DNA from: Eledone cirrhosa
Taxonomy: Eukaryota
Length of the DNA: 64,000 bases
Assembly: GCA_964016885.1 (NCBI GenBank)
Contig: OZ024743.1
Coordinates: forward strand, 314,588,001 to 314,652,000
Direction of reading: 5' to 3'
The stretch's first letter is position 1. Every line of letters begins with the position of its first letter. The notes under the pieces are model-generated. The model saw only the letters and a program-made list of their open reading frames with translations. It was not told where the DNA came from and did no database searches. The position numbers and the translations under genes are program-made. Below are positions 1-64,000 of the stretch, piece after piece.

Positions 1-110
1 TTGTGCAATCATAAATATCTACATTGAATAGATATTATCAAACATTTAGAGTATACTAACTTATAAACGATATAGAATTTATTTTAAAATAAAGCTATTA
101 CAAAGAAATA

Positions 111-400
111 CATTTTGAGGAATGATAACAGATATATGATGGAGATACTAGAAATATGAAACATACGATCATTTGTAAACAACCATTGAAGATATCAATC
201 ATACCGGATTCCTTTGTTCTTTTCATTGAAATGCCATCTAACTATCATATGATGGAGAAGAAAATATTCCTAATGAAAGCAGATATATTTGACATTGATA
301 AACACAAGAATAAATGTGATGAATTGGCAGAACATTGGAGAGAATGTTTTGCAGTAAAGGTTCCAATACCTGACAGTCGCTAAGTTCAAATGCCGCTGAA
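111..400 (+). pseudogene. Possible decayed coding remnant (DDE transposase C-terminus or CUB-like exon)
   Basis: The frame of ORF 156-383 reads HFEE**QIYDG...ELAEHWRECFAVKVPIPDSR*VQ. It is non-repetitive and codon-like but has in-frame stops, and the motif resemblance is weak. Confidence 0.2.
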
Positions 401-534
401 GCTAGATTTGGTGCCCACGATTCTATCTATATTTACGGAACCATACAAACTTACATAAATACACTAGAAAATACCATCTAATACTTAGTCTTCTTACCAC
501 CAAGAAACACAAATTAGAGCGTCGTGTTATAGAA

Positions 535-1009
535 CAGCGGTTCCCAACCTTTTATAATAAATTCCACCTTGAAGATATAGCAAAACAGTAAGGCCCCACA
601 AAAAATTAAAATTTTTGATATAATTTTTTTATGTAGAAATAATTTCGGAATGTCTTTTTATTTCAATCAAATCATTTTAAATTTATTATAAACTTTACTA
701 AAATTTACTAAAATAAATAATATATATCCTGTTATAAAAATAAGTTTCTTTACTAAGTTTATTTACTAAAACATAAATTGTTATATCCAGATTTAAATAA
801 TTATCAAGTGAAATCATAATTAGAAAAGGTAGAAAGTTGATAAAAAGTTCAATATAAAAATTTGAAGCAAGAATAAGAAAGAATTTTTAGGAAAATACTT
901 TTCTTTTTTATGTATGAAATTTAGTGAGTTTTAGTTAATTCCCGTGGCTACCCCAATAACTAGCTATGGCCCACTGGTGGGCCATGGCCCCCTGGTTGGG
1001 AACCAATTG
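535..1009. mobile_element. hAT (Charlie-type) MITE
   Basis: TIRs CAGCGGTTCCCAACC (535-549) and GGTTGGGAACCAATTG (994-1009). TATAGAA is duplicated on both flanks, the subterminal region is GC-rich and palindromic, and the interior is AT-rich and non-coding. Confidence 0.8.
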
Positions 1010-1265
1010 TATAGAAGCTAAAGTCGTAGTCACTCTACACAAAATAGAATACCAAGTGGACCGTCCCGTTGTGCTAACTAATCCCTCACATGCACATTTC
1101 CTTTAAGGACCGAATTCTAATTTATGCACAAGAATTATTTACCACTAAGATTTCTATATGAAAAGAAGTGCCAAAATGTTAAAGCACTGGAATTGTAGCG
1201 CAGGCATAGTCAATGGTGAGAGGTTACTGAAAGTAAAGCCACCTGCATATTCATTCATCCATTCT

Positions 1266-1935
<670 letters not shown>

Positions 1936-2039
1936 ATATATGTAATATAAATATAATGTAGCATAAGGTGGCAGAAATATCCAATGGTAAGATCTGTCAG
2001 TCCATAGGACGAGTTAATTATGATTAGTTACAAAGGTGA

Positions 2040-2100
2040 GATATACAGGTACTTACGTTTCGTTGGGTAATACACCCCAACTCATTCAGCCTGTTATATC
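2040..2100 (-). ncRNA. Minimal type I hammerhead ribozyme (1-nt core insertion)
   Basis: Minus strand reads GAUAUAACAGG CUGAAUGA GUUGGG-guguauua-CCCAAC GAAA C-guaa-G UA CCUGUAUAUC. Stem I is about 10 bp, stem II 6 bp, and the cleavage triplet is GUA. Confidence 0.8.
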
Positions 2101-2375
2101 AAATAAAAATGGCTAGTTCCACAGGTTTACTTGAGATCTTAAGAAAAATATATGAGATTTCCTTAAGGGCAGATCAATTCGTATTTAGTTACACAAAAAA
2201 GACAAATCTTGTAATGTATAGGGAGGTAACTTGCACAAAGTTAGTAATGCTAAATAATTAGATTCTTTGAAATTAAAATCAGTTAGCCTGGCCTATACCA
2301 TTTTCTCAGAATGAATTTCGCGACTAAAGCGCGCACTACCCCAACCCCCCAACCCCCACACACACGCACCCACAA

Positions 2376-2406
<31 letters not shown>

Positions 2407-2407
<1 letters not shown>

Positions 2408-2611
2408 TTCATTTTTGAATTTGTTCAGCAAGATTATTTATCAATAAGAACTTTGACAATATATGAACAACCGTCCGGTTGTGGAACCAACCAACCAACC
2501 GGAAATTCATAATTTTTATTTTTTATTTATAATTTAATTTATAATAAATTGGAGTGAAAGCATGGTGCGTGTGTTTCTTATTGGCAACATGACCCTCCCA
2601 AAGTATAACAA
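2407..2611 (+). mobile_element. Longest copy of a micro-element ending GCAACATGACCCTCCCAAAGTATAACAA, inserted in (TA)n
   Basis: Shares both ends with copies at 31159-31220 and 34617-34661; the 3' end also occurs at 26183 and 30604. Confidence 0.6.
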
Positions 2612-2612
2612 T

Positions 2613-2710
<98 letters not shown>

Positions 2711-2725
2711 ATATAAATATATATG

Positions 2726-2814
<89 letters not shown>

Positions 2815-3051
2815 AGGAGGGAAGTTTTATTGTAGTACAATAAAGCAATGCAGATATCGGATAAGAAACACTCTACAGTTTGTAGGACTGGAGTATATAT
2901 AATATATAAGAACAAAAGATGGTTAAAAGAGTTCCATGCATTTTATTATGCGCATTTCATGTTGATTTATAACTGCACTATCCACAAGTGTTTTTTAACC
3001 TTCATATCATGTATTCCTGTTTTATCTGATGAAAACACAAATATTATTGCA
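2815..3051. mobile_element. PLE pseudo-LTR family A, inverted and rearranged fragment carrying two half-hammerheads
   Basis: 2815-2958 is the reverse complement of the family A 3' part (GAAATGCGCATA). 2959-3051 is the forward 5' part (TTTTATCTGATGAAAACAC). Homologous to 41983-42234. Confidence 0.75.
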
Positions 3052-3059
3052 AGTCTTCC

Positions 3060-4410
3060 CATTTTATCTTTGCGCTGACAATACAACAGAACAATTACGA
3101 GTAAATAAGGAAAATATGTTTATTTAAAAATATAGACCAGCATTAAATATAGCTTAATATACATTATGTCAACACGATAAGACGCTAACCATCCAAACAC
3201 ACACATACATACACACACAGACATAACACCTATTTTCGAAAATAAAAACCAGAGCGAAATAAACCTTAACATACGTTCATACTCTAACACCTTAACATGC
3301 TAATCACACACCCCACACATACATAACTCCCTCCCCCATTTCTACTAACGGAATCATTTTCCTACACACACATACACACACACACACAATATATATATAT
3401 ATTTACTCCATCTTAACATGCTAACCATACTCCCACACACAAACCTATACCCCTCCCCCCACACACACACAACTCCCTCCGCCATTTCTACTAATAGAAT
3501 TATCTTCCTACACACACACGCGTGCGCGCGCGCGCACACGCACACACAAATAAACATACATAACCCTACTTTCTTTATTTCAATAGAATGTCTGAATTTT
3601 GATACCCCAGCACATCAACCATATTCACTGAACCAGAACAGTTCTCCCCACCCCATTTTTCTTGACCATTATCTTTTGTTTGGCACAAAATTCTCTAAAT
3701 GGTTACAAAATTAATTGCCAAATACAGGTGCGATATTTAATGTACTTGTTCATGTGACAGCCATAATTTCATTTATAACCAATCAAATTACATTTCAGCA
3801 CTGAACCAGAACAACTCTCTCCATCCATTTTTCTTGACCATTATCTTTTGTTTGGCACAAAATTCTCTAAATGGCTACAAACAAATTCTAAAATACGGGC
3901 GCGAAATTTAATGTACGTGTTCACGTGACAGTCGAAATTTCATTTATAACCAATCAAATTACATTTATAAAAAACCCTTGGTGGGCCACTTTTTAAGTAA
4001 AAAAAAATTCAAACACAAACTGGGCGAAAGCCGGTGTGCTTATTCACGTGACTGCATCAACCAACCAAACTTCACCCATATATTAAAAAACAATCTGAGC
4101 CCCCCTTTTTTTAAAGGCAAATATAATAAGAACATTGTAACGCGAACTGGGGTGAAATTTATTATACTTATTCACATGACAGTCATCAACCAATTAAATT
4201 ACTTCTCTAAAAACCTAGCATTTCGAGCCACTTTTTCCATATAAAACAGGTGTAACATTCGAACACCAACCAGATGTGAGAAAAACCAGAAACCCTCAAT
4301 CTCAATTCTACTTTTGAAAAGCAGAAGAACTGCGAAACCGGTAATGGAACCAAATAAATATACATTTTTTATAAAAAAAGACTATGTGCATTTTCGATTT
4401 CATCTATTTT

Positions 4411-4415
<5 letters not shown>
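3060..4415 (+). mobile_element. PLE 3' UTR/pseudo-LTR (family B1) with an internal ~172-bp tandem duplication
   Basis: 3626-3795 is repeated at 3798-3966. The 3' end matches 31868-32025 and is related to the 3' UTR of the GIY-YIG PLE at 46220-47713. Confidence 0.65.
4306..4349 (+). ncRNA. Hammerhead-like motif, U3-A8 core variant
   Basis: TTGAAAA GCAG-aagaa-CTGC GAAA CCGG TA, with palindromic stem III ACCGGT. Stem I is degenerate in this copy. Confidence 0.55.
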
Positions 4416-4464
<49 letters not shown>

Positions 4465-4478
4465 GTGTGTGTGTGTGT

Positions 4479-4520
<42 letters not shown>

Positions 4521-4824
4521 ATGCACGTGTACAACACTGTTACGCTGTTTCGAGTTGATGAGTTCAATAGAAAGCCGTTAGATTTATCAAGTAGCTAACA
4601 TAGTATCAATGACATGTCGTGTAGTAGTACTACTACTACTATCATTATTATTATTATTATTAGTAGTAGTAGTAGTAGTAGTAGTAGTCGTAGTAGTAGT
4701 AATAGTAGTAGTAGTAGTAGTAGTAGTAGTAGATAATATATCATTCTGTCGTTTTTCACCAATCTAATATTTTTTAAAACTCAGATAAATACAAACATAT
4801 ACACACACACGTAATCACACATAC

Positions 4825-4855
<31 letters not shown>

Positions 4856-5514
4856 GATATAACCCAAGCACCTTGACCCTATACACACATACAAACACAC
4901 CACACAGAATAATTCATTACACCGAAACTGTCACACGCACATAGTCGCACCGACACATCCGCACACGTTCAGTAAAAATTATAAAACATAAACACACTCC
5001 TATCATTCATTACATACACATTCTCCCTTACACATAGAGCCGCCCACAAAAATATAAATGTTTAGTCATACATATATATAAACACATCACAGATACTCAT
5101 TACATATACAACCATTTAGATCAGAGACAAATATTTACACATAAAAAACCTATAACATACCCCTACTCATATACGTAACCTCTTATCATATCCACAGTCA
5201 CAAACACACCGACCTACACAGCTTACATTCACTTCAACAGCATGTTTGATTTTTTCTTCAGTTATACTTTAATGATGTGTTCTAAAAAAACATGGTAGAA
5301 CACGTGTACGGCTAGATCTACACCTCACTCACCTTTCTCTCTATCAAGTATTTGTGAATAGATTCCTTCGCTGTTATGATTATGAAACTATTTGATATAT
5401 CAATATTAATGTCTGCTCAATCTTCAACAATTAACTTTTGTCGGATACACACACACACACACACACATATAACTATACACACACACAAACACACACATAC
5501 ACACACATACACAC

Positions 5515-5547
<33 letters not shown>

Positions 5548-5550
5548 AAC

Positions 5551-5598
<48 letters not shown>

Positions 5599-5673
5599 GT
5601 ATATATATAAATATATATATATACACATATATATATATACATATATATATTCATATATATATATATATGTATA

Positions 5674-5710
<37 letters not shown>

Positions 5711-5750
5711 GTATATATATATATGTGTGTGTATAGATATATATACATGT

Positions 5751-5835
<85 letters not shown>
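4415..5835. repeat. (TA)n, (TG)n, (TAG)n and CA-rich low-complexity region
   Basis: Directly visible. Confidence 0.9.
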
Positions 5836-5839
<4 letters not shown>

Positions 5840-6340
5840 TAAACGGAATAGAAAATGCTGACAAATTGTTCACAGTGAAAAATAGTTTAATTAGGAATAA
5901 GTGAGAATTAGTAATTGTATTGTTTAGTATTCAGTTTTGGTTTTAAGTTTTACCGGTTGCGCATTTCTAATGCTTTTTTAAAATAATTTTGAAATAGAGC
6001 GTCCGTGATGTTTGCTCTCATCTGATTAGTTTTTGGGAATTCTACCTGTTTTTATATTAAAATGTGGCTCCAGCGGTATTAAAATAGGTTTTGCGCCAAT
6101 TCGTGTTGCAAAAATTCTTGTGGTCAAAACAATTTTGATTGGTCGGTAGAGGTCATGTGAATGTAAAAATTTGATTTTGCGCCAAATGTAGGTTTGTGTC
6201 GGCTGACTGAGAAATGACTCTTTCACAACAAATATGTGTGTGTGTGTGTAGTAGTAGTAAAGTGTTCGTTGTTGTGATAATGGTTAGCTGGGATGTGTGT
6301 GCGAACCGCAGCCTGTTGACAGTTCAAATGCCTATCAAGA

Positions 6341-6377
<37 letters not shown>

Positions 6378-7699
6378 CAGAGAAATTCGTGGTAGGGGGA
6401 TGGTCAGTAGGAATGTGTCTGTAAGTGAGTGGGGGATATTTTAACATGTTAAAAGATATTTTTCAGCTCTTGTCTTATACGGAGAAGTGTGTGTGTGTGT
6501 GTGTGTGTATATGTCTCTTTGTATGTTAATGTACGCGTATGTATGTGTGTGTGAGTATGTGTGTGTGGGGGGGTGGGGGTGGGGTGGACCAGTATTGTTT
6601 TCCCTGGTAAAATAGTGTACATTATTCGATATTTTCAGTAAAATCGATTCTCCCAATAGAACATCAAAAACCTTAATAATAAAAGGTGTGAAATGATATT
6701 CACTATATATATATATATATATATATATTTGTGTTGCACCATAGAACATGTGTGTTTACGTATGTCATTGTGTTTATATGTGGGTAGAGATGTGTGCTGA
6801 TGTAGGTATGGATATTGAAGTGTGTATGTTGTGGGTTCGTCTTAGGGAGAAGTGTTTAGACGGGGTCCGTATTTGTTAATTAAGTAAGATTCCTTGCTGA
6901 TGCGCTGTGTGTGTGTGGCATTATCTTTGAATGTGTAGAGGGGAAAGATTCTGAAGTTGGGATGATTTTGGGCGGCACAGGTATCAATGTGTTCACTCAG
7001 TGGTATTTTCCTGTATTCCTGTATTTTAATTTGGGATCTATGGACAGTCATGCGTTGGCGGAGGCTGATTTTGGTCTGGCCTATGTATTGTTCTCGACTA
7101 CCTGAGCAAGTTAATACATATATTAGATTTTCCGATGAACATGTGAAATTGTGTTTTACTATAAAATGTTGTCCTTCTTTGAAATATAATTCCGAACCCT
7201 CTATTAGGTTGATGCAGATGCCACAGTTGGGTCATTATTTCTTTATTGTGGGTTTCGTTGTTGTGGTTAGCAGTACTTTGGATTGTGTTAGGATGTTTTT
7301 CATTGACTTAGATTGTCATTTGCTCTTTATGATATCGTGTGTTCGTAGGATTTGGTTCATTCTATGGTCCTTTTTGAACACAGGAATGTTGTGCAGGATG
7401 GTGTCAAAGGTCTCATTGTTGAGGGGGTTGTGTGTGGAGTTGTATGGTAGAGCTTTTAGTTTCGGTTGATTTACTTTAGGGTGTCTAAGCTCCTGGGTAC
7501 TGAGTTTTAGGGCACGTTGGATTCCGTTGTCAATTAGTGATGCAGGGTAATCCCTGCCTATGAGTGTGTCCTTTAGTTCTTGTAGCCGTAAGTAGCAGGT
7601 GTTTTTATTGGAGACTATAGTACAGATTCTCTTGGCTAAGTTGTAGGGAATATTAATTTTAACGTGTCTAGGGTGGCAAAAGTTGAAAGGAAGATATTG
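5836..7699 (-). mobile_element. 5'-truncated Penelope-like retrotransposon (family B2)
   Basis: Coding remnant at 6842-7699 plus a ~1-kb 3' UTR/pseudo-LTR, flanked by (TA)n. A second copy is at 46220-47713 and a terminal fragment at 32482-32670. Confidence 0.9.
6842..7699 (-). pseudogene. PLE RT thumb, linker and GIY-YIG endonuclease, with in-frame stops
   Basis: [30 protein letters not shown]...PNCGIC...NLIYVLTCSGSREQYIGQTKISLRQRMTVHR...ESYLINKYGPRLN. Stops at 7316 and 7232-7237. Confidence 0.9.
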
Positions 7700-7743
7700 T
7701 ATATATATATATATATATATATATTACATTCTGTATATATATA

Positions 7744-7831
<88 letters not shown>

Positions 7832-7931
7832 TTACACTCTGTATAGCTCTACACATCAAAACAGAAGTGAACCTAAACATCGAGTGCTCACCCGGGTGAA
7901 CATGCAGTAACTTCAAGTTACACTCCCTAGA

Positions 7932-7990
<59 letters not shown>

Positions 7991-8283
7991 GTACATATAT
8001 ATATATATATATACATACATATATATATATATATATACATTTATATATATACACATATATATGAAGATTAGAGTTAAAACTCAATTGGAGCCCTGTAACT
8101 ATTAAGCTCCAAGTATAAAAATACTGCGCCGATTAATAATATATAGTAAGAAACACAGTAAACCGTGTGTCTAAAATTACAAGGGTTGAAAAACCACATT
8201 TGTTTGAAATATTTAACCAAGAAGCAGACAGAATGATAAAATAAAAATATATTTTTATACAAACCGCCTCAATAACCATTATA

Positions 8284-8363
8284 TCTCTCGGACAGATTAT
8301 CCCTAATCTGTTTCGCCCTGAGTGTGTTTGTAACAGATAATCCTGGGCTTCATCAGCGAGAGA
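8284..8363 (-). ncRNA. Type I hammerhead ribozyme, copy 1
   Basis: UCUCUCG CUGAUGA a GCCC-26nt-GGGC GAA ACAGAUUA-ggga-UAAUCUGU C CGAGAGA. Stem I is 7 bp, stem III is 8 bp with a GNRA loop, and the GUC cut is predicted at 8291/8290. Confidence 0.9.
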
Positions 8364-8750
8364 ATCTGATTAAATGCAACAAACACTATTTGCCAACGTT
8401 CACACAGAAAGATGAATTTGTCACCTCGTGCTCCGCTAGCCAAACGTGGTAAGCGTGTATTGAACAGAAACAACAGTCCAACACACGCAACTTAATAAGC
8501 TCAACTTGTGAGGGAGCAGAAATATATATGAAGATTAGAGTTAAAACTCAATTGGAGCCCTGTAACTATTAAGCTCCAAGTATAAAAATACTGCGCCGAT
8601 TAATAATATATAGTAAGAAACACAGTAAACCGTGTGTCTAAAATTACAAGGGTTGAAAAACCACATTTGTTTGACATATTTAACCAAGAAGCAGACAGAA
8701 TGATAAAATAAAAATATATTTTTATACAAACCGCCTCAATAACCATTATA

Positions 8751-8830
8751 TCTCTCGGACAGATTATCCCTAATCTGTTTCGCCCTGAGTGTGTTTGTAA
8801 CAGATAATCCTGGGCTTCATCAGCGAGAGA
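8751..8830 (-). ncRNA. Type I hammerhead ribozyme, copy 2
   Basis: Identical to 8284-8363 at an offset of 467. Cut predicted at 8758/8757. Confidence 0.9.
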
Positions 8831-9889
8831 ATCTGATTAAATGCAACAAACACTATTTGCCAACGTTCACACAGAAAGATGAATTTGTCACCTCGTGCTC
8901 CGCTAGCCAAACGTGGTAAGCGTGTATTAAACAGAAACAACAGTCCAACACACGCAACTTAATAAGCTCAACTTGTGAGGGAGCAGAAATATATATGAAG
9001 ATTAGAGTTACAACTCAATTGGAACCCTGTAACTATTAAGCTCCAAGTATAAAAATACTTAGCTGATTAATAATATATAGTAAGAACACGGTTTTCTGGA
9101 TGAGATCAAAAAAGTATTCTTCATTTCGACACTGAATTCTTAAATTCTTATTTGAGCAGATAATAAGTGTCTTAAAGCTTAGTATATTTCTCTAATTCAT
9201 ATACAGAAAGTAATATATTTCACTTAATAGGTCAATTCACAATTATAATAGGACAGAATACATCTCTCCGGAATATTTAATTTAATTTAAATCAATGCTT
9301 ACTAAAGTGGGTGCTACCACCTCCGACTCCATTCTGGGGGCACTGTGGGACTCAGGAGAAGCATTAGAAATAAAGCACTGATGTCAACGCTCAATGATAA
9401 GTAAGGACTTTTAAGCGAGGAATGAGAAACAGAATAAAAAATAGCAATATCTCGTAGAACTTTCAGCTTGAGTTATTATATAAATGTTTGAATAAAATGA
9501 AATATTCCAATATACTTTCAACGAAACATTTTGATGAAGGGGCGGGGGGTGAGGAAATAGCTTCTCTAAAGAGTCGCCAGTATTCTACCAAAGCTTGGAA
9601 AAACCTGGAATACGTAATAACAAAATCTGTTATGGAATGGAACAGCATCTACTCTCAATTCTAACCAATTGAGGTACAGGGTGCATAACACAGTACTACA
9701 TATGCCTGCGTATATGGCAGGGTGGCCATGGCTAGACCGACTTTGATCAAAGTGATTCCAACCTTGAACATTCAGTAAAAGTTTTCTTTCTAAAACTACC
9801 TTCAAAGGGCACTATTTTTTGTCCAACTGGGTGGCAGTAAAGCAATTAAGAGGAACTCCGCAGCCATAAAAGTTCTTCCCAGTCAATTC

Positions 9890-10010
9890 ATAATATTCAA
9901 TCCCGCGGGCACTAATATGAATATTTTAAAAAAGATAAATACATTGAAATTTTTTTGCGGACCACCAAAGCTTTCTCTCGGACTACCGCTAGTCTAAACA
10001 ACACTATTAT
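9890..10010. mobile_element. Degenerate hAT MITE fragment
   Basis: Repeated GCGGACCACC/CGGACTACC subterminal-type motifs; TIRs are eroded. Confidence 0.35.
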
Positions 10011-10659
10011 AGTCGAAATGACTTTTATTATAGATGTACATTAATTTTCTTGTTCTCAAATACTCTACCTTTATGTGATGATAGGCGGTACTGGTTAATA
10101 CCTCAAACTGCCCAAATTTCTTGCATCATTTTCTCTTTATTTGCTGACCATTTTCTACGGTTCCAACTTATTAACGAGTTCTATATATTTTATTGTAAAA
10201 CAAAATTTAAAAAAAGAAGAAATATACTAGCGGAGGAAAAAAGAGCCGCGATTGTTATCACACACACTCCACAGTAGCTCTGAAGTGTGTTTGTGTGGTG
10301 AAAAAAGAAATCAAATGTTAAGGTAACTAATGGCAACTGTCTTAGATTAAGTGCTTTGATACTTCGCACTTGTGTCAACAACGACATTTTACTTGTCGAT
10401 CCAATTAGTCTCCATTACGTTGTTATGTTATTAAGCTACTAATATTTCGGAGTTGTACTTGTCTGACAAATGATTACGTCCGAAACCGTGTGTTGAAACT
10501 GAACCAATTACAGCGTGGAAACGGCATTTTAGCCATCCAATATCAAACACAATCTGTTAAGTTTACTTCATATTTATCATATTTATTTTTTTATGATGAA
10601 ATTTTCCATAAGCACAAAGTGGAGTTAATAGATTTTATGTATAGTTGAATGACCTAAAT

Positions 10660-11200
10660 GACACTTCTATGCTGTAACCCCACAGGGCATGTCAGAGATG
10701 CACGGATATTGACAAAACCACCCCAACAAACATTCGTCCGAAGATTGCTGACTTGTGGGTATATACCGAACATCTACTGTCACGATATTATCAAAATGGT
10801 CCCCCTTATTCTGGTACTTTCTCAGTAGCACCAATGCCAGTAGGCTCACAAAACTGAGGATTGTCCCGTGATGCTGCCAGTTGTGGTAGACCTCTGCAAC
10901 GGCGTGGCCAAACAAGTGTGGCTTGTAAATGTAAACCAGGTAATTTGCCCGTCCTGAAGCTAGTTATTGTATCCCGTATTTCAGAGGCTATTGATTTTTT
11001 GCAAAGTTTTGATAGGTTGGCGAGAGCCACGGTAGGTGGTAGAATTACCCACTGAAGTCCATGCCGTCATCCAACCTCCTACTGCTGCCGTTCGAAGCTC
11101 TACCAATACTGCTAGTACACACTTTTCCAGAGAATAATTTCATACCGACTGTCATTGAAACGTATGCCTGTTGCTTGATATTATCGTCTCATTGTAACAT
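10660..11200 (-). pseudogene. Decayed LINE (RTE-like) ORF2 C-terminal fragment
   Basis: Frameshifted peptides ALANLSKLCKKSIASEIR and LLRKYQNKGDHFDN...LLGWFCQ resemble the post-RT region of RTE LINEs. Confidence 0.45.
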
Positions 11201-11449
11201 TAATTACAAATGTAGACACTAATAACATTGTAGAATAAGGAGCCAGACAGAAACTCAAATCTTTTTACTGTTTCCCATTTATACATTAGTATTTGGTTTC
11301 CAGCAGTAAAATGTAAAAACTATCATGTTCTTAAGAGCATGATAGTATATTGTAATTTTGTAATTTGACTCGTCTTCATAATAGAATTATATGATGATCT
11401 GGAGTTCCGTTGATTTCCGTTGATTTCCGTTGATTTCGACCATGTATAT

Positions 11450-11610
11450 TCCAGTTGATCTACTAACGGACTAATCTACTTGTGAAATTAACGTGTTGTT
11501 AACTGAAACTTCTACAGACACATGCATCCTTACGAGAATTCTGAAAGAGAATTAGTGTAACAGTCTTAGGCAGAGAAGGCCTTTTCAGTTACAGGACCCT
11601 TCATTCGATG
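11450..11610 (-). mobile_element. Degenerate copy of a second SINE-like repeat
   Basis: CCAGTTGATC...GTGAAATTAACGTG...TTACAGG resembles an abundant octopus repeat (recalled, not checked). Confidence 0.4.
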
Positions 11611-11639
11611 CATGTCAATATAGTTCGGTTTGCGAAATA

Positions 11640-12025
11640 ATTCTTTCTAACGTAGGCACATGATCTGCAATTTGGGGAAGGGGAAAGTAGATTATATCGA
11701 CTCCGGTACTTAACAGGAAATTTAACTCATCCACCCCTGAAGAAGGACAGGCAAATTAAACATCTGAAATCAGAGTGTAGTTAGCTGGCATATTAAATCA
11801 AACGTCCTAATGATTCACAAACTTGGAATAATATTAATATTAATAATTGTTTCTACTTTAGGCACAAGGCCAGCAATTACCCTGTGCATTACTGGTACTT
11901 TATTTTATCGACCCCGTAAGGATGAAAGGCAAAGTTAACCTCGGCGGGAATTGAACTCAGATCGTAAAGGGACGTAACTATGCTGGAAAGCATGGCGTCC
12001 GACCCTCTACCGATACTGCCAATCC
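11640..12025 (-). mobile_element. Two tRNA-derived SINEs (degenerate 11640-11820; well preserved 11842-12025)
   Basis: A-box-like TGGCAGTATCGG, B-box GAGTTCAA, central CTTTGCCTTTCATCCTTACGGGGTCGATAAA and a (ATT)n tail. Confidence 0.85.
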
Positions 12026-12982
12026 AATATTAATAATAGTTTTTTTATTGATCTCGAAGAGTTGACAAAAAAAGGAAAAGCTGCGGATGGCACAGGACAA
12101 TACAGTATGTATGTGTGTGTATGTGTGTGTGTGTGTTTTATCTTTTGTATAAACATCTAACAATAAAACAGAGAGAGGACAATGTAAATATGACGAAGTA
12201 AATTCCCCAAATGGGGTCTCCGAGAACTAATCGTGGATACGCCTCATACAAAGCCACGGTAATTCTGACAACCCCGATCAACTGGTACATACCCAGAGCA
12301 AGGTTCTTCACGCGTGCCGTGCACTGGAATCATGCTTGCCACTCCCATCCAACTTTTATTTACCACAAGACAAAAACAAAAACAAAAAAAAAACAGTCTA
12401 CCCATCCTGGCTAAAGAAAGGCGGACTCAGAAATACTACTACACGTGACACTAGATGTACGACATGACCAATATATCAGCAATGCTCGCACACTGGACGT
12501 AGATATTCAGGACGGCTTCCTCTTTGCTTGCATCTCGTAGATGCCTTATTGATGGCACTTCCAAGCATGTAGTTTATTTATAATGGCACTACTACTACTA
12601 TTACTTTAATACCAAGAAGAAGAAGAAGAAGAAAGATATTTAAACATATACACATGCTCAAAGAGAAATTTAATTGAAACTGAAATTTACAATAACTTGA
12701 TAAGTACCCGTCGTTTCATCTTGTAATAGAAGCCAGTGTAAATCTTTAGATCTCACTCAGATACCATATTCTATATCCAAAATGTTCCTTTTGTCATTCA
12801 TATCGTACAGAAGGAAAAAATACGTAGTTTTGAGCCGATTAAAGCAAGCGAAAATTAATAAGATGTTCTAGAAAATCGTTATTTGAAGAACAATTTTGAA
12901 ATCTTTCGAACGCGACTAAAACAAATGTTTCGAGCGTGGATATCGATTTACAAATTGTCTCTCCCCCTCCCCCCTTTCTCTC

Positions 12983-13061
<79 letters not shown>

Positions 13062-13209
13062 ATATATAGAGAGAGAGAAAGAGAAAAAGAGAGAGAGGGT
13101 GGTAGATAGATTGTTACATTTATTTGTATATATATACGTTGAATCGGAGGTAACCACAGTAAGTAAGGTACTCAATACATTGCAGAGTATAAAAGTTTTA
13201 ATATAAATG

Positions 13210-13260
13210 AGATTCTACAGGACTAGAACTGTTTCATTCTTTAGAAATCATCAGGAATCT
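13210..13260 (-). ncRNA. Type I hammerhead ribozyme
   Basis: Reverse complement of 13731-13781. Confidence 0.8.
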
Positions 13261-13730
13261 GGGTATCAAAAAATAAATATGGTATTTATAGGTCTCTACA
13301 AGTGGTAGGAGAGGGTGGGGAGTGGGATGGGTGTAGGTCATTGGTTGATAGAAAAGGGAATTCATTAAAAGCTAATTCTACAAAGCTATAGTTTATTTTT
13401 TATTACCTTAATGAATTTAGCTTTTAAAGAATCTCCCTTTCCTTTAATTCTATCTACCATGACTGACCCCCCACTGATCTTATAGACATCTGTTAGCTTA
13501 AGAGAAACTTAATGACAACGAATGGTATGCCATCCGGAACCTGTTTATAGAATTCTGTCTGCCTTTGTTACTCTAAAAACAAAAATTAATAAAAATAAAC
13601 TATAGCTTTGTAGAATTAGCTTTTAATGAATTCCCTTTTCTATCAACCAATGACCTACACCCATCCCACTCTCCACCCTCTCCTACCACTTGTAGAGACC
13701 TATAAATACCATATTTATTTTTTGATACCC

Positions 13731-13781
13731 AGATTCCTGATGATTTCTAAAGAATGAAACAGTTCTAGTCCTGTAGAATCT
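13731..13781 (+). ncRNA. Type I hammerhead ribozyme
   Basis: AGATTC CTGATGA tTTC-taaa-GAAt GAA ACAG-ttctagtc-CTGT A GAATCT. Stem I is 6 bp, stem II is weak, and the GUA cut falls after 13775. Confidence 0.8.
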
Positions 13782-13819
13782 CATCTATATTAAAACTTAT
13801 ATATATATATATATATATG

Positions 13820-13855
<36 letters not shown>

Positions 13856-14141
13856 GTGTGCGCGTGTGTATGTGTGTGTGTGTGTGTGTGATTAAACGGC
13901 TTCACATCTGCATTCTTTCATTTAACTTCATTGTTAAATGTTAACCTCAGACGGTTGTGAGGTATTGTGTGCCTCTCTTGATCATCATACCCCGCCTCAT
14001 ACACTGCTAATATGGCACTTCGGCAATTTAAATACGTCACGCCATATTTTAGATAAGAAGTATTCACACAAGTTCCTGTTGCACACCTAAATAATGATCG
14101 ACATGGCAGAAAAATGTCAATGAACGTTGGAATTATTTAAA

Positions 14142-14320
14142 GTGTCGGACAACATGCTTCTCAGCATAGAGCTACGTCCCTTTACCTTCTGAGTTCAAAT
14201 CCCATCAAGGTTATCTTTGCTTGTCATCCTTTTGGGGTTGTTAAAATACTGAGGTCGATTTCATCGACTTTCCTCTCCTCCAAAATTGCTGGCGTTTTGC
14301 CTATATAAGTAACCATTATC
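14142..14320 (+). mobile_element. tRNA-derived SINE (degenerate)
   Basis: Same family motifs as 11842-12025. Confidence 0.75.
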
Positions 14321-14459
14321 ATAGTTTTAACATATGCGGTATTGTAAACCCATAAATTTGTTGATATCTCCCATTTTCTTAGGATTATTTCCGCTAAAAC
14401 AGAAGACATATTGTAGCAATCTTTGCCCAGAAGTATAGAGAAACCGACATTTTTAATGG

Positions 14460-14700
14460 AGCTCTTGTTGATTAGGGGTTTTTATGAAGTGTGGGATTGC
14501 TAATTTACCCTTGGGTCGTGCTCTCCCTTAAAGGGTAGTTATATTGTTATAACTTTATTGCATATTGTTATCTGTTGTATTTGTTCATATGCTTTCACTT
14601 ATTGTAAATCCGCGCTGTCCATGTTTTTTTTTGTTTTTTTTTTTGTATTGCCCTACATGTTCCAGCACGCTTGGCCAATAGAGAAAGAATTATAATTATT
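14460..14700 (+). mobile_element. Isolated 3' UTR fragment of a Tx1/L1-related LINE
   Basis: Aligns loosely with 20395-20610 (TGTAAA.CC...CTGTCC...TTTTGTATTG...CCAATA). Confidence 0.5.
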
Positions 14701-14715
14701 ATTAGTGGTAGTAGT

Positions 14716-15116
14716 GGGGCGACGGATTGGCAGTATCGGCAGAGCGTTAGACACCATGCTTTGCAGCTTAGAATTATGGCCCTTTGCGTTCTGAGTTCAA
14801 ATCCAGCTACGGTTAGCTTTGCCTTTCATCCTTACGGGGTCGATAAAATAAAGCAGTAGTAATGCACTGGGGTCGATTTAATCGACTTGTCCCTCCCCCA
14901 ACATTGCTAGCCTTGTGCGTAAAGTAGACACAATTATTAGTGATAGTAGTAATATGGGCAGTATCGGTAGGGCATCATAGAATTTCGGCTCTTTACGTTC
15001 TGAGTTCAAATACCGGCGAGGTTGGCTTTGCCTTTCATCCTTACCGGGTCGATAACATAAACAACCAGTAATACACCGGGGCCGATTTAATCGACTTTCC
15101 CTTCTTCTTCAAATTG
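14716..15116 (+). mobile_element. Two tandem tRNA-derived SINEs (14716-14938; 14956-15116, 3' end cut by the LINE)
   Basis: Family motifs; the second copy lacks its tail. Confidence 0.85.
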
Positions 15117-18100
15117 GGTGTCAGACAGCGAAGACGTGTCTTTTGTGAGCTCGATAAGGTAGTGAATTTCAAGATCTTTTCAATGGTTTTAGTTGCTATA
15201 TTTTTTGGAACAGGGTCGTAAAACCTGTCTTTGCCCTGTGAAGAGGAGACGCTATAATATTTGAACTTTTTGTATATATATAAAAAAATCAAAAAAGAAA
15301 AGAAACATGGCTGAGCCACGCCCAACGGTAAGTCAGCTGTCGTATGACAATGACTTGAACGGTGAGAGGAGGGATACGGCGAACGCAAATATTTATACCA
15401 CAAACACCAACACAAACAACATGAACAACGACAGCAACAACAGCAACATTTAGAAGACTAACCTAAAAAAAATAGAAATGACAACACCAAACACAGCAGT
15501 GATAGCGACAACCAAAAGACAGGCAACAGAAACAATGGCAACAAAAACACCGAAATTAACACCACCAAGAACATGAACAGCGACAGCACCAACACCAACT
15601 GCACCGAAAACAACAACAGCGGCATCAAAGATACAACCAACTGCAACAGCGACAACAGCAACAACACCAACAAGAACACCAACAACACCACGAACACCAA
15701 CAAGAACACTTTCGCTGCGGCAGCAGCCAAAAGGAGGCCATGCTTCAGCATGGGACTCAAGAAGAAAGATGAAAAGTTGGCCCAGGCCAAACAAGAGCAA
15801 ACCTAGACCAACTTAACTATCCCGGCAGAACCCATTGAAGCAGTGGAGCAGAGAATGCTGCATTCCAGATGCATTTCAGCAGAGACAAAGAGGGCGTCTT
15901 TAATTGCCCCGGCACATATCGATGCCGTGCTGAGATGCATCAGGGATGACACTGAGAACATAGGGATGGGCAGACAATACAGCACCATTTCGGTGATGTT
16001 TTAGTCAGAAGCCCTCGCTATGAAACATATGATGAACCCTTGCAAAACCAGCATGGTCATAATGTACCTCGTCCACATGGGAAAACAAACAGGCCGTGTC
16101 CGCATTCCCGGGATTCCACCAGGACTTGACATATGGTGGTTCTTGGGATGCGTGATAGTGGAGGGGACGGATACCATCCCGATAGAGGTCACAAGAACTG
16201 CCAGGGAGGATTTTTCCAGATCAGGCCCGAGGATGTAAAAAATCCCGAAACACATTCGTCTCCAGAATAGTATATATATAATGTCTGAGGGCAGAAGGCC
16301 GCATTGTTTTGTTTGCGGAGAAGCAACACATTTGCGAGCCTCTGCCCTCAACTGCTGAAAAGTGCAAGGGGTCAAAGGTCTCCACTGCTGTCGACGCCGG
16401 GCGAGGACCACCAACAACACCAGCACCAGCAACATTAGCCACCCCGAGGAAAACAAGGAAAGCTCCCCCACCCCACAAACTAAAAAAAATGCACACTTGA
16501 ACAAAAACATAAAACCCACATACAGACACAGACACACTTACATCCACAGACTCCTCATCTTCCAGTAGTGAAATTGCGGACACCACACTCTCAAACATCT
16601 TCCAAACAACACCAACACCAACACCAACACCAACACCAACACCAACACCACCATCACCAGAGTCCCAAAACAACGCAAACTAACTAAACAGCCAGGAAAA
16701 CAAATAAAACAGCACCAACGATACATACAAAACTTCGTGATTGTCAGAAGAGTCTACAAGGAAATGATGACCCCCGTAGCACAAAGTAAAGAAATTCAAA
16801 CAGAGGCGGAGATTTTTGAATCGAGCACATTTTGCGTACCAGAGGATTTGTTCCTGGTGCGAATGTCGCTCGATTCTTACAAAGGAATTCGAACCCCGAA
16901 CGTGAAACACACAGTGAGACTTTTAAAGGTGTTTCTAAAAGAACCCTCTCCCCAACTATGGAAGTCGAACGACCCGACATTCACAAGACCCAGGGAGGTG
17001 AGTAAACCTTTCCTCACTCTTTTAGCCTGCAAACATGGATATATTAAGAGTGGGCAGTTTAAATGTTCGCGGCTTGGGGTCGCCCTGGATGCCCAGCTCA
17101 ACGACCTCAGGTCTCTAGAAATGGATCTAATTGCCGTTAGCGAGACCAAGATTTCAGACACAGGCGCACTAACCCATATTTTCGACGACTATCAGATCTT
17201 TGCATCTGTTAGTTGGCCTGGGAATGGAAATGGGGTGGCAGTGCTGTTTAGGAAATGCCTGGATCTTGAGGTATGGTCGATCTTCCGGGACCCGGACAGT
17301 TAGTTGGTGATCCTGGACTTGAACAATAGTTATTGTGGTGCTTTTAGACTGGTGGCCGTCTACGTCCTTACCGGGGCTGGACGACCGGACTTCTTTAGAC
17401 GCCTGGAAGCCTTTATGGATACGTCTCGCTCTTTACTGTTAGCGGGTAGCTAGAACAGCATCTTAGACGTACGCTGTGACTGTTTTGGAGTAGCTCTTAG
17501 GAACCGGCGGGGGTTAGTGGTGCTGTTGCAAAAGCCTCGAGTACCTGATCAGCCAGTTCCAACTCTCTTGACAAGTGCCGGCTAGATTTTCCTTATGCGC
17601 AAGTGTGGACCTGGACCAACCACATAGGGTCATCTAGCTCGTATATAGACAGGAATATAGATTAGGAAAATAGATAGAAATAGTGTAGGCTGTCCCGGTT
17701 TTAAAATGATCGCCTATTCAGATCACAAGTTTGTGATACGCATATGTTAGGATCTGGTTACTGGAAGCTGAACGTATCGTTTCCGGCACATAAAGCCTAA
17801 AGGGACCGGGTGAACAATTTAATTAATAAAAAGGTGATTGTGGGCGGGGGGGGGGGTCGTCAACAACAGATGGTGGGGGCTCTCAAAAGAGAGATTACAG
17901 TAACTTCGTTAGGGTTTAGCAAAGAAATAGCGTTAGAAAAAAAATAGATGAGGGGGGGGGGGGCAGCGAGTAGCTAAGGTAGACAAGGCTATTCGTAGTG
18001 GCATTTCAACTGACATGCTAGCGTGGAGAATGGCCTTAGACCATTTCTTCAATGCAAAACACGAAGGCTGCATTGTCAGAGCTAAGGCATGTGCTCTGAG

Positions 18101-20610
18101 AAACAAGGGAACCAAAGCTGTTCAAAGGATCCGTGTGGCAGAGGGTAATAAAACCACAATTCCGTGTCTGACACCCCGAGACGGACAGGAGCTGAGCGAT
18201 TACAGGCAGGTGTGTGAGGCCTTTTGCCAGCACTTTGCTCGGTTGTTCGGGGGGAGCGGTGGGTCAGAGACGGTAGCGGACTTCAGGCCCTACCTCGACG
18301 GCTTTCCGCGCCTCTCGACGGTCGACGCTGAGCGCTGCGAAAGGCCGATAACTGCAGCCGAAATTCAGAATGCCCTTGGCGGCTGCACGAGGTGTCAATC
18401 ACTCGGCTTGCATGGTGCTTTACGTAAATATGCCTGACATATTCTCCGATCTCCTCGAAGCACTCTACTGCAACTGGCCGTAGAACGTGAGTGTTCCCTG
18501 TTCGGTTTGCGAGGGTGTAGTGACGCTTATAATGAAATGCGAGGACAAGAGGGACACATAAGATAACTTCAGGCCCATAACTCTGCTCAACACAGACTTT
18601 AAGATTTTGGCCAAGGTGTTAGCGAAATGTTTGGCGCTTGTCGTCGAAGATTTATTTGGGGAGGCGCAAACTTGTGGATCCCGAGCAGGTCCATAAATGA
18701 CAACCACTACCTTATGCGATACATCATAGAGAGGGTAGGGTGTAAACTCGGCTTTGGTGGGGCTCTGATCAATTTAGATCAATCGAAAGCATTCGATAGG
18801 GGGCGACAATCGGTACCTTGAAGCTGTCTTCAAGACGGCCCCGTCTCCAGAAGCTGGATCGCTGCAAAGTTAATCGGTGATCAAAGTTAATGGCCACCTA
18901 TCTGAACCGTTTGAGATCTTCCGATTTGTCCGTCAAGGGTGCCCTCTCTCTTCGTTTCTGTACGCATTGACACTCGAGCCTCTACTGCAGGAGCTGTTGC
19001 AGGGCATCCTGCTCGAACCGGATGCGGAAAGTTTCTGTCGGCTTATGCGGATAATATCACCGTGATGGTGTCGGACACCTCGGAAATAGAGGTGGTCAGC
19101 ACCTTAGAGGAATATGAAATGTTGACGGAAATTAAACGTAAACCGGAAAAGTAGGTGGACTTGCAGCTCACTACCTGGAGAGGCAAGTCAATGCCGTCCA
19201 ACAGGGTCGTTAGGCGCTGGACGGACGAACCGGTAAAGTTGCTCGGAGTTTTGGTTCGAGCCAGAACTCCAGCTGGATTATAATTGCGACGAGGTGACAG
19301 GCAGGGTAGCCAGTCTCACCCAGAAGCTACCTACTGCGAGGTAGCTATCACTGAAAGGTCGGTGGAGGTGGCGAACGCGTCATTGCGTCCGTAATCTACT
19401 AGCGCCTGACCGTCGTCCTTTGTCCCCATCCGAGCCTCGCCAACGTGGAACAGCTCCTCTACTAATTATTGTGGAGGGAACAGGTTCCGTTGGTGAGGCA
19501 GTCCATCTGGTGCCAGCACCCTCTACGTGGAGGGCTGGGCATGCTGTGGCTAATGATGCGCAGACATGCGCTGAGGCTGCGGCATCTCCAGATATTCTGC
19601 CTAAACGGTGAACAGGTGTGGTCGCCGTTTGTCAGACGGGCTTTTCCGCAGCTAGTCCCTTTGACTGAGCTGCAGCCCTGGGTCAAGAAGAGACCGCAAC
19701 TGGATGACTAGCATCTGGAATATTGCCAGGCACTCACCGCCCTCTACCAGATTGGAATGCGGTCAGTGGAACTTCCACTCTCGCGTTCTATAGAGGATTA
19801 GTGGTGGGCAAGTGCGACGACGCACTCGAAGAGGCTCTGGGTGGCGACCAAGTCGAACTAACCAGTCTGTCCTGGAAGACTTTCGAGCCGGAGATAATGG
19901 AAAACTTCCCCAAATCCCTCATTTGGCAGTGTTACCAGGGGGAACTGCCGGTTCGAGATAAACTGTACAGGCATGGAAGTGCTGTCAGACGGACCTGCCG
20001 AGATGCGCGCAGAACGACGAAACCGTTCTGCATGCACTCATTCATTGACTGTGAATTACTTTCTTGTGGGGTCAGCTGTTGTCGGACAGCTGTTGTCGCC
20101 TGTAGAACGGATCCGGCTATCGGCCGAGTCCATAGTGAAGATGGATCCGCCACCTTCTTTTGGCCAGGAAGGGCAAGCAATTTTCCTCTGTCTGGTGGCA
20201 GTAGCGAAAGAGGTTGTATGGTGGACCAAGTTTAAAGTACTGAAGATAGACACTTTTCTATTCGGCCAATCCCTCATCAACGTTTTCAAGTTTCACTTGG
20301 AAAGGAAGGTGAGGGTGGAGAGAGAAGTGCTATCCCCAGTACATTTGCTGAAAGGTGGGTGAATTTGGGGAGGAGAGGGGTGCCCTTCCCGGATGCTCTC
20401 GGAGCGTCGGGTCATTCAGGAATTGTGGGGTACCTGAGTGAACCCTGGGTGGTCATTCCCCCTATTGGGGAATTTTCCTTCATGTATTTTTATTGTTATT
20501 TTGTTATTGTTATTTAAATTGGTTACTCGTTGTATATGTAAACCCCCACTGTCCCTGTCTTTTGTATTGTTCCCTATATATCGGCCCTTGTGACCAATAA
20601 ATAAAACTAT
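15117..20610 (+). mobile_element. Near full-length decayed Tx1/L1-clade LINE
   Basis: ORF1 remnant with a zinc knuckle (RRPHCFVCGEATH, ~16295). APE motifs DLIAVSETK, SDHK and WKLN. RT motifs NFRPITLLNTDFKILAKVLA, LDQSKAFDR, VRQGCPLS and YADN. GGLG and a C-terminal Cys region follow, then an AATAAA tail. Many stops and frameshifts. Confidence 0.92.
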
Positions 20611-21907
20611 TATTGCTAGTAGTAGTAGTGGTGATGGTTTCTAATTATTTCTGCGAGAAAAGAATGGCGCCAGAATACACTTTGCCTTAGTTTTGAATAG
20701 TCAAGTATATTATGAATTAAGGGAAAGACTGAAATATAATACTGTATCGCCAATAATGTTAATAACACTACAGATGATACTTTTTAAGGCTATTAACCTC
20801 GTTTTAAACACAGGAATCTGCATCTACATAGAGTTTCTATCGATTTTTTCTTACTGGAAAACTGTTATCAATTGTCTCATTACTGGATATGTACATTGTA
20901 ACATACTGGGTATGAATAAAGAACGTTTAGTTCATAATTCACGACTTCTATTCCACCGCACATGAGTCTGGCCAAGAAGATGCGTACCCACACATTGAAG
21001 ATTCTAGTGTCATATTCTATATAAAAGCAGGTATAAGTATGCTGTTTTAATTCATTCTGGTACTATGCACTTCTCCGTAAGTAATACTATAGATGGAATC
21101 CCCCACTGATATATTCTACTTACCAAACAATAAGACACTATGTGTTTGTGTATATGTGCGCGTGTGTGTGTGTTGGGGCATACTTCGCGTTTGATAGAGT
21201 TTCCCTATACCTTTCGTCTCACAGTTCCTTGTTAAAAATAATGTTGGCGTCAAGAAGTGCGTCCGAGCGTATTTTACTGTCTCCACACTCTCTACAAAAA
21301 CTATTCCAGTATAGAAAAGTAGAGAAAAGACGATAATGATGATGCTGAACTGTGGTATTGGCTATAACAATAGCACAGAGTGCGGTTAAGTGAATCTTGT
21401 CGTCTATTGGCAATATCCACACTTGAAATAACCAGTGTTTCATTCAAGTGCAGTGTTGAGGTTAAGGTGTTTTCCAGTGGCATAATGGTAGACCATAATG
21501 GTAGAGCAAATGGAAGAATAACACTATCAATCTATAATCATGAGGATTTCCTTTGACTAAACACACGGCTAAATGTTTCTTGAAGATATATCGATCCAGT
21601 ATTGAAATGATAATTGTTTTATCGATCCCTGATACATGAAAGAGAAAGTAGAATAGAGGCGAGAGGGAAGGAAATGGAGAGTTTATTGTTATCAAACCGT
21701 ATCTCTAACGTAATTGTCAACCCATAGTAAATAATTGGTACATATATTGTTGTCAGATTACAGAGATTTAATTGAATACGGTATTTCAATGGTAATTATT
21801 TCATCACGCTTCACACACGGAATAACGTTGACAGCAGCTAGATTTGATCTCAGATTTTAAAGAGACGCAGATCATTTGTTCCTCAAACACTATACACACT
21901 TTGTGTC

Positions 21908-22480
21908 GGCGGTGAATCGGCAGCGTCGTTAGATCATGGCATAGAATGCAGTATTCGTTTCGGCACTCTGTTCTTTGAGTTCAAATCCCTCGAATTCAAC
22001 TTTGACATTCATCTATTTAGAGTTGTACTGGGGTCAATTCTTCATAAATATCTCTTTCTGAGATCCCTTCTAACCTTTGGAAGAAATCTGCTGTTGTCAG
22101 AACTGGAGAGGAGATGGGCTCCATTGGGTTTACGATTACCCTACAATCTCAGGTGTTAAGGGACTCAGGAGTTCTGGACTCCAAACACCACTCTAAAATA
22201 AATAATGTAACATTGACACAAGACCAGAAACAGGGAAACTGTGGAATCGCTCAAACTGTTACTTTAGGTCATCGAGTGCGGAATAATACAATTCAAAGTA
22301 GTCGAGTTTGGGATTTGAATTAAATCTCATGAGAACGTAGCACTTCTAGGTGGTTGAGAGGTACAATAGATTATATTGACCATAATGGTTAATTGATATA
22401 CAAACTTATTCAACTCCCGAAGGGTGAAATGCAGAGTTAAAAACAACGAGATTTGAAATAAGGAGGTAAGAATCTGAAAA
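21908..22480. mobile_element. Old SINE copies (21908-22040 +; ~22350-22480 -)
   Basis: GGCGGTGAATCGGCAG...GAGTTCAAAT and reverse-strand GATTTGAA motifs. Confidence 0.55.
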
Positions 22481-22834
22481 TAAATTCTTCAGGTTTTGGT
22501 GCCCTAAGTTAAGGTATCCGACGTTTTTACAACTCTAAAATATTTCAAATGAATGTAAACTGATGCCAGATACATTTTCCTCTATTCTTTTTATAGTAGA
22601 ACGTAAAGTTGATAATATGGACCATGGGGCTTGATTACTACGTATTACATTGAATTCGGAAAATAGAAAACTAAAGTTTAACTGTCATGCATGTCCTCAG
22701 CAGGGAAGAAATACTCCTCAGATTATACTTGAAACTTGAAGTCATGTTAGATGTTAAGTGTTTCTAAATGTCTCTGCAACAAGTTTTGTTGGATTCATAT
22801 CTATATACTTTATATGTATATATATGTCTGTATG

Positions 22835-22965
22835 TTTACCGTTGGTCAGTTAATGTTAAATATTGAGGACCGAATAAATTAACTGATATAAAAGATAAAG
22901 AAGCGAAAGCCAACGAAACAGTGACTTTGTTCTGTTATTAATTCTGGCAATATTATTACAGCTTA
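22835..22965 (+). repeat. Fragment homologous to 30627-30787 (-)
   Basis: ATTGAGGACCGA...GATATAAAAGA...GTTCTGTTATTAATTCTGGCAATATT is shared. Confidence 0.7.
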
Positions 22966-22998
22966 TATATGTATATATATATATATATAAATATTTTG

Positions 22999-23060
22999 TA
23001 TTTTATCTGATGATAGCGTACCGACATGTTTGGTAATGTTGAAATATATATAATAGAATA
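22999..23060 (+). ncRNA. Type I hammerhead ribozyme
   Basis: TATTTTAT CTGATGA tAGCGTACCGA-catg-TTTGGTAATGTT GAAA TATATA TA ATAGAATA. Palindromic stem III ATATATAT and an AUA site. Confidence 0.7.
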
Positions 23061-23212
23061 AATATGGTTTTATAAATATGGTTTCCATTTATTTACTATC
23101 ATTGAATATTTACTCCAGAAACTTCTCGATTGCCCTGAAAAAACAGTTATAAACAACTATATTTGTTGGATTTACAACAAATTAAATATCTCTTCTACAT
23201 ACACACACAGAT

Positions 23213-23278
<66 letters not shown>

Positions 23279-23279
<1 letters not shown>

Positions 23280-23668
23280 GGAATTGTCTTGTTAACAACA
23301 TAGTCTATAAATGTAATGTTAAAACTAAAGATTCTATTTGCTCATATATAGGAGCTACCTCTAACAATTTTAAGACAAGGTTTAATACCCACAAGCATAG
23401 TTTTAAAAATGCCGCACTGGCTAATACAACATCTCTAGCAGAAAAAATCAATAGTTATAAAAATAAGAATATAGAATATGATTTGACCTGGAGTGTGCTC
23501 AAAAGAGCCACCCCTTATCAAAATAATAGAAATGAATGTAGATTATGTTCCCAAGAACTATTTGAAATAATGAAGTCTAAGGATATCTTATTAAATAAAC
23601 GACAGGAATTAATTATATCGTGTAATCATAAACTAAAAAAAACATTTAAATATTATAAACCTAATTAA
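23279..23668 (+). pseudogene. PLE GIY-YIG endonuclease C-terminal fragment (open frame, 5'-truncated)
   Basis: GNCLVNNIVYKCNV...SYIGATSNNFKTRFNTHKHSF...CRLCSQE...LLNKRQELIISCNH*. Confidence 0.9.
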
Positions 23669-24129
23669 TAACATTATTTTAGAAATTAATTTAATTTAAA
23701 TGTTAGTTAACCTATAAATTTAATTTAATTAAAATTTTATTACAGATGAGAATATAAAATATTATGTAATCATAAATTATGAAAAACCTTTAAATATTAC
23801 TAATATATACTTAGTAATTTAATTTATAGATTAATTTTAATTTATTTAAACCTTTTATTATAATTCTTTTACAGATAAAATATAACAAAATAATATCGTG
23901 TATCCAATGACAGAGAAATAATTTTTAGTATTATAGACCTAATTAATATACATTTTAGAAATATATTTATAATTTGGTTTTAATTTTAATCAACCTAAGA
24001 ATTTAATTTTAATTTGCTTAAAATTAGTATCCTCATACAGACGAATTGCAGAATGTCATGTAATCATAGAATGGGATGTGTTTTGGATATATACCTAGTT
24101 AATATATTCTGTGCAATTTTTTGAAAAAG

Positions 24130-25308
24130 ATATGTATATGTATATGTGTATGTGTATGTGTGTGTGTATGTATATGTGTATATATGTATATATATATATG
24201 TGTGTATATATATGTATATATGTATGTGTATGTATATGTATATGTATGCGTATTAATTTTGATTTCTATTTGCATATAATTATATTATGCTATTGATGAA
24301 ATACAATATCTGCTTTATGTATTATATACCTAATTAACATATACTATAGAAATAAATATATAATTTTTAATTTAGTTAACCTATAATTTATATTCTACTA
24401 CCGATGTAATACTTTATTTTATTTGTTTTTTCCCTATTACTAAATTCATTTCCTAATATTGATACCATAACGTTATTAACTTTAATTTAGTTATACTATA
24501 ATTAATACTCTACTACTATTTAACTTCAAAATTATGCTTCAAATATTATAAACCTAACTAATTTACACCTTAGAAATCAATATGTTAACTATCTTTGGTT
24601 TAGTTAATATATAATTGATGGTATACTTGTTTATTTTGAGATGCATAGATTTTGCCTTAGTTCTTGTTTGTTGTATTTCCTAACACTGAAACTATGTAAA
24701 AACATACATTGGATAAAGATACGGAAAATATTCTATGTTTCTTGAAACATATATTTACTTTGATCCCCTTCTCCAAACCCCCCCTTTCCCCCATACTATT
24801 ATCATCTGTATTTGTAAGCGTGTATGTATGAATATATATGTAGGTAGGTGTCTATATAGGTTTGGGTATTTATATCTAAATATAAAAATACATATATGCG
24901 CATGCAAATATGAATGTAAGATTGTGTGTGTATATATGAGTGTGTGTATGTATGTATATATGTGTATATATGCATGTATATATGTATGTGTATGTGAATG
25001 TGTGTATGTATATGTGTATGTATATATATATGTGTGTATATATATGTATATATGTATATATAGAAATATATATATGTGTATATATATGTATATGTATATG
25101 TGTGTGTATGTATGTGTGTGTATGTGTGTTGTATATATATGTATGTCTCTCTATTTATATGTCTGTCTTCGTATCTATGTGATATATGTGTGTGTATGTG
25201 CATGTATGCACATATATATGTTTATGTGTATATATGTGTATGTGTGTATATATGTGTGTGTTCACACACATATATATGTGAGTGTGTATATGTGTCTGTG
25301 TATATGTA

Positions 25309-25358
<50 letters not shown>

Positions 25359-25448
25359 TGTCTATGTGTGAATATATGTCTATATTCGTATGTGTGTATA
25401 TTTGTATGTATATGTTTATATGTGTATATGTATATATATATATGTATG

Positions 25449-25489
<41 letters not shown>

Positions 25490-25742
25490 TTTTATTATTA
25501 TAATATAACTTATGTGTATGTGTGTATAAGTGAGGTTGTGTATGTGTATATAATATGTGTATATATAACTGTAAAAAAATATATATATATGTGCATGTCT
25601 GTTTTTTATGTGTGTGTATATATATATATATATACGTGTGTATATATATGTATATGTGGGTGTTTGTATGTGTATTTATGGTGGTATGAGTGTGTGGGTA
25701 TCTATGTATATATATATATATATATGTATGAATGTATGTGTG

Positions 25743-25787
<45 letters not shown>

Positions 25788-26451
25788 GTATGTATATATA
25801 TATCTCTATTAATGCGTGTATATGTGTATATACATATGCCTTTTTATTATTATTTTTATTTGTATGTCTGAGTTAGGTGAGGTTGTAGTGGTTTTTTATG
25901 TATATACGCATATTTGGATGCGTATGTATTTGTATATATGAGTATAAGTAAGTGCATATGTATGTATGATTATATATCTAATTCTATGTATGAATATACA
26001 TGTATATATATGTGTGTATGTAAGTTGTGTGTGTATGTATGTATATGTCTATGTGTGTATATATATATGTATGTATATCGATGTACGTGTATGTATGTAC
26101 ATGTATGTCTATGTATGTGTGTATGTATGTGTATGTATATTTAGGTGTATGTGTATATATATTTATATATATATATATATATATGACCCTCCCCAAATAT
26201 AACAATATATGTGTATATATATATGTATATATCTTTATTATTTATTTTTTATATATATGTGTATGTGTGTATGTGTTGTGTGTGTGTGTGTGTGTATATA
26301 TATCTTTATATATTGTATGTGTATGTTCGTGTAGGTGTATGTGTGTGTATGACTTTATATGTATGTGTGTATGTGTGTATGCGTAAATATTTCTATGTGT
26401 GTGTACATGTATGTATGTGTATATATCTGTATGTGTGTGTATGTGTATTTG

Positions 26452-26484
<33 letters not shown>

Positions 26485-26510
26485 GTTATATATATATATG
26501 TATATGTATA

Positions 26511-26549
<39 letters not shown>

Positions 26550-26863
26550 ATATGTTTTTCTATTTGTATATGTATGTGTGTATAGGTATATACCTTTCTC
26601 TTTGTATTTCTAAGTTGTGTGATAGTGTAGTGGTGTTTGTATGTATATACCGATATATAGATGCGTAAGTATTTGTCTGTATGTATATATGTAAGTCTGT
26701 ATATATTTGTGTGTATATATAGCTATGTATGTGTATATCTGTATGTATATTAGTATGTAAGTGTGGTATATGTGCATGTATGTGTGTGGTTATATATATC
26801 TGTGTCTATATAGTATGTGTGATTATATGTATATGTGTGTGTATATGTACGTGTATTTACATA

Positions 26864-26928
<65 letters not shown>

Positions 26929-27112
26929 ATTTGTATGTATATGTATATATGCATGTATGTGTGTATATGTATATGTTTATATATGTGTGTGTATGTATGT
27001 TCTTAGTGTAGATGTGTGTATATGTATGTATGTGTTTGTATATGTGTGTATATTTATGTATGTGTGTATGTGTGTCTATGTGTATATATATGTATGTTTA
27101 TATATATATATA

Positions 27113-27165
<53 letters not shown>

Positions 27166-27300
27166 ATATATGTATATATATATATTTATTTTCTTGATAT
27201 ATTTCTTTTTTCTTTTTTCTTTTTTCTTTTTTCTGTTTTTCTTTCTATTCTTTCCTCTTTAATGTTTATTTATTATATTTTATTTTTTTATTTTCTTAGT
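24130..27300. repeat. ~3-kb complex (TA/TG/TATG)n low-complexity tract
   Basis: Directly visible. Confidence 0.95.
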
Positions 27301-27844
27301 TTATAGATACATCTATATTAGGCAGTCTGCTCAGACCGTTGAATATTGACCTCTCCCCCCCCCCTCCCACCTAATTTCTGTATCTTGATCTAAAAATGTG
27401 TGTGCCAGTGTTTTATGTGAGTGAATTAATATCCATGTGCTTATGATTTTATATCCACATATATAAATGTGAGTGGGGGTGTGTGTGTGTTTGTATGTTC
27501 GTGGTTATGTGTATATTTATGCATATACGCGCGTGTATGTGTGATTGTACGGATATGTGTGAGTATGAAAAGATATATTTATATACTTAATTTCATAAGT
27601 GTCAATACGCATCTTATCTGTGCATTATAAACTTACAGAGATATTAACCTTGAAATTTTGTATTTGCATCCATCCTTTTAGTATGCGTATACAAATTATA
27701 CATACATTTTTGTAAAATATGTGTAAGGGTTTTACATGTATATACACACACCGAACTGCATTTAACCCTTTGTGTTTTCATTGGTCAATTTTGTTCCCAA
27801 ACGGACCTGAAATTTTGAATTGTTGTTATTATCAATAAATATAC

Positions 27845-27999
27845 TTCATTATTTCTGAAGACGGCGTATATATGTGTTTGGTATGTATATTTAATCTTGA
27901 TAATTTGTATAATTTTGTATAATTTTGTACATAGATCTGTTGAATATGCATACCAATTCTAACACATATATATCCTAGAAACGATCGTTAAATAATGAA
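27845..27999 (+). ncRNA. Type I hammerhead ribozyme with a ~116-nt stem II
   Basis: TTCATTATTT CTGAAGA [GTATATATGTGTT/AACACATATATAT; TGGTATGTATATTTA/TGAATATGCATACCA] GAAA CGATCG TT AAATAATGAA. Stem I is a perfect 10 bp and the site is GUU. Confidence 0.85.
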
Positions 28000-28049
28000 C
28001 ATTTTTTGTTTAATATAAGGAATTGTTTATTCATTATTTGTTTAATATT

Positions 28050-28555
<506 letters not shown>

Positions 28556-28603
28556 ATGTGATAGCGGCGATGAATTAGTTTTGATAACATCGACAACATC
28601 CGT

Positions 28604-30592
28604 ATGAGTGATGTAAAACTACCGGAAGAATTTACCAATGACCACACAGTAAATATCTATGGGAACACTTTAATCAGTGAACAAGAACAACAAATCCTAA
28701 AGTTACCACCAAAATTTGCCATCTACAAAAAGATTGACCCTATGGAATGCAAAACGGAGCTGGAAAAGTGTTTCACAAAAATACGTTGGAATGCAAAGGT
28801 AAACAACAACAACAATAATAATAGTAGTAATATAAACAATAACTCTGTGTATAGAAATAACAGCCATAACCATAACAATGGCAGGAAAGTGAGAAATAGT
28901 GATAATGGCAATAATACTAGCGATAGACAGAACAACAACAACCACAATAATAATAATAATAGAAACGTTAACCACAGACACAGCAACAGTGACCACAATA
29001 GTAATAACGGTAACAATACGAACAACAACAACAACAATAACCACAGTGGTAATAATGGAAATAGTACATGTAGCAACATCAACAAAAACAAGAAACATAA
29101 TAATAGTAACAACCACAATGGTAGAAATAGCAGTAACAACAACAACAATAACGGTGAAGTAAACAACAATACATCTAGCAATCATAACAATAATAATATT
29201 AATGCTAATGATAGAAACAACAACAACCACCATGATAACAATAATAGCAACACACACAACTATGACGATAGAAATAACGACAACCCCTTAGAGAAACTAT
29301 TTTTCAACCCAGCTGACAAAACATATAAGATGGGTAATATCTATCCTACGAGGTTACCCTTTAATAAAAGAGTTTGCATACCACAGCAAATAGATGACGA
29401 GACGGAGGCACAGTTCACCATAGCTAGAAATAAGATTAGACAAGTAGTAGACAGGTACACTATGAGACAGAGCAGACCAGAGGCCCAACAACTTGGGATA
29501 AAACCTGTAGAAGGCTCTATAGCCTCAAGCAGCGCACAAGGGATGGTGAGGTAGTGTGTCTACCCACAGATAAGTCTGGTAGGATGTCAATAGATAGCAT
29601 GCCGAACTACATCGAGGCAATGCAACCCCACATCACCAACACGAGCGAAGTTGCACAACTAACACACGATGGGAGAGAAAAAATCCTCAACGCTCACATG
29701 ATGATGTGGACTGACATCCTAAAGCCAAGCAGACGCACTGCCAACAACTTCCAGGCGTCTAACAATGGCATACCACCCTTGTATGGGCTCCGCAAAGACC
29801 ACAAGACAGTCGACGACCCGACAACAGGACCACCAACAAGACCCGTATGCGGAGCTAATATAGCTAGCAACTACAGGATCTCCTACTTCCTCTCAATGGT
29901 TATACGCCCCATAATCAAGATGTCCCCAGATGTATGTGAAAGTACAGAGGACCTCCTCAGCAGAATCAGTGAGTGCAACAAAAACAGGAGCCTATCCAAC
30001 TGCATAATAGGCAGCATGGATGTGGTGTCACTGTACCCATCCATTAACATTGATTTTGCTGTGAAAAGATGTGTGGAGATGATCACTGAGAGTGAGGTGG
30101 AGTTCTGCGACGTCGACACAGACGAACTGGGCCTCCTACTTAGACTTACCTACGACACTGACTACCTAGACAGCCATGATCTTAGATGTTTCTGCCCTAG
30201 TAGACCTATAAGAGGTAGACCCCCCACCATAACCTCAATGGCTAAAAAGACTCCCATAGGAAGGTGGATTGGGTGGACCAAAGCTATACGGACCCCCCAA
30301 AACACTGATCAGGTAAGAAAAATGGTCGCACATGCAATAGGGGCTAGTATCAAAACTACCCTAAAGGGCCACATATTTAAGTTCAATGAGAAAATCTACA
30401 CCCAAAATGAGGGAGCAGCCTTCGGCGTCAGCATAGCTGGTGATGTTGCCAACCTTTTCATGGTATGGTGGGAAAGGAGACTTAAAGATCTCCTTAATGA
30501 AAGCTCCATAGACCTCATCATGTACTCTCGTTATGTAGACGATATCAATATAGTTATAAGAACACCCCCACTAGAGAGCACTAACAAGTTTG
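28604..30592 (+). pseudogene. Penelope-like reverse transcriptase: frameshift near 29500, Asn-rich insert, 3'-truncated after YVDD
   Basis: ILKLPPKFA, PTDKSGR, PPLYGLRKDHK, TRPVCGA, SMDVVSLYPSI, FKFNEKIYTQNEGAAFGVSIAGDVANLFM and SRYVDDI. Confidence 0.92.
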
Positions 30593-30626
30593 ATATATAT
30601 ATATTGTTATACTTGGGGAGGGTCAT

Positions 30627-30787
30627 ATTTGTGTAATATTGCCAGAATTAATAACAGAACACACTCACTGTCTGGTTGGTTTTCGCTTCTCGCTTCTGTG
30701 TCTTTTATATCGGTAATCTAACTTACTCGGTCCTCAATGTTTCGACACACGATTTCATATAAAACCTCGCAAAACTAATTCATCGCC
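30627..30787 (-). repeat. Probable pseudo-LTR fragment; its end is an 18-bp inverted copy of 28566-28583
   Basis: GGCGATGAATTAGTTTTG (28566-28583) versus CAAAACTAATTCATCGCC (30770-30787). Confidence 0.65.
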
Positions 30788-30884
30788 ATATATATATATA
30801 TATACACATATATATAAATATATATATGTGTGTGTATATATCTATACATATATATACATATGTGTGTATATATATATATATGTA

Positions 30885-30972
<88 letters not shown>

Positions 30973-31017
30973 GAGAACAAATTTACGAAATGGAAATGCG
31001 GGTATCCAGAATTTATT

Positions 31018-31134
31018 AGGTAACAATTGTTTCTATAGTGTATGAGTTACCTATACTTCGCTACTTGAATAATACACAAATATTATCAAAAACCGAAAGT
31101 ACACTGTAAGCCAACACACCATGTCATCAGACCT
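31018..31134 (-). ncRNA. Type I hammerhead ribozyme with long stem II, in a PLE-like remnant (~30972-31570)
   Basis: Minus strand reads AGGU CUGAUGA cAUGGUGUGU...AUACACUAUa GAAA CAAUUG UU ACCU. Palindromic stem III ACAAUUGU. Confidence 0.75.
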
Positions 31135-31158
31135 TTGTATTAGAATGATATGAAAATA

Positions 31159-31220
31159 TTGTTATACTTTGGGAGGGTCATGTTGCCAATAAGAAACACA
31201 CGCACCAAATTCAGAAACGA
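31159..31220 (-). mobile_element. 62-bp micro-element with a 12-bp target-site duplication
   Basis: GATATGAAAATA at 31147-31158 and 31221-31232; family copies at 2407 and 34617. Confidence 0.8.
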
Positions 31221-31902
31221 GATATGAAAATAGTTTATACACTAGATAAAAGATAAAGAAGGAGGTAGGAAGAGAAGGGGTAGAGGGAAGTGAGTAAGGT
31301 GGAGGGAGTCTTAGGGTTTAAGACTGTCAGACTAGTAGAGATTGTGAAGAGAGGATGTTTTGGCAGCAGTTAGCTTAATGAGGCGTGCAAAGATTGGCTA
31401 GGAAGTAGATTCTTCTAGTGGTGTTGTTCGGACAAAATTTAGTTAGAGGGGTCAAAGTAGTACAGTGTCACAGACAAGTTATTAGGGCTATTATAGAAGC
31501 AGGTTATTTCTAAAGGGGTCCAGAAAAACAGTGTTTAGTACTATTATTATAGAAAGCCATATCTAGTGTATAAATATATAAGACAGAAATTTGCAAACGT
31601 TGGTGTAAAAAGGTAACATTATATGCACTTAAAAAAAGAAAAAGTCGTTTTCAAACGATGGTTACAATATAGAGAACGTTCAATTTTGCTGTTCAAAAGT
31701 TTGTATGTATATATATATATATGTATGTATGTATGTATGTATATATATATACATATATATACACGCAGATGTCATCTGATGATGGTATTTGTTTTTGAAA
31801 TGCGCATAATAAAATACTTGGAACTCTTTTAACCATCTTTTGATCTTATATTATATATGTATATAAATGTGAGAAAAACCACAGACCCTCCATCTCAACT
31901 CA

Positions 31903-31940
31903 CCTTTTGAAAAGCAGAAGAACTGCGAAACCTGTAAAGG
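31903..31940 (+). ncRNA. Hammerhead-like motif, U3-A8 core variant
   Basis: CCTT TTGAAAA GCAG-aagaa-CTGC GAAA CCTG TA AAGG, with a 4-bp stem I. Confidence 0.6.
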
Positions 31941-32080
31941 AACCAAATCAATATATATATATATATATATATATTTTAAAATAAGACTCCAGTTGCATTT
32001 TCGATTTCATCTCTTTTTCTTTATACTTTCACTCGTGTAGGACACCTCGGTTATTTTTCATTTTGTCAAAAAAACCTCAC

Positions 32081-32133
<53 letters not shown>

Positions 32134-32204
32134 AATATATATATATATACATATATATATGTATATATAATATAAGATCAAAAGATGATTAAGAGAGTTC
32201 CAAG

Positions 32205-32275
32205 TATGTTATTATGCGCATTTCAAAAACAAATATCATCATAAGATGACATCTGCGTTTTCATCAGATAAAATA
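32205..32275 (-). ncRNA. Type I hammerhead ribozyme (family A)
   Basis: Minus strand reads UAUUUUAU CUGAUGA AAACGCAGAUGUCAUC...GAUGAUAUUUGUUUUU GAAA UGCGCA UA AUAACAUA. Confidence 0.75.
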
Positions 32276-32439
32276 GGGATACATGATATGACGGCTAAAA
32301 AAACACTTGTAAATAGTAAAGTTTTAAATCAACCATCGTTTGATCTTATATTATTTATACTCCAGTCTTACAAACTGTAGAGTGCTACTTATCCGATATT
32401 TGCATTGCTTTATTGTGCTACATAAAACTCATCTCCTCC

Positions 32440-32483
<44 letters not shown>

Positions 32484-32834
32484 TGGTAAACGGAATAGAA
32501 AATGCTGACAAATTGTTCACAGTGAAAAATAGTTTAATTAGGAATAAGTGAGAATTAGTAATAGTATTGGTTAGTATTCAGTTTTGGTGTTAAGTTTTAC
32601 CGGTTGCGCATTTCTAATGCTTTTCAAAAGTAATTTCGAGATAGAGCGTCCGTGATGTTTGCTCTGATCTGTATATATATGTATATGTATTTATATATAT
32701 ACATATATATATACACATATATATATATATGTATATATATATATCTACATATATATATATACAGATATATATATATATATACACATATATATATATATAT
32801 ATATGTGTATATATATACCTACATATATATATAT

Positions 32835-32933
<99 letters not shown>

Positions 32934-32956
32934 TATACATATACATATATATATAT

Positions 32957-34330
<1,374 letters not shown>

Positions 34331-34331
<1 letters not shown>

Positions 34332-34443
34332 GGATACGGGATCAGTAGACGGGACCTGGGGGAAGCGATGGGGTACAGGGAATTCTGGGGCATGAGAGTG
34401 AGATCCATCATCTCGACAGTAGTCGAAGAATGATGATGACGAT
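34331..34443 (+). mobile_element. Extreme 3' end of an RTE-type LINE
   Basis: ...[26 protein letters not shown] followed by a (GAT)n tail. Confidence 0.55.
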
Positions 34444-34504
34444 ATATATATATGTATGTATATATGTATATATATATGTATGTATATATATATGTAAATA
34501 TGTA

Positions 34505-34768
<264 letters not shown>

Positions 34769-34786
34769 GCATATATATATATATAT

Positions 34787-34839
<53 letters not shown>

Positions 34840-34999
34840 CATATATATATACATACATATATATATATACATACATATATATATATACATACATATATAT
34901 ATATATATACATACATATATATATATACATATATATATATACATACATATATATATATATACATATATATACATATATATATACACACACATATATATA

Positions 35000-36460
35000 T
35001 AATGGAAAATTTGAACAGGAACAAGACAGAGAAGCAGTACAAAGAATGTTTATTAATTTCACGCTCTTGATAGTGGGTTGGTGGTGAAACGTGTGTGGGA
35101 AGAGAGTTCAAAGGGTGTGTAGGGGAGTGGTAGAGAGACATATAGCAAAAGGAGGGTGGGAGGAAACGGTGCAAATGAAATTAAAAATAAAGGCATGATC
35201 AAATTAAAATTAAAATGGGGTAAAGAGGTGGTGGAAGGTTGTGGGGCGTGTAGGGGTGGTGGCGGGTGGAGTGGGTAGAGGGAGACTGCTGTCCGAGCGG
35301 GGAGGGCTGAAGGTGGTGTGTGTGTGTAGGTGTACGTGTGTGTGTGTGTGTATGTGAAAGCAAGGGTTGGGGGAAGAACGGGGTTGCATGTTCAGGAAGA
35401 GGTGTGTGTGGGGGTGGGGTGTAGGTCGGAGTGTGTGTGCGTGTGTCGATAGAGGGGTGTGGGGAGAGGAATCCGGAGGCTGAATGTGTAAATATGTGGT
35501 GGATCGCACGTGTGTGTGTGGTGTTTAAGCGTGTTGTGGGTGTAGGTGGCGTGTGGGTAAACAGAATGTTTTGGGGTGTGTGTGTGTGGGTGAGTCATAA
35601 AGGTGATTCCGTAAGTAGATGTGGTGGAATGGTTAGTAAAATCCTAGGATGGTGGTTGATTCCGCGGTCAAGGTCCACATATGTGTAATCCGTGAAGAGA
35701 TTGTCGGAAGAGGGGAGATGTGGGGTGCGCGCGCAACAGGAAGTGGTCAAGGCAGTAGGAGTGCTGTGTGTCTGTGTGTGCTGGGAGGTGGTCAGAGGGC
35801 ATAGCAGCAGTAGGGTGGAATGGTAAAGGGGAGATAATGGGTATGTGTGAAAGTTGGAGTGAGAGGGGGTGTGTGTGTATTAGTAGAGGTGTTAGTGGGA
35901 TGAGTGAGTGTTTGAGAAAGGGTGTGGGGGTCGATGGAGGGAGTGTGGTGTACTGGTGTGTGTGTTGTTTGATGAGGGGGGTGTTAGTGGGTGTTAGTAT
36001 ACAGGAGGTGGAGAAAGGGTTGAATGCGGGTGTGAGTGGGGGTCAGTGGTCGTAGGAGGTGTAGAGTTGGTGGTGTAAGAGGGTGTGTGTGTTCGTGTGC
36101 TTGGGGTCAGGGTGTGTTAGTGATGTTAGTTGCGGGGTGGTGGGGTGGATGTGTGGGGGTGAGGGTTAATGGTGGTAATAGGGTGTGTTTAGTGTGAGCG
36201 CGTGTATATATGTGCCGGTGGGTGTGTGCGTGTGATAATGAGGGGGGAGGAGAAGAAGGGAGGGATGTTAGTATGTTAGTTGGGGAAGGGTGGTCGGATG
36301 TGGGGTGGAGTGGAGGTGTTAGTATTGTTAGTTGTGGGGTGGGCGGTGAAAAGGAGGGGTGTGCTAGTGGTGTTAGTGGGGATATGTGTGGGGGGAGGGG
36401 GGTGGTCGAAGGCTAACGGAATAAAGGTGGGGAGTTCAGGCCGGGGGGAGTGTGGGTCTA
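35000..36460. repeat. Strongly G/T-skewed low-complexity segment, probably a TE 3' UTR on the minus strand
   Basis: Composition, and it is bounded by TA arrays. Confidence 0.5.
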
Positions 36461-36493
36461 TATACATACATATATATATACATATATATATAT

Positions 36494-36551
<58 letters not shown>

Positions 36552-36730
36552 GTATATATATATGTATATATTTATATATGTGTGTGCGCGTGTATATATA
36601 TATATAAAGTATATACACATGCACACACACACATATATATATACATATATGAATACATATATATATATATACATATATACATACATATATATATATACAT
36701 ATATATATATACACACATATATATATATAT

Positions 36731-36806
<76 letters not shown>

Positions 36807-36812
36807 TATAAA

Positions 36813-37709
36813 CTAGCATTAAAGCCCGGCGTTGCTCGGGGTCATTAAGTTACCAATGTTAGGTTGCAACACCCATTTTATGGCAGCACTTTTTTGTCTG
36901 CCAGGCACTGGGTGAATGAATTTCAGACCTGGAAGTATGAGCTGCGCCAGCAGTGACAATTGTAGTTTCGCCTATGGATATTATCTCTGTGCAAAAAAGT
37001 GTTGAAATTTATTGTTTCACAGTACTTGCGCAAAACGCGCGTAGACGATGCCAGCCGAACAACAGAGCTGCGATGGAGTTGTTCTGCGTGGTTGTCTGTG
37101 TGTTTTCTAAATTTAAGACAGTAGGGAGGGTTGCGATATAAGGGAGAGTTAGCTGTTGTTTCTAGCAGGTGTAGTGACCTCATAGAGGATATGTGTTTTC
37201 AAAATTTAAGACAGTAGGGAGTGGTGTGATATGGGGGAGAGTTAGCTGCTGTTTCTAGCAGGTTTAGTGACCTCATAGAAGATATGTTTTCTAAATTTAA
37301 GACAGTAGGGAGTGGTGTGATATGGGGGAGAGTTAGCTGCTGTTTCTAGCAGGTTTAGTAACCTCAAAGAGGATATGTGTTTTCTAAATTTAAGACAGTA
37401 GGGAGTGGTGAGAACGGACAGTATCACCATCAAGCTTGGAAAGAGAAAGTAGCAGAAAGTATGAAGTTGTATAGATTTTGAATGGTAGTAGAAAGAGTTC
37501 AGCAGTTTAAATGAGAGAGAAAAATCGTAAATTATTGAGTTTTATCAATTTTTTGCGTAATTGAGGGTGAAATTGAAAGAATTATCTGCGTCAAGACGCA
37601 ATCAAAACTATTTCGAATACTGAATTGTAAATTTCAATTGAAGAAATTCTATATCGTAGATTTCTATAACGAAGGAGCATGACCACACACTGAGCTTTAT
37701 AGATTATGA
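36813..37709 (-). mobile_element. Non-autonomous Helitron with an internal ~92-bp tandem repeat (~3.4 copies, 37099-37410)
   Basis: The minus strand starts TC (37709) and ends CTAG (36813). A GC hairpin CCCGAGCAACGCCGGG lies 8 nt before CTAG. Inserted between A and T with no TSD. Confidence 0.85.
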
Positions 37710-38119
37710 TATATATATATATGGAATCCATAACCTAGGTTATAGATTCCATACACTGGTGGTTTTTCCCTCTTTTATTGATGTCACACTATCTCTCTCT
37801 AGTGTGTTACCTTTTCAACATATTGTATTTTAAAGTGCTCAGGATACCTTCTCCTTTGAGCACATTATTTACAGGGAACGGCGTGAGTCTATGGCTCCGT
37901 TAATGTATCGTAATATTTCGCTCCGTATAACAGTCTTTCGTCTCTCTCTCTGTTTGTTGGGCACACTTCTCTGAGTGGTTTTTGGCTGCCCTTTCTAGCA
38001 GCTCGTCCGTCAGAGGTCACTGGTTCAATGCCCTTAAAGACGCTGTAACTTCTCTCCACCACGTGTAGTTGGACGGTCGCTTTAAAATTCTCTTAGTGTT
38101 GTCTGAAATGTATAGCCTT

Positions 38120-38560
38120 ACACACGCTGATGAACCTGCGCAGTATCAGTAGAGGGTCGGACGCCATGTTCTCCAGCATAGTTACGTCCCTTTACGATCT
38201 GAGTTCAAATCCCGCCGAGGTTGACTTTGCCTATCATCCTTACGGGGTCGATAAAATAAAGTACCAGTAATGCACTGGGTAATTGCTGGCCTTGTGCCTA
38301 AAGTACAAACAGTTATGGGCGGTGTATTGGCAGTATCAGTAGAGGGTCGGACGCCATGCTTTCCAGCATAGTTACGTCCCTTTACGATCAGAGTTCAAAT
38401 CCCGCCGAGGTTGAATTTGCCTTTCATCCTTACGTGGTCGATAAAATAAAGCTAGTAATGCACTGGGTAATTGCTGGCCTTGTGCCTAAAGTAGAAACAG
38501 TTATTTCATTTTGTCACCCACTTACTGGCGAAACAGATTACTTTGGATTTGTACGTGTGT
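38120..38560 (+). ncRNA. Type I hammerhead split in stem II by a 366-bp SINE insertion
   Basis: ACACACG CTGATGA acc...[SINE x2]...tggc GAA ACAGATT-actttg-GATTTGT A CGTGTGT. Confidence 0.75.
38140..38505 (+). mobile_element. Head-to-tail SINE dimer (38140-38316, 38317-38505)
   Basis: Two highly similar family copies. Confidence 0.9.
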
Positions 38561-38682
38561 TATATAGTTATAGGTTATAGATTCCATACACTGGTGGGTT
38601 TTCCCCGTTTTATTGATGGCGCACTGTATCTCTCTCTAGTGTGTTACCTTTTCAACATATTGTATTTTATATATATATATAC

Positions 38683-38786
<104 letters not shown>

Positions 38787-38799
38787 AGAGAGAGAGAAT

Positions 38800-39854
38800 A
38801 ATAGAGAAAACACAGGTAAGCATTATAAAAAGGATTTTATTCATGTATTTATGACCGTTCCATTGGTAAGCGCACCTTATATCGCTATAGCAGCCACTCG
38901 ATAATAATTGTTATTCACCTCCAAATTTTCAAAATAATGTATAAGTTACCTTTTCTTCCTAGATACTTTTCAATTCTCATTATTACTCAACACAATATAT
39001 CCACTCTTCCTTCTTCAATCCTATCACTGGCCATAAAATGTACTATTACCCTTTTAAATACTTTATAGTATCACCATGAAAAATCCTTCGTAAACATAAA
39101 CCTTTTTTTTGACGTTAGATTATTCTTCCTCACTTCATTATTTGTTTCTCCCTTTCATGCTCATCTAACTTCTACATATTACACAGATTCATCCACTCTT
39201 CTACTTCTTTTCACAATATATCCTTAATTACATTACTATTTTTATATTTTTTTAATAATACATATCAACAATTTCTTTCCATCGCACATATTATTAAACC
39301 CTTCAATATTCAAACCTTAACTTAATATTATTCTTAATACATATTAACAATTTCTTTTCATCGCACATATTATTAAACCCTTCAATATACAAACCTTAAT
39401 TTAACATTATTCTTAAATTTTCTCTTCATTAATTTTTAAATTCTTTTAATTTATATATTATCTTCCAACGGTTTTTAAATTCTCTCTGTAAAACAATATA
39501 TTTTTCTCAGTTATAAAAGCTATCTCTCTCTCTCTCACTATCACCCATCTCTCGTCCTATCTCATCCTTCCTTATTATACACCTCCCCCTCCTTTCTTTA
39601 CTCTCATCTCTTCCTCTTTTTCATCCTTTCCAACCCCCCTCTCAATTTTTTCCCCAATATCACACATCAATCTAAAACTACTTTTCATATGTTGATTTAA
39701 AACTGTACTATTCACAAGTGTTTTTTAACCTTCATATCATGTCTCCCTATTTTATCTGACGAAAACGCAAATACGCAAATGTCATCGCATGATGATATTT
39801 GTTTTTGAAATGCGCATAATAAAATACATGGAACTCTCTTAACCATCTTTTGAT

Positions 39855-39860
<6 letters not shown>
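38800..39860 (+). mobile_element. PLE family A 3' region and pseudo-LTR
   Basis: Pyrimidine-rich UTR with a ~78-bp duplication (39258-39415), ending in family A pseudo-LTR sequence at 39687-39860. Confidence 0.65.
39748..39826 (+). ncRNA. Type I hammerhead ribozyme (family A)
   Basis: TATTTTAT CTGACGA [stem II] GAAA TGCGCA TA ATAAAATA. Stem I is 8 bp, stem III is the palindrome ATGCGCAT, and the cut falls after 39818. Confidence 0.8.
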
Positions 39861-39951
<91 letters not shown>

Positions 39952-40035
39952 ATATTTATATATATAATATATATATATAATATATATATATATAATATAT
40001 ATATAATATATATATATATAATATAAATATATATA

Positions 40036-40079
<44 letters not shown>

Positions 40080-40350
40080 TATATTTATATTATATATATA
40101 TATTTTATATATCTTATATATATATATATATAATATATATATATATAATATATATATATTTATATTATATATATATATATATTATATATATATATATATA
40201 ATATATATATATTTATATTATATATATATATATTATATATATATTGTATATATATATATTATATATATATATATTATATATAATATATAAATATATAATA
40301 TATAAATATATATATATTTATATTATATATATATATTATATATGTATATA

Positions 40351-40381
<31 letters not shown>

Positions 40382-40388
40382 ATAATAT

Positions 40389-40437
<49 letters not shown>

Positions 40438-40473
40438 TATATATAATATATATATATAATATATATAATATAA

Positions 40474-40570
<97 letters not shown>

Positions 40571-40618
40571 TAATATAAATATATATATATATTATATATA
40601 TATATATTATATATATAT

Positions 40619-40690
<72 letters not shown>

Positions 40691-40737
40691 ATATATATAA
40701 TATATATATATTTATATTATATATATATATTATATAT

Positions 40738-40802
<65 letters not shown>

Positions 40803-40907
40803 ATTATATATATATATATATATATATTACATATATATATATATTATATATATATATATATATTATATATATATATATTATATATATATATATTATATAT
40901 ATATAAT

Positions 40908-40964
<57 letters not shown>

Positions 40965-41011
40965 CATATATATATATATTATATATATATATATTATATA
41001 TATATATATAT

Positions 41012-41084
<73 letters not shown>

Positions 41085-41112
41085 ATATATTATATATATA
41101 TATATATATATA
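39858..41112. repeat. ~1.25-kb almost pure A/T interrupted (TA)n array
   Basis: Directly visible. Confidence 0.97.
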
Positions 41113-41623
41113 TGTAAATATGTATGTACACGTACATACATATTTGTATACAGACGTACAGTAGCATGCATATATATATATATATATATATATCCATACA
41201 GGTACACATACATATATGTACGTATCAGTTTAGCGGACGCCTATTATATCGCCCGCTTTGTTCGTTTGTAAATAAACTGAACAGCCTGAATTTCTGCCGT
41301 ACGGTGTTAGGCAACCACGTCACCTTTTTGTTCAACATTGACACAGGAACGATGTACTAGTTTCAAGCTTGTTAGCTATCATCAGCACCGTATACCCTTC
41401 TGCCAGATAGTTGAACGTTCGAGAGTATATACTTTCCTTATGAAAATTAACGGCTGAGCAGCCTAATTTGCATATCGAGTGAGTTCGGCCAGGCGTACCG
41501 AGAACGTTAAGTTGTAATAAAATGAAAACGAAATTTCATTTCTCACTCTTAGTACGGCACTTACTTAAATGTAAGTATGTATGTACACGTACATACAAAT
41601 ATGTATACAGACGTACAGTAGCA

Positions 41624-41679
<56 letters not shown>

Positions 41680-41796
41680 CAGGTACACATACATATATGT
41701 ACGTATCAGTTTAGCGTGTACATACATACGTACATTTAAGTAAGTTCCGTACTAAGAGTGAGAAATGAAATTTCGTTTTCATTTTATTACAACTTA
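41112..41796 (-). mobile_element. Retrozyme-like ~457-nt unit (about 1.3 copies) plus an inverted segment
   Basis: 41112-41235 is repeated at 41569-41716, and 41716-41796 is the reverse complement of 41508-41590. It contains a hammerhead. Confidence 0.8.
41349..41392 (-). ncRNA. Minimal type I hammerhead ribozyme
   Basis: Minus strand reads ACGGUG CUGAUGA uAGCU-aaca-AGCUu GAAA ACUAG UA CAUCGU. Palindrome ACUAGU, with one extra A in the core. Confidence 0.7.
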
Positions 41797-41855
41797 TATA
41801 TATATATATATATATATAATATAAGATCAAAAGATGGTTAAAGGAGTTCCATGTA

Positions 41856-41921
41856 TTTTATTATGCTCATTTCAAAAACAAACATCATCATGCAATAATA
41901 TTTGTGTTTTCATCAGATAAA
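41856..41921 (-). ncRNA. Type I hammerhead (family A), left arm
   Basis: Reverse complement of 42044-42110. Confidence 0.7.
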
Positions 41922-42043
41922 TAGGAGAACATGATATGAAGGCTAAAAAACACTTGTGGATAGTGCAGTTTTAAATCAACATATGTTGATTTAAAACTGC
42001 ACTATCCACAAGTGTTTTTTAGCCTTCATATCATGTTCTCCTG

Positions 42044-42110
42044 TTTTATCTGATGAAAACACAAATATTATTGCATGATGATGTTTGTTTTTGAAATGAG
42101 CATAATAAAA
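42044..42110 (+). ncRNA. Type I hammerhead (family A), right arm
   Basis: TTTTAT CTGATGA AAACACAAATATTATT-gcat-GATGATGTTTGTTTTT GAAA TGAGCA TA ATAAAA. Confidence 0.75.
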
Positions 42111-42811
42111 TACATGGAACTCCTTTAACCATCTTTTGATCTTATATTATGCATACTCCAGTCTTACAAACTGTAGAGTGCTTCTTATCCGATATCTGCA
42201 TTGCTTTATTGTACTACAATAAAACTCACCTCCTACTTATATATATATATATATATATATAAGACCGTTATTGCTCCAATCAGTCTATTGTCTCTCAGCA
42301 AATATCCTAAACTGAGTCCTAAACTGTACCCGGACTGACCGTACTCACCCTCCAAATTCGTCAAATCATACGCAAACCACCTATTCTCCGAAATTTGTCT
42401 AATACAACAAGGCATTTATAGTCACATAATTGGAAAGACAGACGTTATCAAACTGCAGCTGTCATATTATGTAGTTTCTATGTGATAATACCAAATATAT
42501 TATTATTTGTAACGACAACGACGCCATTACGTAACAGGCCATGCTCTACCCTAGTTCTCACAACATATCATAAAAAACAAATTATTAATCAAGAAAATAC
42601 CCAAGCTATTAAAGAAATAGTTGCAACGAATACAAGATGAAGAACATAAACAATCTAATTCGTACAGCACATCCTAAAATCCATAATAATATTAATCAAG
42701 AAAATACTCAATAAGTCTAATAAGTGAAATGAATGCATGATGAAAAATATAAATATGATAATATGAAAGTATGGTGCCATTTGGCTCACAAAAGGTATAA
42801 ACTACAGTGTC

Positions 42812-42994
42812 GGCAGTATCGGTAAAGGGTCGGACATCATGCTTTGCAGCAAAGAGTTACGGCCCTTTATGGTCTGAGTTCAAATCCCGCCGAGGTTAGC
42901 TTTGCCTTTCATCCTTATGGGGTCGATAAAATAAAGTACCAGTAATGCACTGCGATAATTTCTGTCCTTGTGCTAAAAGTAGAAACAATTATTT
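42812..42994 (+). mobile_element. tRNA-derived SINE
   Basis: Family motifs. Confidence 0.9.
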
Positions 42995-43372
42995 ACATAC
43001 CTATATATCTAACAGAGAATGTCTGTCTATCTCCCCAAAACTCGAGAACCACACAACCGATTGTTTTCAGACTGTTCATATGTAATGCTTATGGACCTGT
43101 GAGTGTTTGGAGCAAAGAATATTTCATATTTCCAATGCCCTAGGGTCCGCATTAGGCGATTTAGCGATCTCTCTCTATAATTTTTAGACTTTCTTTTTAG
43201 ATAGATACATAGATATAACGTTGCGCCCTTATAATATCCGTCTCTATGTCTGGCTGGCTGCATTACGACATTATGACGCTATATATGTGTGTGTGCGTGT
43301 ATATGTATATATATAGAGTGTATATATTTATATATAGTGTGTGACGTTTTTCGAAATAATTACTTCTGCATT

Positions 43373-43450
43373 AACAGATTGATTTTTTTAGTTTCAGAAG
43401 ATCCCGTTAAGGGTGAAAGCAGCGATTCTTTGCTTAAACTTTAATCTGTT
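43373..43450 (+). ncRNA. Hammerhead motif with a U4A core substitution (probably inactive)
   Basis: AACAGATTG...AGTTT CAGAAGA tCCC-gttaa-GGGt GAA AGCAG-cgattct-TTGCT T AAACT..TAATCTGTT. Confidence 0.6.
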
Positions 43451-43484
43451 GTTTTAATATATATATATACATATAATTATATAT

Positions 43485-44710
43485 TCGTGTTCTTTTCCTT
43501 TGCGGCCTTCAGGAGCTTCTCCATCCGGTATGCCTCGAAGTCTCTCTTCAGTTGTTGACATATCACTCTGCTGAGAAGGGAATACTCGAGGTGATCTTCA
43601 GGTGTACTCTTCATATTTTTCCTCTTCTCAAGCAACTTCATAGTTTGCTCCGTGTCTCTTCCCTTCCGATCCCTCGGGCACACACCCTTCGCCTTCCTCA
43701 AGTACTCCTTCAGTTTCCTTATCAGTGAGTCGTAGTCAGCGTCTATGCCGTCTCCTTGTCGCCAGTTTTTCCTGCAAGATGGCTTCCTGAAGCTGCACCT
43801 CGTTGAAGACCCGGACGCGTTCTCCCTTCGACACCAAATGCAGAGCCTTCTTCTCCCTCGTCCGTTCAATGACGACCTTCGCCTTCACCAGACGATAATC
43901 ACTGGAAGTGTTGAATGGCGTTATGACGGAGACGTCCTGGAGTATGCGTCGCTTGTAGTCCAAGATGTAGTCGATCTCGTTTCGGTGCTCAGAATTTGGC
44001 GATGCCCAGGTCCATCTCTTCTCATCCTTCTTCTTCCTGAATAGGCTGTTTTCGATGTAGAGCCGTCTCGCCTCCGCCATGGAGACCAGACATTCTCCTC
44101 TCATCTTCCGACATACACTTCCCCTTGCTGTCCTTGTCCGACCTTTGTGGGTGCGTAGGTCTGGAGGATCTTGAGGGTGGCCTTCCCTGAGAGGTTCACG
44201 TTCAGTACACCAATCCGTGACGATATGAACTGGCAAGGAGCGACCTTCGAAGCCCATTCCTTGCTTACGAAAAACCCTATACCTCCGAGTGATCTGGGAT
44301 CCTCTTCTTTCCCGAGTCTCAAGGCGCATACATCTTGCCATCGCGAACTCGGCTCCTTCTTCTGGAGGGTCTCGCACAGCTCTAACACGTCGCACCTGAT
44401 CTTCTTCTCCTCCATTAGGTGCTTTAGTCCTTGCCCCCCTGCCAAAGACCTGCAGTTGTAGGTGCATATGGCAAGGTTAGTCCTGTTGCTTGGCGCCCTT
44501 CGGGAACCTGTGATTCGTCGCTCGTGTTGCACTCCGCCGTCGTGGAGTGGCCTGATTGACACGCAAGGTTCTGAGGCCCTTTTCTTCGTACTGTTTTAAC
44601 CATAAGATGACGCCATCTCACTAGCTGGGCGGGCAGGCCGGTACCTCTTCAGTTTAGCTAGCTTTTGAACTCTGGAAGATGATGAATCATCTCTAGGACC
44701 AACAGTCTGA
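43485..44710 (-). mobile_element. RTE LINE, inverted 5' segment (5' UTR and APE endonuclease)
   Basis: LAICTYNCRSL, DVLELCET, GGIGF, ILQTYAPT, RWTWASPN..RNEIDYIL and SDYRLV. Confidence 0.9.
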
Positions 44711-46215
44711 AACTTGTACAGATCGGAGGTAACGACACTGAAGAACACAGCTGGGGTACCGGTCGGCGACAAGAGTGAGGTGGAAAAGGTTTGCGAAGAC
44801 TTCTACACGAAGCTCTTCAAGTCTGCCGGGAATGTGCAGCCGTTGCCGTCACTCTAACAGGAAGAAAATGTGCCACCCATCCTTGTCGGTGAGGTCGAAA
44901 GAGCCGTACGCTTGATTAAAAGCGGAAAGGCGCCATGGAACGACGGCATAATATCGGAGGTGCTGAAGTTAGGCGGAGAACACCTCTGTAAAATCCTCGC
45001 CGAGCGATTCATACACTATGTGGACGATGGAAGAATACCCTCGCGGTGGAAAGAGTCGAATAACATCCTGCTATACAAGAAGGGCGATAGAGAAGATCTG
45101 AAAATCTACCGACCTATATACCTGCTGTCTCACGTTTACAAGCTGTTCATGAAGATAATCCTCAATCAGATTATCACGTCATCTGGACGAACAGCAACCG
45201 AGACAACAAGCCGGCTTCCGGAAAAACTATAGCACGATGGACCACATATTTACTCTGACACAACTGCTTAAGCGAGCGAAAGAGTACAAGATGCCTCTCC
45301 GCGTCGCGTTCGTAGACTAAGAGAAGGCTTCGACAGCGTCGAAATCAACGCAGTGCTGAACTCGCTGCAGAGACCAGGAGTCGATGCGCCATACGTTCAA
45401 CTGCTCAGGGAGGCGAGTTCCGCATGCACCACCGACATAGCTCTTCTGTCATCCCCCGTACGAGTGCCGGTCGAGAAGGGAGTGAAGCAAGGTGATACGA
45501 TCTCTCCAAAAGTTTTCAACGCGTTTCTCGAGCAGATCATCAGAGGCATTGACTGGCAAGGCGGTGTCAACACCAACGGCGAGATACTTACCCACATCCG
45601 TTTCTCTGATGACATCGTACTCATCGCTGAAACCACGGATCAGCTTCAGACCATGCTGACGTAGCTCGACATCGAAAGCTCTGCAGTAGGCCTCAAGATG
45701 AACCGCATGAAAACAAAGTTCATGCGGTCCGACAACGTACCAACAGGTCGAATGGTGGTTGGCGGTGATGAAATAGAGGAGGTCGAGGAATACCTCTACC
45801 TAGGACAAGAAGTGAACATGCGCCGAGACATTGAAAGGGAGATCTCGCGCAGAGTAAGAGCCAGATGGAAGGCGTTCAACGGCATACGGGATGTGCTCAA
45901 GGGGAGGTTGGACAAGACCACCCGCGCAAACCACTTAAATAGCACAGTTTTACCTGCAATGTTATATGGCATTGAAACTTGAGCTACAACGAAGAGAGAA
46001 GAGCAAATGCTGGTAAATGTTCAAAGAGCCATGGAGAGTTCAATGCTAGGAATATCTTTGAGAGAGCACATCAGGAGCGAAGTCATCAGACAGAAATCCG
46101 GCCCGGGGTACGTCATCACGGAATATATGCGCAGCAAGTTCAGATGGGCTGGACATGTCGCTCGGTTCACCGATAATCGGTGGACCCGCGCAGTTGCTGT
46201 GTGGTACCCTCTACT
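44711..46215 (+). mobile_element. RTE LINE, sense 3' segment (RT and C-terminus), ending at a PLE
   Basis: KAPWNDGI, YRPIYLLSHVYKLF, QAGFR, KGVKQGDTISP, IRFSDDIVL and KFRWAGHVAR. Confidence 0.9.
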
Positions 46216-46219
46216 CTAA

Positions 46220-46945
46220 AGTACTAAACAAATTTGGAACACAATTTCACCTGCGCATCAGAAATCTAATATATGTATTAACTTGCTCAGGTTGTCGAGA
46301 ACAATACATAGGCCAGACCAAAAACAGCCTCCGCCAACGCATGACTGTCCATAGATCCCAAGATACCTGTGCCGCCCAAAATCAATCTTTCCCCTCTACA
46401 AATTTAAAGATAATGCCACCCACACCCAGCGCATCAGCAAGGAATCTCACTTTATTAACAAATACGGACCCCGTCTAAACACTTCTCCCTAAGACGAACC
46501 CACAACATACACACGTCAACATACATACCCACATCAGCATACATCTCTATCCACATATAAACACAATGACATACGTAAACACAAATGTTCTATGGTGCAA
46601 CACAAATATACACAAATTTGCATACCTTTTGATGTCTATAGATATAAACGGCCGACACACACACATACATATCCGCACACATGCATTGCACACTGATGGG
46701 CACATACATATTTGTACACAAGTATTGCAATACGGCAAAGCCTAATGGATTCCCCTTGCAGTACGTACAATCTGGACACTCACACACACCTTGGTATTAT
46801 GCCAATACTATATATCATTTCACAGCTTTTATTATTAAGGTTTTTGATGTTCTATTGAGAGAATATTTTTTGCTGAAAATATCGAATAATGTACACCATT
46901 TTTACCAGTATCACAAAAATACTAGTCCACCCACACACATTCTCG

Positions 46946-46977
<32 letters not shown>

Positions 46978-47025
46978 CACACATATACACACACACATAC
47001 ACACGCGTACATTAACATACAAAGA

Positions 47026-47100
<75 letters not shown>

Positions 47101-47713
47101 ATCCGTATAAGACAAGAGCTGAAAAATATCTTTTAACATGTTAAAATATCCCGCACACACGTACAGACACATTCCTACTGACCATCCCTCTACCACGAAT
47201 TACTCTGCTACACACACACACACACACACTTGTCTTAATAGTTACTTGAACTGTCAGCAGGCTGCGGTTCGCACACACATCCCTGCTGACCATTATCACA
47301 ACAACGAACCTCTTTACTACTACTACACACACATATTTGTCTTGAGAGACTTATTTTCCAATGACTTCTCAATCAGCCGAGACAAACCTACATTTGGCAC
47401 AAAATCAATTTTTAACATTCACATGACCTCTATCGACCAATCAAAATTGTTTTGACCACAAGAATTTTTTTATACAACTGGAGCCACCTTTTTTTACATA
47501 AAACAGGTAGAATTTCCCAAACTAATCAGATTAGAGCAAACATCACGGGCGCTCTATCTCACAATTCTTGTTGAAAAGCATTAGAAATGCGCAACCGGTA
47601 AAACTTAAAATCAAAACTGAATACTAACCAATACTATTACTAATTTTTACTTATTCCTAATTAAACTATTTTTCACTGGGAACAATTTGTCGGCATTTTC
47701 TTTTCCTTTTACC
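46220..47713 (+). mobile_element. 5'-truncated PLE family B2 (GIY-YIG fragment and 3' UTR)
   Basis: NLIYVLTCSGCREQYIGQTKNSLRQRMTVHRSQ; co-linear with 5836-7135 (-). Confidence 0.9.
47566..47604 (+). ncRNA. Degenerate hammerhead-like motif (U3-A8, GAAA>GCAA); sister copies at 5947-5983 (-) and 32594-32630 (-)
   Basis: TTGAAAA GCATT-aga-AATGC GCAA CCGG TA; stem I is poor. Confidence 0.4.
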
Positions 47714-47751
47714 AATATATATATATATACATTATATATATATATACATAA

Positions 47752-50700
47752 CTACTGGTAACATGTAACCCAGTGCTACCTGTCTCTTGGTCGGGTCGTC
47801 GGCGAATAAACCGGCAACCCCACCAAGCCTGCTTGGTGAGGAGGGTGATATTTGGACACCCTGCGGGATGGAATAGAAGACCCGGCAAAAGGCAGAGGAA
47901 TTCAGCAGAGTCAACGGCCATCCAAATAGTACTTTTTTTTACCTGTGAGTGAAGGACCCCCAGTTGTTGTCACAACACCTTTCCAGGAGAGGGAAACTCT
48001 GAAAAAAAAACCTGCGGCTTCGGAAGCATCCGATGATGCTGACCACATCTCCTTTTCGGGTAGTGTTTTCGATGCTCAGAGAGTGGGATTGGTCGCGTGC
48101 AAGGCCTTTCCCCACTTAAATAATCTTCAAAGCACAGCCATCGATTGTTCAGGATCTGTTACAGGTGCGTGTGGCTCACAGTAGCCTAAAAGTGCACCAA
48201 ACTCTATGATGACAGATGAGCATAACCTTAAGGTCAATGGTAGTAAGGGCTCTGGAACTTATTTTGAAGGGGTCTGGCCTGGCAGGTGTCCCTTGTCACC
48301 GCAGCGCGGGCCCGGTCGTCATCCTTCAACTGCAAAGAGGTTCAAATCTCTGAATATTGGATGCTGGAATGTAACTACTTTACTTGATTCCCAGACAAGT
48401 GACACTCGCCCTGAAATAATATCTGCTTTGGTGTCGAGGGAAGTCGATCGCTATAGCATGGACATCGTTGCTCTTTCAGAAGCGAGATTGGCAGGTGAGA
48501 GTCTATTCACAGAGCAGAAGGGAGGATATACCTTCTATTGGAGTGGTAGAGCAGAGGCTTGTAAGAGAAAAGCAGGGGTCTCATTTGCTGTCAGGAATGG
48601 AATCGTCTCAAATCTGGAAAATCTTCCTTGTGGATTCAATGATCGGATAATGTCAATGAAAATCCCGCTGATTCAAAACCGCTTTGTGACTCTGGTCAGT
48701 GAGTACGCTCCTACTATGTGTGCTAGTGATGAGGAAAATCTAAGTTTTTACATGTCTTTGAGAGAGGTCATCCATGGTATACCTTATGCAGACAAGATTG
48801 TCATCTTTGCTGATTTTAATGCACGTGTTGGTAATGACTAGGAAGCTTGGAGTGTGATGGGCAAGCTTGGAGTAAGTAAGTTCAATAACAAAGGCCTACT
48901 TCTGTTGCAGATGTGCACTGAGATGGATCTTGTTGTTGGGAACAGAAATACAAATATAAGACAACTTGGATGTATCCAGGTTCCAAGAAGTAGCACCTTA
49001 TTGACTTTGTTTTAACGAGGAAACGTGATATCAAGGATATCACATTGGTTCGTGTATTGCGAGGTGCGGAATGTTGGACTGATCATCGTCTGGTGCGCGC
49101 CAAATTTCAATTTGTTGTGAAGCCCAAAGTAAGGGGGAAGAAGGTTGCACTTCCAAAACAACTAAACTAGAGGTGAGTTGTCGAGGTCCCTTGAGTCCAT
49201 GGAAAGTGAAAACACCTGGGTATCTTGAAGAAAACCATCTATGATGTTAGTGCTGGAGATTTGGGTCATAACAATAGAAAGAATAAAGACTGGTTCGATG
49301 AAAATGATGCAGTTACTCAAACATTGCTTGAAGACAAACAAAAAGTGCTGACAATTTGTGTGTGAGACGCGTTCTGACAGGAGTGACCGGACCCTAAGGC
49401 AGATCAAGGCACGTGTGCAACATCGATTGAGAGCCATGTAGGATACTTGGTGCAACCAAAAGGCTGATGAAATCCAGAAGGCCTCAGACAGACATGATAC
49501 AAAGCTCCTATATAGCCTTCTCGGGGAGGTGTATGGTCCGACCGGGTCACAGATATCACCACTTCGCTCCAGGGATGGCAAGGAATTGCTCAGAGATCCG
49601 AAGGAAATTCTGATCAGGTGGCATGACCACTTTGATGAGCTTCTCAACAGACCATCAGAAATTGATGATGAGTTCATCCGGTCGATTCTATCCAGACCTA
49701 CAAAGCTGGAAATGGCTGATCCACCTTTATTTGATGAGGTAGCGAAGGTCAATGCCAAATTGAACAGCGGCAAGTAACCTGGAATGGATGGACTGAGTGC
49801 CGAGATTTTCAAGTGTGCTGGTGATAACTTCTTAAACCGCCTCACTGATCTCTTTGTGAATGTTTGGAATGAAGAAGATGTGCCACAGGACTGGAAAGAT
49901 GCATTGATGGTGGTACTTTACAAAGGAAAGGGAGCCAAATATGACTGTGGCAACTACAGAGGTATCTCGCTGCTTTCTCTGGCTGGGAAGATCTTGTGCA
50001 GGATTTTGTTGGACAGATTGATACAACACATTGCTGTTGAGGTACTTCCTGAGTCCCAATGTGGCTTTAGGAATGCCAGAGGCACTGTTGACATGATATT
50101 CTCGGCCAAACAACTTCAAGAGAAATGCATTGAGCAGCGCATGGACTTATACCAAGTTTTTGTCGATCTAACCAAGGCATTTGACACCGTTAATCGGAAA
50201 GCTTTGTGGGTTATTTTGGAGTGATTGGGCTGTCCTGAAGAAGTTGTAAACATTCTGATACTTTTCCACGATGACATAAAGGCATGGGTGAATGCTGGAG
50301 GTAAACTGTCTGAGCCAATCTCGGTTGAAAATGGTGTCAAGCAGGGTGATATACCTCCACCAACTTTGTTTGCCTTGTATTTCGCAATGGTGTTCTTCAT
50401 GGCCTTCGGGGATTGTCAACACGGTATCTATCTCAGATATCGCACTTCCGGCAAGCTGTTTAACCTTAGGCGGCTCACTGCCAACAATAAGGTACTGAGT
50501 ACCTTGAACAGAGAATTTTTATATGCAGATGATTGTGATCTCAATGCACACTCCCAGAGTGACATGCAACACCTTATGGATTAATTTTCCAATGCGTCCA
50601 ATTCTTTGGGACTGACAATCTGTCTGAAGAAGACTGTCATCATGAACCAACCTGCTCCAGATACAGTTATCAATGAACCCTCCATATACGTATACGGTCA

Positions 50701-51650
50701 AAAGCTGAAGGCTGCTGACACATTTGTGTATTTGGGGAGTACTCTGAGTGTTACCTCCTCTCTGGATGCATAAGTTGGTCTACGTGTTAGTAAGGCAAGT
50801 GAGTCATTTGGAGGGTCAACGGCCGTCTTTGGTGCAGGCGAGGAATCACAATGAGGACCGAGGTGAGAGTGTATGCTGCATGTGTACTGTCAGATTTGCT
50901 GTATGCATGTGAGACATGGGTTGCCTACAAACGGCATATCCACAGACTGGAACGGTTTCACCTCAGTGTCTCAGAAAGATGCTCGGTATCAAGTGGCAGA
51001 TGCATGTGAATGGTGTTGAGTTCCTTGAGAGATGTGAGTGTCGGAGCATTGAGAGTATCATCCACCAACAGCGTTTGCGATGGATCGGACACCTGTGCAG
51101 AATGGAGGATGATCGAATCCCAAAACAACTCTTCTATAGCCGGCTTTGTGAGGGTAAGACACCACCTCACAAGCTAAGGCTCCAATTCAAAGATTGTGTA
51201 AAGGACACATTGAAAAAAACTGGTTTGATGATGATTGACTGGGAGACAGAAGCTCTTGAAAGAGAAATTTGACGTGGAATGGTGAATGATGGGGTCCATA
51301 ATTTTGAAGACAGACACATAGAGTACGAGAAGATCAAACGGGATGTGCCTAAGCAATGCCCTGGTGTATCTCTCGAAACGATCGGTGTCGCCAAAAGTTT
51401 GCTTGAGCAAATCTGGTCTCAGGAGCCAGAGTCGCAGCCATGTTCAAAGAGAACCAGTGAACTATTATCTTCACGGTGTTGTGAGGGATCACGGACAACC
51501 ATACAGGACCTCAAGCCAGGGAGATCCATAGTTGTCGTCAGTGTGTCAATGAGTGCAAGCCTCTAGCAGGCTTGAAAAGCCATATCCGAGCGTCACACAT
51601 CTGAATCTAACCAGCGAATGCAATACTCTTGGCAGAGTTTGCAGCCATCA
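47752..51650 (+). mobile_element. Near full-length decayed RTE/BovB-like LINE
   Basis: APE motifs LNIGCWNV, DIVALSEARL, GYTFYWSG, YAPT, DFNARVG and TDHRLV. RT motifs NYRGISLLS, PESQCGFR, FVDLTKAFDTV, GVKQG and YADD. Then RWIGHLCRM and C-terminal C2H2-like motifs (CRQCVNECKPLAGLKSHIRASH). Multiple stops. Confidence 0.93.
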
Positions 51651-51661
51651 TATACATATCT

Positions 51662-51715
<54 letters not shown>

Positions 51716-52112
51716 CATTATATTTTATATGAAATACTGATTGATCTTCCTTGTATCCCATGTCTGATTTAGCCTTAGAGAATAGTTATGTGTATAAGGG
51801 TGATCCATACATGTATTTATTATGTTTTAATATCTCTGTGTGTGCATTGGTTGTGTATACATATGGTTATTCTTTTAATATCCAATTGAGTTCTTATACA
51901 CGTGGGTAATAACTCACAGGTTTAAATGACCAGCGTGTATATTGTTTTATTTTAAGATGACCTCCCTTTGCCCTTTTGGGGACAGCAGCGTGTATTTTAT
52001 CTTTGGGAGGACTGCTGGATTTTCTAATCTACCAGTCCCTTCTTAGCGCTGAGGGAGACCATCACCATTCTATTAATGTCGATATAATTCTTACATCGAC
52101 TTTATTTGGGCA

Positions 52113-52236
52113 TCCACTGATGAGTTTATAACAGCCCGCTTGTGTATAAAACTATGGTTTATATACAAGTTTCTACATAACCTGGAAATTATTTATCCCA
52201 AATTGTAGAAATCTGATAACGAAACGGCCGTCTGGA
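52113..52236 (+). ncRNA. Type I hammerhead with branched stem II, inside a ~700-bp TA-flanked element (51706-52410)
   Basis: TCCA CTGATGA GTT..CAG [CTTGTGTATAAA/TTTATATACAAG][TTTCTACA/TGTAGAAA] CTGATAAC GAAA CGGCCG TC TGGA. Palindrome ACGGCCGT and a GUC site. Confidence 0.8.
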
Positions 52237-52414
52237 AGGAAAGAGATATTTATTTAATAATGTCTCATATAAAATAGTACAACCAGCTATCCACGAAATA
52301 CTGATTAGTTAGCACCCCAAACACTAAATTGGGAAAATACTTAGGTTTATCCTAATGTTTGTTGAGTGAGATGGAGTTGGTCGGAGTATCGCTTAAGGCT
52401 TTCTCTGTTTATGT

Positions 52415-52453
<39 letters not shown>

Positions 52454-52821
52454 ATATATATAAACTGAGGGAAACATGTTAGTAAATATATCTAATGTAT
52501 CTAAACAGATATTATAGTGCAATAAATTATAGTGCAAATTGATACTTCTAAACAACCACACATTAATATTTAAACATGTATGTATGAATGAATCCGTATA
52601 TATATATGTGTGTGTGTAGAGAGAGAGAGGGAAATGCATACATAGATAGATAGATATGAGGGAGACATAATGAAAGCCAAGGTTTGGTAAAGGGAATTAT
52701 ATAAATCGATATGTATGTAGGGTAGTAAAAAGGGGGAAAACTAGATCGATACATATATTAATAGATATGCAGAAAGTGGAATATATAAATTAATCCGCCT
52801 ACATCTATCCGCCCTTCTCTT

Positions 52822-52858
<37 letters not shown>

Positions 52859-53039
52859 TCTCAGAAGCATGGAGAAGTATATATAAGTCATTAGTAACAT
52901 CCAGTTTGTGCATCGCGTAATCTCTCTACCGAAAAATCTTATACACCACCGTCTATCTAATTGTTGGCCATGTGCCAACGATAGAAAGATATATTATTAA
53001 AAAAAGAAAAACTTAGGATTAACGGATTTAAATAAGTTA

Positions 53040-53520
53040 GAACCACATAATAACACTTTTCATTATTTGCTCCTCCCGTATGGATAAAAGGCAAAGCTAA
53101 CCATTGCGGTATTTGAACTCAGAACGAAAAAAAGTAGAAAAAAGTAAAAACCCTCTACGTTCTGATTTCAAATCCCATCTAGGTTAGTTTTGCTTTCATC
53201 TTTACGGGGTCGATAAATATAGCACCAGTAATGCATTGGGTCGATTTAATCGACGTTCCCCTCCCTTGCAAATTGTTGGCCTTGTGCGGAATCAGAAATC
53301 ACTATTTGCCCTTTTACTTTTTCTTAGCTCTGTCTATCTGCTTGGAAATATATACAATTGAAATAATAAAAAAAAAGACATAGACACAAGACCAGTAATC
53401 TGCGGAGAAATATGATTACATCGACCCCAGTACTTGAATTTATTGACCCCAGATGGATGAAAGTAAACTTTGACTTCGACAATATTTGAACTCAGTATGT
53501 CAATGGCAGGAAGAAATATC
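53040..53520. mobile_element. Three degenerate SINE pieces (-, +, -)
   Basis: TTTGAACTCAG and GGGTCGAT family motifs. Confidence 0.7.
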
Positions 53521-53634
53521 GAATAATCAATTCGCGCGACGCGCCCTGTAAATAATAATCGATAACGATTTTATCAGAGATCGAACGCTGTTTGATTTAA
53601 CTGATGGGACTTCAATAAATAGAATTTAAAATGA

Positions 53635-54260
53635 GAGTAGTAGTTGTGGTAGTGGTGGTAGTAGTAGTAGTAGTATTATTATTATTGGGGGTGGTGCTGG
53701 TGTTTTTATGTTGTGTTTGTTGCAATTGTACGCAAGTTGTTGCCTAATATGTTGTAGTGAATGTTCCTAGTAGCAGTATGCTATAGGTGTTAGTGTTGTA
53801 TAAGTAGTAGTAATAGTTGTATGGGTTGTATTAGTAGTAGTAGTTGTATTACTAGTAGTTGTTGTTGTTTTTGTTGGATTAGTAGTAGTTAGTGTTGTAT
53901 CGATGGTAGTTGTTAGTTGTGTATTTGTAGCTCTTAGTGTGGTATTAGTAGTTGTTGTTGTTTTGTTGTATTAGTAGTAGTTATTGTTGTTGTATCAATA
54001 GTAGTTGTTGTTAGTTTTGTATCTGTAGTTCTTAGTGTTCTATTAGTAATTGTTGTGGTTCTTAGTGTTGTAATAGCAGTTGTGGCTGTAGTCATTATTG
54101 TTGTACTAGTAGTGTGTTATAGTTGTCAGTATTGTGTTAGACGTAGTTGTAGTTGTATTAGTTATTGTTCTTTTAGTTGTTAGTGTTGTATTACTAGAAG
54201 TTGCTGTAGTAATAGTTCTAGTTGTAGTGTTTGCTGATGCTGGTGTCGTAGTTGTTCACT
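53635..54260. repeat. Degenerate (GTA/GTT)n trinucleotide tract
   Basis: Directly visible. Confidence 0.9.
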
Positions 54261-54302
54261 TCAGATATCAGTAGCATTATTAGTCTACAATTATTAGTCT
54301 AT

Positions 54303-54485
54303 TTGGCAGTATCGGTAGAGGGTCGCATGCCATGCTTTCCAGCATAGTTACGTCCCTTAACGATCTGAGTTCAAATCCCGCCAAGGTTAACTTTGCCTTT
54401 CATCCTTACGGGGTCGATAAAATAAAGTACCAGTAATGCACTGGGTATTTGCTGGCCTTGTGCCAAAAGTAGAAACAATTATTTA
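54303..54485 (+). mobile_element. tRNA-derived SINE
   Basis: Family motifs. Confidence 0.9.
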
Positions 54486-54787
54486 TGTATTAACAGATAT
54501 TTTTGATGTTAGTGTACGAGTTGATATTGTATTAGTTGTTGATCTCAGCGCCGTGTTTGTTATTGTTAGTTGTAGTAGTAGTAGTAGTTGTTGTTGTTGT
54601 TGTTAGTAGTAGGATATGTGAGAGCAGTCGTATCCCGCTGTACTAAGGAGGAACAACAACAATAACAACAAGAGTAGTGGTGGCAGTAGGAGTTGCAGTA
54701 GGAACTGTCGATCGTTGCTGCACAAGCAGCAACTATAGTGCAGCACCTACCAGAATATACACATACACACAAACACATATATATGTG

Positions 54788-54843
<56 letters not shown>

Positions 54844-54919
54844 CAATTACACACTCACACACACTATATATATATATATATATAAATATATATACATACA
54901 TATATAAATACACCTACAC

Positions 54920-54957
<38 letters not shown>

Positions 54958-54964
54958 CACTTAC

Positions 54965-55355
54965 GCATGCATCGTCAAACATTGAAAAAACAAACACCGC
55001 AACCGGTTGAAAACAGAAGCAGTGGCGGTGGCGACAGTGGCAGACAGCGTGTGCGCACATCGAGAATATATATATGAGAGAGTGAAAGAGAGGGAACGAG
55101 AGAGAGAAATGAGTGAGTGAGAGTAAGAGCAGTCGTGGTTGGGATTAATGCAAAAGGAGAGAGAATGATGGGAAAGAGGGAATGAGAGAGAGAGTGAGAG
55201 AGTGAGTGAGGGGCTGAGTTGTGAAACAAAATGTAGAAGTGTGTGTGTGGGCACGAAATGAGAACATGTTGTAACGCCGTCTCTTCGTCTTCTACAAAGA
55301 TGTGAAAATGCAACACTGAGGGAGAAATTTTCCACCTGTTCTGGGTGTCGGCTAC
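54965..55355 (-). other. Candidate non-coding (5' UTR) exon of a host gene
   Basis: Unique, CpG-containing and CT-rich on the minus strand, ending at a consensus donor GC|GTAAGTGA (54964-54957). No expression evidence. Confidence 0.3.
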
Positions 55356-55508
55356 TTTACACACACACACACACACGCACACACGCACACACACAAACAC
55401 ACATAAGCATACACACACATATACACATCAATATATACATATGTATATAACATATATATTTTATATATTTTAATATATAATATATATTTATATATTTACT
55501 TACATATT

Positions 55509-55550
<42 letters not shown>

Positions 55551-56740
55551 AAAGTATATATCTAAATACATGCATATACATAAACACAAATATATCTATC
55601 TATCTCTCTCTCTCTCTATATATATATATAAAAACTATATATAGATATATATGTATGTATGTCTGTATGCATGTATATTTTTCCAATGTGCAATGGGAAG
55701 GATCGTGTTGGAAATTTTACCCCTTCAACCTTCAGCAAAAGTTCGCAGGAGCAACAGTAAATGGTATTGATAGAGCATGGCATCGATATTTAAAGAGAGA
55801 GTGAAGGTGTGAATATATATATATATATGTGTGTGTGTGTATATATATATACATATATATACATATGTATATATGTCAACATCAGTATGAATAACAAAAA
55901 TACGACGGAACAATTACGAAATGAACCATCAGTACAACAACTGCTGCTATTACTACAGTATCACTACTAATACTGTCACTACTAATACTGTCACTACTAA
56001 TAGTACTACTATTACTACTAATGATACTATTACTACTATTACTACTACTGCTCCAATCCGGTGCAGGGTTTTTCACATTAACATGAACAATTAAGAAAGC
56101 GCGCAAGAGAAAACAAACTCTATTTAAGAAACTAAATTTTTTTTAAAAATGACAACAATAACGACAGCAACAACAATGATATGATGATAGAACGGTGATG
56201 ACAATGATGACGATGATGATGATGATGGAATTAACTACTGCAAGATTAGATAACGCGAAAACTTGAAAATTACAAATAGATTTTCCAAAACGTAGACATT
56301 GACACATAAACACATACTTACATTCGCTTTTGTAACGGTGCTCACACATTGATATATATATATATATATAGCCAAATGATGTGCAAAACCACGGGATTTC
56401 ACATATAGACACACAGATACATACACATCATCATCATCATCATTACCATCATCATCGTCGTCATCTTGATTACGAGGGATGTCGACGCGTGCGTGTGTGC
56501 GTGTGTGTGAAAAACGAGAAGATACCGCCAGTGTATTCATATAAAACAGGCGAACACACGCACTTTAATAGGTGTGTTTGTTCGAAATAGTTCATAAAAC
56601 CACACACACACACCCACACACACCAAAGACTACCTGCTGCATACGCACACGCACGCACACCGACACAAACAGACATATATATTTCAAAGGATTATCATTA
56701 TTATTATAAAGGTAGAAAAATTCCACAAAAGTGAAAGTGA

Positions 56741-56782
<42 letters not shown>

Positions 56783-57284
56783 ATATATATTTGTATATAT
56801 GTGTATATATATACATGTATATATTTTAAAAAATACATTGGTTACATATACTTGCACAAATTTACCTATACAAATGCATATATACACACTGGCTAATATG
56901 TATGTATATGTTGGCTAGTCAACAACAGTACTATGTATTTATACACACGTCCATGCACATATGCGCAATCAATGATAAGTGGTCAAACAGAAAAGGGAGC
57001 AACAAAAACAAATATATATATTTCGAAAATGTAAAAAAAAAAAAGGATATACATATATATATATAATGATGATGATAAGAAAAAGAATTCTAAACGTTAA
57101 AAAATTTTATTGATAACAAAAAAATATTCATTTCAAAATTTTCTAAGGGTTGGGTTTTATTTAAATATTTATATGGCCCCTATCCCCAAACGTACCTTAT
57201 TTGTATAATAATTAATATTTGTATGAAAAGACTTCAAATAACGTTTGCGAACCAAACGTTTCATCTGTGAGTTATATCTATCTA

Positions 57285-57337
<53 letters not shown>

Positions 57338-58324
57338 GTGTATGTGGTGTATATATATTTATTTTACGTAAAACCCACAATGAACAACATAGATTCGAAA
57401 CTCAGCTAATTGCCATTACAGAGGACTAAATACATGTTACAAAACCAAAGAGAGCTGGTTTTAACGCTACACATAGACGGATTGGTGACGTCTCATTCGA
57501 CAAAGCGCGTAAGTTTACTCTTCTTAATTTCACATCAATGTCCCTTTTCTTCGCTTTCATTACTGTTGTTATTATTGTTGTTGTTGTGGTGGTGGTTTCT
57601 TTTACGCTGTTTAAGTCTTTGTCAGACTGGATATAAAAAAATTCTATGGTCAAAAGAAATTCGAAACAAACTCGTTTTTTTTAGGAGCATTTAGGACTTG
57701 ACTATCTAATGTCACTTTTAAGACGTCGGAATGGGATTTGACTTCGATTTTGGTAATATTTCTATAAGATTGAGAGCGTTACAATCATTTTCTTCATCTT
57801 TATTATTAAAGTTAGCATTGTCGAGTTCAATAAAATCAAATGTATTTCTTCAGGTAAGTGGGAACAGAGATTCTTTTCTAAAACTGACCTGATGCAAGAT
57901 CAGATCACTGTTCTACAACAAATACCCTTGGGAATGTCAACCGACACAGTGTAAATATATAGGGCCACGTATTCCCTTATGAATAAATATTGTGCTTGTG
58001 CGTACTTAAAAATTAACATAGACTGTTAAGCACACTTAAGGATTTACTGTTCGCATATAAATAAATATAAATCCTTGTGCTTACTTGTAAAATATAATAG
58101 ATCCATGTGGAGAGTTTATAATAATGAAGTAAATTAAAAGATCTAAATACATTAAATTATATATATTTTATTCCATGTTTTAACGAAGAGTACAGTGAAA
58201 CTAAAACCATTAATATTCGCTAACTTTATTTCGAGCTTGTTACAATAAAACACACACACACACTCACAAAGAATCAATTTTCAATTGAAATAAGAAATCA
58301 CTATTGTATTATGTAGTATAAGTT

Positions 58325-58425
58325 TGCTGTCCGTTACGTTCTGAGTTCAAATCCTGTCATGATCAATTTTGTGTTCCAAAATTCTGGGTTATAGAGTACT
58401 TACAACTCAATTACTGGGTCGATTT
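58325..58425 (+). mobile_element. Old SINE fragment
   Basis: TTACGTTCTGAGTTCAAAT...CTGGGTCGAT. Confidence 0.55.
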
Positions 58426-59133
58426 ATGTTATAGACAATAATTACTTAACATTAATATACCACCGAATACTTCACATAACACTATCGACTTAGCAATAGT
58501 TTAGCCTGCTCATCAATAACGTGTCTTAATTCGTGCTAATTAATCTGTTTTATTTATAAAGGGTAAATGAAAGGAGGAGATGATGCACCCATGTCCCCTA
58601 CACAGGGCATCATTAACAAATGTGAGCAAGGAAATAAAGTATTCACACAGCAAAGACCGGTTAAAATATATACAACAGGGTGATCTCCGTAAAATATACC
58701 CATGAACCAAGGCGTTGGTGTTAAACTCGGCATTAATTTAAGACTACCAACCAAGATTTTGCTTCGTATACTATAATTTACTTTTGTGTGAGGTACATTA
58801 ACATGCATCACATAATGCAAGCAACTTTGAGGAATCGAATGTCTCGTGGTGAACACGATGGCTACTTTAGAAGATTCATATCATTTAACTTTTTTATAGC
58901 ATCAATACTTTTTCTTTTGAAATTCAGGATTGTTAAGAAATAATGTGTTGACGCTCTATATATCTGAATTATTTTGACAATGTAATAAACACAGTTTTAT
59001 GAAGTCTTATATCTTATTAATTGGATTACTACATTGGCATGGGCCTACAAAGTTTAACCAACCAAATAAAAATCTCCTCGTTATCTCAATATATATTATA
59101 TATACATATTATATATATATATATATATATATA

Positions 59134-59171
<38 letters not shown>

Positions 59172-59359
59172 ATAAATAGATGGCAGTAACAGTTGACCAG
59201 TAGTTCTGATAAACAATAGGGTGAAACATGTATTTCAGGTAACTGTCACTTATTGGTATGAAATAAAATAATCTCTTTATGCTACGTATAAATATGTGTT
59301 ATCAGATTATGTTTGAAGTCTGTAAAACATATACCAGTACATATCTTACAATTAGATTA

Positions 59360-59448
<89 letters not shown>

Positions 59449-59731
59449 TATGTGTGTAAAGTGAAAACTCACTGACTATTGATCGAAACCTGTTCGCGCT
59501 GACAGTTCACAGTGGTTCACAGTGTGCTTACTTCTCTCACTGTAGTTTTTATTACACTATATTGATTCGCAGCCTAATATTGAGGAGAGTCTCTCTTAGA
59601 AAGCCCAGATTAACAAGTAGTTTTATTTCTCAGCAGTTTTCATTTCACCTACCTATTGATGAGATACATGGAAGCGGTATTTGAATAAGAGTTGAATCGT
59701 TCGAAAGTTAAGCAAGCTATTTTCCTGTGTA

Positions 59732-59768
<37 letters not shown>

Positions 59769-59791
59769 GTACGTATGTGTGTGTGATTAAG

Positions 59792-59849
<58 letters not shown>

Positions 59850-60859
59850 AGAGACTTGAGCCAAATTTCCGTGAAAGATTGAAAGCCGGTATTAGCACTC
59901 ATGGGTGAGTTTCTGGTTTAAAACCGTGTGACATTAATCTAGCAATAAAATTGTATATATTACTGAAACTAAGGTTCTCAGCCCATTTTCTGACACTTCT
60001 CAGGGTCTCAGTGACTGGTGGAGGGGCGTATATTCAGGGCGGAGACTTGGTTTAAATTGCTTACGGCCGAAGGAGGTCCACTCAATGCGCCCGAAGGACG
60101 ATTGGTGGTCTTAAATTCGGTAATATAATATCTCTCACCAATTAAGTCCACTAAACAGATTTTGTTGTTTTTACTATTTAGTCAAGGCACAGATAGGCAG
60201 ATTTCGCAACACTTTTTATTGTCTTCGATAATGTGACATAGTGAGAGAAAATCCAAATGCTTTCGAGGGAATGCACACTGTTAAACGATCCGATAGAGAA
60301 GTTAAACTGGGCGATGGGCAAGAAACTTTCAGAAAAATATGTCACCAAATACTCATTTATCAGTATTTTAAATGTTGGTGTAGCAGAATCTTTAAATATT
60401 AAAACTATCGCTAGTTTTACATTCCTTAAGATATTCATGGTACAATGGTCGTCGTTGTTAAGCCACAAATTATTGTGGTTCTATATACGTTCGAGTGAAT
60501 GACAAGATAGCCATAAGTGGCACTGGTTTGATCGTAGTTAATAAAAATCCTGGATCGCTTAGGGTTAAACAGCATCATTATAACCATACTTGGCACAGTT
60601 TTAAATCATCCAATTCTACCAAACAAAATTAAAATATTTTCTGTTACATTATCATATTATTGATTTGTGGGTTCATATCGCGCTGAAGACAACGTTCATA
60701 CGTCAATTGACTATAAGACAGGTAGGGAGCAGGTTTTGGCATAGATACAATAGATAACAGCGTCTACCATATATGGCATTTATTCAGTCAACTACAGCTT
60801 TTTGACCACACACGTCTAACTCTGTGAAGACGCATGATATTCTTATTACCAAAGTTGTA

Positions 60860-63030
60860 GATTGGCAGAATCGTTAGAGCATCAGATAGAACCCCCACCC
60901 CCACCCGACCTACTTTGCATTTTATAATTCAGCGTAAAAATATAAATTACCAATCAAACACCGAGGCTGATTTTTTCGATTACTCCTAACCCCAAAATTG
61001 CTGGCCTTGTGCCTATATTAGAATTTATTATTATTAGTCCTATTCTTAATTTTAAGATGGTATAGGGCGGTGGGTTGGCAGTATCGGTAAAGAGTCGGAC
61101 ACCATGGTTTGCAGCTTAGAGTTACGGCCCTTTACAGTCTGAGTTCAAATCACGCCAAGGTCAACTTTGCCTTTCATCCTTACAGGGTCGATAAAAAAAA
61201 GCACCAGTAACGTACTGTGGTCGATTTAATAAACCCCCCCCCCCCCCCCCAAAAAAAAAATTACTAGCCTTGTGCCCTATACTAGAAATCATAACTTTGC
61301 CTTTCATCCTTACGGGGTCGATAAAATAAAGTACCAGTAATCTACTGTGTAATTGCTGGCCTTGTGCCAAAAGTAGAAACAATTATTAAGATGGTATATT
61401 GGCAGAGAGTTTGAAAATCCGTTACCATATTTAATCAAGCTCTTTAGAATCTGAGCTCACACCCAGGCGTGGTTAGCTTTGCCTTTCATCCTGAAAGGGT
61501 CGATAAAATAAAGTACCAGTCACGCACTGGCTCGATTTAATCGACTTTCCCCTCCCCCAAAATTGCTGACCTTGTGCCTATATATGAAACCATTGGCTGA
61601 GAGTGGTGAAATTGCTTTACACTACTTGATGAAGCTCTTTACGATCTGAGTTCAAATCTCATCGAAATCAATTTTGACTTTTATCGTTCAGTAGTCGGCA
61701 GGAAAATACTAGTTTATTATTGGAGCCGGTATAATGTCACTCTTCAAAAGAAAAAAAAACAAAAAGAAAAAAACAAGAAAAAGGCAGTATCTGATTTTGT
61801 GCCTACATTATATATTATTATCATTATTATTGTTGCTGGTCTTGTGAAATAATCGGTAGAATGCCGGTTACATTAAATTTACTTTCAAATTTCGAACTTC
61901 ACCGACACTAAATGTATTAGTCATTGTATTGCGTTCGATAACCTATATTACTGGTCAAGTACTGTGTTTCATTTGATCTCTTATACACATTTTCAACGTG
62001 AGACATGATATCGATGTCTGAAATCGATATATAAATATATTGATATTGTACTCGATTTTCAAAATCTATAGTTGAAACATTATTATTATCCAGAACAACA
62101 TTATTTTTCTTTATGTTATTCTCGGCGTTGTCTATATGTGTACCAGTAATTTCTCGGGTCAATGCGATGTATTAAATCCATGTAGTAAAAATGTTCGTCA
62201 TATTATGTCAATATAAGAAATTATTATTACAGGTAGTAATTATTATGGATTGTCAGACTTAAAAGAACGTCGGAAAAATACTTCGCAGTATTGTTCTGGC
62301 TTTTTACATTCTGAGTTGAAATCACACCAAGATCAAATTTGTTTTCTTTCTTCCCGGGTCGATAAAATAAGATACGAGTTAAGTCAATATAATCGATTTC
62401 GTCCTCCTAAACACACACATACACACCAATTGTTCACCTTGTACCTAAATTAGAATCATGTGGATTGACAGAAAGGGTAGTAGATTGGCAGTATCGGTAG
62501 AGGATCGGACGCCATGCTTTGTATCATAGAGTTGCACTCCTTTACGGTCTCAGTTCAAATCCCGCCGAGGTTAATTTTGCCTTTCATCCTTCTGGAATCG
62601 ATAAAATAAAGGACCAGTAATACAATTGGATAATTGCTGGCCTTGTGTAAAAAGCAGAAAAAATTATTAATAAAACATTATGTGAGACAATCAGTAGAAT
62701 ATCGAAAATATTCCATTTACCTTCTGAGTTCGAATTTTGCCGAGGTCAAAAATACATACAACGATTTAGTATTTAGCGTTCACGTTTCAAATCCTGCCAA
62801 AAACGAATTGAACTCTAATTTATAACGCGTACTTATGTAGCTACGAGGACACGGTCGATTTGACAACAAGTTTCGAATCAAATCCTTACATTCAGGCGAT
62901 TTAGTGTGAGAAAGTAGAGAGTGTTCGAGTTAGTTCAGCACTCTTAGACTTTTTAGTTCAAGTCACGTTTTGATGAAACTTGCCGTTCATTAATGAAAAA
63001 GGCACCAGTTATGCTTTATTGTTCATTCAG
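60860..63030 (+). mobile_element. Cluster of about 9 co-oriented SINE copies and fragments (best preserved: 61065-61388, 61400-61595, 62483-62670)
   Basis: Repeated TGGCAG, GAGTTCAAAT and CTTTCATCC..GTCGATAAAATAAAG family motifs. Confidence 0.85.
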
Positions 63031-64000
63031 TCAACTAGACGACTTTATGAGAAGTACGTCATATATTGACAGAAGGAATTAAATTTATTTTCCAAATCAT
63101 ATTATCTAATGTGTCGCTCCTTTTTTCAAGACAACCGAATAAAATTTAGTGTGGATATAGTCGCTATAATTAACAGATCTGCTGATCAGGTAGATCAGAG
63201 TTTCCGAAAACGTGTTTGGACTACAGCCCCTTTTCTTAGAGATTATATTCCATCAGCATCTTCCGTTGAAATTTGATACAAATTCATACCTTGAAAATAG
63301 TTTTATCTAAGCATATGTTGAATAAAGAAAAGGTATCAAATTTTAGAGCAACTACTAATTTTCATTTTTCGTCACCTTCCTCCCTCAACACTCCTTGATT
63401 TCCAACTATTATTTACGGCCATATTGGCTCTCAGTTCTCTCTCCTCTTGAATCTCCATACTTCCTCAAAGAGATATTATCGCTTACTTAGGAAAACACTG
63501 TTCTACAGAATCATATTTAGAACGCGCCATTTACAATTCTATAAATAGTTATTTTTCTTATCACCGTATAAGTACCAACATTTGGTGATATTATAAAAAA
63601 TCTACCAACTATAAACAAAATATTTCAGTACATGGAGGTTAGGAAACGATTCAATAACAGAACCTCCTAGCTGATTTACATCTTCCCTTGCTTCTTATTT
63701 TTCTTTCCTTTTTCATGCTTATTATGCCTTCCTTAAGTTTAGCCTTCCTTATATAAATCTGTTATTTTATTTTTATCTAAATTTTTTATATTCACATGTC
63801 TCTGTATATCTTGTTTTATTTTTGTTTCTCAACTGTTAGAAGTACTACATAATTCCTGAGTCTGCTATGGCTTACTAGTTCTATGCGGATGTTTAAGTTG
63901 ATTACATTGATAAATCAACGTTCTTTTGGAAAATATATATCGTTCCAAACCGCTTTTGGAATCACTGACGTAAATGCTCTCATATGACCCGGTTTTGAAT

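Follow-up and report, generated by a model that had tools for sequence, protein, structure and literature searches.

Organization of the array at the Eledone cirrhosa locus

The window (the whole 64,000-nt stretch of Eledone cirrhosa DNA that was analysed) contains, next to a (TA)n microsatellite, a head-to-tail array of a 467-nt unit read on the minus strand. Its parts are listed below, with unit positions numbered from the first base after the predicted ribozyme cut.

8055..9086 (-): whole insertion, 2.2 head-to-tail units, 5′-truncated at 9086 and with its 3′ end at 8055 (TRF, blastn map)
8291..8757 (-): cut-to-cut monomer of 467 nt, predicted self-cleavage product (release presumed) and candidate circle
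8989..9086 (-): 5′-most partial unit (positions 139-236), 5 differences in 98 nt, with short-read contig support
7934..8054 (no strand): (TA)n microsatellite at the 3′ junction, the presumed target
9087..9094 (+): inverted unit snippet of 8 nt at the 5′ junction, read from the flanks, which could be due to chance

TRF reported a period of 467 nt, 2.2 copies and 98% matches for 8055-9086. The original prediction had described such an array at 8055..9090; the array and its period are real, and its end lies at 9086, the last four bases belonging to the inverted snippet, which recurs at the 5′ junction of another copy (L006). The predicted near-identity of the units holds for the two full ones, which differ at 2 of 467 sites (blastn map), while the 5′-most partial unit (8989-9086) differs from the other two copies at 5 of 98 nt, a divergence that had been overlooked. 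With a GC content of ~35% and no stop-to-stop frame longer than 78 a.a within the array, the unit is short, GC-poor and devoid of a protein ORF, as retrozymes are. Short-read contigs covering 9030-9500 were identical to the assembly in two of four runs and differed at two positions in a third, these runs possibly deriving from the assembly's own sample. The 5′ junction is present in such contigs, and none spans the array.

The hammerhead motif

Each full unit carries, on the minus strand, the elements of a type I hammerhead ribozyme: a 7-bp stem I, CUGAUGA, GAAA, an 8-bp stem III capped by a GGGA loop, and GUC.

8751..8830 (-): upstream type I hammerhead, cut 8758/8757; based on fold, landmarks and covariation with a sister family
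8824-8830 with 8751-8757 (-): stem I of the upstream hammerhead; core at 8817-8823, extra A at 8816
8812-8815 with 8782-8785 (-): stem II of the upstream hammerhead; loop II at 8786-8811, stem III at 8759-8778
8284..8363 (-): downstream type I hammerhead, identical in sequence to the upstream one, cut 8291/8290

The two complete motifs lie 467 nt apart, with 8758 and 8291 as the last bases before the cut, and the cuts (8758/8757 and 8291/8290) and 467-nt monomer (8757-8291) had been correctly predicted. A complete ribozyme per unit, as also claimed, is found in both full units; the partial 0.2 unit (8989-9086) has none. The earlier description was accurate for stems I and III, the core strands and GUC, and missed the extra A that follows CUGAUGA, the short stem II (4 bp) and the long loop II (26 nt). 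An extra nucleotide in the core is reportedly tolerated in a viroid hammerhead.

The type I shape is the minimum of the 91-nt fold (z -2.5, ensemble frequency 0.11), and a hammerhead descriptor matched exactly twice in the 64,000-nt window versus zero times in 30 shuffles. An Rfam search, proposed as a check alongside the original prediction, came back empty: the hammerhead models gave no match in the window at the gathering score, and none in 8000-9200 at E ≤ 10.

Copy number, sister families and conservation of the ribozyme

The family to which the array belongs (family A) is dispersed, with at least 337 exact matches to a 31-nt core in the 3.0-Gb genome (control, 0). More distant sisters comprise a C group (70–85% similarity) and family B; family A and the C group together account for 594 exact matches. 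A first look for the 467-nt unit returned 1,392 candidates, of which 40 were scored. We read 115 loci, comprising the 40 best and 75 drawn from pattern lists in order of position along C1-C2; a few of these 75 were picked for lacking the pre-cut bases, and loci that overlapped or were segmental duplicates were left out. Among the full units, 40 distinct ones group into four subfamilies 6–14% apart plus two singletons, and the insertions appear young (~2% from the column majority). Arrays reach 6–7 ORF-less units (L181, L061).

Several further observations were made on the relatives and flanks. L115, L117, L119 and L121 are segmental duplicates of a single insertion, all lying in a stretch of ~235 kb on C1. 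The window itself holds a family B copy (37722-38670, plus strand; unit ~570 nt) with two 3′ end sites into (TA)n, its loop II split by a ~370-nt insertion of two SINE-like copies. Eight C-group copies (L305, L315, L323, L327, L328, L329, L332, and L335) have the same SINE-like sequence, in antisense, directly 3′ of site 1 (see below), and a subfamily may carry the sequence as cargo or be its preferred target; the SINE label rests on box-like motifs. Unrelated hammerhead families occur in the flanks of L061 (1810-2717), L102, L106, L107, L131, L136, L158 and L171, one of them in tandem with a spacing of 425–482 nt, and another tandem repeat lies between the L061 array and its inverted arm (6246-7849).

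Recurrent variants among family A units affect 1 of 47 core and stem positions versus 93 of 420 positions elsewhere (p = 0.0004). Between families A and B, stems I and III show three compensatory pairs, each one inherited change, and core position 7 and the NUH triplet vary within the rules of a working hammerhead. Judged from these alignments, the ribozyme core is selectively conserved and covaries with the sister family, and selection on the core and stems is the best argument for cleavage.

These data bear on whether the locus is a chance local duplication or an assembly artefact, i.e., inert DNA with a hammerhead-like look. The resemblance of the middle unit to a local duplication, the empty Rfam search and the want of a spanning short-read contig are all compatible with that view, which is nonetheless highly improbable in light of hundreds of dispersed copies with fixed ends, the covariation and selective conservation of the ribozyme, and the recovery of the 5′ junction in short-read contigs. 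For the family as a whole it is already refuted; multi-copy dispersal is borne out by the 337 or more exact cores, and the single-copy and artefact alternatives that the original prediction had named were tested and not found.

Search for an ORF or a parent element

No ORF-linked copy was found among the 115 family A loci, 66 C-group loci or 30 family B loci, a result that describes this sample of loci rather than the whole genome. Copies always attached to a PLE ORF, the case that the original prediction had set against itself, were thus looked for and not found (0/115). Upstream of the ribozyme, each of the 115 loci continues as unit sequence until it breaks off at a variable point. Fragments of PLEs often lie near family A copies, none joining at a fixed position, and the sampled loci showed no RT plus GIY-YIG ORF at a fixed position as an autonomous pseudo-LTR element would have. 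Profile scans of sampled loci for an autonomous parent returned just family B and family fragments, and a relaxed hammerhead descriptor yielded only families A and B among the first 100 of 498 places. A related terminal repeat was absent from 30 GIY-YIG loci (26 frames in four clusters, 22 in one).

Alternatively, an autonomous PLE could have ORF-bearing copies that escaped sampling, the arrays being its truncated pseudo-LTR tandems. The array ends look exactly like PLE ends, retrozymes have been proposed to derive from pLTRs (main text of 10.64898/2026.07.22.740005), and the DNA search scored 40 of 1,392 candidates while PLE diversity was sampled in part. We consider this origin unlikely, as the unit breaks off variably at 115 of 115 loci and never steps at a fixed point into an ORF, ORF-less arrays reach 6–7 units (L181, L061), and profile searches of the sampled PLE loci turned up no related terminal repeat.

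A PLE does lie beside the array: a 5′-truncated, frameshifted copy (5838-7699, minus strand) with an RT thumb, a GIY-YIG domain (PF01541) and a ~1-kb 3′ repeat. Its family is very abundant (15,344 candidates, several copies having 784-aa open frames), and an intact copy has a C-X4-C-X2-C linker, by which, following the main text of PMC8557442, its sequence is of the Neptune or Nematis type. No canonical hammerhead was found in its termini. This neighbour was rejected as the parent, no similarity to the unit occurring in 42 loci of its family (window excluded). (TA)n tracts separate it from the array; its own end also runs into (TA)n, and this shared target is all that marks it as a possible helper.

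Retrozyme 5′ ends are fused head-to-head to truncated PLE ORFs at L168 (~2662) and L077 (~2420), and in the same orientation at L137 (~2056); possibly, these are mixed-template insertions. As proof of a helper the head-to-head fusions were set aside, amounting to 2 of 63 5′ flanks (a count that stands without a computed null) plus L137 and involving different PLE families, and they are kept as a lead. Elsewhere in the window, a 101-nt repeat (7833-7933) between two (TA)n tracts also occurs beside L096 and the L115-L122 copies and has very high short-read depth; a 93-nt tandem repeat (3.4 copies, 92% matches) lies at 37099-37410; and open frames of 243–398 aa outside microsatellites are found at 28574-30636 (+), 43736-44476 (-), 49162-49917 (-) and 16572-17303 (+).

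Insertion anatomy

Of the 113 free 3′ ends in the 75 position-ordered loci, 108 coincide with one of two internal sites, both UA runs following hairpins, and 104 run into (TA)n.

8136..8145, also 8603-8612 and 9070-9079 (-): 3′-end site 1 (unit 146-155, UA run 3′ of a hairpin), 49 of 113 arms
8055..8062, also 8522-8529 and 8989-8996 (-): 3′-end site 2 (unit 229-236, UA run), 59 of 113 arms, presumed RT start

Forty-nine ends lie at ~155 (site 1) and 59 at ~236 (site 2), the latter count including the equivalent site of a deleted subfamily. Site 1 is conserved in the sister families, and site 2 forms the 3′ end of the array at 8055, fused to the target microsatellite. The 5′ ends are spread, with an excess at both UA sites (18 and 14 observed versus 7.3 and 5.1 expected) and, in the 75-locus sample, no pile-up at unit position 1. 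An inverted piece is present in 37 of 75 loci, and in 35 both outer ends lie at the two UA sites. Insertion ends lie inside (TA)n, which would hide the target-site duplications that, where present, exceed 4 bp in non-LTR retrozymes.

Truncation, partial tandems, inverted arms and a (TA)n bias are described as marks of PLEs in the main text of PMC8557442, and the anole PLE protein extends both target strands from two internal RNA sites according to that of PMC11167929. Family A shows this whole set: 5′ truncation, partial tandems, an inverted arm, two 3′ sites and a microsatellite bias. Because the end marks match those described for PLEs, we infer a PLE enzyme. The PLE-type mobilisation of the original prediction therefore fits what was found, a dispersed ORF-less tandem family bearing PLE-type insertion marks, with the enzyme itself deduced from these marks.

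Strict UA annealing as the sole cause of the 3′ ends is weakened by a third UA run (39-44) that is hardly used, and by family B and one C family (at site 2), whose 3′ ends are alike although the UA run there is short or absent. The sister families end at the homologous sites although their UA runs are weaker, so the site is probably set by structure, with target pairing only helping.

Predicted control of the ribozyme

Partition functions predict that the ~30 nt upstream of stem I pair with loop II.

8847..8855, second copy 8380-8388 (-): segment predicted to pair with loop II (partition functions), kept in sister families

Of 27 circular folds, 25 give stem II a probability below 0.2, as do 22 of 27 linear ones, in a survey from which 13 of 40 units were dropped for mutated motifs and whose model leaves pseudoknots outside. 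Trimming the outer segment restored stem II in just 9 of 27 units, the window's own not among them. A similar hairpin is predicted for family B from a different sequence, where it shows no covariation (0/21 pairs within that family), and the outer pairing segments are conserved in the C group. The folding model thus predicts a ribozyme that is mostly off, blocked by a competing upstream hairpin; alternatively, the active fold could itself contain this outer pairing as a pseudoknot. The stable stem III had been expected to let the unit cleave as a monomer. An 8-bp stem of the GNRA type is indeed present, and efficient monomer cleavage is doubtful, as the upstream hairpin is predicted to compete with the ribozyme and fast cleavage is not assured.

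The circular 467-nt monomer has a predicted MFE of -123.4 kcal/mol (z -4.1 versus 60 shuffles) with 63% of bases paired. It would thus be a highly self-paired circle, as expected of a retrozyme, but one in which the ribozyme is not predicted to be free, as it is in most animal retrozyme circles, some mussel ones excepted (main text of PMC7229834).

Circular or linear template

The exact pre-cut 8-mer is kept by 334 of 360 post-cut 21-mers, and the loci examined without it are point mutants, except for one inversion joint. A hard stop at the cut site, as from linear cleaved monomers, was not seen in the copies; this seamless read-through indicates that cleaved linear monomers are not the main template.

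We therefore weighed a circle against uncleaved linear read-through RNA, with the same non-autonomous PLE-moved repeat, a mostly inactive ribozyme, and longer arrays arising from multi-unit sources or later duplication. As reported in the main text of PMC11167929, unprocessed RNA is the main substrate of the anole PLE and ribozyme mutants inserted normally; cleavage is not needed there, and read-through of the cut site thus does not require a circle. Similarly, the main text of 10.64898/2026.07.22.740005 reports that eight of nine Xenopus retrozyme dimers failed to cleave in vitro. The predicted competing hairpin would be transcribed ahead of the ribozyme's 3′ half, 82 of 91 junction-bearing arms cross one cut site (9 of 91 cross two or more) and most are under ~720 nt, and both the window array and L061 look expanded after insertion, all of which accords with linear RNA. 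Set against this, the catalytic core is conserved across families 70–85% alike, although cleavage would only destroy a linear template. In addition, among the 33 arms that contain more than one cut site (both samples), 24 cannot derive from crossover of a one-site copy and would demand two uncleaved ribozymes on one RNA, 5′ ends do not pile up at position 1, and laps share private variants. On balance, a linear template seems rather unlikely, and the sequence evidence favours circular RNA as the template of family A.

The variants themselves are as follows. Of 106 pairs compared across the cut (15 ambiguous ones set aside), 103 have the same subfamily on both sides, where shuffles reach no more than 50; for inverted arms the figure is 34 of 35 (6 set aside), where shuffles reach no more than 24. 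This concordance may come from subfamilies active at different times. Two locus-private variants are common to both laps (34 unshared) and eight, in seven loci, to both arms (95 unshared), with <0.1 expected in each case; gene conversion may account for such sharing. Arm ends are ~3 times as frequent beyond one unit length (55 in 8,830 nt versus 31 in 14,507 nt; 0.62 per 100 nt above 440 nt and 0.21 below it), as though the enzyme ran into its own product once a lap was complete. This step is confounded with position, as 5′ ends cluster at the two UA sites: in the 213-173 stretch, although it lies past one lap, only 1 of 32 site-2 arms ended.

History of the extra unit

The original prediction took the 2.2 units for a single pass of reverse transcription around a circle, a reading that the variants do not bear out. 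The middle unit shares private variants at 164 and 201 with the 3′ copy, where the 5′-most partial unit has the family state, and agrees with the 5′ copy downstream of these sites. Differences are concentrated in the overlap (5/98 versus 2/369 elsewhere in the array; Fisher p = 0.005, or p = 0.017 when clustered changes are counted once). One pass around one circle predicts no such pattern, leaving a single-pass origin unsupported. The extra unit looks as if it was gained afterwards, when a 1.2-unit insertion underwent unequal crossover within its 139-236 overlap, or else through a template switch close to the 5′ end. The L061 array is alike, with six identical units and one older unit. Two intact ribozymes occur at 4 of 75 sampled loci and in the array studied here, which could consequently serve as a source locus for new copies.

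Proposed mechanism

We read the array as a copy of a non-LTR retrozyme that likely spreads through a borrowed PLE RT and GIY-YIG nickase, probably from circular RNA (probability roughly 0.6, judged from sequence). A locus with two intact ribozymes would be transcribed on the minus strand, and the two hammerheads are predicted to release the 467-nt monomer, slowly or with protein aid because the upstream hairpin competes. By precedent, a host ligase would then close the monomer into a circle. A PLE protein would nick (TA)n and RT would start at ~155 or ~236, the end pattern being plain in the copies and the enzyme presumed; starts often made on both target strands would give the inverted arms. 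Synthesis, as the copies record it, crosses the cut site seamlessly and stops variably, leaving 0.5–1.5 and sometimes >2 units. At the present locus, a 1.2-unit insertion likely gained one unit later by local duplication.

A fuller account, which we offer as tentative, would treat family A as a record of rolling-circle retrotransposition: a PLE dimer would make two cDNAs on both (TA)n strands from UA landing sites of a ribozyme-made circle, stall after about one lap without RNase H, and occasionally pair the circle with PLE mRNA (L077, L168). The conserved upstream hairpin would act as an off-switch for the ribozyme, so that the circle survives.

Comparison with known systems

Explanations of animal retrozyme mobility are still hypothetical: circular templates and helper PLEs are proposed and not directly shown in the main texts of PMC7229834 and 10.64898/2026.07.22.740005. 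Family A offers hundreds of young insertions with ends that locate the RT start sites at single-base resolution, which makes a direct test of the mechanism possible with the published in vitro PLE assay. We found no description of family A or of retrozyme end anatomy in the literature covered (partial coverage, main texts without supplements). The comparisons below refer to those same texts.

Like Schistosoma Sm-alpha and newt satellite 2 (PMC6155905), family A combines a repeated non-coding unit with a type I hammerhead; unlike them, it has a long loop II, an extra nucleotide after the first core strand and no Rfam match.

With endonuclease-bearing PLEs (Neptune, Poseidon and Naiad, PMC8557442; PAc, PMC11167929), family A shares 5′ truncation, partial tandems, an inverted 5′ arm, a microsatellite bias, two internal RT start sites and an intact ribozyme upstream of the 3′ end. 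Unlike these elements, it has no RT or GIY-YIG ORF. Its start sites lie ~80 nt apart versus 30–40 in PLEs and are UA runs matching the target, whereas PAc starts at a non-homologous site (PMC11167929), and its helix III is full, compared to the usually minimal one of PLE hammerheads (PMC6155905).

The closest likeness is to metazoan non-LTR retrozymes (coral, mussel and axolotl, PMC7229834; vertebrates, 10.64898/2026.07.22.740005): short, GC-poor, ORF-less tandem units with a type I hammerhead each, dispersed, coexisting with PLEs and predicted to form a self-paired circle. At 467 nt, the unit slightly exceeds the 150–450 bp of PMC7229834 and lies within the 51–972 bp of 10.64898/2026.07.22.740005. 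Unlike those retrozymes, family A mostly forms 0.5–1.5-unit insertions, and its fixed internal 3′ ends, (TA)n targeting and inverted arms are without counterpart in the descriptions given in these two sources. A ribozyme blocked in the circle, as predicted here, is reported among retrozymes for some mussel variants and plant ones. With the sequence features of a retrozyme present and no autonomous pseudo-LTR copy among the sampled loci, family A is likely a new non-LTR retrozyme family moved by PLE machinery; retrozymes as a class are already known, and what distinguishes family A is an unusually clear record of the mechanism.
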